Assembly: GCA_963825865.1 (NCBI GenBank)
Contig: CAWGVG010000060.1
Location: 160,001-224,000, forward strand
DNA: 64,000 nt
Direction of reading: 5' to 3'
Origin: an uncultured Nitrososphaeraceae archaeon
GTDB taxonomy: Archaea > Thermoproteota > Nitrososphaeria > Nitrososphaerales > Nitrososphaeraceae
The notes under the pieces were generated by a model. The model was not told where the DNA came from. It worked only from the letters and a program-made list of their open reading frames with translations, and did not search any database. The stretch's first letter is position 1. Each line of letters starts with the position of its first letter. A program made the translations under genes and the position numbers. Shown piece after piece: positions 1 to 64,000 of the stretch.

Positions 1-1540
1 CACATCTACCATCAATAAACATTGGATGAGTAGTTGCTTTTGTTACTCCTGTTTTGCCAAAGCCAATCTTTAATAACGTCTGCAAAATTGATTTTGCTTC
101 TGTATACCTTGAATTATTATGAGCTACCACAACGCCAAGGCTCCAGTATTCATTTAACCCGTTATTACATTGAAAGACCTTGCCTATCTCAAAGAGCTTT
201 TGAGGATATTCCTCGTGAACATTATAAGATAGTGATTTTAGAAGTGAGGGAATCAACATATCTCTCAGTATTTCATGTTCAGCACTTTTTGCTCCATCTA
301 CCTTCAGGACTGTATTAGACTCATTTACACCAGTTAGTTGGTACTGGACTTTTCTTCCCACGATACTAAAATTCATAACCTCTAACATTTCCAATCCCAC
401 CATTATCTCTCTGATTATGTCAATGTAAAACGAAAGACAATTCGTTTGTCCTGTAAGAGTAGAAGAAGGCATCGTAGGTTTCATATTATAGACGCCATAC
501 CCTATTGCTACTTCTTCAACAATATCAATAGGATGGAGTATATCAGTTCTGTATCTCGGAATAGTACACTTTATTATTTTTTTCTTTTGTACCATATTGG
601 CATTTAGTCTGCTTTTCTTCAAACACCTTAGAATCTCGTTTACTCTTAATTCCAATCCAAGCAAACGATTAATATAATTCGGATCAACATCGATATGTGA
701 TGGATCCATTTTAGGCGTAAACATGGTTCCTTTGATATCACTAATTAAGGCGCAATGAATTTCAAACCCAGCTTCGTATAATGTGAGGGCAAAAATAGCC
801 AAAGCATCTTCTGCTGTCTTTTGATTGTTTGCGGTAACTTCTATAAACAGATTGTGAGTATTTGTATTAACTTTTGTTAGTTTAGCGTTTATAATAGGAG
901 GAAATGACAAAACATTATTTTCCGCATCTACTACAAGCGGATATCTATTCTTCTCCTTTGATTTTTCTAGTATATATCCATACTCTCTGCCAATATCAGA
1001 TTCATTTAAAATTGATTTAATTGATTGCCTTGATAATTGATCAACTGGAACAAAAGAAAAGTCTTCAGTTACGGTCCTATAAGAGACAGGAAATTTAATT
1101 ACATCAAGATTATGTATCCCAATTGAAGCTTTCATTCTTCGTCTTCCTATTCCATTGTGAAGATCTTCTTGCATTAAGATTAATTGTCTGATACTTTGAT
1201 CATCAAGGTTTGCCTTCTTTTTGGCGACCATCGCTAAAATGAAGGGTCTTAACTGTTTTACTGATAAGTCTACCTTGACTATGTATTGCGTTCTTTTTTT
1301 CTTGTGCATCGCGAATTTTGGAATCCCTGTCTCTATCCCAAATAATCCTCTCAAGGCTCGAACAATACCGTATTCTGAAGCAAAATCAGGTCTATTTGGA
1401 TTGTATTCTACTCTTATGAATTCACCATCAATGCTTTCAATATCAAGTGCCACAAAAGGGAGCATTTCTAATATCTTGTTAAGATCTATGCCTGGGAAGA
1501 ATTTAGTTAGTCTATCTGTAGAAAAATTTACAACTGGCAT
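1..1540 (-). CDS. pheT: Phenylalanine--tRNA ligase beta subunit, 3' end runs off the window
   Basis: Manual translation from the ATG at 1540: MPVVNF...RVEYNPNRPDFASEYG...QEDLHNGIGRRR..ASIGIHNLD, later HEEYPQKLFEIG; overlaps the pheS stop. Confidence 0.93.
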   Translation of the reverse strand, partial: MPVVNFSTDRLTKFFPGIDLNKILEMLPFVALDIESIDGEFIRVEYNPNRPDFASEYGIVRALRGLFGIETGIPKFAMHKKKRTQYIVKVDLSVKQLRPFILAMVAKKKANLDDQSIRQLILMQEDLHNGIGRRRMKASIGIHNLDVIKFPVSYRTVTEDFSFVPVDQLSRQSIKSILNESDIGREYGYILEKSKEKNRYPLVVDAENNVLSFPPIINAKLTKVNTNTHNLFIEVTANNQKTAEDALAIFALTLYEAGFEIHCALISDIKGTMFTPKMDPSHIDVDPNYINRLLGLELRVNEILRCLKKSRLNANMVQKKKIIKCTIPRYRTDILHPIDIVEEVAIGYGVYNMKPTMPSSTLTGQTNCLSFYIDIIREIMVGLEMLEVMNFSIVGRKVQYQLTGVNESNTVLKVDGAKSAEHEILRDMLIPSLLKSLSYNVHEEYPQKLFEIGKVFQCNNGLNEYWSLGVVVAHNNSRYTEAKSILQTLLKIGFGKTGVTKATTHPMFIDGRC

Positions 1541-3101
1541 CTAGTTAGACTCCTAAGCCAACTTAACTTGTTATCATAAAGCTCGCGTACATCGTTCAAA
1601 CCAAAACGTAACATTGCAATTCTTTCGAGTCCAACGCCCCATGCGAGTACAGGATTCTTTATTCCAAGAGGCTCTGTCACCTCGGGTCTCAAAATCCCCA
1701 TTCCACCCATTTCAACCCATTTGTCCAAATCATCATTATATATCATAGATTGAAGAGATGGTTCAGTATACGGGAAAAACGTGGGCCAAAATTTTATCTT
1801 GTTAATGCCCAACTTTGCGTAAAATTCCTTCTGCAACCCCATTAAATCTCGTAATGTAACATGCTGGCCAGTTAGAACTCCTTCTACTTGATTGAATTCA
1901 ACGAGATGTTTGTATGAAACCTTTTCATTTCTGAAAACTCGCCCTATCGAAAATATTTTAGCACTATCTGGCTTGTTGTCTGCAAGATACTTTATAGTAA
2001 CTGGAGTTGTATGCGTTCTTAGAACAGTTCTTCTTGCATCTTCAATATTCCATTTATATTTCCAGCCTTTTTTGTGAATTCCAGAGATCTTTTTGATTTG
2101 GTTGGGTTTGGCAAATCCAGTCTGCTTTATATCAGAAATATAAAAAGTATCTTGCATCTCCCTTGCAGGGTGGTCTTGTGGAGTGAACAGCACATCAAAG
2201 TTCCAAAAACTAGGCTGTATCATAGGTCCATCAATTTCTGTAAAGCCGAGACCAACAAAAATTTCCTTTACTTCATCAATTAAGTAAGTCAATGGATGCT
2301 TTCTGCCAGGATATTTGAGTGATACAGGAGCAACCACATTTAATGGGCTAAACTTGACATCTTTCCACCTTCCAGAAGTAATCAACTGAGATGTCAACTG
2401 TCTTTCCATTGGGATTTCATCCGTTTTTAATGCCACAGTGGATAGCAATTCTTTTCCTTTTTCTGAAAGAAAAATTTCTAAATAATTTCTTCTCTTTTTG
2501 GATTACATAATCGGGGCGCCCTTTTAAAAGATTAAGAGTCTGTTTTTCTTCTGGAGGTAAGTCAGAAGCCTAGGACATTATCGTTATTATTTTTTTCCTC
2601 ATAAGTTAACTTTTGTAATAATTTTTCCTCCTCCGCCAAATTATCCGCTGATGTAGTAAGTACAATTATTTTGTCATTGGATGAATCGGCTTGCTTAAAT
2701 TCGATCCATTGATTTCTCTTCGCTCCGCAACTGCAGCATTAATTTCATTCGGTTTCAAAGACTTACTTTCCAGAATCGCAGCAAATGTTTTTCCTTCCTT
2801 CTTTTACCGCATTGACAAGTCGCCTTTCTGGTAGACCTTGTACCGCTGCATTTTGTCCATTTGAACCGAGCGAAAGTATAATACTTGATCTTTCGTTCAA
2901 AGATATCAAATTTTTGAATTTCAACCATTCAATACCACGTCTCACCTGATCAATACTTTGGTTCGTGTTGTTGACAAGATCTTCAATAGACATCCAACGA
3001 CCGCTTTTTGCAAGAGCGCGTAATATCGACTTTTCTATAGGGTGAAGCTCGCTAGGACTATTACTGCTGCTGCTGTTGCTGCTGTCGTCGATATTATTCA
3101 T
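1528..3101 (-). CDS. pheS: Phenylalanine--tRNA ligase alpha subunit, archaeal type (split by frameshifts, probably sequencing indels)
   Basis: N-terminal wHTH ORF 2763-3101 (GLPERRL) plus ORF 1528-2448 with NFDVLFTPQDHPAREMQDTF, LRTHTT, FFPYTEPS, GLERIAM. Confidence 0.95.
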
Positions 3102-3178
3102 TGCTGCAAGATTTCTCAGCAGAAGAACACTTTTTAAACGTTTAATCCCATCATAATCACACCCGTTGTTGGAAAGTC

Positions 3179-4381
3179 ATGGTAGAAGAAGACAAAGGAA
3201 AACAAGGAGAATACTCTTCCCTCATCAGTAACAATGAGAATAATAATAATGGTGCTTCTAACGCTGAATTTAAGGTTACACCATGGGAAGTCGAAGGAGA
3301 AATAGATTATAATAAACTGATAGAAAAGTTTGGTACTGAGCCAATTACGCAGGAAATACTTGAAAGAGTCAAAAAGATAACGGGAGAAATTCATCCGATG
3401 TTAAGGCTACAATACTTTTTTTCTCATCGTGATTTTGACTGGATTTTAGATAAGTATGAAAGAAGCGAAAATTTTTACCTTTATACTGGAAGAGGGCCAT
3501 CTGGAATGGTTCATATGGGCCATTTGATGCCGTGGATTTTCACAAAATATCTTCAAGATAAATTTGATTCTAAATTATTATTCCAATTAACAGACGATGA
3601 AAAATTCCTATATAGCCAAGATCGTAGCAAAGAAGAGATTGCACGATACACCTATGAGAATATACTTGATATAATTGCAGTAGGATTTAATCCACATAAA
3701 ACAAAAATTATAGTTGACACAAGGCATATTCAATATCTGTATCCCGTTGCTACAGAAATTTCAAAGAGGATCACATATTCAGTCGCAAAGTCAGTATTTG
3801 GTTTTTCAAATTCTACGAATATCGGCATGATAGGATTTCCTCCGATACAAGCTGCCCCTTGTTTTTTACCTTCAATTATTGAAGGTAAACCAACTCCAGT
3901 TTTAATTCCGGCGGCCATAGATCAGGATCCTTACTGGAGGATGACAAGGGATGTGGCCGAAAAGATGGGTTATTACAAGCCGGCACAGATCCACAGCAAG
4001 TTCATCCCCGGGCTTGGTTTGCTAGGCAAGATGTCGTCTTCAAAACCTCAGACTGCAATACTCACGTCAGACGAACCAGAAATTATAGAGAAAAAAATTT
4101 CTAACGCCTTCACAGGAGGTCAATCTACTATCGCACTGCAAAGGCAGCTAGGCGGAAACGCTATTGGCTGCCCAGTTTTCTGGTATTTACGATACTTCTT
4201 TGATACGGAAAAACAATCAGATGAACGTTTATTAAAATGCAAGAGTGGAAACCTGCTTTGCGGAGAATGTAAGAGCGATTTAGCAAAAGAATCAAAATCA
4301 TTTATGGTAGATTTTAAGAAGCGTCGAGAAAAAGCAAAAGACGCTGTTCCCGAATTCATGTACGATGGTAAACCCCTTTAA
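3179..4381 (+). CDS. trpS: Tryptophan--tRNA ligase
   Basis: VTPWEV, YTGRGPS..HMGH, IDQDPY and KMSSS motifs of archaeal/eukaryotic TrpRS. Confidence 0.97.
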   Translation: MVEEDKGKQGEYSSLISNNENNNNGASNAEFKVTPWEVEGEIDYNKLIEKFGTEPITQEILERVKKITGEIHPMLRLQYFFSHRDFDWILDKYERSENFYLYTGRGPSGMVHMGHLMPWIFTKYLQDKFDSKLLFQLTDDEKFLYSQDRSKEEIARYTYENILDIIAVGFNPHKTKIIVDTRHIQYLYPVATEISKRITYSVAKSVFGFSNSTNIGMIGFPPIQAAPCFLPSIIEGKPTPVLIPAAIDQDPYWRMTRDVAEKMGYYKPAQIHSKFIPGLGLLGKMSSSKPQTAILTSDEPEIIEKKISNAFTGGQSTIALQRQLGGNAIGCPVFWYLRYFFDTEKQSDERLLKCKSGNLLCGECKSDLAKESKSFMVDFKKRREKAKDAVPEFMYDGKPL

Positions 4382-4399
4382 CAAGAAAAGTGGCTGTTT

Positions 4400-4702
4400 T
4401 TGATGGCTAAGAAGGTCGAAAAATTTGAATGTGATGACAAATACGAAGCTGAAAAACTCGCAGGATTGCTAACGATTCAAAAAGATAATTTTACTTATTT
4501 GAGCGGAGTCGCTAATGTTATCGGAAACGAGATCGTCGTTATTTTAAAGGATGGATCATCTCATAGTATTCTCTTGAAAGATAGCAAGACTGCTATCAGA
4601 CTGAGCAGGCTAATAGAAGATATAGTCGAAGGAATAAAAACAATTTATGAAAGTAGCTTTGAACATCACACAGCAGATATTATTATTGTTCTTAATGAGT
4701 AA
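4400..4702 (+). CDS. Hypothetical protein, probably co-transcribed with trpS
   Basis: 100-aa ORF starting 18 bp after trpS. Confidence 0.7.
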   Translation: MMAKKVEKFECDDKYEAEKLAGLLTIQKDNFTYLSGVANVIGNEIVVILKDGSSHSILLKDSKTAIRLSRLIEDIVEGIKTIYESSFEHHTADIIIVLNE

Positions 4703-4731
4703 TAAGAGAAGAAAAAGTCGAACAAAATAAT

Positions 4732-5788
4732 AGACCTGTTGCGTAATTGAAGGCTTACAGCTATATTTTACGTTGTACAGCATTCATTGGGTGATGCTGT
4801 CTTGATGTCTTATGCTAGACTATCGAAGAGGCCTTTGTTATTCAAATCGTTTACTGGGTTGGAGATAACAGAATTTGATACCATTTCCAGGGAAATAGAA
4901 TCAAAATATGATGAACATGAAGGAATACGACTTTCCAGAAGGAAGAGGAAAAGAGGTATTGGTGCTGGCAGACCATTCAAACTGAAAGAAGTCAGAGAAA
5001 GATTCTTGATGCTTTTAGTCTATTATAGACTGTACATTACATACACACTTTCAGGATTTCTATTCGATTCTACCAGAGTAATATCTGCAGAGATATATCT
5101 ATGCTTGAACCACTTATCAAACGGTGTATCCCACTGCCAAAGAAGTTGTATAAACGTACAAGAAGGCTTAGGACTATAGATGAAGTTGAAGAGTACTTTC
5201 CAGGTTTCAAGGCTTTCATAGATTCTTCCGAACAGGAGATACCAAGGCCAGAGAACAAGAGAAAGAGAAAGAGCTACTACTCTGGCAAAAAGAAGAAACA
5301 TACTGTAAAGACACAGTATATGGTAAACGGTGAAGGTACGATACTGCACAAAACAGGTCATGATAGGGGAAGAATACATGATTATGAGATTTTCAAAAAT
5401 AAACATCCTATAACTCCGCTGCAAGTTGAGAATGTCCTTGACCTTGGGTACATGGGAGTTAAGAATGACTTTCCCACTGTAAAGTATGTACTGCCATTTA
5501 AAAAGAAAAGGAAAAGTGAACTCTCAGATGAGGAAAAGAGACATAACAGAAAGCATTCCAAATTAAGGATAATAGTCGAGCATACGGTAAGCAGAATTAA
5601 AAAGTTTGGAATAATGGGTACTAAATTCAGAAACAGGCTTGGAAGATATGATCATGCTTCCGACATTGTTTCAGGATTGGTAAACTTCAGAATAATGCGA
5701 ACCATTGGAATGATGTTACTTTAGAAAGCAAGCAAGCCAAAGTTAAGTATCATAAAGAGATTTTCTTTCGTAATTACGCAATAGGTCT
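4732..5788 (+). mobile_element. IS5-family (ISL2-like) insertion sequence
   Basis: 17-bp terminal inverted repeats AGACCTGTTGCGTAATT / AATTACGCAATAGGTCT (16/17 match), 3-bp target duplication AAT, enclosing a transposase. Confidence 0.92.
4787..5724 (+). CDS. IS5-family DDE transposase (HTH + DDE domain), one frameshift near 5070
   Basis: FKSFTGL, GAGRPFKL, IDSSEQEIPRP, YSGKKKKHTVK, DLGYMG, RIIVEH. Confidence 0.9.
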
Positions 5789-6165
5789 AATGAAGATCCT
5801 GGATAATTTATTTTTGTTTAGGCAGCAACTAGCTAGCGTTCAAGCTTCTGTATCACAATATCATAGTATGAGCAGACAGTTTTCTTGGGCTAGTGATTAG
5901 TGCTCTGGACAAAAAGTAAGTTCAGTTATCCTCAGTCAATTTGACGATGAATCGATCTCAGGTCATAGCCCATACTCGAGCAAGAGCTTGTTTGGAATTA
6001 GGCGCACCAATAAGTAGTCTTCTGATTGTCGTTGGTTCTGACATACATTAGCAAAAAACCATTCTAGATAAAGGAAAGAAAAGTGAAGTAGAATAATGGT
6101 GACTAGACCATTAGACAGTCACACGTATATAAGGCTTATACGTCACATTTGATCTAGTCTGGCTG

Positions 6166-8085
6166 TTGGTGCGCTCGGGTAGACTTTTTTCCCACAAAAT
6201 GTTGCCTGTCATTGCGATTATATCCATTATCGCCGGTGCAAGTATAGCAGGAGTGTTTCCATCCATGTTAACTATTCCCCCAATCCAAGCTGCGACAGGA
6301 GCCCTTGTTAGTGTTAAAATGAACAGCCAGGTCGGAGTTTTGCTAGACGAAATTCCTGAATCTGAACGAGACCGTGCAGCAGCTAGTTTGATGTCTAAAC
6401 CTAGGGATTTCTGGATCCAGCGTGCTGAAGACCAGATTCGCTTAATGACTTACCGGCTAGTTTTCAGAAATGGTTACTATGAAAATGAAAGCAAGGGAGC
6501 GCTTCCTTTGCCGCCAAAAGAGATCTGGAACATACAATTCAGAGGAGCACCACAGCGAACTACTATAGCCAATCACGATATCGTTTTAACGAATTATAGT
6601 TTTGCAAGCACCCTACTTACAGACGCAGACTCGCCTGGAATCGCTGAGCCAGCGCTCAAGTCCATCGGAAGCAGATGGATAGAACCATTTATTCTGCCGA
6701 TTGACCCAGAGTTGGTATTTCAACGAACTGGATTTGCTTGCATGAATGAGAACCAATTTCCACCTCATAGCGTGGATGCAGAAGAAGTAGAAACCTTTTA
6801 CGACCAAGAAGCTGATATAGCCGGTAAACTTTCTATTGAGGACATTCATCAAGCAGTTATGCCAGACAAGTCCTGCGTCGATGCGCTTGATGGCAAGATA
6901 GGGAAAATTAAAACCAATCTAATTTTTGAACGTTTACCATGGAGCTCTTCTTTAGCGGCTAAGGTACGCGTAGGCAAAATAACCAATCCAAATGGTCCAG
7001 ACTTGATAGCAGAAGAATCTGATTTCAAAGTAAATCGTGTAGTCTACAGGCATATTGCGCCAGACGCGTGTGCTATCGTAGAAGGCTCTGTTGGAGGAAC
7101 TGGTTGGCGCAGGCTCTTACAATTTGGCTCTTCAGATAGAAACTTTGGTGCAAAGGCCCTTGAGATAGGTGACATCGACTACTTCATTAAGGGTAATAGA
7201 TCAGAGTTATCAAAGCGGGGAATATATGAGTACAGCCCTTGCCACCATCATTATCATTTCGCGCACTATGGTTCCCTAGCTTTTGGAAGCGAAATGACAA
7301 ACCACAAAATGGGCTTCTGCCTTCAAAGTACAAACAGGTACAGCAACAATGAATTAAGCCCCTTATTAAACAGATATTCAGCCTGCAAGTTCCAAGGCAT
7401 AGAAGCCGGATGGTCTGACCAGTATAAAGTTGGTCTCGAAGGCCAGTGGGTCGATGTTACTGGTGTCAATACATCTAAAAGTCCGGTCACAAAGAAAGTT
7501 TCATTTCATTCTAATCCCGATGGCTTCCTGTGCGAAGGAAGACCTGTTTTGGATGCAAACGGCAGTTACATTTACGAGGCTACTGGATTCAAGACGCACG
7601 AAGGCCAAACAGTTTACAGACAAAAATGTGAATTTGGTAAGGGTACGCTCTCTAACAATGTGGATTCCTACAATATAACATTGCCAAAAGATGGAAACGG
7701 TTACGTTACAGATAGCTGCGAGCTTGGTGAGATTGGACCATTAAGAAATTGTGGCTTCCAGAATGCAGAATCTCCAGTGCTCAACTGCACACCAGGACAA
7801 CAGGTAAACCTGGGTTTCACAATTCCACAAGGAGCACCACCACAGGTAGTCAGAGTATGCGATTATAGCTCTGCACTAGCTACAGGCATCCCATGCACTT
7901 ACAATGGCCCCTATAATGCACAATCGCTAGCCAACAGCATAGTAGTTGACCCAACTTCTTCAAAAGTATCGTTGACTTGCCCTATTGCATTGGATGAAAA
8001 TGAACACGGGGGTAAATTATCATTGTATTTTGCACCGTTGTTGCCAGATGATTCTGCTGTTCCGATAAGCTACAAAACAAGGTAG
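6166..8085 (+). CDS. Secreted lysyl-oxidase (LOX) domain protein
   Basis: N-terminal hydrophobic segment; RRLLQFG, YSPCHHHYHF (Cu site), HKMGFCL (LTQ Lys), GWSDQY...GQWVDVTGV (LTQ Tyr); Cys-rich C-terminus. Confidence 0.85.
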   Translation: MVRSGRLFSHKMLPVIAIISIIAGASIAGVFPSMLTIPPIQAATGALVSVKMNSQVGVLLDEIPESERDRAAASLMSKPRDFWIQRAEDQIRLMTYRLVFRNGYYENESKGALPLPPKEIWNIQFRGAPQRTTIANHDIVLTNYSFASTLLTDADSPGIAEPALKSIGSRWIEPFILPIDPELVFQRTGFACMNENQFPPHSVDAEEVETFYDQEADIAGKLSIEDIHQAVMPDKSCVDALDGKIGKIKTNLIFERLPWSSSLAAKVRVGKITNPNGPDLIAEESDFKVNRVVYRHIAPDACAIVEGSVGGTGWRRLLQFGSSDRNFGAKALEIGDIDYFIKGNRSELSKRGIYEYSPCHHHYHFAHYGSLAFGSEMTNHKMGFCLQSTNRYSNNELSPLLNRYSACKFQGIEAGWSDQYKVGLEGQWVDVTGVNTSKSPVTKKVSFHSNPDGFLCEGRPVLDANGSYIYEATGFKTHEGQTVYRQKCEFGKGTLSNNVDSYNITLPKDGNGYVTDSCELGEIGPLRNCGFQNAESPVLNCTPGQQVNLGFTIPQGAPPQVVRVCDYSSALATGIPCTYNGPYNAQSLANSIVVDPTSSKVSLTCPIALDENEHGGKLSLYFAPLLPDDSAVPISYKTR

Positions 8086-8605
8086 TTATTATTATCATAT
8101 CTTAGCATGCTAGAAAGACAGCATTATTGTTCAATAATGTATGATGTTGTCAGCCATCTAAGAGTCGAACATTTTTTATTTTTACAGACAGTACAAGAAG
8201 CATAATTTACAATGTATAAAAATGTCTTGTGACTAGATGATTGCAATATGCTATTGTCCTTAGACTCCGGAATCATCTCTTGTATCAGAGGTGGCAGTAA
8301 CAACAACAGGAAGATCAGCAGCTCCAGCTGCGGCAGCAGTCGCTCACTAACCCTTTTTTTATTCCTGTATAAACTTAATACAATATTGTTATATTATCCG
8401 TTTAGCATACGGTGACTGATTATTTTTTGCAACTAGTATCTGTTTGCTAAACCAAAGTAGTGATTGATAGAAGCAGAAGCTTTTGAAATTGAGTATGTTC
8501 AAACCTATAGGGATTTGTTATTAGCCTAATTACTTTTTCGTATTTGCTTGACTACTACATAGCTCAGGGCCAATGAACTACTCCATAGGCAAGCACACAA
8601 AAGCG

Positions 8606-8667
8606 ATTTGACGACTATTTGACGACTATTTGACGACTATTTGACGACTATTTGACGACTATTTGAC
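8606..8667. repeat. 11-bp tandem repeat ATTTGACGACT, 5 copies plus a partial copy
   Basis: Directly visible, intergenic. Confidence 0.95.
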
Positions 8668-8824
8668 TACAAAATGACCTCTAAATAACTGAACATGGAA
8701 TATGGAATTGACATTTAGATGCATACAAGCAGTCACTTTCAATTCGAGCATAGGCTGACCGATACACTAATGCTGGCAAATCAATTAATGTCTACACTCT
8801 GTTGCCTGTACATCGATTTTTCAT

Positions 8825-9171
8825 CTACCGTAGTTCTTTATTCATCTCATCTGTAAGTATCTGCTGAACTTTTCTAAAGTATAGACCTGTTGAATATGGC
8901 ATCAAAGGTATGTACCTCTTCAATTACTCGCATCACATATGGCACCGCTCGCTTTGATACGTTCATCCTAAATTTCATCCAGAGTATTCTGTCTTGTTCG
9001 AAATGTATCATATCTTTAAGATGAGAAGGAACAGTTTCTATCGATTTATCTTCCACTCTTTTTGTACCAGTAACCGAGAATTTCTGGATCGAGCCCTTCT
9101 TTTACCCCTTTTATAGTTCCTCCAATCTTATTGGAGGCTAAATCAATGGGATTATCACTATCTCGATACAT
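8825..9171 (-). CDS. Conserved hypothetical protein (two frameshifts)
   Basis: Joined frames read MYRDSDNP..GLDPEILGYWYK..QDRILWMKFRMNVSKRAVPYV..MPYSTGLYFRKVQQIL. Confidence 0.65.
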
Positions 9172-9236
9172 ATTCAAGGCCAGTGCTCTAGATAAAGGCG
9201 AATAAAACCCTGATAATTAAAGATTGTTGAGCCTTT

Positions 9237-9749
9237 TTATTTAACTTTTAATATCTTGCCGAAAGGATCAATTTCACCTTCCCGTATACGCGTAGAGGAG
9301 ATAGGACTACCGTCTTCAGTTCTGATAAGATCGACTGAAATAATTGCTATAGGTGGCAGGCCTTTTTTAGAACGGATCTCATTGATTTTTTCACCCTTTT
9401 TTGCTGTTTCAGTACTTGCAATAAGGGCGTCTACTCTCCCTAAAATGACTATAGGGCCATATTCATTATCTAACTTACTTATCTTGTAAGAAACTCTGCC
9501 AAATTTCTTTTGTATTATATCTTTTAGGTTGAACACTCTTTTGTCGTAGCTATGGTTAACCTTTTTTTCTCCTTTTGTCTTTTCTGCAAAATCATCACTT
9601 GTAACCCCGATTATTACCCTCTTGCCTAGTTCGAATGCTTTAGAAAGCAAGGCTATATGACCAATATGTATCTCATCGAATGTTCCACCTGTTGCAACTA
9701 AGTCGAATTTATTGGCCACAACCACCTTTGTTATTCCCTTCCATATCAC
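9237..9749 (-). CDS. coaD: Phosphopantetheine adenylyltransferase (archaeal/eukaryotic type)
   Basis: GGTFDEIHIGH, INEIR..KGL, ISSTRIR. Confidence 0.9.
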   Translation of the reverse strand: MIWKGITKVVVANKFDLVATGGTFDEIHIGHIALLSKAFELGKRVIIGVTSDDFAEKTKGEKKVNHSYDKRVFNLKDIIQKKFGRVSYKISKLDNEYGPIVILGRVDALIASTETAKKGEKINEIRSKKGLPPIAIISVDLIRTEDGSPISSTRIREGEIDPFGKILKVK

Positions 9750-9760
9750 TTTTTAAAATT

Positions 9761-9979
9761 CTAATAGTCAATGGGATGGTGTATATCCTTGGCCTGATGG
9801 AGATAGGCCCTTGGATAAATATTATCATCGCTGTCTTTGTAATTATCTATTATCTTCATTTTTGTCTTCATTCGTATTTTTTCATATTTTTGCCCCGCTG
9901 GTAAAGGGACTATTATCGGCCAGCTCCGTGTTTGGCCTTTTCCCTTTACCATAATAGTGACCTCCGGTGAACGGAACAA
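9761..9979 (-). CDS. Hypothetical protein (may extend upstream across a frameshift)
   Basis: ORF co-oriented with and just upstream of coaD. Confidence 0.5.
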   Translation of the reverse strand: MFRSPEVTIMVKGKGQTRSWPIIVPLPAGQKYEKIRMKTKMKIIDNYKDSDDNIYPRAYLHQAKDIHHPIDY

Positions 9980-10172
9980 AAACCCGGGTCACCGTTTTGC
10001 AGGGTACATGTAAAACATCATTTTGGATTTAAAAACAATATGCTCAATATTATAATCCCTTATCTAGTTGTCGATATCTTGTATAATCAAAAGAAATTTA
10101 TGGTTACGCTACTTGACTGTTCATTCTTTTCAAAGCAGAATATATTTATGACGATAATCTATAGATTGAAAT

Positions 10173-10565
10173 ATGCCTAGCTCCCTGGAACCATCGCAAG
10201 AAGAGACACAAAAACATCGACAAAGTTGCCGGGATATTCTTGCTTTATCATCAAAAATACGTTATGTCGGCATGCTGAATAGCTTCGGACGAACTTTGGC
10301 TGGACAATTACGTAAAGGTGTAGTACCCTTATTGAAAGCTGATGAATCTAGGAACGAGCACTTTATCGAAGCAACGAGAAATCGGTTAAGAAAAGACTTT
10401 GAGCCATCTATTGGCAATACCGAATATACTTTTACTGAAAATGAAAAGGTAAAGATACTTACCTTATCAAATAATGATAATTTCTTGTATATCACTTTCG
10501 ATAAAGACATAGATATTCAGGAGATTTTAAAAGTTATTGAGTCAGCCAAAAAGTTAGTCAGATAG
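10173..10565 (+). CDS. Thaumarchaeal roadblock/profilin-like protein (DUF6659-like)
   Basis: C..IL..S.KIRYVG..N..G..LAG..R.G..PLL pattern. Confidence 0.7.
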   Translation: MPSSLEPSQEETQKHRQSCRDILALSSKIRYVGMLNSFGRTLAGQLRKGVVPLLKADESRNEHFIEATRNRLRKDFEPSIGNTEYTFTENEKVKILTLSNNDNFLYITFDKDIDIQEILKVIESAKKLVR

Positions 10566-11014
10566 GAGCATAACTCGCGATAAAAAAGTGATAGTTTGAA
10601 AGTGGCGATACAGTCTCACTCGTGGGCTTGTTTTTCCAAAGTGTATTATTATAGGCTTCATCCTGTATGTAGAAAAAATTAATTAATTTGTTATCTCTAT
10701 AAAAGTTGTTATTTGAATACTTCTGAGCCGTTTTTAGTTTATTTTACTTTAAAACCCAAACCCTTCCAGAATCAATTCGTAATGTCTTGAGAGCATGTTT
10801 ATCATGTTTTTAGAGCTTCTGAAAAATATCTTGATAATTTCACATTTATCTACGCTATAGATTCCTTTGTGCTGAATACAAAGAATATACTAGATCGACT
10901 GCCTATATCGGTTCCGTATAATATATATATACTTAAATATAATATTCAACCAAATTTACCTTTATGAGTTAGTTAACATTGTTACGCAATTCTTTATATA
11001 TATAAGAACTCAAC

Positions 11015-11688
11015 GTGGGTATAATGTATATGAAAACAACAACATTGGCAATCATTGTCGTTCTCACCGCAATGATCCTTGTCACGGCGGGTGCTTTTAA
11101 TTCTCCGGCTTTAGGCAAGTCTAGCGCGGAGCAAGGAAGCAGCGACTCTGGCGGCGGCGGCGGTGGAGCAAAAGGAACGCAGCGACTGCGGGCGGCAGCG
11201 CGCGGCGGCTCTAGCGGCGGCGGCGGCGCGGCGGCAGCAAAGGAACCAGCGACTCTAGCGGCGGCGGCGGTAGCAGGAGCGGAACCAGCGACTTAGCGGC
11301 GGCGCGGCGGAGCAAAGGAACCAGCGGCTCTAGCGGCGCGGTACCAGCGGCGGAACCAGCGGCACCGTTGGCAAACAGCTAAAATCGCTTATTAGCTGCC
11401 TAACGAGTTCAAGCAAGTTGACCGGGACCTTACCCACTAGTGCTCAGTATAAAACATGTGAAGCTCAATCCAGCTTTGGCACTCTTGGTGGCTCAGCTCT
11501 TGGTGGCTCAGCTCTTGGTGGCTCAGCTCTTGGTGGCTCAGCTCTTGGTGGCTCAGCTCTTGGTGGTGGAAAAAGTGACTGGCGGAAAATCAAGTACTGG
11601 CGGTGGCTTCCTCCCCTTAACTCCTGGCCCCGTTGGTCCTTTATCTATAGGCAGTAGTGGAAAAGGAAAAGGCTCAAGAACCGGCTAG
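11015..11688 (+). CDS. Secreted Gly/Ser-rich low-complexity protein (several frameshifts in GC-rich repeats)
   Basis: Signal-like MKTTTLAIIVVLTAMILV; recurring AAAGGAACCAGCGACTCT(AGC)GGCGGC (KGTSDSSGG-type) units, GSALG repeats, two Cys. Confidence 0.7.
11482..11566 (+). repeat. 15-bp coding tandem repeat CTCTTGGTGGCTCAG, about 5.7 copies (GGSAL)
   Basis: Directly visible. Confidence 0.95.
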
Positions 11689-11947
11689 TACCGAAAAATA
11701 AGCTCAAAGTGGCAATATGTACATTATTGCCATCAAAAATTTTTTTACTATTTAATTCTGTAAAATTTAGGCTCTGTTAACTTCGGCTAACAGCAAATTG
11801 AAAAAGCTGTCGTCTGACAAACGATGAAATAGAACTTACCACCTATTTTTCAGTGTATTCTAACAACGAATTAGAGCTTTAATACCAATTAAAGATAGCT
11901 CTTGCTCATATGGCAAATCCCATCCAAGTTATTCTAGCTTGGATAAA

Positions 11948-12034
11948 TCCCTCTTTAGTGGCATTCTGAATTAAAGTAATCCACTTATTCTTACCTTCAA
12001 TCTTTATTCCACAAGCTTCTGCTGGTGTTTTTCC
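11948..12034 (-). pseudogene. C-terminal remnant of a DDE transposase/integrase (IS6-like)
   Basis: Translates GKTPAEACGIKIEGKNKWITLIQNA, a typical archaeal transposase C-terminus; IS6-like end GGCTCTGTTAACTT at 11770. Confidence 0.65.
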
Positions 12035-12388
12035 AGCATCTTTCACTACCAAAAAATTCATTTTAATTTTTGAGATTTAATATTATGAATCATATCTGAA
12101 ACTACTTTCTGATTTTGAAAAATTACTGTCAGCTATCTCTAACATTATTTCTGTTTCATTATAATAATGATTATTTATTTTTTCTTCAATATCTCAAGTT
12201 CTGTCATCAGTAAATATTCAGTACCAGCTAAGTTCTGAGTATTAAACTATCCATAGAGAATACAGAAAAAATAGAAATTTATGTCCGTCTTCCTATGATC
12301 AAAACCTAAAACGTGGATAATGGACAGAATGGAGAGCCTATTTTTTATCTCCATAACTTCATTGATGCTATAAACATTCTAAAATATT

Positions 12389-12850
12389 CTATTTTTTTGC
12401 AAAAGCTTTGAGTTTACCATACATTTCCTTATCTTTAGAAATAGATGGATGATTTGGATCTGCTAGTATCACTTCATACCAATAATAAGTACCGTCCTTG
12501 TGCAAATAATAAGAACCTAGAACTTCCATGTTAGGAAACTTTTCATTTACTCTCCTTTCCGCAACTTTGCGCATACTTATTCCCTGTTTAATGTGGACAA
12601 CGCCCATATGTTTTGGTCTTCTACCTGATACTGGCCTTTGCTTTCTCATACCTCCTCTGCCTACTCTTGCACGTACTACAATGATACCTTGTTTTGCCTT
12701 GTATCCCAATCTACGTGCTCGATCAAGCCTACTTGGCCTTTGGATTTTATGGATGACTGGTTCTGTTCTCCAGCCGATACATTTGGACTTTAGTTCATCT
12801 GCGTTGGACTTCCACATTTTGGTCCAAGTCGTAGCCATGTAACTGCGCAT
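12389..12850 (-). CDS. rpl15e: 50S ribosomal protein L15e
   Basis: RPSRLDRARRLGYKAKQG, GRRPK, YEVILADP. Confidence 0.97.
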   Translation of the reverse strand: MRSYMATTWTKMWKSNADELKSKCIGWRTEPVIHKIQRPSRLDRARRLGYKAKQGIIVVRARVGRGGMRKQRPVSGRRPKHMGVVHIKQGISMRKVAERRVNEKFPNMEVLGSYYLHKDGTYYWYEVILADPNHPSISKDKEMYGKLKAFAKK

Positions 12851-13061
12851 GCCAATTTGCTATCTACTAACCCCCTTAATATCTTTACATTATTAGCTCA
12901 GCTCTCCAAGAGACTTTCTGAGAAAATTACCATTTTTTGACAAAGACAATAGATAGAGCATAGTACATCTCCACAAGAGGTAAACAGCCATATCGGTTTC
13001 GGTGTAGAGGAATCTATTATTATACTACTTTACGGTTAACAGTTTCTAAACTCTAAACTCT

Positions 13062-13995
13062 CTAAATTACTCCACGGATTATTTGAATGATTTTTTCTGC
13101 AATCACTAGCGACGCAAGTTCCTGCGCCTCTTTTGTCTGCGACCCTATATGCGGTGTACAAATGAGATTTGGCAATTCTATCAGCATTTTATTACGCGGT
13201 GGTTCTCTTTCAAATACATCGAGCGCCGCACCTGCGATCTTGCCACTTATTAGCGAGTCATATAAGGCCTTTTCATCGATAACTTCACCACGTGAGGTAT
13301 TCACAATAAACACGGTTGGTTTCATTTTAGAAAAAAGTTGTGCATTGAACATGTGTTTTGTTTCTTGAGTTAGCGGTACATGACAGGTAATGAAATCGGA
13401 GCTTTCCGCCAGAGTATTAAGATCGGTTACAATCAAGCCTACTTCTTTGACAAAATCCTTGTTGATTGGGTATATATCATAACCAATTAAATTCATTCTT
13501 AGTGCTCTTGCAATACGTCCTACATTTCGCCCAATGTTTCCAACGCCGACAATTCCGAGATACTTTCCTCTAAGTTCTATACCCGTTAGATCCGTCTTTA
13601 TCCAATTTCCTTTTTTTGTTTCAGTATCCGCACGTGGGATACTGCGTGCAAGAGAGATCATGTGACCAATAGTAAGTTCGGCTACAGCGTTCATGGCTCG
13701 CTTCAGACGCATTGATTACACGAATGTTTCTCGCTTCGGCAGCACTGAGATCTATATTATCAAGACCAACTCCGACCCTAGCGATAATTCTAGTCATAGT
13801 TGTGGCATCAATAACTTCCCTTGTAATTTTGGTTCTACTTCTAACAATAATAACATGATAATCTTTAACAGAAGAAAGCAAATCACTTGGCGTGATATCT
13901 GGCTTGTAGTCAACTGTCATTCCTGCTTTCTTTAGACTATCAATACCCGATTTATCGATAGAGTCACAAACAAGAACCTTTCCACTAACTTGCAT
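13062..13995 (-). CDS. D-3-phosphoglycerate / D-2-hydroxyacid dehydrogenase (frameshift near 13700)
   Basis: RVGVGLDNID, GVGNIG, HVPL, NTSRG, LDVF, TPHIG. Confidence 0.9.
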
Positions 13996-14305
13996 ACGGC
14001 TGGAGAACCCTTGTACTTATATATTAATTATCGAATTATGGTACGATTTACATGGTTCTTACTGTCTTGTAAGTTTCTATAAGATATTCGCCTTGTCTTT
14101 ATCTCATAGTAGTCTAGCACTAAGTTATCCCTTAGCACTAACGATTCAGGAAATATAATATCAGAGAAACATCAGAGCTGATGATGCCAATCATATTATC
14201 TGGATTAATAAAGAACTGTTTATCATATCAGCCAGGTTGCTATAATCTTATATGGTTCGAATACGTTATTAATAAATTAATCTTCACAAGTGGAATTGAA
14301 GTCCA

Positions 14306-14722
14306 ATGCCTGGCAGCAACTACATTATAAGGATTACAAAAGATCGAGTTGCAAATCAACTGTACGGAATCCGCGTATATTATGTTAGGCTCAGAAGAGA
14401 CTGGTCAAAAGGATCCAAACTGATATTTGTAAAAAAAACAAATCCTTTAGGCGATGATGCATTTATTGGTTCTGGGATTATTGACAAGATTTTTGAGTTT
14501 AATGAGTTATGCGATGTTTCTGAAAAGAAAACATGGATCGAAAATAACTATTACAAAAAAATAATTTTTGGAAGATTGGTAAATTTCCATCCCCCTCTGC
14601 CTGTAAGAGACACTCAAATAAGTTCGTGGAGTCAAACTGGCGCATTATTACATGGTGCACAGATTTCTGCCTCAGAAATATCAATAATAGAAGGTCGTGT
14701 TAATATCATGATAATATTATGA
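14306..14722 (+). CDS. Hypothetical protein, possible PUA/EVE-like fold
   Basis: W..GSKLIF..K.....AFIGSG.I pattern resembles EVE/ASCH domains. Confidence 0.6.
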   Translation: MPGSNYIIRITKDRVANQLYGIRVYYVRLRRDWSKGSKLIFVKKTNPLGDDAFIGSGIIDKIFEFNELCDVSEKKTWIENNYYKKIIFGRLVNFHPPLPVRDTQISSWSQTGALLHGAQISASEISIIEGRVNIMIIL

Positions 14723-14784
14723 CTGATTCTTTGTTTGTCGATTAATTTATTAACAATTTTAAAGAATTGCCTAGCAGAATATAT

Positions 14785-16167
14785 ATGTCTTCTTTCAGAA
14801 TTGATAAGGATTCATTGGGGGAAGCCCAAGTTCCTTCTGACGCTTATTATGGTGCATTTACGGCCCGAGCGAAGCAACACTACAACGTTACAGGACAGAA
14901 AGCACACATAAATCTTGTCAAAGCATATATTATGATAAAACGGTCAGCAGCAATGGCAAACAAAGAGCTAAATGCTCTTGATCAAAGTAAAGCTGACGCG
15001 ATCATAAAAGCGTGCGATGAGGTACTATCTGGTAAGCTACTTGATCAATTTGTGATTGAAGCGATAAACTCTGGCGCAGGAACTGCATTTAACATGAATT
15101 GTAATGAAGTAATCGCAAATAGGGCTATCGAGATTTTAGACAAGAAAAAAGGAGAATACGAGATCATTAACCCAAATGATCACGTAAATATGTCACAGTC
15201 TAGCAATGATACCTTTCCGACAGCAATGCACGTTGCAATTCTCCTCAACATGCGCGAAACAATGTCTGCGCTTGATAGACTCATTTTATCATTAGAAATG
15301 AAAGCAAGGCAATTTCGTGGTATTATAAAAATTGGCAGAACGCATTTGATGGATGCCCTACCTGTTACTCTGGAAACAGAGTTTGAAGAATATGCCTATT
15401 CATTAAAACAAGCACAGGAAAAACTGATCCAAGCGAAAGAAAACCTAGAATATGTGGGCCTTGGAGGAACTGCAGTAGGAAGCGGTGCTAACACTCCAAA
15501 AGGATACAGACAAACTGCCATCCAACGGTTATCAGAAATTTCCGGTTTAGGACTGAAAGCATCTTCGAATATGTATTACTCTTTACAGAGTAAGTTCGAT
15601 ATTGCTAATTGCTCTTCTGCACTTCGCAACCTTGCAGTAGAGTTGATTAAAATGGCGAATGATCTTCGATTGATGTCTTCTGGTCCAACTGCTGGTTTTG
15701 CGGAAATTCTTATTCCTGCTGTGCATGCTGGCTCTTCAATTATGCCAGGAAAAGTTAACCCATCGCTTGCTGAGTGTCTTAATATGATTTGCTTTAATAT
15801 AATAGGAAATGATGTTTCTGTAGCGCTGGCTGCTCAAGCAGGTCAATTCGAGCTGAATGTAATGCTGCCTGGGATGCTAAAATGTGTTTTGGAGTCGACA
15901 GATATGCTCAAGAATTTTCTTCCAATATTTACAAGAAACATGATAGATGGATTAAAAGCAAATCAAGAAAAACTAGAGTCATATGTTGAAAAAAGTCCCG
16001 TGCTTGTTACACTATTAACTCCATACATTGGTTACATAAAGGCTGCAGACATCTACAAAGAATCTTTGAAGACAAATATAAGCATAAGAGAATTAGTGTT
16101 AAGTAAAGGTATGATGACAAAAGAAGAGATTGATAAAGCATTATCCAAAGAAAATATGGGCTTGTAA
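14785..16167 (+). CDS. Aspartate ammonia-lyase / class II fumarate hydratase
   Basis: NPNDHVNMSQSSNDTFPTAMH, GRTHLMDA, GSSIMPGKVNP. Confidence 0.93.
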   Translation: MSSFRIDKDSLGEAQVPSDAYYGAFTARAKQHYNVTGQKAHINLVKAYIMIKRSAAMANKELNALDQSKADAIIKACDEVLSGKLLDQFVIEAINSGAGTAFNMNCNEVIANRAIEILDKKKGEYEIINPNDHVNMSQSSNDTFPTAMHVAILLNMRETMSALDRLILSLEMKARQFRGIIKIGRTHLMDALPVTLETEFEEYAYSLKQAQEKLIQAKENLEYVGLGGTAVGSGANTPKGYRQTAIQRLSEISGLGLKASSNMYYSLQSKFDIANCSSALRNLAVELIKMANDLRLMSSGPTAGFAEILIPAVHAGSSIMPGKVNPSLAECLNMICFNIIGNDVSVALAAQAGQFELNVMLPGMLKCVLESTDMLKNFLPIFTRNMIDGLKANQEKLESYVEKSPVLVTLLTPYIGYIKAADIYKESLKTNISIRELVLSKGMMTKEEIDKALSKENMGL

Positions 16168-16423
16168 CCACAGTCAAATATAATACACACTCTTCAGGCA
16201 CGAGGAAGAGACATAACTGTTTCATGCCATCTTCTTCCTCTTCTTCTTTCCCTTCAGCTATCAATAATGACTGATGATAGATCCCTGGCGCCAAAAACAT
16301 AGTGTGTAAATTTTCGTTATGAATGATGACTTTGATTATTCTGTATTATATTTCTACAAGAGTTCCATGTGATAATATCTAAAACCAATATATGAAAAGA
16401 ATTCCAACAAAAAACTGATTGTC

Positions 16424-16888
16424 ATGGATCCAGAATCAGATATCACTATTGCTTCTACAAAGAATGATAATCTTCGTAAAAGGTATAATAAATTGGTAGT
16501 AATAGATCTTGAAAAACGTGCTATTCTCCGCAATTTGGTAAAGCAAAATACGCTATGTGAACATAAGCAAATTTATACTCAGGCTAACGCTATTTGCAGA
16601 AGGATATCGTCATCTTACGAAGAAGGTAGAATTTCTGCACAAGAGGCTTTGCAATTAATGATTGAAGCACATAATCAGATGAGCCATCATGGATTACCGA
16701 AGGAAGTGATTGCGGATGAAATGAATAAGCGTATTAGCAAATTGGAAAAAGGAGAAAACACTAAATTCGAGGTCACTATGGCAAATGTTAGTCATGCTAA
16801 TAATTTGGAAGATAAAGAAAATAGTAGCTTAAAAAACGAGGATTCTTCAAATAAATATTCAGAAAGCTACTGGTCTGAAGTCATATAA
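16424..16888 (+). CDS. Hypothetical protein
   Basis: 154-aa ORF. Confidence 0.65.
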   Translation: MDPESDITIASTKNDNLRKRYNKLVVIDLEKRAILRNLVKQNTLCEHKQIYTQANAICRRISSSYEEGRISAQEALQLMIEAHNQMSHHGLPKEVIADEMNKRISKLEKGENTKFEVTMANVSHANNLEDKENSSLKNEDSSNKYSESYWSEVI

Positions 16889-17117
16889 GATTGAAAACGG
16901 CATAGATTGGAGAACATGTCTAACTATTACATTCAATCAAATAGACATTATATATCTGATTTATGTTCCTTAAAAAACAAGCATAATTCTACCGAAGGCA
17001 TTATTTACAGGCATCTAAGAGCTAATTAGATTACAAAATATATATTATATTTTCCTTATTTAATGGTTTTATGGATGCTACTTTTATTAACTGGTTATGT
17101 GATAGTTTAATTGGAAC

Positions 17118-17618
17118 ATGACTGGTAATCATAAATCAAAAATACTAACTTCAAAGATGCTAATAATAGCTGTGTCAATACAGATACTTTTGTTAACAGT
17201 ATTTGTATCTACACTGCCTATTCAATCGGTGGTGGCTCAAAATTCCACAGGCGTTAATTCCACAGGAGCTAACTCTAACACTGTAACAAATCTGATGGTT
17301 AATGGTAAATCCATACCAATCAAATATAGTTTGACTACAGGCAAACTTCTTGGGATTGTTGAAGATAAGGATAAAACGACTCTTGTGGCAATAATTTCAT
17401 CCCCAGTTGATAAGGGGACATTAAGAATTGAACTTCCAAGAAATGTAATAGATGACAAAGGACAAGGTAATAGTGATGCTAAATTTACAGTACATGAGGA
17501 TGGTAAAGATGCTACGGTTAGAGAAGTATTAAACAATCCGACAACAAGAGTGTTAGCAATCGACTTTAACAAAGATGCTAGGTTAATAGAAATTGTAGGT
17601 ACTGTTCTGCCACAATAA
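17118..17618 (+). CDS. Secreted thaumarchaeal surface protein (domain resembling PEFG-CTERM proteins)
   Basis: Signal peptide; GTLRIELPRNVID...F.V..DG...IEIVGT. Confidence 0.75.
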   Translation: MTGNHKSKILTSKMLIIAVSIQILLLTVFVSTLPIQSVVAQNSTGVNSTGANSNTVTNLMVNGKSIPIKYSLTTGKLLGIVEDKDKTTLVAIISSPVDKGTLRIELPRNVIDDKGQGNSDAKFTVHEDGKDATVREVLNNPTTRVLAIDFNKDARLIEIVGTVLPQ

Positions 17619-17768
17619 TATTCGATCCTGCAGCGCTAATAAATAATCGATTGGAACCGTTACTGGCAATGCCCAGCACACGTCCCGATGTAGGCATCAG
17701 ATGTTATACAGAATATCTGCCAACTTGAAGCGCGTAGTATCCGTGTAACCAAGGGTATCTGGGATTAG

Positions 17769-17842
17769 TGCCGGAGGCGGGATTCGAGCCCGCGACCTTT
17801 CGATTATGAGTCGAACGCTCTAGCCAAGCTGAGCTACCCGGC
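17769..17842 (-). tRNA. tRNA with CAT anticodon, probably elongator tRNA-Met
   Basis: Cloverleaf GCCGGG TA GCTC..GAGC, TTCGA CT CAT AA TCGAA, ..CTCCGGC A; the 5' acceptor strand is one G short (probable homopolymer error). Confidence 0.88.
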
Positions 17843-17893
17843 AAGCTCAGGCAGCGTTCATCAACCAAAATTCTTTTTAAAACATAATATAAT

Positions 17894-18530
17894 CTATTCA
17901 AACATGCGTCGTATATCGCCTTCCAACACACCTGTCCCCGTATGAAGTCTGTCGATATGCGTAGACAAAGCCTCTTTTGAGTCAAAGGGTGATTCACAAT
18001 ATGGACATGTCAGTTTTGCTGTGCTAATATCCTTCATGTAAACAATTGCTTTTGGATTAATAATACATACTGGTGTCCCACGGAGTGCAGTATCTGCTGT
18101 AGAAATTGTCGCCATCTGAATCTTTTCAAAGATATCGTCTCTGGCTATCATTCCAAGAACTGCTGCATTTGAACTTACTATTATTTGTCTTACTACATGT
18201 TTGTCCATAATCGAAAGTGCTTCTTGAACCGTCGCTTTTGGGTCCACAGCTGAGTACAGGGCTATTCATAATTTCGCGAAGCCTAACTTTGGCTGGATTT
18301 CTGCCTTGGGACATTATCTTAAAAAGGATATCGGTTTTGCTTACTATACCAATAACCTCTCCATTATGCGATGCAAGAATACTACGTGCATTTCTTTCTT
18401 TCATAAGTTTAATTGCTTCATCAGCAAATTTGTCACTTTCGAGGATAATTATATTTGTATTCAAAACAAGCTCTATTGGTGACGATAGGAGTGATGTGAT
18501 ATTATCTGGAAAATATTGATAATCTTTCAC
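17894..18530 (-). CDS. CBS-pair protein with C-terminal C2H2 zinc finger (frameshift near 18245)
   Basis: GIVSKTDIL, GMIARDDI; CPYC..F.....L..H...H. Confidence 0.85.
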
Positions 18531-18667
18531 AAAGGAAGAACAGTTCTCTTTTATATATAGTTTGATCTTCTAACAAAGCATACCAGCATCCATCGCTTAC
18601 GAAAACGAGCTCTGGAAGTGCTTGGAATTCCATTATATACATAATATGATCAACACTACTTAGGATA

Positions 18668-19107
18668 GGCTGTGTTCATTTGGTGATAAATCTATAGCTA
18701 AAGACTCATTACGCACTTTAAATGGTCAGATTCAAAAGTGTGGCTGTGGTTCGCTATTGAACCAATAGATAAGACAATCGTTGGCATTCGTATTTCCATA
18801 GAAAGAAATATGAGCAATTTATAAAATCATTAGTTAAAAATTATGGTAAGTGTATCATATCTACACATCGTGGTACCTGGTATCCTCAGGCTTGCAAATT
18901 TTTTTATCCTCTGAAACTAGCACCATGTCTTATAAAAGCATAATTGAACCTACAATCCAATATGTTAAAGATAGAACAGAAAGTTTTGATGATTAGTTTC
19001 CTTGTAGAAAAGAAAGGAGTAAACTAGAACACATCCTCAATTGATTTAATATGTTTATTGACAGGCATAATAGAATGATTACGCGCTACATTGTTAAATG
19101 AAGAGCC
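18668..19107 (+). mobile_element. Internally deleted, degenerate IS6-family element
   Basis: Imperfect ends GGCTGTGTTCATTT / AAATGAAGAGCC; flanking 8-bp repeat TTAGGATA / TTAGGATC; transposase remnants WLWFAIEP, TWYPQAC, KDRTESFDD*FPC with in-frame stops. Confidence 0.85.
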
Positions 19108-19155
19108 TTAGGATCTAACTGACTGCTTATATAATAGAAAGTGTTTGTTTTTATT

Positions 19156-19308
19156 ATGTTGAATACGACATCCGTAGAACATGTTGACGATTCTGTGGAA
19201 TGCGATAACTGTACCTATGCGACTTGGTTCAACAGCAAGAATTTAACCTCAGTAGCAAGAGCCAAAGTACAACTGGAAGAACATAAAAAAAACTGCCTGC
19301 CAAGATAA
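19156..19308 (+). CDS. 50-aa small C2HC zinc-binding protein (not in ORF track)
   Basis: MLNTTSVEHVDDSVECDNC...LEEHKKNCLPR. Confidence 0.55.
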   Translation: MLNTTSVEHVDDSVECDNCTYATWFNSKNLTSVARAKVQLEEHKKNCLPR

Positions 19309-19359
19309 TCTTCCCTTTTGTGCAAAGTTCTTGATAGCGTATCAGAAAGAATAACCAGA

Positions 19360-19759
19360 TTATTCTGGGGCAAAACCATGATAATAAGGTATTTGCATAA
19401 GTTCCTCTTTTGAGATCATTTCTACCAGAGATATTAAATGTCCATCAGGATCTTTTATAATAGCATGTTTTCCAAATTGTTCTGTTGTGAGTTTTTTGTA
19501 AAACTTCACTTTCTTCTTTTTTAGCCCATTACAAAGGGTTTGTAGATCGCTAACATTGAACCCCACTAACATACTGTTATTTTTTTTCATTCTCTTTTTT
19601 TTTGTAGGGTGTAGTGCAAGCACTGTAACCTTGTTTTGAAAATTCAACCCAATCTTTAGACCGCTGCTTTAGTTCCATTCCCAGAACATCTTTATAAAAT
19701 TTTATAGATCTTCTAGTATCAGAAACTAGAAGTATAACGGCGCCTATTCGACTGAACAT
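19360..19759 (-). CDS. VOC/glyoxalase-family protein (frameshift)
   Basis: VSD..RSIKFYKDVLG, F.VSDL, KDPDGH. Confidence 0.88.
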
Positions 19760-20308
19760 ATTGTGATCATGACATGTATAATTCATTCCAAGATATAAGA
19801 ACAGCTATACCACACGGTCCTGTTCAACTTTTATTTATCCTCTATACACATCGTAACTATCTTGAAACAACGTATTTCTAGCTACATTATAATTACTTCC
19901 ACATTCTCCTATATAAGATGAATTAATAGTGGTTGAGTCTCAATACAATGCATAGCTTTTCAAATTTTTGATGGTCATACATATGTTTAATTATCTTGTC
20001 TTAAGTATCTTGTCTCTCTCCGTCTATCCAAATCAATACATAGGATACGTTGATTCTTCTTTAATACCATCAATATATTACACACATATCCCAAGACAAA
20101 ATATATACAAATTAGTTGATAGGTAAATCTGCTGTGCAGCGAGGAGCGGGTGTGTTTGTAACGAGTGGCTATTTTTCGATTGATATTAGCAAACATCGTT
20201 TATAATAATAATAATAATAATAATAAAGCAAATTGGCACTATAAATTGGCATTAACATCTATAATACGCTATAGAGAAATCAAATACTTATGTCATCAGG
20301 AGCAGATC

Positions 20309-21072
20309 ATGATGACTGAATTACCTGTAGGGGTAGCAGAAGGTATTACTGCCAATTCTTCCCCTAAGGATATAGCTGAAGAGAGAATTCCAATTATTAA
20401 TCCGCATGAAATAAAGAAGTCATCATCAAAGCCATATGAACTCTTTGATAATATTGTAGGCTATAATGATGTCAAAAAGTTGTTCAATCTGTCATTGTCT
20501 TCTGAAAGACCGGTTCATATATTGCTAGTGGGTCCCCCTGCATCTGCAAAGACACTCTTTATGTTAGAATGTATTAAACTTGAGCGTTCTTACTTTATGC
20601 TGGGAAGCCAGAGTAACAAAATCAGGTATGATAGATTATTTATTTGAAAAGCGTCCCCGGTATATGATAGTTGACGAGATTGAACATATGCCAATGAAAG
20701 ATCAGACAGCGCTTTTGAGTTTAATGGAAACAGGTATTGTGGCTGAAACTAAATTTCAAAGAACTCGTAATACCCAGCTGAAAGACATGGGTATTTGCGA
20801 CTAGTAATAGTACTGAACAAATGCTAACGCCTTTACTTTCGAGGTTTATGGTACTACATTTTAAACAATACAAATACGAAAACTTTCGTGAAATTGCTGT
20901 TCATATGCTAAGCCATCAAGGAATTTCTAAAGAAATAGCCACCCCTGTGGCTGAAGCTGTTTGGACAAAAATGAAATCTAAAGATATTAGGGATTGTATA
21001 AAAATTGGCCACCTCGCAAAGACCAAGGACGATGTTAATTGGATCGTTGAAACACTCAAAAGGTATAGGTAA
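20309..21072 (+). CDS. AAA-family ATPase (two frameshifts)
   Basis: Walker A GPPASAKT, Walker B IVDEIE, LMETG, PLLSRF. Confidence 0.85.
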
Positions 21073-21229
21073 TCCAATGAATATTTTTTGTTAGAGGACG
21101 AATCGTTGGCATAGACATTAGTATACTTAGCATTATATAAAGAAAATTGACTAAAATTTATTGATCGTTTTTTTTATTTTTTATGTTATTGAAGTGATCT
21201 TTTATTAGGTTGGTACATATCTTTAAGTT

Positions 21230-22051
21230 GTGATAGTTATAGATGTTTTGAAGGAAGCTTGTAAACAAGTTTATGAGCAAACTAAAGATCTTGTTGGAAC
21301 AGCAGAAGGTAACAAGAAATTTGGGATTGGTGCAGGGGGAGATATTTCAAGAATGATTGATCTTGTGGCAGAAAAGGCGGTACTTAATACTGTCAACAAA
21401 TATAATTTTAATCCTACAATAATTGGAGAAGAATGTGGAAGGATTGAAGGAAAGCAAGGATTTTTGATTATGGATGCAATTGATGGAACTACCAATGCGA
21501 GTCGTAGTATACCATTCTACTGTTGCTCTCTAGCATATGCGACTGATTTTAAACTGAGCTCTGTAATTGACAGTGTGGTTATAGACTTGGCAAGAGGCGA
21601 TTTGTACTATGCCTCAAAGGAGAAAGGTGCTTTTTTGAATGACGAGAAAATCAAAGTAAAGAGTTATAATAGTAATCAACAAAAAAAACAACAGCATGAC
21701 GACATTTTAATAGGCATGAATATTTCTGGTATTTCAGAAGAAATCATAAATCGTTTAACAAGGGTTATTTCAATGGCAAGTCATGCTAGACATTTTGGAG
21801 CTAACGCTCTTGAATTGTGTTATTTTGCAAGGGGATTTATGGATGCATATATTGACTTCAGAGGAAAAATACGTGCGACAGATATGGCTGCTGCATACTT
21901 GATTGTAAAGGAAGCTGGGGGTAAATTGTTCTCTATTAACGGTTCAGAACTGGATTCAGAATTAGGAGTAAATACGACAATGTCCTTTCTCGCCGTTATA
22001 GATGATAATATGTTTGAAAAGCTTGCGTGTGATATAGGGATAAGCACGTAA
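21230..22051 (+). CDS. suhB: Inositol monophosphatase / fructose-1,6-bisphosphatase family
   Basis: GEE, DAIDGTTNA, DMAAAYLIVKEAGG. Confidence 0.9.
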   Translation: MIVIDVLKEACKQVYEQTKDLVGTAEGNKKFGIGAGGDISRMIDLVAEKAVLNTVNKYNFNPTIIGEECGRIEGKQGFLIMDAIDGTTNASRSIPFYCCSLAYATDFKLSSVIDSVVIDLARGDLYYASKEKGAFLNDEKIKVKSYNSNQQKKQQHDDILIGMNISGISEEIINRLTRVISMASHARHFGANALELCYFARGFMDAYIDFRGKIRATDMAAAYLIVKEAGGKLFSINGSELDSELGVNTTMSFLAVIDDNMFEKLACDIGIST

Positions 22052-22069
22052 GGGTGTTATTATTTTAGG

Positions 22070-22183
22070 CGCCCGGGCCGGGATTCGAACCCGGGTCGGA
22101 GGAGTGACAGTCCCCCATACTGGACCGGATTTTATGATGCTCTAAGTGATCAAATGCATAAAGCATCTCTATACTACCCGGGC
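22070..22183 (-). tRNA. tRNA-Asp(GTC) with a 39-nt non-canonical intron (22130-22168) in the D-arm region
   Basis: GCCCGGG acceptor, GGGGA CT GTC AC TCCTC, TTCGAAT; the insert after position 15 is flanked by a relaxed bulge-helix-bulge. Confidence 0.9.
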
Positions 22184-22426
22184 GCACATAACCAAACTTT
22201 TGATAAAACAATTAAATGTTTTGTTTTATTTTATCCTTATGCTTTCCATTTGTGCCAGTTTTCTCTATTCTTGAAGATATAACTCTGATCATTTCATTGA
22301 TATAATAGAAATAGTGAACCTTTTTTACGTGCTGTCAAACCAAATCAATTGTTCATCTGTTAGATAGGGCTAGAAATTCACATGTATAAAATTAAATTAT
22401 ACCATGTAGGAGCGTATCTGTAACAT

Positions 22427-22513
22427 GGGCCCGTAGCTCAGCCAGGTAGAGTACCGGACTTTTATCATAAGAGAGAAATCCGGCTGTCTCGGGTTCGAAT
22501 CCCGACGGGCCCG
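22427..22513 (+). tRNA. tRNA-Lys(TTT) with a short (about 13-nt) intron at 37/38
   Basis: GGGCCCG acceptor, CCGGA CT TTT A[TCATAAGAGAGAA]A TCCGG, TTCGAAT. Confidence 0.9.
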
Positions 22514-22824
22514 CATTAAATTTCATTCGAATCCACAATATCCTACAATATCCTTAAAAAGTGGCAATAAAAATCGTTGTAAAGACTAGATTGCATCGTC
22601 AATCCACCAATCGACATTTAAATCCTTTTCTCTATCATTTTTTGTATCTCTAGTAAAGCCTGAAGATTGAAAAAGGTGATTTCTTAAAAGTACACCTAAA
22701 AGATAGCAGATTGATAGTCGAAAAGGACGACGTATAATCAGGATTATCAACACGTAACATCACCATGAATGAAACAGAAGGCGTACAAGACCAATGAGCA
22801 AAACAAAAGAAGTTACCTTCTTTT

Positions 22825-22968
22825 ATGTTTGTAAGCAAAATAGCTAAAATATCAAATGACAAATACTATATCAACATACCAAAGGCAATGTGGCCTGACG
22901 TGCAACCGTATTACCAGATCAAGCAGCTGAAAATAACAATTGGAGAGGCTCGACTAACTCGTGGTTGA
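22825..22968 (+). CDS. Small AbrB/swapped-hairpin-like protein or remnant
   Basis: MFVSKIAKISNDKYYINIPKAMW...QLKITI; an in-frame upstream extension is interrupted by TGA. Confidence 0.45.
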   Translation: MFVSKIAKISNDKYYINIPKAMWPDVQPYYQIKQLKITIGEARLTRG

Positions 22969-23002
22969 TTCAAAGATAAAGTAAAGATATCTTCTAGAAG
23001 TA

Positions 23003-23531
23003 ATGAATAAAGTTATTGACACATTAAAAGCAGCTGGTGTTAAAGATAATGAAACCAGTACGTCATCATTTAGCATGTCTCCAAACTATAATTATTCACA
23101 ATCTGCAAATATTAGTGCAAGAACGATAATAGGATTTACAGTATCTAACTCAATACAAATACAAAGCACAAACATAAACAATACATCAAAATGGATTGAT
23201 ACTGCTATAGGCAGCAGGTGCAAATACTGTAGACAGAATTGATTTTGCATTATCTGACAAAAAGTTAGAAGTGACAAAAAATAACCTCATAAAGCAAGCA
23301 ATAGAAAGCGCAAGAGCAAAAGCTGATATTGTTGCTTCTGCAGCTGGTATGAAAGTAGTAGGATTAAGGTCAATTAACCTTAATGAGTTTGCAATTCAAC
23401 CACCTTTTCCTCCTCCTCCGATTCCCTTAGCAAAACAATCACTGGCTGGAGCAGAAGCCAGACCAACTCCTATTATATCAGGACAACAAGAGGTCACTAC
23501 CAACGTAGGTGTTATATTTATAATTCGATAA
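23003..23531 (+). pseudogene. SIMPL/DUF541 protein, N-terminally truncated and frameshifted
   Basis: IDTLKAAGV, PNYNY, AIESARAKA..., PIISGQQEV. Confidence 0.75.
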
Positions 23532-23954
23532 CAAGGCATGGAAAATCAACTAACTGAGGAGATCCATTTTCTGCCCCGGCGAGTCTTGCAATTATAATAA
23601 AAACTATTCCTATGTTGATAACCTATTGTAGTAAACAGATAATGATAATTTGTTGAAGCAGAAAACTTTAATTCCACTTTTAGCACCGATATCGTCATGG
23701 ATTCCTTCGAGTCTATTATGTTAGGGTTGTATGAATCAATACTAATAAGAATGATATTGCTCCTACTAACAAACCTAAGACCGAACCACCAGAATATGCA
23801 GAGCATGGTTTTATAAAATCAGCGAGACAGGACTGTCTATTAATACAAAAAAGATCTTCACAAGATAATTGAAGATCCAGTTTATGGTCTTGGTATTATT
23901 GTCTAAGCACATTCTATTCTTCTTTTTACGGCTAATAAGGCACCTATTGTATTG

Positions 23955-24242
23955 TTATTTACCACCAAAAAGTTTGCCTATTATAGGAATATTGGCTAGT
24001 GGATTTCCTATATTGTTTTCAGTCTGATTAGATGGTTGTTGTTGTTGTTGTGGTGGTGGTGGTGGTGGTGGTGGTATTTTATTAGTAATACCATTACTTG
24101 TAGTAGTTGCAGTATTATTACTTGTTGTTGTCATCATATTTTGTTGCTTTTGTTGTTGTTGTTTTGGATAAGCAGTGGAAGTTGCTGCTGGAGCAGCAGC
24201 TGCCACTGCTCCAATAACGTTTACACTAGAATAAGATACCAT
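23955..24242 (-). CDS. Low-complexity (polyQ/polyP/Thr) protein
   Basis: Trinucleotide tracts; ends NPLANIPIIGKLFGGK. Confidence 0.6.
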   Translation of the reverse strand: MVSYSSVNVIGAVAAAAPAATSTAYPKQQQQKQQNMMTTTSNNTATTTSNGITNKIPPPPPPPPQQQQQPSNQTENNIGNPLANIPIIGKLFGGK

Positions 24243-24436
24243 GGATGGGTTGTCTGTACAAGTATACTTTGCAGTAATTCTGTTATCTAGTCCTGGCTTG
24301 ATTGCGGTATAATTAGAGGTAGGTACAAAGTTCCAATAAACCTATACATATATCAATTAAAAGTTTATTCCATCAGTTTCTAATATTGGGATATGCTTTA
24401 TAGAACTTAACGACCATCATATATCAGAAACGAATC

Positions 24437-25297
24437 ATGAAAGCCAAAGAGCTGATTCCATTAATAGTTATCATAGCTATAACCTTAACAGCTGGATTCA
24501 TTTTGCTGGTATCCAAGGTTTTACCTGAAGAAAATGTAAAGAATTTTAACGCTTTATCTGAAATTACGCTACAGACAAATCTTAAAGAAATAAAGACACC
24601 TACGCCAGGAAATAACACCTTCATATACGCCCTAAATCCTATTGCAGAAGAAGCTCTGCATATAGCCCTGAACGACACAAAAGTAAAGCAGATAATCAAT
24701 GAACAAAAAGGCAAAGCAATTACAATAGCGGCTATTCAACCTACTTCAGTTCTTCAGAGCAAGGACAAAAAAGTTAGTTATAGTGCCTCAGGTCCAGGTC
24801 AAATCATAATTACATCCAATTGGCAATACGTTGATGGAAATTTCTACTCAAATACTGCGAATTTCAATGAGCTTGATAACAAAACAGGCGAGTCGCGCCA
24901 GCATATTTGGAATGTGTTTGTCGATCTGGATAAACACACGGTTAGAGACATATCAGAAGAGCCTGAAAGGATTATGAAAGACACCTTGAAGCCAAATCAC
25001 ATCTATACTGGGATGAATATGTTTATGCCGGATACAGTTAAAGTAAATACTGGTTCGGCAATTACATGGGTCAATAATTCTAACCTTCCTCACAACGTAG
25101 TCGGCACTTACAAAAAAGCTGCCTCTGGCTCGCAGGTCACAGTAGATAGTCGTTTCATACAACCTAATGAATCCTGGAGTTACAATTTCAATGACCCTGG
25201 AGTTTTCCAATATATTTGTACAATCCATTCGACAGACGGAATGAAAGGAACGATCTTAGTGTCAACTCCAGTATCAACAGTTTCTGGGACAAAGTAG
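24437..25297 (+). CDS. Membrane-anchored cupredoxin (plastocyanin/azurin family)
   Basis: N-terminal TM; type-1 Cu ligands PHNV...YICTIH....MKG. Confidence 0.9.
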   Translation: MKAKELIPLIVIIAITLTAGFILLVSKVLPEENVKNFNALSEITLQTNLKEIKTPTPGNNTFIYALNPIAEEALHIALNDTKVKQIINEQKGKAITIAAIQPTSVLQSKDKKVSYSASGPGQIIITSNWQYVDGNFYSNTANFNELDNKTGESRQHIWNVFVDLDKHTVRDISEEPERIMKDTLKPNHIYTGMNMFMPDTVKVNTGSAITWVNNSNLPHNVVGTYKKAASGSQVTVDSRFIQPNESWSYNFNDPGVFQYICTIHSTDGMKGTILVSTPVSTVSGTK

Positions 25298-25434
25298 TGA
25301 TCTGATACTAGTGTTATTAATAACTGATAACTCACAACACGAAGATTTCTGCGTTAAAAAAATAAGTATATAGATAAAAATTGGAAACAACTATGCTATA
25401 ATATGACTTTGATATGAAGAAGTACACCTATCCA

Positions 25435-26193
25435 TCACGTTTCAGACTCATTATGATGGTGGTGGTATAATTCTGCTTTAGCAAGGTCCTTGGAAGGATC
25501 TTTTCGCAGGTCTGCTTCAATAAAATCATTATTTTAAGGCACTGCAATACGATAGTTTCCTTCGCGTTGGATCTGGAGGCGGAGTTGGTGTCCTCCACTG
25601 CATTGCAGCAAATGACCACCGATTGTGCGTTCTTAAGATAAGAAGTGTAAATGATAGCCCGGAACATTCAAAGCCTTTGCATATTCGGGAGTCCAGAAAC
25701 CAACTAGTGTTCCAGAAACATTTTGAAATTCAAACTCCTGCTGAACATGAGCCGCTTTTGCCAGAGGAACTCCTTCTTTAGTCCTGCAGATACTGCGAGT
25801 CTTTATTGAATCAAAATCTCCATCAACACGCAAAGCAAAGAAAAAGTTGTCCGTTTTCCTAAGTTTGTCAAATTGGGATAGCAAATTTTTTAGTTCTAGA
25901 CAAGATTGCAAGACTGAAGCGGCATCTGGTTTGAAATGTGTGATTACAGCAAAAGGACTAAGTACATCATCTTTTGCTTCTCTTACTGAACCATCACCGC
26001 ACACCTGAAAGAAATGTCCATCAATAACCACCATCTCACCATCAAGATTCTCAAATGTCCCTATTCCTAAATTGCCATGCTTACGCAAAGTACCGACTCG
26101 AACAGCTCCCTCATATATCCCTTCAACAAGAGCGTTTGCTGTGGAGACTTGATACAACGTGCTTCTTTTCACCATGGGTGTCTTTCGTTTCAA
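25435..26193 (-). CDS. budA: Alpha-acetolactate decarboxylase (frameshifted near the C-terminus)
   Basis: LYQVST..AL..GIYEG, HGNLGIGTF..LDGEM, GYHLHF; GGH follows in a shifted frame. Confidence 0.9.
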
Positions 26194-26651
26194 TCAGATC
26201 ACTCCGATATAAATTAAGTACTTTTATTTCTTATCCGTTAGTATAAAACTATTAATTTATCAAGGCATGATATTATTATTTCCCAAGCATAGCCAATTTT
26301 CCATTGCCTTTTTGTCTCTCTTTGCGCCATTTCTGCTAAATCATTAATTAATTAACATGTATTCGTCTCGCCCCCACGTAGGTGATATATCATGTAAACG
26401 TGATTCTTCTATCTAATCAAAAGTGAGATTATTTTGCGCGATACTATAACAATAATATTACATGATATAAATAATATGCTTATTATTTCAGATATCTAAT
26501 TCTAATCTAAAAATGCGGTAGTGGGTTAGTTCTTAATATTAATGATAATTATAAAATTATAAAATGAGCATTGCTTCTACGAATGCGCTGTCTTTTGTAT
26601 AAATATGAGTATGAGCAAGCAAAAATCAAAAATCGTAAAATAATAATTTCT

Positions 26652-26949
26652 TTATTTTGCTGGCTCCCTTCTTCTACGCCCGAAAAATAATTCTACTCCA
26701 CGTTTTTCATTATAATTAAAAGTGAATGCTTCATCAGGTAGAATTGGGAAGGTTGATAATTCTATGTCAAAGCAATGAGGACATTTATCAGCAGGAAGGT
26801 ACGACTTGTTAAGGTAGGTACCGCACCAATGACAAGATTCACATAACACAAATATGCTTTCTTTTAATTTAGGATTTTGGTAGTTATCTTTTACTTCTTG
26901 ACCTTGATATGATGGTGATGCCTTGTTATTTTCCTGCTTTTCTATCATG
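26652..26949 (-). CDS. Small Zn-ribbon protein
   Basis: FVLCESCHWC...CPHC...PI...E.F.F.Y...RGVEL.F. Confidence 0.7.
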
Positions 26950-27124
26950 ATTTCTGTAAAATACCAAAAATCCATAACTACAATATTATAATATAAACTA
27001 TGACTTCCTCTTCCAATTCCTGATTTCCTAAGCCAGCAATTGATTTTCTTATACTTCTTTGAATCGATAATCACTTTCTGAACGAGTGAGATAAAGAGTG
27101 ATTGTATTCCCGCTCCAATATACA

Positions 27125-27400
27125 CTAGTATAGCGAGATGGAAAAATTTTTATTAAATCTGGACTTTACGAATTCCAATACTTCAGCGTCTGACGAGAAG
27201 TATTGTATATTATTAATTTCACTATTTTGGTTCTTCACCTTATCGACAAACTGAGCAACAAAATTACCGCAGGCATTTCTGTTTATAAAAAGCTTCTTGC
27301 GTTGAGACTTTTGCTCAATCCTAATCCCTTCATCAAGGTCAAGTGTTTTTAATCTCTCTACTAGCTCCTTCTCTTTACTCCGTCCAGAGTCCATAATCAC
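27125..27400 (-). CDS. Hypothetical protein
   Basis: 91-aa ORF. Confidence 0.6.
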   Translation of the reverse strand: MIMDSGRSKEKELVERLKTLDLDEGIRIEQKSQRKKLFINRNACGNFVAQFVDKVKNQNSEINNIQYFSSDAEVLEFVKSRFNKNFSISLY

Positions 27401-27618
27401 GAGAAACCTTTGACCTAAAGTAATACGGAGGTAACTTATAACAATTAGCTGCGGATCATGGTAGACGTGACGATTTTCCCTCGAGCGTGGCTATGGGTAA
27501 CTTTACCCTATACATGCAATGGACAATCAAGAAAATTAGCGAAGCTTCAGAAGACCGCTGACTTGCGAGTCAAGGATATTAGCTTAATAACGAATTAGAA
27601 GATAACGATTAATGATTA

Positions 27619-28775
27619 TTGAGAATATTCAACACATTATCTGGTCTGAAAGACAAGGCGACGCCAAGGGATGGCGACTTGAGGATGGTCATTTGTGGTC
27701 CTACAGTCTATGATTTTTCTCATCTTGGGCATGCAAGAATTCTCCTCTTTTATGACTTAGTGGCAAGATACTTAATATTAAATGGAATGCGAACGACTAC
27801 AATATTAAACATTACTGATATAGATCCCAAGATATCATTTCGGGCAAATGAGGAAAGGTCAACTGCAGCGGACATTTCTAATAGATTTATAAATGAACTT
27901 TTGATGGATATTCAATCCTTAGGTATCAATACACTCAGTATTGCCAAGACTTCCGATTACGTAGAAACTGCTATAAAGCTAATTCGGGGGCTCCTTAGTG
28001 ATAAACGTGCCTACTTTGCTAATGGTAACGTATACTTAGATACATCTTCCAGTGTGTCAGATACGGGAAGCTCTCACGAATGAGTCAAGAGGATCTGGTA
28101 AATAGCAGAGTTGACATAGCGCCGGGGAAAAAAAATCCTAATGATATCCTGCTTTGGAATGGTAGCGACGATTTCGGTCAGAAATATTATGACGACTACT
28201 TAGGAGCAGGCGTCCCCTGGTGGCATATACAGGACTCTTCTGTAGCGATGTCGATCTTTAAAGGCAAATACGATATGCATGGTGGTGCAACGGATTTAGT
28301 ATATCCACATCATGAATCTGTTATGGCACAATTGCGGGTGCTAACATCTAATCAACAACCAGTAAAGATCTGGAATCACGTAGGACTGGTAAGCATCAAT
28401 GGCAAAAAAATGTCCAAATCTTTTGGTAACATCATAAGAATAAGGGATCTGATAAGAAAGTATAACTCAAATATTATACGGCTTTATCTCTTTTCGAAGC
28501 ACTACAGACAGTCTATCATGTTCTCACAGTCTGAACTTGATAAATTCTATTCGACTGACGAAACAATCGCAAGTGCACTTTGGGAGGACGTTGGTACTAA
28601 AGTCCTCCATCGAAGGACAAGGCTGACCAATGAATTCACTAGTTATATAGAGAACGATGTAAATACCCCTGCAGCCTTAGAATTAATGATAGAAACAGCA
28701 CGAAAGCGAGAGTCCATCGTAGACCTGCGGTACATGGTAGGGATTTTTGGACTTGATTATGGGCGGAGAAGGTGA
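27619..28775 (+). CDS. Cysteinyl-tRNA synthetase-like paralog (frameshift near 28060)
   Basis: CGPTVYD.SHLGHAR, NITDID, HGG..DL.YPHHE, KMSKS; the WHIEC motif reads WHIQD; about 385 aa in total. Confidence 0.85.
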
Positions 28776-28892
28776 AGGAAAATGAGGACGCATTTTGTTC
28801 ATTGTGGACTGAACATATTGGAATTCATAATTGCGCTGACCTCTTCATTGGAAGAAGATTCTAGGCAATAATTTGCCAGACGCAATGAATAG

Positions 28893-29210
28893 TTAATGAC
28901 TTTCTTTCATTTTGGAATTGAATATGATATATTCACGTCTCTCTAATTCGTCTTCCATCATTGGTTTAATCTGTTCTAGAATCATTTGATATTTATTGTC
29001 TTGATTATAGTATGCATCCATATCTTCCTTTGTTTCCCAGACTGTCGTATTTGTTGCTCCGTGAATGTCGTATAAGTTGGCCATCAACACAAATGCTGTC
29101 AGACCTTTCACTTTTCCTACATTTTCGTTCCAAAGTTCTGCAATAATCTTTAGGCCTTCTTCCCTTTTACCATTTCTAAAACGTCCTGTAATTTGTTTAA
29201 CGTATTTCAT
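28893..29210 (-). CDS. ABM/dimeric alpha-beta barrel protein
   Basis: VKGL....L......TVWETKEDMDAY pattern. Confidence 0.7.
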   Translation of the reverse strand: MKYVKQITGRFRNGKREEGLKIIAELWNENVGKVKGLTAFVLMANLYDIHGATNTTVWETKEDMDAYYNQDNKYQMILEQIKPMMEDELERREYIIFNSKMKESH

Positions 29211-29561
29211 TGCCTAAAGAAATATAAGAAAATCAAGTAAATATTCTTTTTATCCCTTTACTTCAGTAACACAACATGACAAACCAAATGTAATTAGAAA
29301 AACATGATTAGGGGCGATAGAAAAGTGTTATAATATACAATATAATTATGACACCAATAACTAATAACGTACATCACCAAGAAGATAGTTTATCTTACCT
29401 CTTATTACAAGAGGTCGATTCAGGCACTGGATGCTACCTAAAGTTTGGAGCGAACATATATAATGTAAATCAGCATGAACTCCCTTTTATGTGTATGTCT
29501 ACAACTTAACATTGTTCTAAAAACTACTTAGATATTCCTTTAGTGACCTCAACTGATAACA

Positions 29562-30146
29562 TCTAGCAAGGACTAAAAACCTTCGATATGTCTTCTCTCT
29601 GTATCGTTCCATTATTGTCCTTGTCACTTACAACAAATTTGTATATGACATAACCTGTCACATCCTGGCCCCCAGGCAGCCATGTTGCTGTCGCTAGCAA
29701 TATGTAATTACCACTGTTTAAATTCACTCTAAATATGCTACCGTCATAATCTGTGGCATTAAGAACTTTCGTTGCAACTCCACTGGTAGCAGAATATGCT
29801 GGCCTACCGAATTTATCTACTCTTTTCTGAGAAAGTTTTGTGATCTCGGAAGGTTTAGTTTGTGATGGTAATGATTTTGTTTTTGTTGTGTTTGTTATCG
29901 TATATAAAGAGTATGGAAATGAATTTGCTCCTTCAGAGCTAATTGGTTTATATCATTTCTGCTATTGTCATTAGTATTATTGCCATAGATAGCTCTGTGA
30001 TCGCTATTAATACTTCGATGACCTCCTGGAAGAAAGCGTAGTTCACTAAAAGATACGTTTGGTAAATATGCTACTAATAAAACACATACTGATATAACTA
30101 CAGCAATAATTGCCATTTTTTTCGAATTTACTTTTGGCTTTGACAA
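29562..30146 (-). CDS. Secreted hypothetical protein (frameshifted)
   Basis: Signal/TM in ORF 29895-30146; downstream frame reads ..NLNSGNYILLATATWLP...VTGYVIYKF. Confidence 0.5.
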
Positions 30147-30263
30147 TTATAATTATTATTAGTCAGATCTTAGTAATATATAAAACTCTAAGTCGTAAAG
30201 GATGTATTTCATGTATTTTAGTAAGCATTATAGATTAGTATATAATATGGTAATAAAATATCT

Positions 30264-31607
30264 ATGATGTTCTCACATTTTACGTTACTTGTAATTGCTA
30301 CGACTACTCTTGTTTTGACTTCATTTTTTATCCAAACCGGATATTATTTTGCGTATGCTGCTTATACCAAGGCCCCGCCATCTGCTGGAGGCCCAATTAT
30401 CCATGATCCCAATCTAAAGGCAGAACAAATCTTCACAGGACTTCAAGCACCTACTAGCATAGCATTTCTAGGTCCAAATGACATTTTGGTTTTGGAGAAA
30501 AATACGGGTACTGTACAGAGAATTGTAAATGGACAAATGCTCCCTCAGCCTCTACTTCATGTGAATGTTGGAGAGCAAGTAGAATGGGGTATGCTAGGAA
30601 TTGCTGTTGCAAAACATAATGATATTACATATGTTTTCTTGTATTATACTGAACCTGACAGTAATAATAGTGGAGAACAAGGAGCAGGAGTAACAGAAGG
30701 AAATAATACACAACCAATGGTTAATCATCTTTACAGATACGAGCTGGCAGATAACAACCAGCTTATCAACCCCAAACTACTTTTAATCCTTCCAGCGAGT
30801 TCACCTTTTCCTAATCATGAGAATAATCACGTTGGCGGCAAAGTAGTGATTGGTCCGGATAGCAACGTGTATGTTGTTATTGGCGACGTTGGAGGTCATG
30901 CGGGTCAAGCCCAAAATGTAAAAGATGGAATCCCACTTGATGGCACAAGTGGTATTCTTAGAGTTACACAGGATGGTGATGCAGTAGTACCAAATAGCCC
31001 TCTGGGTAATGATACAGACCCTACTTTAAACAAATACTATGCTTATGGAATACGTAACAGTTTTGGTATGGACTTTGACCCTGTAACTGGTAAACTGTGG
31101 GATACAGAGAATGGCGCATTCTGTTGCGATGAGATCAACTTAGTTGAACCTGGATTCAACAGTGGGTGGCAGCAGGTGCAGGGCATATGGCAGGTGCGTG
31201 GACCCTTACTTGGGCCGATTGTACAATCTCCTCCTGATAACCTGGTAGAATTTGGAGGAAATGGCAAATACAGATCTCCAGAGTTTACATGGCTTAATAC
31301 TACTGGCCCTACCGCACTCAAGTTCCTTAATTCTGATAAATTGGGCAAACAATATGAAAATAGTATGTTTGTAGGAGACGTCAACACCGGCAATCTATTC
31401 AACTTTAAATTAGACCAGGAGAGAACAGGATTAGATCTTACTGGCCTGCTTTCAGATAAGGTTGCAAATACCCCAGATGAACTTCAAGATAATAATGTAT
31501 TTGGAAGTGGATTTGGCGTTATTACAGATATACAAGTTGGGCCTGATGATGGATATCTATATGTTCTTACATATAGTGGAAACATGTACAGAATAGTTCC
31601 CTCTTGA
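30264..31607 (+). CDS. PQQ-dependent glucose/sorbosone dehydrogenase family protein
   Basis: Signal peptide; HVGG, YAYGIRNSFGMDFDP, DTENG, DEIN. Confidence 0.93.
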   Translation: MMFSHFTLLVIATTTLVLTSFFIQTGYYFAYAAYTKAPPSAGGPIIHDPNLKAEQIFTGLQAPTSIAFLGPNDILVLEKNTGTVQRIVNGQMLPQPLLHVNVGEQVEWGMLGIAVAKHNDITYVFLYYTEPDSNNSGEQGAGVTEGNNTQPMVNHLYRYELADNNQLINPKLLLILPASSPFPNHENNHVGGKVVIGPDSNVYVVIGDVGGHAGQAQNVKDGIPLDGTSGILRVTQDGDAVVPNSPLGNDTDPTLNKYYAYGIRNSFGMDFDPVTGKLWDTENGAFCCDEINLVEPGFNSGWQQVQGIWQVRGPLLGPIVQSPPDNLVEFGGNGKYRSPEFTWLNTTGPTALKFLNSDKLGKQYENSMFVGDVNTGNLFNFKLDQERTGLDLTGLLSDKVANTPDELQDNNVFGSGFGVITDIQVGPDDGYLYVLTYSGNMYRIVPS

Positions 31608-31741
31608 ACTTGAATTACTATTATCCTGTACTGCGTTAGATTGTGCCATTGCTATTCGATTGTCTTATCATGTTGTATTAACTATGTTAAGTAAACTTTT
31701 TAAGCAAATACAAGACGCAGGGATATCTGTTTTCACACTCT

Positions 31742-32107
31742 ATGTATACCCAAACAATGAGTCAACGGATTATTTTTGTAGGCATGATATTTGCCATTAC
31801 TATAACAACTGCCGCTGATAGTATATTATTGGAAAGTGGTATTATTAATCTTAGCTACGCTCAAGTTTTCCAACGCATACCATCTGGGTCTGAAACAACA
31901 CCAGGCGCAAATCCCATGTGCGATCCCACAGACAGACATGTTAATACAAGGGAATCACATGTATGTGGTGTTCCAAAAACGCCCTCTACTACAGCTACAC
32001 TGGAACCCACAAGGACAGAACCACCAAGTTCAATAACACCATCTTCAGGATCATCACTACAGCCTATACCTGGAATATTACCCATGACTACCAATAGCAC
32101 TCAATGA
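31742..32107 (+). CDS. Secreted hypothetical protein
   Basis: Signal-like N-terminus; CDP.D.HVN..ES.VCG; Pro/Thr/Ser tail. Confidence 0.65.
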   Translation: MYTQTMSQRIIFVGMIFAITITTAADSILLESGIINLSYAQVFQRIPSGSETTPGANPMCDPTDRHVNTRESHVCGVPKTPSTTATLEPTRTEPPSSITPSSGSSLQPIPGILPMTTNSTQ

Positions 32108-33175
32108 TCTAGGTAGTCGTCAGAAGGTCTGATAAAACTAAAACCTTTTTCACAATCATAACTACATTTTTCATAAAATCCAACGCTTCTATTTCAAAGG
32201 TGACTATATATTGATAAAAACTTGCTTTACGATTACTGAACCATAAATTTTATTGTATGAAAAACAGTTCAAAATGCGGACACAATGTATATGAACGTAG
32301 GATAATACTTATTTTGCAGTAGTTCAAAGTCTAAACTTCAAACTCGGTTAGATAAGATTGATGAGAAAAAAAAGGTTTTCAAACAAATACATTTCATGCT
32401 TTGTGAGTCATGCTTTTGGTGTGCATCATATCTTAATTCTAATAGCACATCCATTTCTAAATGTTTTTCCTGTTGCAATAACAGAATAAAGTGGATGCCA
32501 ATATCTTCCGTTGATACGTGAGAATTATATTAAAACTACACAAAGCATAATTTCTCTTTGGAACTATAGACAGCTATCTAGTCAACATCAACACTAACTT
32601 TGATTGCAATTGAAGGGCAGTCTTAGTGTTATTGAGGATGCCACTTTCACATGGTTTGAGAAATTCATCAATCTGCGATCTCCCTGTGAAGATAAAAATT
32701 TGTCACAGCGAAGGCGTGTTCACCGACAGACACACAGATATAAAACTATAACTCATTCTCTTACTACATGATTCAGATGCATCAGTACGGAAAAAATGGA
32801 ATGATTACTTAAAAAAGATGCTGTTCCATTCTATCCAATAACTTCAAATCTTATAATAAATGGATCACCTTTAGTACACGCAAGTAATATTTGTGAACCA
32901 GCTGTGGAGGATTAGAAACCTAGAACACCTGATACGAAAGTAGGAATGAACCCACACATAATAGTATATCCGGAAATCCTTCTTTAAATTGAATTGTTCG
33001 TGTCTCATACTTTCAAGTTCCAAAACCTAATGATGAACTATTAACTCCATCAAATGTGAATCACAAGGATATTTCCATAATTTTGGACGTACTCAAGGTT
33101 GTCATTCAAACACGTTAGGAGATAAAGAGTATACGCATTAGCAAGTGCTGTATTAGTTGGAGTGGGTTCCATTGA

Positions 33176-33691
33176 CTATACATCAGTTCCATTACCGATT
33201 TTTACAACAAAGGCACAGCTCATCTCAGGCTTAAAAGAGATTCCTTTTATTAACAAACATCTATCAGAATACATATAATATTTGCAATCCTTACATTGGT
33301 ATCCTTCTGCTCCCTTATTGATGATATGGCCGTCTTCATATTCCAGTTTGTTTCCTGTTTTTTTTATAAAGTCCCATACAATGTCACCCGGCAACATTCC
33401 ATCACCTTTTGGAGAAAAGAAAATTGAAACACCATAATCATTATTAATTTCCCCTTCTACAATGTGACATTTTTTTTCATCAGGTAGATTGAACTTGCAC
33501 TTTATGCATGCTTTATCATTATTGCTCGTTCCTTTAATTACTCGTTCTTGATAACCTGCCTCGTCTTTTGTCATCTTTTTCCTTGATCTTAGAACACGGT
33601 ATAGTGCACCATCTTGTGCAGCTATATCCTTCTCTTCTTGTTCACCTGTTGACTTGGCTATAACCGATTCCTCTACGTCATAATTATCCAT
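33176..33691 (-). CDS. Protein with two tandem HiPIP-like (4Fe-4S) domains
   Basis: K..AGYQ..CIKCKF..C.IVEG.I...GVS; GYQCKDCKYY..CLLIKG......SCAF. Confidence 0.7.
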   Translation of the reverse strand: MDNYDVEESVIAKSTGEQEEKDIAAQDGALYRVLRSRKKMTKDEAGYQERVIKGTSNNDKACIKCKFNLPDEKKCHIVEGEINNDYGVSIFFSPKGDGMLPGDIVWDFIKKTGNKLEYEDGHIINKGAEGYQCKDCKYYMYSDRCLLIKGISFKPEMSCAFVVKIGNGTDV

Positions 33692-33779
33692 ATTAGTATG
33701 ACACCTGCACTATATTATATTTAAGGAAAACAAGAGAAAAATGAAAATGTTTTTGAAAGCACTCAAGACACTCAAGACA

Positions 33780-33952
33780 ATGTTAACAGTATCGTGTAGG
33801 GATGAACTTTAAGTATGTTCATAGCAGAGACAGATGAAGAAATTATGAAATATACTGGAGGACATGGTGTGACAGACCACGTATTTAAGAAGGACCTATT
33901 GACTCCAGGATTGCAACTGAAAATAAAATCACATATTCGTCGATTTAATTAA
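33780..33952 (+). pseudogene. DUF1059-like small metal-binding protein remnant
   Basis: MLTVSCRD.. / AETDEEIMKY...HG...H....LTP......IK..IR, broken by a stop and a frameshift. Confidence 0.55.
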
Positions 33953-34302
33953 CTACCACTCCTTCTCCCACAAACATAATATACCACCAAATACTCTTTT
34001 TTGAAACAATAAGTATAGCAATTACAATACGTTTAATGCAGTAGCCTATCTAATCATCAACGAATCCAAACCGATACTTCAAATTTTCAAGGATATTTGT
34101 ATTGTGAGGCCGCAGCACTTGACTGAAGTATAATCCTTGAACCATCTTTTCGATTCTTCCGATAAGACGTATATTAAGTCTCAGATACAAGATTATAAGA
34201 GTAATTGTGATTACAATACGAAAAGAATACGAAGGAAGGGCTAGGAAAAATAGAGATGATACATAGGATCGAGGATTAGACGATCTACATATAAAGAAGC
34301 CA

Positions 34303-34593
34303 ATGAACAATAGATTAGACATGTCACAGGATTCTACTCAAAAGATACCACAAGAGGCAACAAAACTCCAGAAGTTAGCAAAAGTTACTGCCAGATATAT
34401 GGAAATGGAGGAATTCAAAGACTCTGATCATCATACTGGATATTTCTGTTATAATTGCATATACTTTATGAAACCTAAGCATTGTGCTATTGTTACAGAT
34501 GAAGGACCAGATATATATGGTAAAAAATCTAGTGAAATAGCACCTCATGGAATATGTGCATTATGGGAACCAAATAAAGAGGAAATGCGCTAG
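34303..34593 (+). CDS. HiPIP-like high-potential iron-sulfur protein
   Basis: K..ARY...CYNCIYF....CAIV.....I.PHGICALW; probable start ATG 34321. Confidence 0.75.
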   Translation: MNNRLDMSQDSTQKIPQEATKLQKLAKVTARYMEMEEFKDSDHHTGYFCYNCIYFMKPKHCAIVTDEGPDIYGKKSSEIAPHGICALWEPNKEEMR

Positions 34594-35227
34594 AAAACAA
34601 ACATAACCTGTGATGCCGCCTTGATCCAGAATATGATGTTAAAATATAATAACAACTATAATTGCCGCCAGAGCATTAAAAATTAAACTCTTAAGATATT
34701 AAGCAAAACACTGACAATGGCGAAAATATTTTTATCCTAGCTGTTAGAATTCTAACAGGGTTTACAACAAATATCAGGATTCGTTATTAATTCTGCTAGG
34801 CGTCAAATTCTTTACACATATACTAAACACAAAGAAATTGTCAAACTCTGCTGAAACTCTTATTCCGATAATTATAGCTTTCATAACACCGTATGATCGT
34901 CTTCTGACAACACAAAGAAAAAGAAAAATAAGAAATTGTTTTGGATTTCGTCATTTTCGTTTTTTGAAAAAATGACTAAGCAATATGCTATAGTTCCAAA
35001 CGGGAGTTAAAATGCTTAAACTTAAATCAACTGTCAATTATCATATCTTCCTTTCGTCTCTTCCATTCCCACGTGTGTGCCAATTAGACAACAATATAAT
35101 AGCTAATATCTAACTTTGCTTTGATAATGGAAGAAAAACGTCATAATTGTCTGGATTAGATAATAGAAAAACAAGTTGATATATCTATTATAAGTGTGTA
35201 TACATAGTAAAGTGAAATAGTAGAGAT

Positions 35228-36502
35228 ATGCAGTCTCAAGAAACAGATGAGTCTTGGTCATTTAAGGAATTAGGAAGGGCTCAAACTTCATACCTCACTC
35301 ATGATTATCATAAATATCCTGCTAAGTTCATCCCTCAATTAGCAGAAAGGCTGATCAAAGATAACAGTCAGCCTGCAGATCTTATTTGTGATCCCTTTAT
35401 GGGTTCTGGGACTACAATGGTCGAAGCTATTTTAAACAGCAGACGGTCATATGGGACTGACATAAATCCTGTATCAGTATTGATTACCAAGGCCAAGACA
35501 ACCCCTATTGAACCAGGTTTTTTGAACTCTCAAATATCATCATTGCTCAGGCGAATTAAGGCAGATATTGAAACTAAAGATGGACAGGTGTTTCTTCTTA
35601 AAGCACAGGATTTTGAGGTCAGAGTACTTGATAATAAAAGAATAGACTACTGGTTTCCAGAAAAACAGAAAATAGATCTGGCAGTTATATTGTCCAGGGT
35701 TAATTCTATATACGATCATGAGGTCAGAACCTTCTTACTTTGTGCATTTTCTAACATTTTGAAAGGATGTTCAAGATGGATGATGAAATCTGTCAAGCCG
35801 ACTATAGACAAGCACAAAGTAATAGCAGATGCATACAAGAATTTCGTCCTTCAAACCAAAAGAATGGTATTAAAAAACGAAGATTTTTGGAAGAGGATCG
35901 GCAGAAATGAAGTTGATTGTACTATAGACAATAAAGACGCTCGCAAAATGAAAGTTCAAAATGAATCTACCACATTGGTCATTACTAGTCCTCCATATGT
36001 TACTTCGTATGAATATGCAGATCTGCATCAACTCACTGCTATTTGGCTAGGATATACAAATAAGTTATCAGATTTTAGAAGAAAATTCATAGGCGCGATA
36101 CAGAAAAATAATGTTCACGTTAAACTACATAGTAAACAAGGAAGGGAAATAGTAGATGAACTTTGGCCAGTTAACTTTAGAGACGCCAAAGCAGTCGAAC
36201 AATACTTCTTTGAAATGCAGGAATGTTTCGAAGAAATGTATAGAATTGTTAAACGAGGAGGACGGATATGCATAGTTATTGGAAATACAGAGTTGCGAAG
36301 AATTAGCATTCAGAATACAAATGTTTTTGTTGAGACAATGGAGGAGATAGGATTAAAAACTCATAAAATTATCAAACGACCAGTTCCAAGTAAGATTCTT
36401 CCTTTAACCAGAGATGAAAGGACGGGCCGATTTTCTGCAACTGTAGCAGCAGATAGGTTGTCTTACCCAATCGAATACATCCTCATTATGGAAAAAGTCT
36501 GA
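35228..36502 (+). CDS. Orphan amino-DNA methyltransferase (probably N4-cytosine, alpha motif order)
   Basis: HKYPAKF.P, DPFMGSGTT (motif I) preceding TSPPY (motif IV). Confidence 0.9.
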   Translation: MQSQETDESWSFKELGRAQTSYLTHDYHKYPAKFIPQLAERLIKDNSQPADLICDPFMGSGTTMVEAILNSRRSYGTDINPVSVLITKAKTTPIEPGFLNSQISSLLRRIKADIETKDGQVFLLKAQDFEVRVLDNKRIDYWFPEKQKIDLAVILSRVNSIYDHEVRTFLLCAFSNILKGCSRWMMKSVKPTIDKHKVIADAYKNFVLQTKRMVLKNEDFWKRIGRNEVDCTIDNKDARKMKVQNESTTLVITSPPYVTSYEYADLHQLTAIWLGYTNKLSDFRRKFIGAIQKNNVHVKLHSKQGREIVDELWPVNFRDAKAVEQYFFEMQECFEEMYRIVKRGGRICIVIGNTELRRISIQNTNVFVETMEEIGLKTHKIIKRPVPSKILPLTRDERTGRFSATVAADRLSYPIEYILIMEKV

Positions 36503-36575
36503 GTTTTACCTCGAAAAATCAAACAGTGTTTAGGTTTACATTTTAACTGACGACGTCTTATGTATACTTTAAATG

Positions 36576-36893
36576 TTAGCTTGTTGTATCGAGACATTTG
36601 CATTCTTCAAGAACAGTTTCATAAGTTGTCAAAGGAACTATCTTTATTTCATTAAACTTTGACCATTCTGATTCAATCATAAACCTCTGTATTGAATGAG
36701 CACTTTGTGCATTTACTATCCATAGAAATGTGTGTTCCAATCCAGAATGATAACGATTAAGTATGTTTGCATTGTTTCTATCGGCAATTTTGTCGAGATG
36801 TTCATCCATTTTTATGACGAGCCTTCTATTCTCTGCATTGTTTAGTGGGCAGCTTTCCACAGAATGTTTTCCGAATATGCCATACATAGCCAT
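36576..36893 (-). CDS. Small conserved ferredoxin-fold-like hypothetical protein
   Basis: H..ESCP...EH.FLW.V.A...IVPL pattern. Confidence 0.65.
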   Translation of the reverse strand: MAMYGIFGKHSVESCPLNNAENRRLVIKMDEHLDKIADRNNANILNRYHSGLEHTFLWIVNAQSAHSIQRFMIESEWSKFNEIKIVPLTTYETVLEECKCLDTTS

Positions 36894-37478
36894 GCGTATA
36901 TGTAATTATTCTGTATAGATGCTATTAATAACAATTTGTTGATTCACATGTATGTCTACATTAATTACCAACTTAACATTTCAGTCAGAAACAAGAATGA
37001 AGTTAAAAATGATGAAAAGATAATATTTGATATCTTGTTGTTTATCAAATCCTCTTTTATGCTTTGCTTGCAAACAGCAGTTGATCAATTGTGACAGCAC
37101 CTATTATTCAGCATCTGCTTGTAAGAAGCCAAATTGTGAACCAAAGAGAATTATATCAATTTCCTAAGCGCGTATATGTTGAGGTAAAAATAGCAGTACT
37201 TTTGCAGGAAATTTGGAATTTCTTAAAGTGAATCAAGGTGGGTGCTACATAGGTCCAGCCACCTTTTTACGGAAACAACCCGCTGCACGGTTTGTTAAAA
37301 AAATACAAAATACTCTACTTTTAATCTGAAAAAGCCTCCATAGCTCATCTTTTATTGTTTATAATATAATTATCTTCACACGATTACAGTAGCAGGGCGT
37401 GTACTGTAAATAGATAAATGTATATATATATCTACAGTATATATATTCGAAAATATATATTAACGAAGAAGAGATGGA

Positions 37479-37736
37479 TTATCTGTTATTTCTGTGCAAT
37501 GATATTCTATATACATACTTATTATTGTCTGGATTTTTGCCATACATTCCCCATATTTCTTCTAACTGTTCACCACTTATTTTTATAAAAAAACTATCAT
37601 ATTTTTTAGTCTCTTTAAACCGTTCTTTGATGTGATCTACCAAGTATTCATTACTAACAAATCGTAAATAGTCAGGAAGCTCATTTGTCTTTTTAATAAT
37701 ATCGCTAAGCTCTACGCTCTTCATACTTCTGGTCAC
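37479..37736 (-). CDS. Hypothetical protein
   Basis: 85-aa ORF with EEIWGMYG. Confidence 0.55.
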   Translation of the reverse strand: MTRSMKSVELSDIIKKTNELPDYLRFVSNEYLVDHIKERFKETKKYDSFFIKISGEQLEEIWGMYGKNPDNNKYVYRISLHRNNR

Positions 37737-38054
37737 CGACTTTCTAATGCCTTTTTATTAAATAAAACAACCGGTGTCAAATCTTTATGACACAGTTCAT
37801 ATGTTATATTTATTTTCTTTAGACCATCACTTAAAATGCATACACAGCAAATGTAAAAGGTCTTGCTGGCGGAGTATGTAAGGAAACTGGATCTTCACAT
37901 CTGTCATTATCAGCAAATAATTATCAGATGATCATTATACGTGTTGGTGAAAGTTACGATTCAGCGTGCTAAAATATGTAGATAAAAATTTAGAAATCAC
38001 TCCAGCTTTACCGGTAATAGACGTGCAAAAAATGGCTTTGCCATCAAGGACACT

Positions 38055-38249
38055 TTGGTAATTGAAATCTCAAAATATATACAAGGGGTTAGTAGCGTTT
38101 GCCATTTGATCGATATCTGTAGAAAGTCAGAAATTCCAATCTTTTTTATACATACCATACGCGAATCTTCTGGAATAGAATTTTTAGCAAGTTCCACAAA
38201 ATTCTGCCAAGGTTCAGAGGAGGATAGTGAGGAGTACCATAACCATTAG
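38055..38249 (+). pseudogene. Isochorismatase/cysteine hydrolase fragment
   Basis: LIDICRKSEIPIFF....RE.SGI resembles an internal isochorismatase segment; catalytic parts absent. Confidence 0.45.
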
Positions 38250-38337
38250 AGGCTAAAGGGGATGATGTAAAAACAGAAAGTAGAGAAGAAAGATTCATAC
38301 AGATTATTTGTTACAAATAGATGGAACATTCATATTA

Positions 38338-39624
38338 TTATTTATTATCTATGTCTTTTGATTTAGAAGTACTTGCAGCTAACGGTGCTCTGCCATTTAT
38401 TATTATGCATCTGTATAACCAAGCATGCTGCTCTGCAACTATATCCCACTTCAGTTTTTCCTTAAAGCTAATGACTCTTTGCAAGTACTCTTCATAGTAC
38501 TTATCAAGAGCTCTCAGAGCGTTGGCAAATGCAGGAGGATTTCGTTTAACAGTTATACCTAATCCTTTTGAAGAAAATTCTTTAAAAAAGCCTAAGTCAG
38601 TTGCAACAAATGGTAATCCATGGGCAAGGCCATCAAACATCACCCCGGAACCCGCACTTACTTTATACGGAAGTATTAGTGCATCAGCTGCATACAGTAA
38701 AAGAGATAACTCTTCATCACTAAGGAAACCCTTTTGCAAACAGACTATATTGCCAGTTTTCTTTTCCAACCTTAGAATAATCTTTTCGTCGTCCAAGCCA
38801 TACTCATTTTTTGAAGAGTTTATTATGATATTCCATCCATCAGGAATTTGCATATTTTCTAGAATGTCCCAACCCTTAACTGCAGTTCTAAAACCAACGG
38901 CAAGTGCAATTCGCCCATCTTTCGGGAGAGAAAATTTTGTTCTTGCTGCTTGCTTTGTTGCAACATTTGGTATAGCTGGTTCAGCACCATGATAAATTAG
39001 TTCACCACCGCCAACCATTTTTGCCATATAGTGAGAAAAAACTATGCCTGCTTGACTCTGCTTTAATTTCAGTTTATCTAATTTACGAAGAGAGCTGTAA
39101 TTCAATATATACTTCCAATATTCAATAACAGTACCTAATTTTCCGGTTTGACTGGCTGACTTGACCGCTTTTACTCTGCTAACCCATTGCTTAAAATTAT
39201 AAGTAGAATGAAATGTTGTAACTATCGGTGTCTTGCACCGTTCGTAAAATGAATCAATATTCGTACTGATCCTTCTTGGATTGATAGGATCCAATTTCAA
39301 TCCATAAGATCCGTGTTCATATTGCACATGTACGATATCTGGATGTGATTTATCTACTATTTTTAATAAGGTATCTGAATTGTGCACATTTGTCGGTGAA
39401 AGCCCAAAGAATTGTCCATGGCCCTTTTTATTACACGCTACGTATACTTCACAACCTAACTTCATCAGATTTTTGGTCAAGTTATATGTATAACGTCCTA
39501 TACCTCCTTTTATCGGCGGATACTCTACTGAGACCATCAAGATACGCATTGTTTTTGCTTTTGTCCCGATCAAGTCCTTTGCTCCCGTTGCAACGTAGCC
39601 ATCGATCTCAAGGCTCTTAACCAA
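38338..39624 (-). CDS. Glycosyltransferase family 4
   Basis: EYPP..GGIGRYT, TFH, ADALILPY..SGV...G.PFVATD. Confidence 0.9.
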   Translation of the reverse strand: MVKSLEIDGYVATGAKDLIGTKAKTMRILMVSVEYPPIKGGIGRYTYNLTKNLMKLGCEVYVACNKKGHGQFFGLSPTNVHNSDTLLKIVDKSHPDIVHVQYEHGSYGLKLDPINPRRISTNIDSFYERCKTPIVTTFHSTYNFKQWVSRVKAVKSASQTGKLGTVIEYWKYILNYSSLRKLDKLKLKQSQAGIVFSHYMAKMVGGGELIYHGAEPAIPNVATKQAARTKFSLPKDGRIALAVGFRTAVKGWDILENMQIPDGWNIIINSSKNEYGLDDEKIILRLEKKTGNIVCLQKGFLSDEELSLLLYAADALILPYKVSAGSGVMFDGLAHGLPFVATDLGFFKEFSSKGLGITVKRNPPAFANALRALDKYYEEYLQRVISFKEKLKWDIVAEQHAWLYRCIIINGRAPLAASTSKSKDIDNK

Positions 39625-39714
39625 GTGCGACTCAACATATATAGCGCTCTTAATTTTAGGTTATGGATTTCTTAAAAAATATCAAAAGATATAATGTCTG
39701 ACTCTGTCTATATA

Positions 39715-40971
39715 TTATCTTCTTCTATGGGATAATATCAATTCAGTGAGTATATGCTGGAAGCCTTTAATATAATGAGAGTTCGAAAACTTGTTCACAC
39801 TATTGCTTATCTGAACTCTTTCTGCATATTGTAAATGAAAAGCAGAGGATATAATTTCGGCAGCTTGTTCTAATGTCCTGTATTGATATTCCTTTGAAAC
39901 AAACTCGGTAGGACCGCCTATATCTGGAACTATGGGTATTAATCCCGCAGCCATAGCTTCCACTATAGACATACCAAACTGTTCTCCTCGCTGGATTGGA
40001 GCTTCTCCTCCTGTTGCTGGATGAAAGTATACTTTAGCTTCCTGCATAATGGAAAGCAGTTTATCTAAGCTCGCATTAACTTCAAATGTAATGTAATCAG
40101 CCAAATCTAGATCTCTAACCATTTGTTCTAGATAGGAGTAATACTTGAAATTATAATAGTAAAGACTTCCAACAATTTTCATTCCTCTGCCTGTATTCCT
40201 ATCCTTTAATATTTTTGCGAGCTTGATTGCATTTTGAATTTCCTTGGAAGGATCAATTCTGGATACTATAAGAATAATATCATTTTTTATGTTATCATCT
40301 GATCCCAATAGGGCATTACGAAAAGTACTAATATCTACTGGCGGGCTTAGGATGTAAACATTGTCTATTCCAAATGCATCAATTATTGCTCTGCGACTAA
40401 ATTCAGAATTGGTAACAACAGTTGAATTTCTCATCAAATTCCAATATGCATTTTTTAATATTCTGAAGCATTCTTTTTCTCTATTAAATGGAGTGTAGGT
40501 ATCGTTCAAATATTCTGAATTACTATTATTAGTTTTATCGCTATTATTCGCAGAAGTATTTGACGTCATTCCAATGTTAAGATCTCTTTGAAGATAACCT
40601 CTATTTTCAGATTCTATATAGCATTTTGCAGTAGGAAAATGGCAATATGTAATGGCATTATCCTTAGAAAAAAATGAATCATAAAGAGGAACCTTATCGC
40701 CCTGTGTATTTATTGTAATATCATAATTATCAGTGCATTGTGGTTCTCGAAGTTCTTCCAATATATTTACAATCTTTACTTTCTTTATGTTTTTCATAAC
40801 TGAAGCAAGGTTTTTGCCAAAAGCATTTTCTAGTTTTGATAACTCAGGCCTTCTAAAAGTAGTAAGATCAAAATCGATCCCCATTCCTAATAGTGCTTGC
40901 ATAGTTACAAGTGATAATCGTTCTCCACCGCCACAAGGATTTAGATCTCCAAATACAATATTTGCTTTCAT
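39715..40971 (-). CDS. Glycosyltransferase family 4 (ALG11-like)
   Basis: N.CGGGER, YCHFP, NSEFS, E.FGMSIVEAMAAG. Confidence 0.9.
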   Translation of the reverse strand: MKANIVFGDLNPCGGGERLSLVTMQALLGMGIDFDLTTFRRPELSKLENAFGKNLASVMKNIKKVKIVNILEELREPQCTDNYDITINTQGDKVPLYDSFFSKDNAITYCHFPTAKCYIESENRGYLQRDLNIGMTSNTSANNSDKTNNSNSEYLNDTYTPFNREKECFRILKNAYWNLMRNSTVVTNSEFSRRAIIDAFGIDNVYILSPPVDISTFRNALLGSDDNIKNDIILIVSRIDPSKEIQNAIKLAKILKDRNTGRGMKIVGSLYYYNFKYYSYLEQMVRDLDLADYITFEVNASLDKLLSIMQEAKVYFHPATGGEAPIQRGEQFGMSIVEAMAAGLIPIVPDIGGPTEFVSKEYQYRTLEQAAEIISSAFHLQYAERVQISNSVNKFSNSHYIKGFQHILTELILSHRRR

Positions 40972-41422
40972 TATATATCAGATATCAATATATATAATGC
41001 CAACTTATAGCAGTTTTACTTACTGCAACCTGATTAATGGGATAATCTTGGTAGCATTAGCCTAATTTGACCAGCACATTTGTAAGTTTGTTCGCTGCAA
41101 TCTGCAAAAAAAATTTTAACTTTATGTTTACATTTGATAGTACATAATACAGATATTTATAAAAAATATAATATTACTAATATAATTGATCCTTTGTATT
41201 TATATTACTCATTAAAAATAGAGCAAACTATCTGCACTAAACATGGGAGTAGTTAGTCACCATTACCATTTTATGAAGTCTATTGGCAATATCCGAATCT
41301 GGGCGCCCGCACATACACAATCTAGCCAGCTATTGTTAACTACAAAATGAACAAAAAGCCCCATATTATAAATTTTCCAAAGCAAACTGCTATTAGATTT
41401 ATAGCGCCTATGTATCACTACA

Positions 41423-42654
41423 TTGAAGAATTCAAAAGTATCTCATACAATAATAGCCGCGGTAACATTGGTATTCATCGCATCGAGTACGTTAACGGCT
41501 CAACATCTATCCATGGCATTACAAAATACTACAGAAGTAGTAGAATCTTCTGGCACAGGTACATTAATTGCTCCCGCTTCTTCGTCGCTCAATAATATAT
41601 TCAAACAAGTCGAAAATGCTACTGTACAGGTAACGAGTAAGGTTCCAACACCGTCTAACCCACAGAATCCACAAGCACCAAATGCTACTACTGCATTAGG
41701 TTCTGGTTTTGTCTATGATAAGCTAGGACGGATAATCACTAATAATCATGTCGTAGGCGATGCCAAAATAGTGGATGTAACATTTGTAGATGGTAATAGA
41801 TATACTGCAAAAGTGATAGGGAATGACATCTATAGCGATATAGCAGTATTGCAAATTATTGAGAATATTACTCAGCCTTTCAACCCTCTTGTAATTGGAA
41901 ACTCTTCTGATCTCTGAAGTAGGAGACCCCGTAATTGCTGTCGGTAATCCATTTGGACTTAGTGGGACCATAACAACAGGGATTGTGAGCGGAATAGGGC
42001 GATTGCTTCCAGCTGCTGCAGGGCTTGGTTTTTCTATACCAAATGCCATTCAGACAGATGTTTCAATTAATCCTGGTAGTTCTGGTGGACCTTTGCTAAA
42101 TATGCAAGGACAGGTCGTTGGAATAAATACTGCTATACTTTCATCTGGTACAGGTGGGTTCTCTGGAACAGCATTTGCAATTCCATCTACCACAGTAACA
42201 AAAATAGTCCCTACATTAATTGAAAAAGGAAACTATACCCACTCGTATATAGGGCTTGCAGGGGCTACTTTAACTTCAGATTTGGCAAAGACGATAGCTG
42301 GATTACCAAGTAATTTCAAAGGCATATATGTAGATTCAATTAAAAAAGATGGTCCTGCCGATAAAGCAGGGATACATGGCAGTACTGACTGATCAATACT
42401 CAAAGAAACATGGTGGCGATATAATAACAGCCATAGATGGACATACTATGACAAAAATAGACGATTTAATCTCATATATTGAAGAACATAAATCTGTTGG
42501 CAATAGTATGACATTTACTGTATATAGAAATGGACACACTCTAGATCTACAGACAACTCTGACGGCTAGACCATCTCCACTTCCATTTCTGACCATAATA
42601 TCATCCGCTCCTCCTATACAGCCACATCCTCCATCTCCACGGCCTCATCCATAA
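41423..42654 (+). CDS. HtrA/DegP-type serine protease with PDZ domain (two frameshifts)
   Basis: [36 protein letters not shown]. Confidence 0.9.
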
Positions 42655-42834
42655 CACTTTTTTTGTTAGATGCTAGTCACTCGTTCAAAATCTGAATTAA
42701 AAGATTATAGTCACGATCACTGGTTATTAGTTGTGTTAGGTTCTAAATCGTTAACATTATTTTTTGTTTGTTAATTCTAGCATCCACTTAGATTATCATT
42801 ATACAAAAAAAACAAAATATATTATATGAATTTT

Positions 42835-43392
42835 TTACTCTACTTTTACTTCTTTAGTCTTTGCTTTTGGATCGTGTTTTAACTTGATCTTAAGCTCCAA
42901 TATCCCGTTTGAGTAGGTTGCTTTTGCAGAAGTATCGTCCAGCTCAACATCAACTGGTATATTTGTATGATATTTCTTGTCCCCTTTCTCGGCATGTATT
43001 GTAACGTATCGGTCAGCCACGTTAACTTTAATATCCTCTTTGTTGATACCAGGCATCTCTGCAGTAATTCTCAATGTATTTTGTTTCTCGTCCAGGGTAG
43101 TATCTGCTAAGGGAGCTCTTACACCAGTTTGTTCTATCAAGCCTTTAGTTGATCGACGAACGTTGCCGAACTCTCTTACATGTGGTCTGCCATCAGGACC
43201 TATCGTTATTTGATAGCCATAATAATACGGAGAATTTGCTGCAACGTCAGCTGGAATTATTTCAGGTAATGTCCTGAACATTCTATTCAACGTCTCTTCT
43301 GCCTCTGCAAATTCCCTGTCCATGTCTCCAAAAATTCCACTTATGTTTCTTAAACCCCAAAATGGTTCTTTCACTTTGTTATCACCTAACAT
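42835..43392 (-). CDS. hsp20: Archaeal small heat shock protein
   Basis: YYGYQITIGPDGRP.VREFGNV, AEMPG, ATY.NGILE. Confidence 0.93.
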   Translation of the reverse strand: MLGDNKVKEPFWGLRNISGIFGDMDREFAEAEETLNRMFRTLPEIIPADVAANSPYYYGYQITIGPDGRPHVREFGNVRRSTKGLIEQTGVRAPLADTTLDEKQNTLRITAEMPGINKEDIKVNVADRYVTIHAEKGDKKYHTNIPVDVELDDTSAKATYSNGILELKIKLKHDPKAKTKEVKVE

Positions 43393-43589
43393 AATGTAAT
43401 AAATATTACATTATTTATACTTTTCTTAATTATCACAAAGAATTATTACAATTAAACAGTAGGCGAATACACGGCATTGATTCCTCAAGCCATAAAGACA
43501 GATTGTGTTATAGGAATTATTTACAAAGCGGATAATGGTATAGTATAGCAGTATAGCCGCTCAAATGCAGTATCGGTAATACAGCACAA

Positions 43590-43770
43590 CTAGTTGTGTA
43601 ATAGCAACAATTCCCGTCGGCATAATCCTAATGGAATAATATAGAAATACTAACAATGGAATAAATCGTTTTTCCAATAATGTGACTCAACCGATACCGT
43701 TTGGAACAAGCCGTAATGCGAAAGACAGCATCTAAGTGACAAATAGCGTCTAAAATATTGTTTCTGCAAT
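43590..43770 (+). pseudogene. YVTN beta-propeller repeat remnant
   Basis: VIATIPVG..PNG-like fragments with frameshifts. Confidence 0.4.
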
Positions 43771-43798
43771 CAGCGAGCTTATAGATGCACTTCAGTGC

Positions 43799-43963
43799 TC
43801 AGTGTATCATATTTTTATTCTTTTTTCTTTCTCCTCTTCCAGAATGAGCCTTTTTTTGATGTATATCTAATCTCTTTTCGTCCTGAAATGTCATAGTACA
43901 TTTTTTACATTTGATAACTGTATTACCAGTTATTTTTCTTTTTCTTTTGAACAATAAACTCAT
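43799..43963 (-). CDS. 54-aa basic C2H2 zinc-finger protein (not in ORF track)
   Basis: MSLLFKRK..KCKKCTMTFQDEKRLDIHQKKAHSGRG. Confidence 0.75.
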   Translation of the reverse strand: MSLLFKRKRKITGNTVIKCKKCTMTFQDEKRLDIHQKKAHSGRGERKKNKNMIH

Positions 43964-44618
43964 TTTGCAGTATAGATGTATAGAATGCCTTATTAAGATT
44001 GAGTAATGAAGTTATTTTATAATTATACTCCCTAAATATGAATTTAACGACATTAAACTTTGAGTGACTCTGTCCCTTTAGAAGTAAAGTAACTTTTAGC
44101 ATTCATAAAGACTATTAGGAACGATTACCCAGAACTCCTATAATCTCTTGCAGCATCAGTTTGAATCACATAGGGTTGAACAAAAAATGGATTACGTTTC
44201 ATTGCTTACTGTTCTGTGGATTGGGTCCGTATCTAGTGGGAAATATGACCTAGATTCATTATCACGAGTTTTCTATCGTGTCAATATTCAAGTGGATCTG
44301 ATCACATCATAATTACACGTTTTTGTATTTATCACTACCCACGTTACGTGAGGTGGTTTTTGGAAAGTTTTTTGAAACAAATTTGTACATCGTTTTGAGC
44401 CTTTTATACCCATCATTAAGTTTTTTTTACTTTATAAAACTTTTGACAAAAAATCGTTAAAACTTATCCTTATTGCGTTCATTAATGTATTTGTCTAGAG
44501 TCATAACATACGCCAGAAAATAATCTCTCTTTAACAATATATTATTATGTCACATACGGTGCGATGCATAGCATAAGGAATTTTTAGCTTATAATCTTAT
44601 ACACCATAACAAGTGAGC

Positions 44619-44846
44619 TTATTCAACTTCATTGAATGATTGACAATTCGGACACTGAAAGACTGCATCTGAGGCTATTTCACCTTGAGAAACATTTTCA
44701 ACAATAATGTTGTTACACCTACCACAAATATAATCTATATCACCTTTTCCCACCATAAATGGTTCAATCTTACTGCTATTCTTTCTGTATATGGGCCTTG
44801 TTCCTTCTTGAGGTTCTGGTATTAGCCTGCAATTAATTCGAGGCAA
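44619..44846 (-). CDS. Small zinc-ribbon protein
   Basis: CGRC...CPNC..FNE. Confidence 0.7.
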   Translation of the reverse strand: MPRINCRLIPEPQEGTRPIYRKNSSKIEPFMVGKGDIDYICGRCNNIIVENVSQGEIASDAVFQCPNCQSFNEVE

Positions 44847-45505
44847 ATTCTTCCTTCTCTTACTTTCAAGATAGTATCTATTTAAGGTTCTTTAGTGAAT
44901 TTCTATTGAAGCGCTAAAGGTCTTGTTGTTATTGTTCTTCTTCTTGTTCACGCACAACGACAGAATTTCAGGTAGGTCAATCAAGAATTCTAAGAATATT
45001 GAAAATTACTAGTGCATCTGGTAAATATATGAATAATAATTTTAGAGCAATAATGAATTTTGCAATCCTACTGACTCTTATACTACAGCTATGATTGGTT
45101 TTGTATTACATTAGTGTTACTAATGTTAGTTGTACCAAAAATTAGCGTTGCTTCCTTTTGCTGTCGATGCAACCGTACCAGCGATTACTAAAATAGACAT
45201 CGTGAACATGGAAAAACTTTGACAAAAAGCAGTAATCATTACAAAATTGCAATATGTATTATTATATATTGAGTATATGGATTTCAAAATTAGGATTATC
45301 TCCAATGCACTCAGATCCTGTCTAAGATGATTTTAGTTTGGTTATGCATTAGTATTACAATATCGTGGATGTCCATAGTGCTTGCCATTTTTGAGGTATT
45401 TATTTGAAAGAATAGCTCAGGATAAACAGGTAGAATCATACAAGGTGGAGATATTGTATATTATATATATAATTAGCCGATTAACTTACAGCTGATAAAT
45501 AAAAT

Positions 45506-46144
45506 ATGGGTTTTCTGTCATGGGTACGCTCCAATGATAAGGAGATTATTGGCGTATTAGAAGAACAGGCTGCAATTTTAATTAAGGCAACATCAGCCTT
45601 GGTTGAATTTATGTCAAATTATAAAGTGGATGGCGAATCCAGATCCAAGATAATAAAGGATCTAGAGCACGAAGGGGATATAATTACCCACAAATTATTT
45701 ACAATCCTAGATAAAACCTTTGTAACTCCTCTGGATCCCGAAGATATATCCAGACTCACCAGTGCGATACATGAAGTGCTGGACGCTACTGAAGGAGTCG
45801 CCAATAGATTTGTGCTGTTTATGATGCGAGAGCCTACACCATACATGGTAGAACTTGCAAAACTATTACTTTCAGCTTCCCAAGAAGTTCAGCGGTTGGT
45901 AATGCGAATAAGAAGCTTAAAAAGCTCAAGTGACCTAATATATCATTGTAAAAATATAATAAACTATGAACATCGAGCAGATACCATCTATCGTACAGCC
46001 ATTGCAGAATTATTTAAAACAAACAATGCTATTGAAATAATAAAGTTAAAAGAAATTTATGAGACCCTCGAGGGTGCCCTTGATCGGTGTGCTGATGTTG
46101 CTGATGTTGCAGAAGACATTGCCCTAAAATATGGCAATGGGTGA
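45506..46144 (+). CDS. DUF47 (PhoU-like) phosphate transport regulator
   Basis: LEHEGD, TFVTPLD.EDI, KEIYE.LE...DRC.DVAD. Confidence 0.9.
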   Translation: MGFLSWVRSNDKEIIGVLEEQAAILIKATSALVEFMSNYKVDGESRSKIIKDLEHEGDIITHKLFTILDKTFVTPLDPEDISRLTSAIHEVLDATEGVANRFVLFMMREPTPYMVELAKLLLSASQEVQRLVMRIRSLKSSSDLIYHCKNIINYEHRADTIYRTAIAELFKTNNAIEIIKLKEIYETLEGALDRCADVADVAEDIALKYGNG

Positions 46145-46475
46145 GCAAATAAGCAAATGGTTTTTTAGTGTTGTTGTTGGATATGTCGTTCGTTATTGCT
46201 AACAGCTTGTCATGTTAAGATTTATTATTTATGTTAAATTTGTAAATATAACAGATAAATAATCGTATCCTGGAAAATTAACAATTGCCTTCAACTTTGG
46301 TTTCATATATCTGTTCATCATATCTTAATATGGAACATTAGTTGCACCACATACTTCATATAATCTTGCCTCTTTCATTTTATAAAGAAGGTAGCTTTCC
46401 TTTATTATACGTGCTGAGCTTTTATTTTTATAAAAGAGCATAATTTTTTTACCAGTTAATTCAACCTGATAATCA

Positions 46476-46952
46476 TTGTCATTGTGGTACTCAGCAGGTA
46501 TTGGTTTACTTGGTGGTATAATGGCCACTGTTCTCATGACTATGATAGAGACGCCCTTGTGGAAAAGATGGGGCCTTCACGGAGTGTTTGAATGGCATGA
46601 GAATCAGGTTATTACAATGCGTGTATTTCATCTTTCAGATAAAAGTAAGATTCACTTTAAGGGAATCTTTTTCTTTCATTTCCTCAATGGTGCTTTAGCA
46701 GGAATAGCTTTTCCATTTATTGCTTCACCCTTTACAATTGTTTTCCATTACATGATACCCTTGGGAGGCATATATGGTATTATACTATGGATTCTTACTC
46801 TTGGACCGATACATAAGCCAATAACTGGATTTTCACCATGGAATCATCCTTTGGGTAGCCTACCGACACTAGCAAGTCTTGGAGGACATGTATTGTATGG
46901 TATTGTACTTGGAATCGTAGTTTCTTCGTTGATGGGACAAAATGTTGTCTAA
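46476..46952 (+). CDS. Membrane protein with conserved His
   Basis: Four TM segments, FEWHEN, HF.NG, GH.LYG. Confidence 0.75.
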   Translation: MSLWYSAGIGLLGGIMATVLMTMIETPLWKRWGLHGVFEWHENQVITMRVFHLSDKSKIHFKGIFFFHFLNGALAGIAFPFIASPFTIVFHYMIPLGGIYGIILWILTLGPIHKPITGFSPWNHPLGSLPTLASLGGHVLYGIVLGIVVSSLMGQNVV

Positions 46953-47232
46953 TGTCAACCAATTTCTTTGATCATTAGTTATCGGTTGATATAGTTTCTG
47001 AAATTTCAATTACAATTTATTAAATCAATGCGTTTCAAAAATAGTTGATATATCATTGTTGTTTTTTCTGCTGTTAACTATTACGTTTTTTTATTAATAT
47101 GTAGTCCGGCCTATATAGAATACCCATCTTGAGTATATTATCGCTTTCGATAAAAATTATGATCGTATTATGGTAGAGATGAGTTTTGAGTCATAAATTA
47201 AAACTTACCAATAGATAGTTACAAGAGACCAT

Positions 47233-47451
47233 CTAAGGTAAGGATCTGCAGAATGAGCTGGCTCTTTGTTGTTCCACCCTTACCCAACCCTTACCATCAC
47301 AACAATTGCATCTTTCTTCACTTCGTCGTGGCAGTGAAATACAGAAAGAATTTAGACAATCATTACTGTTATTACTGTTATCTTCTTTACACTGTACAGA
47401 GCCTGATCCATGGCACACATGACACTTTACAACATCACTAAATAAGGTCAA
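47233..47451 (-). CDS. Small DnaJ-type CxxCxGxG zinc-finger protein
   Basis: CHVCHGSG and CNCCDGKG. Confidence 0.65.
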   Translation of the reverse strand: MTLFSDVVKCHVCHGSGSVQCKEDNSNNSNDCLNSFCISLPRRSEERCNCCDGKGWVRVEQQRASSFCRSLP

Positions 47452-47470
47452 TGGAATAGCTGATCTCCTA

Positions 47471-47656
47471 TCAAAAACGTTCCTCGGTTTTTGATACCTT
47501 TAATGGATCTGGAATTTTAATTATATCACTATTTTTTCTGTGAATTGTATTTAAAAGCTCACATTCACAATCACTATTTATCCTAACATATCTTCCACAA
47601 TTCGCACACAAGACATACTGGGGATCGTATTCCTTTGCATAGAGAGCAATTATCAT
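47471..47656 (-). CDS. Small Cys/His protein
   Basis: CANC...C.C.....H; co-oriented with the previous gene. Confidence 0.5.
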   Translation of the reverse strand: MIIALYAKEYDPQYVLCANCGRYVRINSDCECELLNTIHRKNSDIIKIPDPLKVSKTEERF

Positions 47657-48117
47657 AATATTATATTTACTCTGAAATATATAAAATTTACTTATTATCC
47701 TATTTAATCGAAATTTACTTATTAAAGTTAATTGTTTGTTTAATATTTATATGTATTTTAATACAAATGTAAGGATTCTACAAATATGATAAAATGGATT
47801 CTGCTTTAATCATTGTTTATTTAATTTTGGAAAGGACAATAATTTAATTAGTTCTGGATAATTCTCATTGTCGACCGGAACATTATGTTCCTAATAGAAT
47901 CGTGGCAGCCAGGAGCTTTAACCAAAGTGGCGTTGAATGTTTTATTTAATCAATATCTACAAACTAAGGATACACAGCTTCAGCAGAATGGCATTATGTT
48001 ACATCATTCTATCTAACATTCAAAGACTAAACGTGCAAGAAAAGTAGCGATACCGGTCAAAAGAGAGGAGGAGAAGAAGAAGGAGCACTTAGATATCGTA
48101 AAGTACGATATTGAATG

Positions 48118-48501
48118 TTATTCTCTTATACCTTCAAGGTTTGATACAACCTGCCATAGCATCGTTCTAATATGCGATTTCATTGCCTTGTCTTGTGTCA
48201 GTCTATCTAGCATGCTAACGGCATTTGCCGCTCTTACAGATAAGCTAAATTTTTGCTCTTTATCTTTCAATAAAACAAGTAATTCATTTATACTACCTTT
48301 TATACTTCTATTAACTTCACGATAATGATTTCGATTTATATTTTCAAGTGTCACTATTGCAGCATTTAAATTTTCGTGGTTAGTCTTATTCTGTAATAGT
48401 TCTTTTTCTTTCTTTGTTGTTCTCTTATGGGGTGTGCCAGCTATTGGTGTTGTTTTTTCTATGTCTGTCATAGTGAACTTTTCATTATATGTGCATGCCA
48501 T
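48118..48501 (-). CDS. UPF0147-family protein (divergent)
   Basis: SVRAANAVSMLD..TQD..M.SH.RT.LWQVVS.LE.IRE. Confidence 0.8.
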   Translation of the reverse strand: MACTYNEKFTMTDIEKTTPIAGTPHKRTTKKEKELLQNKTNHENLNAAIVTLENINRNHYREVNRSIKGSINELLVLLKDKEQKFSLSVRAANAVSMLDRLTQDKAMKSHIRTMLWQVVSNLEGIRE

Positions 48502-49749
48502 TATAAATTAATATGTTCATAGTGAATTATGAAATATAAATGATATTTGGACTACAAAATCTGGAAAAAGGGAAACAGGTTGGTGGAATGTCGGAGCAGA
48601 TTTGACTCATATTTACCACGTAAAAGAGCATTTTTCATAAATCAAAAGATGATGATCATCATTATTATTAGCTCCAACAAAGATATTTTTGCGGTACTTT
48701 TGTAAACATCTACTGCTTGTAACATTTCCAATGTTCATATTGTTTTACCCCGCCTCCTCCTGCTTTATCAACTTCTATCATATCTTTACAATATCTGCAC
48801 CGAATGGGAGCCTTTTCAATACTCTCCTGTTTTCTGTTCATTTTTATTATATTTATGTACATATGTTTCTAATATTTTTATAACACAACGATTAGCCATC
48901 AATATGATTGGTACTTTCTTTAGAAGTCTATCAATTGAAATAGCGATTAATACTTCGGATTCTTTTTTCTATTGTTGTCACTAAATGCCAAAAACTCAAT
49001 TCTATCATATCATCTAGGCTACTGTATTCATATACTGTTGATGTTTGTCTATTGCAGTTTTTGTTTTTATGGTATTTTGTAATTTGTAGTTTTTCTTTCA
49101 TTTTTTGTTTCAAACCTCAAGTCCTTCATGAAAAACAGTAAGATTTTTTTCTCTTCAATCAAAAGAGTAAGACTTTCTCTCGAAGAAATTATCTACGTAA
49201 AAAGTTTAATCAGGATTGAAAGTGATTCTATGCAATAAATTCATCAGCTTGTAAACCATATGTGATGAGTATCACAAGTACAACAAACCTGAAGCAACAA
49301 CAACTAAAAAACAACAAATAGCAGGTAAAAAGAATATAAAACAACTATTCATAGCGCAGTGTGAAAATTGTTATTGACAATTTGAACTACTGTATATGAT
49401 TATTTAATTTGAAAAATGTGTTAGTCACTCTATGCTCCTGACTTAAATAGTGCCCTTCCTGAAACAACAATTAGTAAATTAAAGTCTGGAGAATAAAACT
49501 AATATTTTATTACGAAGAATAAAAAGAATAGAAACATGGGATTAATTGAATTTTTATTCTACCCAACTATGATTATGAAGTGAACAGATGTTCTATATCT
49601 CATCAAGTATGAGGGCTAATAGTAGACACAGCTATCATTATGAAACGCTTTGCTAATCATAATCTCTTTATATAAATCATAAGGGATTTTTATTAAATTA
49701 GAATAGTAAGTTACAAGATTGCTATAGATGTAGGAAACCTGATATTGGT

Positions 49750-50031
49750 ATGAGAGATAGAGACAAACTGAATTAATTGCATCTATTCTAAAAGCCACCA
49801 ATGAAAGAAATGTAAATGCGAGCACAAATAATGTATAAGGCATTTTTATCATATACCCGGATGAAACAATATGTATCAATATTAGTTGATGCGGGCTTAA
49901 TAAAATATCAAGAAGGAAATCGAAGAGCTTATAGAATAACTGACATTGGAATGAGGTTTTTACATTTACACAATCAGCTTGGTGAATTGCTTACCAATCC
50001 TTCCCACTCAAAAACAGTTATTATACACTAA
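49750..50031 (+). CDS. Winged-helix transcriptional regulator (frameshift near 49815)
   Basis: R..TELIASIL..., IMYKAFLSY..MK.Y...L...GLI.Y......Y.IT..G..FL. Confidence 0.85.
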
Positions 50032-50081
50032 TAGTTATGAAAGAGTAAAAATCAGAGAATCAGCATATTTTGATTCTTGTT

Positions 50082-50478
50082 CTACACCTTGGCAACACAC
50101 CTAATCTCGATCATGAGCTCCGGGAACGCAAGACGCTGAATTTGCACGATGGTGCTTGCCACAACTGGGATGCCGAAAAAGACCTCCTGCCTGCATTTGA
50201 CTGCCGCGGCGAAGGCCGCCTCCATATCCGTCACGAAGAGTATCTCATCGGCTATGTTATCCATCGTTGCCCCATACTGTGCGAGCACCTTCCGGATGTT
50301 GGCATATGCCTGGCGCATCTGTGCCTCCATATCTCCGAGACCGATGATACTGCCACCTGTCGTCATGACTCACCTGCCCAGATAGATAGATGGTGTCCCC
50401 AACTTTCACCGCCTGGGCGTAACCGTACTCTTTCTCCCAAGGCATACCAAAGCTCTTAGTTTCCTTGTCGATTGTCAT
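50082..50478 (-). CDS. RidA/YjgF-family protein, bacterial-type and GC-rich (one frameshift)
   Basis: WEKEYGYAQAVKVGDTIYLSGQV...QMRQAYANI...LAFPELMIEI; Shine-Dalgarno AAGGGAG. Confidence 0.9.
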
Positions 50479-50510
50479 AATGTGTCTCCCTTAATGTTAA
50501 TTGTGAAACT

Positions 50511-50569
50511 TCCTAACGCATAAGCTAACCAGCGCGAATAGCGCATCCGAGTTGAGTTCCATGTTAGGC
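50511..50569 (-). mobile_element. attC: Integron attC site (59-base element)
   Basis: Minus strand GCCTAAC-N5-ACTCAACT-N19-GGTTAGC-N6-GTTAGGA = R''/L''/L'/R' with an extrahelical base and central hairpin. Confidence 0.85.
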
Positions 50570-50994
50570 ATATCCAAAATCCTTGGGTCTAGGTGCAGCA
50601 CCCATCATGTTTTTTTATGGAGTTAGTTAATAATAAAGTTATTTGACAAACTTTATACTATATCTAATTAATACTGCCACATTTCTATAACTAACTGTTC
50701 GTGGTATATATAAACAAATTGAGTAAACGTGGTCATATACGTTGGATCAACAAGATAAGAGAAAATTAAAAATAATAATGGCTATAATAGCTGCGAGTGT
50801 AATGGCAAGAATATTAATATTTTATATAATTTCTAAATAGATAGCCTCCTGTTCGTCTCTAGCAAATAAAGGTATTGACCTCTCCTATATACGACCAGAA
50901 TGCTTCTCTTAGATCTGTGGTAACCTATTGAATTTCTACAATTCATACAATAGAGTTTAAACCTAGTAGTGAGCTCTCAAAGTGTCATCGTTCT

Positions 50995-51213
50995 ATGGAC
51001 AATCTAGTTGCAGCTTTCGTTACGTTAGTGATAATGTTGTTTGTGGGAATGGGAATTCTGATGGTTGGACCTGCTAACGTTCCTGTTATTACATCACATG
51101 CTGGATTATTTGCAGTAGTTATGACTTTAGCATCTGCCTTTCTGGTTATAGGTTTGGTTGGACTTACAGCGATAGGATTTATTATAGTTTCAAAGGAAAA
51201 GGAAAAGAAATGA
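50995..51213 (+). CDS. Small two-TM membrane protein
   Basis: Hydrophobic 72 aa with basic tail. Confidence 0.65.
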   Translation: MDNLVAAFVTLVIMLFVGMGILMVGPANVPVITSHAGLFAVVMTLASAFLVIGLVGLTAIGFIIVSKEKEKK

Positions 51214-51665
51214 CCGATTGAAGGTTATGTATATTGCATCGTGATGAGGCTAGTCTAATTCTTTTCCTCATAGCATGTTCTTTGATAGTTTGAACGGTTA
51301 GTGACAATACACTAGAGATGTGTCAGACGTATTCAAAAATCTATTTGCACCTGTTCCAAACTTATTGAGTAAAATATCAAGAACTCACTTTAATTGTTAG
51401 AGTTACTGCAGAGATTTTTTATACTTTTATAGTCCGATGCATTATCCCAAAAGTAGATCGATATTATATTATCTTGAGGAGCTTCAGTTTACCGATGCCT
51501 TCAAACAACAAACATGCAAACTAAGTGACACTATTCGAGAAAACAGTTTATTCCCCTCAGGAGATATGACCCCTTTTAATCTTTGAGTATTTTATATGGT
51601 ATAAGCATACTTGGAAATAGTTGGATCACCTAGATATATTGTAGGGATGTACTGAGCAATTTACT

Positions 51666-51884
51666 TCATGTTCTACTACGTATATTTTCTTCTATTCTAT
51701 ACAAAGCTGTGCCGATATAATCATCAGTAATTAATGATGGTATATCAATACAACATGTTTTGGGAAGTAGTGAGTTAATTTTGTATAGAATTTGAACCTT
51801 CTTATCTATATCTAACTCATTATAGCAATCTTCAACTAGTTTTGAGATCATAGCATGGTTGTGTATTGTTGTAGCCGTAGTCAA
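51666..51884 (-). CDS. Small hypothetical protein
   Basis: L.KINSLLP.....IPSLITDDYI..AL..IEE. Confidence 0.6.
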   Translation of the reverse strand: MTTATTIHNHAMISKLVEDCYNELDIDKKVQILYKINSLLPKTCCIDIPSLITDDYIGTALYRIEENIRSRT

Positions 51885-52199
51885 TTTGTTACTATCGACT
51901 CCTGATCCTTAGCAAATGTTTATTTTACATGTTTCGCATTTATCTGTTATAGACCTTCTATCCGGTGAAAATTCAGCTTCCATTTTCATATGTGCAAAAA
52001 GTAGGCCATATTGCATACATTGGCGAATATGTAAAATTACGTGATTTCTTATGCTCTTGATAGTAGATAATCTTATGTTCATATCTATGTATTGCTTATA
52101 AAATATAAAAAGAGTTGCATACTAATGTATATGCTTAACTACTTCTTATGTATATACTTATATATTTCTATATTTTAAGGGTATATGTAGCAATTCAAT

Positions 52200-52394
52200 A
52201 TGACCTCCCAGACTAAAACAAAATTATATAAAGTTGAGTCTAAATCGGCAAAAACAGGAGTAAAAACTTATAGACATTCGATATTTTTAGAAAAGGCTTT
52301 TGTAGAGGATAGTTTATTTCCTTTCAAACCTGGTGAAAATTTGATGGTAAGGATAGATAAAGATAGACTAATTGTTACAAAGCTCAAAGATTAA
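52200..52394 (+). CDS. Small AbrB-like DNA-binding protein
   Basis: I.L....V.DS.FPFK.GE.L.V.I....LIV.K. Confidence 0.7.
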   Translation: MTSQTKTKLYKVESKSAKTGVKTYRHSIFLEKAFVEDSLFPFKPGENLMVRIDKDRLIVTKLKD

Positions 52395-53201
52395 ATGGGT
52401 TATATCCTTTATTAAATGAGCTCATCGGATACTTAACGATCGAATGCTATGCGTTACTTTTTCATAAATCAAAGTCAATTGATGAAGTTAATTGAGCACC
52501 CAATATCTTTCGTTTACCCCATCTGCTTTGATATTTAATTCAATAGCTGCTTGAACCTTCTGAAACGAATTTGAAAGCTTGACTTCGGCGAGGTTTCATG
52601 AATATTGTAAATGCAGATAGTCTAGAATAAGTTCGATAAAAAAGCAAAATATCAAAACAACCGAACCCCTTTACATGCGAGACTTAATCCAGCGTATAAC
52701 AGTACAGCTAATAGGATATTTTGAAGTCATTGTAACCTTCCTTTTCTATATTAAAAGAATGCTTCATTTATCAAAGAAGGGTTGCAAGCCAACAATAAGG
52801 AGACTTTTCGCCATTTTTTAGCTACCAGAACAATACGAACATTCGCGTATAGTTTTTTGAGCGTAATTCTTGCAATTTATCTGAAACTAATTGAATTTAC
52901 CGATCTGTATATTTGGCTTTGATGTCATTATCAGGAGCAATATTTTTGTAACAAGTAGCTACATAGCATTAATAATATTTGCCGTCATTGGAACAATTAA
53001 TGTAACTGGAGCTGAAAATGGCTCTTCTTTCAATAGAACAGGCAATACCATCCCAAACAATCAATTATACCAAAAAAAAGTGCGATGCTATTTGTTACTA
53101 TTTCTTACAAAAATCACAAAATGACTCGATAGCATTCAGTTAAGGTAATCAAAGAGCAACTAGTATTATATATTTTGTAACACTAAAGTGAGAGCCTAGA
53201 G

Positions 53202-54530
53202 ATGACAACAACTACTAAAACCACATCATTTCAACAGTTAGGACTAAGCGCAGAATTAATTAAAGCATTAAAAACAAATGGATTTGAAGAGCCTTTTCCT
53301 ATTCAAGAGGCAGCTATACCATTGGTTTTAAAAGGTGTAGATGTAATAGGTCAGGCACACACAGGCACTGGCAAGACAGCAGCTTTTGCACTACCAATAT
53401 TGAATAAGATCAAACGTAATGGTCCGATACAAGCACTGATACTTGTTCCGACAAGAGAACTGGCGGTACAAGTTACAACTGAAATTAATAAATTTGCAAG
53501 ATATACGGGAATAAGAACTCTTAGCATATACGGTGGACAAAATATTGGCCTTCAATATAAGCAGTTAAGAAGAGGCATACAAATAATAGTTGCAACCCCC
53601 GGTAGATTGATTGATCATGTAAAACAGCATTCAATTCATCTTGACAATGTAAAGTATGTGGTACTTGACGAGGCAGATAGGATGCTCGATATGGGCTTTA
53701 TTGATGATATAAAGTTCATATTATATTACATAAATAAAGATAGACAAACATGTCTGTTTTCTGCAACTATGCCAGCTGAGATTTTGAGACTAGCACAGGA
53801 ATACATGCATGATGCTAAAGAAGTAAGACTTAATGAAGAAGAATTGAGTCTTGATACTATAGAGCAATCTTATCTTGTTATTCAGGAAAAAGATAAATTC
53901 AAACATCTTTGTAATTTCATTAAGGGGAGAGATAAAAAACAAACAATTGTTTTTGCTGCTACCAAACAAAGGACACGAAGGCTTGTAGACGAACTAAATC
54001 AAGAGGGTTTTGAAGCAATCTCAATTCATGGCGACCTTTCTCAAAGGGAGAGAGACAATGCAATGTATCGATTCAAAAATGGAAGGGAAGACATTCTTGT
54101 AGCTACTGATATTGCAGCAAGGGGCATTGATGTTCCAGCAGTAGGTCATGTAATCAATTATGATGTTCCAGCGGAACCGTTGATGTACTTTCATCGAATT
54201 GGAAGAACTGCTCGAGCTGGTGCCCCAGGTAAAGCCATATCGTTAGTATCACAAGATAGGGTTGATGACTTTGGTCGAATTTTGAAGAGAACAAAACAAA
54301 CAATAAAGAGACTCAATGAAGAGATGGGGATTACGGTTCCTGTTTTCCAACAGCGCCCGTATGACAGATATCAACGAAGAAGCAGTTATTGGCATAAAAG
54401 TCGTGGCCATGGAAGTAAAGGTCATGGAGGATATAATAGTAGTAGAAATAAACGGAGACATACGGAACAACGAGATGATAAGCGCTACAGTAGATATGGT
54501 GGCAGAGAATCGAGCAAAAGATATCGCTAA
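53202..54530 (+). CDS. DEAD-box ATP-dependent RNA helicase
   Basis: AHTGTGKT, PTRELA, DEAD, SAT, ARGID, HRIGRTAR; basic tail. Confidence 0.97.
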   Translation: MTTTTKTTSFQQLGLSAELIKALKTNGFEEPFPIQEAAIPLVLKGVDVIGQAHTGTGKTAAFALPILNKIKRNGPIQALILVPTRELAVQVTTEINKFARYTGIRTLSIYGGQNIGLQYKQLRRGIQIIVATPGRLIDHVKQHSIHLDNVKYVVLDEADRMLDMGFIDDIKFILYYINKDRQTCLFSATMPAEILRLAQEYMHDAKEVRLNEEELSLDTIEQSYLVIQEKDKFKHLCNFIKGRDKKQTIVFAATKQRTRRLVDELNQEGFEAISIHGDLSQRERDNAMYRFKNGREDILVATDIAARGIDVPAVGHVINYDVPAEPLMYFHRIGRTARAGAPGKAISLVSQDRVDDFGRILKRTKQTIKRLNEEMGITVPVFQQRPYDRYQRRSSYWHKSRGHGSKGHGGYNSSRNKRRHTEQRDDKRYSRYGGRESSKRYR

Positions 54531-54897
54531 TTGAAGAGATAAAATCAGAAGATATCAGACTAATAGCGGCAGCTCCTATTCCCATTTTCGCAATAGCAAT
54601 ACCAAGAATGTATACAATATTGTCAAATCAACTTGTATGCATTAATAATTCTTACCTGCCTTCCGTTGCTTATCGAATTCAGATAGAGATGCTTATCTTA
54701 GAAGTTCTTTCCCAGAAAATGCAGTCGTAGCAGAATTGCATCGAGAATAATGTTGTTGATGACACCTAAAAGAGCAAGGCAGTACCGACTGAGAAGTTGC
54801 TATGTACTATCTGCGCAAATATTTTTTTAATTCCACAATAAAGAAATATAAGAAGTTGATTATTTTGTGCAACATGCTTCAAAGATATATGCTCGTC

Positions 54898-55396
54898 TTA
54901 TACGTTTTCTCTGGCCAATTTTATACATTCTTGTAGATGTTCTTTTTCCTCCTTTAAAATTGATTTTACTTTATTTTTAAATTCTGAATCTTTTACATCA
55001 TTTACCATTGCATCTAAGACTTCATAGTGAGCAACTTCTCCACCTTCTGCGATACATAGGGTACTCTAATGCTTCTGATGTGTCGGCATCATTGCCAAGA
55101 TATGTACTCATCATTTTTGAAGCCTTTTGTTCAGTTTCAGCTGCGATACTCTTAACATTTTCAAAATCTAAGTTCTGTTCATCTGATGATTTTGATAGTC
55201 TCTCACATAATTCTTCAATCTGAGTTAAATTACGTCTGGTGGTTTTGAGCTTCTTTCTTTATCTCTTGTACTTGCTGCTTGATATCTGATTTATCTAATA
55301 ATTCATTTGAAACAAGTTGTTCCACTGCTTTTTGAGAGCCATTTCTAAACCCAGAACTTCGCCTATCTTTTCTTCAATCATTTCACTGTCTGTCAT
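54898..55396 (-). CDS. Ferritin-like four-helix protein (several frameshifts; not in ORF track)
   Basis: Joined frames: KIGEVLGLEMA..EAQNH..MSTYLG.D.D..EALE..EGGEVAHYEVL..EEKEHL. Confidence 0.65.
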
Positions 55397-55867
55397 AATA
55401 ATTCTGTCTCTATCTCTAGACTCATATTGCTAATAAGCGTAACAAATCAACAATATTTGTCATCTTTTTAATATTTTCTTGTACTTATGTCCTTTTGTCC
55501 TTTTATTATAACAATCAGCGTAGAAGATTGTGTCTGCTGAGGAGGAAATTAGGTATTAGTAGCAATAGATGAAACAACATTACAAACTTGGAAAATGAAA
55601 GAAATATAACGGGAATTAAAAATAAAAAATGAATACCTTAAGATAACAACTCAACGTCTTATATCAGACAAGCAATTAAAAGTTCTTAACAATATGCAAA
55701 AAGAGTTTACCAATATGAAATGAAGACTCCTATTTAAGCAATCATAGGATATGCATTGTTAAAAGAAGAAGAATCAAAGGCTATTTTCTCATAATCATAA
55801 AAATGGTTTTTACATCGTTGTCCTTTTAATAACATACATACTGTAACTTTTAAGAACGAAGCCACAT

Positions 55868-56491
55868 ATGACAATATCAATAGACAAATCCATAGAAAAA
55901 GAAAAAGAAAACACAATTCAAGCACAAAGAAGACCATCAACATCCAAGAAGCATTAATCCTAAACAGACGGTCTTCCAGGTCTATGACAGGAGAAGAATT
56001 AGATGAGGATACTATAATGAGTCTTTTTGAAGCTGCAAGGTGGGCACCAACATCCTACAACAATCAACCATGGAGATTTATCTATGCCAAGAGAAATACT
56101 GAGAATTGGAATAAACTTTTCAATTTGCTAGCAGAACCCAACAAAGTGTGGACAAAAAATGCTGCTTTGTTGGTTGTAGTAGTATCAAGGAAAAATTCCG
56201 AATACAATGAGAAATACTCTATAACACATAAATTTGATGCTGGAGCTGCTTGGGAGAATATAGCTTTAGAAGCGTCATCAAGAGGATTGGTAGCACACGG
56301 AATGCAAGGATTTGATTATGAGAAAGCAAGAGTAGATTTGGAAATCCCAGATAACTTTGATGAAATGGCTATGATTGCAATAGGAAAGAAAGGACCAAAA
56401 GAAAATCTCCTAACAATTGCAAAATAAAGAATTTCCTAACGATAGAAAATCATTGAATGAAATAGTGATGGAAGGCACATTTAGAAAATGA
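55868..56491 (+). CDS. Nitroreductase family protein (frameshifts)
   Basis: RRSSRSM, EAARWAP.SYN.QPWRF, HGMQGFD. Confidence 0.9.
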
Positions 56492-57050
56492 AGTTTTAAT
56501 GCCTTTTTTCATATATCTGGTTTAACTTTTTATTCCTACTTTAAAAGCAGGTTCGCCTCTAATAACAGATTTTACTCCTTTGGAATGTTTTGGTAAATCC
56601 ATGCTTTGTGCAAAATCAGGATCTATAGTATTCCAGAAAGTAAGCAAATCCTAACATAACAAGGGGATGATAATTATTATCACTATTATTATTTTTAATG
56701 TTACTAGCAATTATTCTTGGTAATGCTTGAGGATAAACAGTACCATTTGCTTCTCTTATCTGAAGATTTTCCATAGAAGATACGCACGACAGATATTGCG
56801 GATCAGAATCTATTGAGAGCATAATTTTGCAATATCATCAGCACCAACCCTTCCGCCCGAATGCATTAATCAAAAAAATTCATCGACAACACCTCTTTTG
56901 GATTTGAAACATTGAACGAGAGTAATCAGATAGATAGATCAAGATAAAATGCGGATATTTGATTTTAACAGCTGATTTTTCTATCACTGAGTATAATAGG
57001 TGTGTTTACCAAGTCTTATAAATTAACAAAATATATTTTATTTCTAAACA

Positions 57051-57770
57051 TTGTCTTCATTAAGGAAAAAAAACTTTAGTTTGATAACAACAATATGCAC
57101 AATTGGCATAATAACGATGTTATTGCACGCTTCTAATTTAGCACTATCACCATTAGCAAATGCAGCGGGATCCCGTAATAGTTTAGGGATTGGTAGTATG
57201 CTACCAATCCCCGATAACTTAATGACACCGCCTAACCAAAATTATCCTCTTCCTTCCAATGCAGTTTCAGGCAGCGGTATTCCAAAAAATATGATAGTAG
57301 GACCATCGTGTGTAAGTGGTTGTCAAGCAATAGTTGGCACAAACAAGGATGACATCATTTACGGAGTGCCGGTAACAGACGCCACGATATATGGTCTAAA
57401 CGGTAACGACTACATAATAGGAGGAGCAGGTAATACTAAACTATATGGGGGGGATGACAACGACAACATTAATGCAGGTTTTGGAAATGCCCAAATGTAT
57501 GGTGGAAAAGGAGATGATGTACTCATCGGTGGAAGTGGAAATAATATCATTGTCGGTGGACCAGGAAACGATCAGCTATTTGCTGGAACTGGTTCTGATA
57601 CTTTGATAGGTGGGCCTGGTGCAGACATTTTTAATTGTGGCTCACAAACCAGTAGCGGTGGCTCACCATCGTCTGCTGTGATACTGGACTTTAACCCAGG
57701 AGAGCAAGATACCAAGTCAAGTAACTGTAAATATGTGTTTACGCAAGGTAGTTATCCAGCAGTTCCATGA
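57051..57770 (+). CDS. Secreted RTX/hemolysin-type Ca-binding repeat protein
   Basis: Signal-like N-terminus; GGxGxD nonapeptide repeats; GADIFNCG..I.DFN...D...NC. Confidence 0.88.
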   Translation: MSSLRKKNFSLITTICTIGIITMLLHASNLALSPLANAAGSRNSLGIGSMLPIPDNLMTPPNQNYPLPSNAVSGSGIPKNMIVGPSCVSGCQAIVGTNKDDIIYGVPVTDATIYGLNGNDYIIGGAGNTKLYGGDDNDNINAGFGNAQMYGGKGDDVLIGGSGNNIIVGGPGNDQLFAGTGSDTLIGGPGADIFNCGSQTSSGGSPSSAVILDFNPGEQDTKSSNCKYVFTQGSYPAVP

Positions 57771-58213
57771 ATGGAATAACTGTCTATATATGTATAAGGT
57801 TGATTCTGCGTAAACAACAAACTACAGTTCCAATATGATTATAGCATTATCTCATTAGATTGTTGCATTGTGCCCACTTTACTTCTACTACCAGTTATTC
57901 TATTTTCAGATTATGCACACACAATAAAAAACATGAAAACTATATAATAATGTGGCAATTCAGACGGAAGTTGAGAACAAGAATTAGTGATTAACAAAAA
58001 TTTTGCCATAATGAATAGAACAACATGAAACCTCTACGGCGATTTTATTCTTCTTCTTGTTAATTTGATATTGCGGTCCGCGATAATTTTTTCTGTAGAA
58101 CAAAAACTAACCTAATTAGTGAATCAATAGTGGTAAAATTGATACGAGTGATTTTTGGATTACTTAAAATACCTGTTTTACGGTTATATACTAGTAGTAG
58201 GCTGCTCTTAAAA

Positions 58214-58936
58214 ATGATAAGTCATTATCCTAATGCTGATAATAATAGTTCCACTATTGCTATGAAAGTGGAGAGTCTTTGTAGGGTATTTAAATCCTCA
58301 TCAGGACAAGTGGTAGCTGTTAGGAACGCTAATTTTATAGTAAGTAAGGGCGAGTTTGTATCAATCGTGGGTCCATCTGGTAGCGGAAAGTCTACTTTAC
58401 TAAATATGATTGGAGCCTTAGATAAACCTAGCTTTGGTAAAGTCGTAATTAATGGAATAGATATTTTTTCATTAAATGATAACGAGATTTCACGTATGAG
58501 AAATAATTTGATAGGTTTCATTTTTCAATCGTTTAACTTGATCAATAGAGCCACAGTTCAGAAAAATGTAGAGTTTCCAGCCATAATCTCTGGTCTGCCC
58601 AGTAAAGAAAGGAAGTATCGTTCCTTGAAGCTTCTAGACCTTCTGGGCATCAAACGTAAAGCTAATTTCAAACCGCCTGACTTGAGTGGAGGAGAACAAC
58701 AGAGAGTAGCAATAGCAAGAGCACTTATGAACAATCCTACAATAATCCTTGCTGATGAGCCTACAGGGAACCTAGATACTAAAACAGGAAATGAAGTTTT
58801 TGATTTGCTCACGACTCTTTCCAATAAATTTAGAAGAACCATAATAATGATTACCCACAATCCTGAACTTGCTGAAAAGACAGACAGGTCAATATACATA
58901 AAGGACGGAAGAATTGAAAAAGAAGTTACCAATTAG
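58214..58936 (+). CDS. ABC transporter ATP-binding protein (LolD/MacB type)
   Basis: GPSGSGKS, LSGGEQQRVAIARAL, LADEPTGNLD. Confidence 0.95.
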   Translation: MISHYPNADNNSSTIAMKVESLCRVFKSSSGQVVAVRNANFIVSKGEFVSIVGPSGSGKSTLLNMIGALDKPSFGKVVINGIDIFSLNDNEISRMRNNLIGFIFQSFNLINRATVQKNVEFPAIISGLPSKERKYRSLKLLDLLGIKRKANFKPPDLSGGEQQRVAIARALMNNPTIILADEPTGNLDTKTGNEVFDLLTTLSNKFRRTIIMITHNPELAEKTDRSIYIKDGRIEKEVTN

Positions 58937-58985
58937 ATACTACACCTACATCAGATCAGAAAAGATAATGGAGTGGTGAGGGGGC

Positions 58986-61080
58986 ATGGCTCATAATCCA
59001 GCTAATAAAACAAAAGTAAAAAGAACCGTAACATCAAACATTCTATATTGTATATCTCTCATAGGATTGATATTTTTTTCAGCCGTTATAAATCCAAATA
59101 ATAGTGATAAAGTTATTGCTACTTATGCTCAGTCAATTAATAATAATAATAATAATAATGGTAATAACTCTGCATTTAGTGTTAATGGCCCCTATAGTGA
59201 TAAGGCGCCTACATTCTTAGATGCATACTGGACAAACAACCCAAGCGGTAACTTCATCGGTACCCACTACTACCCCCAATTCGCCGCCACTAAAGACAGA
59301 GGTTGGTCCTGGCGATGGTGTAGCCACTCTCGCGGTGGTGTTATCTAATAGGGGACGATCAGATATCACTGGAGTCACTGGCTACCTAGACCTTCCGGCT
59401 GATTTCAAGCCAATTGCAGGAAAAAATAACGGAACTTCTCAATCTGTAGCTGGATATTATTCCGTAGTTAAAGCAGGAAGTACATTTGTTTTATATTTTG
59501 ATATGTCTGTTCTAAAACAGGCTAAAGTGGGAGGATACTCTGCGTCACTCAATATTAAGTATACAAAGATACTAGAAGTTGGAGAACTAATGGCAAGAAT
59601 TACTATTCCTTTTAGACTTACTGGAAAGGTAGTTTTGAATACAGTGTCAAAGAATACAGAATTAATCCCAGGGATGCCTAATTACATAAAGATGGCTCTT
59701 CAAAATATTGGTACAGCCAATGCGACAGGGGTCGTAGTTACGGTTATAGGGGTGACAGGGAGCAACATTATTAATAGTGTTAGTGGTAGCACTGCTCCTA
59801 CTACTACTAACACCAACAGCAATGTGAGCGTTACGGGGACAAGTACAGGACAACAACCATCCTCTCTTTCTTCTATTCCAGCAGCAAATCTGGGAGCAGA
59901 AACATTCAATGTTGGCACAATACCAGCAAATGGCGTAGTAGAAATAGATCCTATAGTGTATCCAACCGCATCGGCTGGTGAAACTGCAGAGAATCTAGCT
60001 CTCCAAATATCTTACGGGGATGCGTATGGTAACCAAAAGGCTATCAATCCACAAGTCGGATTCGTAATAACACCGAACCCACCACAATCTGTTTTGAATG
60101 TCACTAGCAATAATGGAAATGCTTTGATTCTAACAGCTGGCAAAATACAGAATATGAGTTTCACCCTTGCCAATAATGACAAAAGACCAATAACTAATGT
60201 AGTAGCTACTCTTAGTTCTCAGTCTAGTTCCTTGAATATTCTTGGAGATTCTAGATGGACAATGCAAGCCGTGTCAGCACAATCCAAGCTGAATTTGTCG
60301 ACCAAAGTGTTTGCATCTGCTAATATAGTTACTCTACCTTCTCTATTTACATTAACAGTACAATACATATCAGCAGGACAATCAAAGTCAGACTCGCTTA
60401 ACCTTGGAGCATATATCACTGGTGAAATCAAAATACGGATATACGATGTAAGTTTCAATAAAATAGGCAATATCCCTAACCTTGTTGGAAATATATTAAA
60501 TGAAGGAAATACAGTTGGATTGTTTACTACTGTGGAAATGGTGAAGCAAACCTCATCAACGCCTACAAAAAGATCAATAAGTGACCTTGTGACAACTGTG
60601 CCTCCTCCTCAATATCTTGGAGATCTTGATGCAGATTCCCCGCTACCATTTAGTATTCCGCTTAGCATCGACAACAAGACAATATCAAGAATGCCTCCTG
60701 GTATTTATCCAGTCACACTTAAAATTACATATAGTGATGATTTGAAGATTCCACATCAGTTAATTCTTAATAATACAGTTAATTTCCAGCCTGCACGACA
60801 GCCTAGCACTAGTGAACACCTAAATTTCTTTGGGATTGACTTAGGAGCAGTAAGGGGAGGCATAGGCAATAACTTCATAATAACAGCTATTGTTGCTGCT
60901 ATAGCAATAGTCACAGTATATGCTATTATTAGAAGAAGGTCTAAGAATCGCAGGTTGAAGACAAGTCAAGAAGAAGTAGCCAAAGAGTCCTTCCTAGATG
61001 ATTTTTCTCCTGCTTCTTCCTCCTCTTCTATCGATCAAGGTATATCTGATGACGTGAGAAAGAAGAAGAAGACGACATAA
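58986..61080 (+). CDS. COG1361 S-layer-domain-like membrane-anchored protein (frameshift near 59250)
   Basis: N-terminal TM, EVGPGDG..LAVVL.NRG, Ig-like repeats, QYLGDL..DSPLPFSIP, C-terminal TM followed by RRR. Confidence 0.85.
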
Positions 61081-61273
61081 AAAAGATCATGATATGATAT
61101 TAGAGAAATATTTCTTGATGGTTTCATATTGCGATGTGGCCATGAAGTTCTTTTCTTCTTTTTGTTGTCCTTTCTTTAATTAATTTGATATTATTGAAAA
61201 ATTATGGCTAACAATATATTTTGTCGCAGCCGCTGACTCGAAGAGACGTATGTGTCAAAATATAGGAATACTC

Positions 61274-61875
61274 CTATCCGCTTTGTATTACTTCACAATT
61301 GCCTGCTGTATCGTCACCTTGAGTTAAATTAAAGTCCAATACAATATCTACTCCATCTCCGCAGTCAAAGTAATCTGCACCAGGCCCTCCTATCAGAACG
61401 TCATCTCCTGCTTCTCCATACAATTTGTCGTTGCCATTTCCCCCTATCAGAACGTCGTCATCGTCACCCCCAGCAAGGATATCATTTCCATCTCCTCCTT
61501 CTATGTAGTCACTTTGAGCGCCTCCTTGAATTATATCATTGCCCTCGTCGCCAAATAATGAATCGGCATCTTCATCACCCTGAATTATATCATCTCCTCG
61601 CGCTCCGTGTATAATATCATTTCCTGCTAAACCGATTATAACATCACTTGCATTAGTACCCGTTAAACGGTCATCTCCAGTTGATCCGACCGTCACAGTG
61701 AATTGCGCCGTTGTACGCACGGCACTAGCGTTGGTACTTTGTCCTCCACTAATCGACAGTGGTGCTAGGATGTCTGCTTGTTGTGCCAAGGCATTTGAAA
61801 CCGAGAGAATTAAACCAATCTTTACTATGGAATTATTATTATTATGGCGATAGCTGCTTCAATTGATCTTGTCAT
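61274..61875 (-). CDS. RTX/hemolysin-type Ca-binding repeat protein (signal region frameshifted)
   Basis: Multiple GxxGxD repeats; GADYFDCG.G.D.VLDFN..QGD..AGNCE. Confidence 0.88.
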
Positions 61876-62054
61876 TATAATATTTCACTTTGAATAAATT
61901 ATAATATGTTTAAGGACTTTTTTTTGAAAATCAATTCATTAAAACTAAACCGTCGTTGATATTTATCTGTAACTATAATGACAGCCTTTGTATTTTAGAT
62001 ATACAATAGTTGAGAACGTTGCAGATAGTAGCATTTTCTCAAAATTTTGATGAA

Positions 62055-62465
62055 TTGGTGGATTCACCCGTGGGCCTAGCAGCATTCATGATCGACCACG
62101 ACCCGCGTAGTTACAAACTAATCTCACAGGCGTTTGATGGACACCCCGGAGGCCTTACCTGAGACGATGTACTCGACAATATCACGCTCTTCTGGCTGAC
62201 GAACACGGGGATTTCTGCGGCTTGTCTCTATTGGGAATATTTATATATTGACAAGGGCAGCCACTTCGACGTCAAAAATGTCTCGATCCCGGTTGCCGGG
62301 AGTGTTTTCCCTGACGAGATCTATCAGGCCCCGCTGGGCAGAGCGGGCGTATCCTAAACTCATCCATTACAACAAGTTCGACAGAGACGGACACTTTCGG
62401 CCTGGGAACAGCCGCAACTCTTTTCAGAAGAGGTTCGCGCGGGCTTCAGACCACTGCGGAAATAG
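62055..62465 (+). pseudogene. C-terminal fragment of a bacterial-type epoxide hydrolase
   Basis: DSPVGLAAF..DHD, LT*DDVLDNITLFW, VFPDEIY, GHF.AWEQP.LF; in-frame TGA; GC-rich. Confidence 0.8.
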
Positions 62466-62506
62466 GGGAGCAGAGGATGTTCTGATACCTGAGTAGAATT
62501 TTAGAT

Positions 62507-62668
62507 GATAAAGTAAAGATATGCTTTTTGACAGCAAGTGGAATAAATCACGAGGAGTTTAAAAAGAAAGCAGCTATTGCTAGCATAAATGATATTGAAA
62601 ACTGTTTTTTTATCAAGCCAATTGAAAATGAAGAGTTGATAAATAGAGTAAAGGCACAATTATCGTAG
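62507..62668 (+). pseudogene. C-terminal fragment of a response-regulator receiver domain
   Basis: KVKICFLTAS...FIKPIENEELINRVK. Confidence 0.7.
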
Positions 62669-62971
62669 TTGTTGTAGTATTTTATCTTAAAAAATCAGCC
62701 AATATTTAGATGGTACAGCTTGTTAATCTATTAACTTTTGTCAAGAATGTAATTTGTCACTTTAAATTAAAAAAGTGTAATTTAATAATGGGTCAACAAA
62801 GACAACAAGAAAATCAAATGAATGTTAATAGCGAGCAGTAACAATCACGAACCTGAAATCCTAGAACAAGGTGATATCTATATCAAATGACAATAAATAA
62901 AATGTATAACTATAGTTCATTAATTAGAAAAAACACATAGTAAAGTTCTAAATTAGCATGTACAAACTAAC

Positions 62972-63842
62972 CTAAAAATCTGAAAGTGTCTTCTGCTTTT
63001 CTGATAGTAATAAGGAAGAAGGCGGTCCTTTACTTATTTCCTTATCCTCCCATCTTGCTTCAGACAATCCAATCATTTTTCTGAATGTGTTTGCAGTCCC
63101 TGGACCAAAACCAGCATAATGATTATTTGCTGATACTATTGCCAGTTTAACGTCAGATTACTACGTGGTTTCTTCTTCTCTCCTTTTTCAACCCTTTTTA
63201 CATAGTGAGCCCATCTTTTCATTTCACTAGCTCTGTCTTTCTGTATCTTGCCAAAATCCTTTTCCTGTATAGTTCTATCACCAATCAGCCTAAGATACAG
63301 AAAATCTGTAGTTACTACTGGAGGAGTTCGTATTTCTGTTAGTTGACTCCATGCCAAACAGATATTGTTATTGGCAAAGAAATTGTATGCCAAATCCTGG
63401 AACCATGATCTATCTCTTACTTCTACTGCATATCTGTAGCTGGAATCGAGCAGCGGTACAAGATTCTTTAAGATTTGCAAGTCCTTCGACTATACCAAGA
63501 GACGGAGGTAACTGGATTAGCAGAGCCAAGATCTTTTGTCTAAGTCCAGAAATTGATTTAAAGAAATAATTTAATTCCTTTTCAGAGTCTTTTTTCAATC
63601 TTTTATCATGAGTTATAACTTTTGGGAACTTTGGCAAATCTAAAATTATCAGGGGTTCTATTGTACCAATTCTTTACTGTAAAAGGATTAGGAATCCTAT
63701 AAAATGAAGAGTCAATTTCTACAAAATCAAACACTTTGGAATAATATGCCAGCCATTCAGAGTTTTCAATATGATGAGTAGGATAAAATGGACCTTGCCA
63801 TGCTGAGTAACTCCAGCCTGAGCAGCCTATATAATATTTCAA
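62972..63842 (-). CDS. DUF72 family protein (several frameshifts)
   Basis: IGCSGWSY..W...FYP, VEIDSSFY, QLPPS, EVR..SW, YLRLIG, NNHYAG. Confidence 0.9.
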
Positions 63843-64000
63843 TTATTTGTAGAAAGTATCCGTAAGTTTAATATTTTTTGGTACTATTGACTATTGACAT
63901 TTGAAAACTACATCGGTTTATGAAATGCAAGGTATGTTACTATTAATTGGTTACATAGTAATATCGTATTCCTAGACTCAGGATTATTGTCAAGTATTAT

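Follow-up and report, generated by a model that had tools for sequence, protein, structure and literature searches.

The minus strand of the window, by which the whole analysed stretch of 64,000 nucleotides is meant, carries a gene of the Rid family together with a 59-bp element at 50511-50569, located 33 nt 5' of that gene. The element has the appearance of an attC site, the type of recombination site which separates the cassettes of an integron. The gene, the element and the sequences around them are listed below.

50082..50478, minus strand: Rid-family (YjgF/UK114, PF01042) gene of 131 codons, assigned by Pfam match
50479..50516, minus strand: predicted 5' end of the Rid cassette, running up to the start codon and containing TTAGGA, the conserved GTTTCACAATT motif and a Shine-Dalgarno-like AAGGGAG (50492-50486)
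50511..50569, minus strand: degenerate lone attC-like site, from the box positions and the covariance-model scores
50569-50563, minus strand: R'' box GCCTAAC, followed by a 5-nt spacer
50557-50550, minus strand: L'' box ACTCAACT with a bulged C, as read from the sequence
Between L'' and L', minus strand: central GCGC..GCGC hairpin of 4 bp
50530-50524, minus strand: L' box GGTTAGC, followed by a 6-nt spacer
50517-50511, minus strand: R' box GTTAGGA, with the predicted crossover between 50517 and 50516
50570..50610, minus strand: GC-richer stretch 5' of R'', from the sequence and the GC profile
50629..50638, minus strand: TATA-like, AT-rich box CTTTATTATT bounding the conserved unit on its upstream side
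50497..50601, minus strand: open frame of 34 codons from GTG to TAA, spanning the attC-like site and probably incidental

The gene starts with an ATG at 50478. One extra G near 50356 splits it in the assembly into two pieces, 50257-50478 and 50082-50366, both of which are matched by PF01042 (the C-terminal piece with 52.7 bits against a gathering cut-off of 27.3). An intact form of 131 amino acids (P0001), otherwise identical, is found in the protein collection. The original prediction had named the gene RidA. Its membership in the Rid family stands, as the PF01042 matches indicate, but the subfamily does not: P0001 reaches 52.9 bits with the NCBIfam model TIGR00004 for the RidA subfamily, below the cut-off of 106.25, and is thus a member of the Rid family that is not shown to be an archetypal RidA. 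The best relatives with solved structures are Rid and YjgF proteins, and close relatives of the gene make up 2193 of the 2196 candidates at E<=0.001. Among viral contigs, only one distant relative with 37% identity was found, and no viral vector is in view.

The surrounding assembly is continuous. A 1.3-kb stretch over both edges of the island is represented, with at least half of its sampled words, in 17 public soil and rhizosphere runs from 8 studies. Four runs were compared over this stretch; X1 reached only its last 260 nt and carries no information on the junctions. Both edges, the downstream one at 50082 and the upstream one at about 50610-50650, are spanned by contigs of X2, X3 and X15, which come from three studies. 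Since the junctions are bridged in three independent studies, the island is real and the assembly is not chimeric, so that the junction check proposed with the original prediction came out in its favour. All three contigs lack the base at 50356, and the same three runs show two further 1-nt indels relative to the window, at 49764 and 49820. The broken Rid frame is due either to an error of the assembly or to a rare variant, and the gene is intact in the population.

The island differs strongly from its host in base composition. The block at about 50082-50610 has a GC content of 0.53-0.57 (measured over 50100-50450), compared with 0.24-0.36 in the flanks and, in round terms, 30-36% in the surrounding DNA. 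The GC content at third codon positions (GC3) of the Rid gene is 0.67 against a mean of 0.31 and a range of 0.24-0.39 for the window's 11 ORFs of at least 250 codons, in agreement with the earlier claim of a gene visibly GC-richer than its host. The host genome (4.98 Mb in 62 contigs, 82% complete) carries an archaeal amoA (383 bits) and its relatives are Nitrososphaeraceae; the original prediction took it to be a putative ammonia oxidiser.

The core-site consensus strings of attC sites are RYYYAAC for R'' and GTTRRRY for R'. Read on the minus strand, the element has all four boxes at the positions claimed for them, with the claimed spacing and the claimed length of 59 bp. Inverse core sites are present, GCCTAAC and GTTAGGA forming six of seven complementary pairs. 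The R' box holds up in position but deviates at its last base, which is A where the consensus has Y; the real attC of dfrA12 (GTTAGCA) ends in A likewise. In the L box, ACTCAACT and GGTTAGC form five Watson-Crick pairs and one G-T pair around the bulged C. For comparison, 12 real attC sites were taken from cassette arrays of class 1 integrons on plasmids, and eight of them have the same spacers of 5 and 6 nt.

The sequence on both sides of the element follows a cassette junction in its order, as had been described: a short minus-strand frame with its TAA inside GCCTAAC comes first, then the element, a Shine-Dalgarno-like sequence and the Rid gene. The short frame, MMGAAPRPKDFGYA (ending in GAAPRPKDFGYA), stops with the TAA inside R'', and the TAA of the upstream gene is likewise located inside R'' in 5 of the 12 real sites. 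The stretch at 50570..50610 may accordingly be the 3' tail of a preceding cassette. No homologue of this stretch was found outside the loci that have the window's type of leader (Type A, see below), and the 100 nt 5' of R'' gave no match to bacterial 3' regions. Additionally, no repeats bracket the module formed by the attC-like site and the Rid gene.

The element was further examined with covariance models. An Rfam search returned two chance matches only (E 7.7 and 9.9), as no attC family exists there, and proxy models were therefore built. Model R1 is made of 8 class-1 attC sites with uniform spacing and model R2 of 19 sites, with the candidate excluded from both; they are home-made proxies with shortened calibrations, owing to which all E-values given here are rough. 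Applied to held-out real sites, R1 yielded 15.0-52.6 bits. These include the sites of aadA5 (28.7 bits), IMP-1 (23.1), dfrA17 (19.4) and dfrA14 (15.0), a qacL-linked site (52.6), cyanobacterial plasmid sites adjoining integrase genes (30.6 and 21.5), and a Binatia genome site adjoining an integrase-like gene (27.7). When the 64-kb window was searched on both strands with E up to 10, the sole R1 match was 50511-50569 on the minus strand, with 25.8 bits and E 1.6e-4. The candidate was also the sole match of R2 in the window (32.0 bits, E 1.1e-5). The anticipated significant score with an attC covariance model was thus obtained, by means of proxy models. The match is strand-specific: the gene-sense strand scores 32.0 bits with R2, and the opposite strand 8.7.

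Beyond the window, the candidate was the sole match of R2 in the whole 4.98-Mb genome (E 8.4e-4). The corresponding R1 search returned zero matches and missed the candidate itself, which makes it uninformative. R2 matches at E<=1 occur in 2 of 121 Nitrososphaeraceae genomes, the source genome included, and hence in 1 of the 120 others. The latter genome (G101, flagged unpublished), on which the count depends, has two matches on a 2-kb contig of 0.50 GC which carries no Rid gene. In 479 kb of other loci, R2 gave no score above 14.7 bits away from Rid genes. As a positive control, R2 detected 16 and 19 sites in two bacterial genomes. The 19 sites belong to the Binatia genome and include a run at C4:154-181 kb adjoining an interrupted integrase-like gene.

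The relatives of the gene place it in the company of integron cassettes. A scan with one genome per species gave 205 relatives, from which 80 loci were kept, 43 archaeal and 37 bacterial by record title. An attC lies beside the gene of the Rid clade, on the same strand, in three of the 37 bacterial loci, downstream in two of them and upstream in two. Locus L073 has its attC 115 nt 3' of the stop codon (37.3 bits with R1, before any training use). L060 has one 67 nt 3' of the stop codon (25.6 bits with R1) and another upstream (23.5 bits with R2), and in L053 the site is about 550 nt upstream (28.8 bits with R2). The same Rid clade therefore does occur as an integron cassette, and the search for cassette-borne homologues that had been proposed was successful; in L073 and L060, the open reading frame is followed by its own attC, as in a complete cassette. 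The other 34 bacterial loci have no attC near the gene. Two of these were inspected and show ordinary-looking chromosomal neighbourhoods. Moreover, a near-identical gene in another locus, Binatia L075, is without the attC of L073, and the homology between the two loci ends 50 nt before that site.

In archaea, the window's leader, referred to as Type A and followed up to 50650, occurs in 9 of the 43 genome loci. It also occurs in 11 metagenome loci, one of which ends at the contig end. These were among 29 metagenome loci that fitted the leader pattern; the other 18 fitted it by chance, do not carry the gene and were used as negative controls. At least 20 related archaeal loci have the junction in common, most of them in a more decayed state. 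Where this leader is absent, a locus remains homologous to the window upstream only as far as 50512 or 50509, at most 7 nt from the predicted crossover, and downstream the homology never extends beyond 50071. Furthermore, a motif GT(T/C)TCACA (GTTTCACA) is common to Acidobacteriota, cyanobacterial and unclassified bacterial loci, the underlying alignment (A7) being read without row L143. Two such loci have an R'-like box (GTTAACT, ATTAGGC) at the window's distance from the motif, and their sequences diverge upstream. The homology boundary and the R'-like boxes fit the look expected of the 5' edge of a cassette.

The canonical TAAC of R'' is limited to the window's sub-clade, with TAGC, TAGT or TCAT in the other Type A loci; it may represent either the ancestral or the derived state. 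The data neither support nor exclude that the attC upstream of the gene would be the Rid cassette's own site, placed there through an opened circular cassette. The genomic neighbours of the gene differ between loci: only L143, a near-identical metagenome contig, has one in common with the window, and a nitroreductase gene located 5.5 kb from the Rid gene here adjoins it in two other loci. Rid orthologues are common in Nitrososphaeraceae yet not syntenic, and the syntenic inheritance that would have spoken against the original prediction was not what was found.

Composition gives an indication of where the gene came from. Its GC content is above that of the flanks in all 43 archaeal loci (median excess 0.10), against a median of -0.004 in the 37 bacterial loci; this excess indicates that the gene came from bacteria, or at least from a host richer in GC. 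The scores of the site fall along with GC3 across the Type A loci. At GC3 0.67, the site reaches 32.0 bits in the window and 30.5 in L143. It scores 31.3 bits in L117, L121, L122 and L138 (GC3 0.57-0.58 in this group) and 27.2 in L120. Weaker sites in L123 (20.2 bits), L012 (17.9) and L018 (15.8) go with GC3 values of 0.53-0.60, those of L012 and L018 being 0.57-0.60. No site match was obtained in the remaining Type A loci, where GC3 is 0.53 or lower and falls to 0.37 in L021 and L134. Because these loci are related, the parallel fall is a trend rather than a test, and it fits a joint decay after a single entry.

The capture of a bacterial cassette across domains, as originally proposed, is supported by the model score and the bacterial cassette context. 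It has to be modified in that the junction is not private to this genome, and its direction is drawn from composition, as the phylogeny is silent. A protein tree (81 rows by 131 columns), in which 8 of 77 inner branches are well supported, does not resolve the relationships between the domains, the direction or the number of transfers, and it is compatible with one origin of the archaeal copies as well as with several. The nucleotide identity of the Rid gene to five other genera is 80-85%, and that of a helicase gene of the window to the same genomes is 73-86%; the age of the gene within the family is consequently not clearly out of line with vertical descent.

The machinery of an integron is missing around the element. 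The genome contains no integron integrase: TIGR02249, with a cut-off of 265 bits, finds nothing better than a match of 38.2 bits. Even with filters off, the candidate remains without another attC within 1 kb, and neither the window nor any archaeal locus has an attC of the gene's own 3' of the Rid stop codon, which sets the module apart from a complete cassette. In keeping with the earlier description of a lone attC, the locus shows neither an integrase gene nor two or more attC sites within 4 kb, by which an integron or a CALIN is recognised. As the genome is 82% complete, an integrase or array could lie in the missing part.

The explanation that best accounts for the locus, with a probability of roughly 0.72, is that the element is a worn lone attC of a bacterial integron at a cassette junction and that a fragment of the cassette array entered an ancestor within the Nitrososphaeraceae. 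It draws on what was directly observed, namely the box layout, the model scores, the genome-wide uniqueness, the bacterial cassette context, the absence of an integrase and the continuity of the assembly; from these, we infer a bacterial origin, the entry of an array fragment, a promoter and an inactive site. The attC would be the junction at which one cassette ended and the Rid cassette began. An array fragment consisting of a cassette tail, the attC and the Rid gene up to its stop codon would have been taken up by the ancestor of a Nitrososphaeraceae group and would have ended up behind an archaeal TATA-like promoter. The TATA-like box region is largely conserved (8 of 11 by reading of alignment A2) and is a putative archaeal promoter from which transcription may proceed through the relic into the Rid gene. 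Later, the module would have been inherited or passed among relatives, and its surroundings would have come to differ between genomes as they now do. Meanwhile, the gene would have drifted toward the base composition of the host and the attC would have lost its hairpin, the source genome keeping the least-changed copy. The site is probably a relic which is now inert and merely forms part of the transcribed Rid leader.

The main competing explanation, which is considered unlikely, is a chance look-alike, that is, an ordinary leader or some other upstream remnant devoid of integron ancestry. The folding results are among the points in its favour. The central GCGC hairpin named in the original prediction is present, but the complete fold has no stability beyond that of shuffles: the bottom strand folds with -7.5 kcal/mol (z -1.17), a value equalled by 21 of 200 shuffles. 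The 14 real or likely real attC sites fold with -9.1 to -21.3 kcal/mol, 9 of them with z below -2.8, and the stable bottom-strand hairpin that characterises attC sites is thus lacking in the candidate. Over 11 orthologues, 69.9% of the cells in the proposed pairs are paired, against 70.3% in shuffles, and there is no covariation. This absence fits an inert relic and lends no positive support to the attC reading. Additionally, the best R'' occurs only in the window's sub-clade, other orthologues score at most 17.9 bits, and very many windows were screened, so that a match at an E of about 1e-3 per genome is expected somewhere. A chance match would, however, also have to be on the correct strand and 33 nt 5' of a gene whose bacterial clade is flanked by attC sites, and it would have to coincide with the end of homology to other loci. 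Furthermore, 119 of the 120 other family genomes lack a comparable match, and so do about 660 kb of loci away from Rid genes.

A second alternative takes the site to be a single attC which is still competent for recombination, with an archaeal or bacterial integrase acting in trans. In its R and L boxes, its spacers and its bulged base, the candidate agrees with real sites about 60 bp long, its score lies among those of held-out real sites, and the surroundings of the module differ between genomes. Moreover, Ghaly et al. 2022 (Sci Adv 8:eabq6376) report recombination by IntI1 for 8 of 9 archaeal attC sites. Against these points, the stability of the hairpin is far below that of real sites, the best integrase match stays at 38.2 bits where 265 are needed, and no excisable unit exists as there is no second attC within 1 kb. 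The edges of the module are also not those of a cassette, since it starts about 130 nt 5' of R' and ends with the stop codon. Present competence is thus hardly probable. In a related possibility, the attC-Rid module would still be mobile, both within the soil ammonia-oxidising archaea and across to bacteria, and recombination would take hold at the lone attC or at the flanks. This is judged improbable; if it were so, Nitrososphaeraceae would be active participants in the cassette pool without an integrase of their own.

The 34-codon frame gives rise to a third alternative, in which a small upstream gene or leader peptide is real and the palindrome is a by-product of coding. Of the 12 orthologues compared, 11 keep the frame open; its indels are of 3 or 6 nt, and the TATA-like box precedes its start by about 30 nt. 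On the other side, L117 has an in-frame stop, no Pfam family matches the frame, and its pN/pS of 0.80 lies between the values of 0.90 and 0.67 for the other two frames. With no detectable constraint at the protein level, the frame is probably incidental, and it was dropped as an argument against an attC for the same reason. A leader peptide would also leave the model score and the bacterial cassette context unexplained, and is very improbable. Lastly, a chimeric assembly or contaminating bacterial DNA, suggested by the sharp change in GC at both edges and by three 1-nt indels relative to public contigs within 1.3 kb, is regarded as already refuted by the bridging contigs of X2, X3 and X15 and by the presence of the stretch in 17 runs of 8 studies, unless one and the same error runs through all of these data sets.

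Integrons move genes among bacteria. If the element is a single worn attC, its position right at the 5' boundary of a foreign gene that many soil ammonia oxidisers have retained would make it a concrete and datable trace of how a gene from a cassette became established in a major archaeal lineage. More generally, a decayed single attC next to a compositionally foreign gene could mark a past cassette-mediated transfer, and the paired decay of site and gene composition could serve as a rough clock. The interest of the locus would rise sharply if the site proved to be recombination-competent or if a donor array were found.

Integrons have been known in some archaea since 2022, and surveys discard single attC sites. 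Ghaly et al. 2022 reported archaeal integrons in 75 genomes of nine phyla, Thermoproteota among them. Their survey asked for an integrase or for two or more attC sites within 4 kb and left singleton attC sites out; a site like the present one was therefore not countable there. The words 'Thaumarchaeota' and 'Nitrososphaer' are absent from the main text of that paper. According to the IntegronFinder 2.0 paper, a single attC can be a true positive, though such sites are dropped from default reporting. In the text available of Krupovic et al. 2019, integrons figure solely as an example from bacteria. Among the papers listed for Nitrososphaera and integrons, none reports an attC in this group by title or abstract, and the literature search found no relevant report on L-PSP genes in integron gene cassettes.

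Among known systems, the element resembles most the attC sites of about 60 bp in class 1 integrons, as in the aadA1, aadA2 and orfF cassettes. Order and spacing agree: R'' closes with TAAC, L'' measures 8 nt and has a bulged C, L' measures 7 nt, the spacers are of 5 nt after R'' and 6 nt before R', and R' opens with GTTAG. In both, the stop codon of the upstream frame falls inside R'' and the next gene begins a few tens of nucleotides after R' on the same strand. The aadA-type layout proposed for it is therefore matched box for box by short class 1 sites. The differences lie in a central stem of 4 bp, a fold of -7.5 kcal/mol compared with their -17 to -19 kcal/mol, and an L box of five Watson-Crick pairs where theirs has seven. 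Unlike class 1 cassette sites, the candidate is also without integrase, attI and neighbouring attC. The gene beside it resembles the Rid (YjgF/YER057c/UK114) family in its PF01042 match and its 131 amino acids, and is unlike RidA in staying below the TIGR00004 cut-off.

With the CALINs and single attC sites of bacteria, in the definition of IntegronFinder, the candidate shares the lack of a nearby integrase. It does not qualify as a CALIN, for which at least two sites are needed, and it differs from one in being archaeal, decayed, and inherited by related genomes within the leader of a gene. Finally, the locus resembles the archaeal integrons of Ghaly et al. 2022 in tying integron cassettes to gene flow between bacteria and archaea. 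In the experiment of those authors, bacteria took up archaeal cassettes; the present locus would point the opposite way.

The Rid gene, a GC-rich member of the Rid family (PF01042; 50082-50478, minus strand), lies in the window among the following features:

49741-50031: winged-helix gene (PF14947), directly downstream of the Rid gene, a member of a multi-copy family
47233-48862: series of small ORFs containing CxxC pairs, together with a UPF0147 protein (48118-48501), downstream of the Rid island
50742-50842: AT-rich stretch of 101 nt that recurs at C62:55262-55362 with 89% identity
55984-56427: nitroreductase-family gene, 5.5 kb from the Rid gene

Copies of the winged-helix gene with 70-81% identity are found in the same genome on contigs C48, C5, C18, and C26, and matches to it are also obtained from other Nitrososphaeraceae genomes. 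Between 47 and 53 kb, the window carries short ORFs only, and this region looks like a variable segment. Additionally, the AT-rich stretch upstream shows loose ends and an elevated summed contig depth in public runs, as expected for a repeat. The two copies of this stretch (50742-50842 and C62:55262-55362) do not bracket the Rid module. In two other archaeal loci, L025 and L062, the nitroreductase-family gene is located upstream of the Rid gene, within about 0.5 kb, and the proximity of the two genes may be a remnant of an older synteny.

When the window was compared with contigs of three independent runs, three 1-nt indels were revealed, at 50356, 49764, and 49820, the first of which breaks the Rid gene of the window. 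This pattern suggests that the assembly of the window's genome is indel-prone, and further apparent frameshifts in the same genome may therefore be artefacts. Broken Rid copies also exist outside the window, in loci L064 and L088: a stop codon interrupts the reading frame in a Nitrospirales chromosome, and in one archaeal locus the end of the gene is frameshifted. Furthermore, some bacterial loci possess a second Rid copy (L039, 1057-1344; L056 and L063, about 3572-3971). On a Nitrospiraceae contig, this additional copy is truncated and located 2 kb upstream; in two Pyrinomonadaceae loci, it lies in tandem on the downstream side and has diverged.

The attC-like site, probably a degenerate integron recombination site, of 59 bp (50511-50569, minus strand), has a counterpart in L123, an orthologous metagenome locus in which the sequence upstream of the R'' box is unrelated to that of the other archaeal or metagenome loci sharing the window's leader. 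Moreover, matches to the home-made attC covariance models were obtained in other genomes. The relevant features are:

L123, 4986-5207, minus strand: 73-codon ORF with a hydrophobic tail, terminated by a TAA that falls within R'' of the attC-like site
G101, contig C62, 266-917: pair of attC-like hits scoring 43.2 and 31.5 bits, 590 nt apart
G044 (Binatia), contig C4, 148772-181048: integrase-like gene and a run of attC hits

G101 is an unpublished Nitrososphaeraceae bin (83% complete, 4% contamination), and its hits, on a 2-kb contig of 0.50 GC, represent either a small archaeal attC cluster or a misbinned bacterial contig. In G044, the integrase-like gene is split, its two matched parts lying about 1.6 kb apart, and a series of attC hits comes after it, extending over about 27 kb; the whole resembles a chromosomal integron whose integrase has been interrupted.
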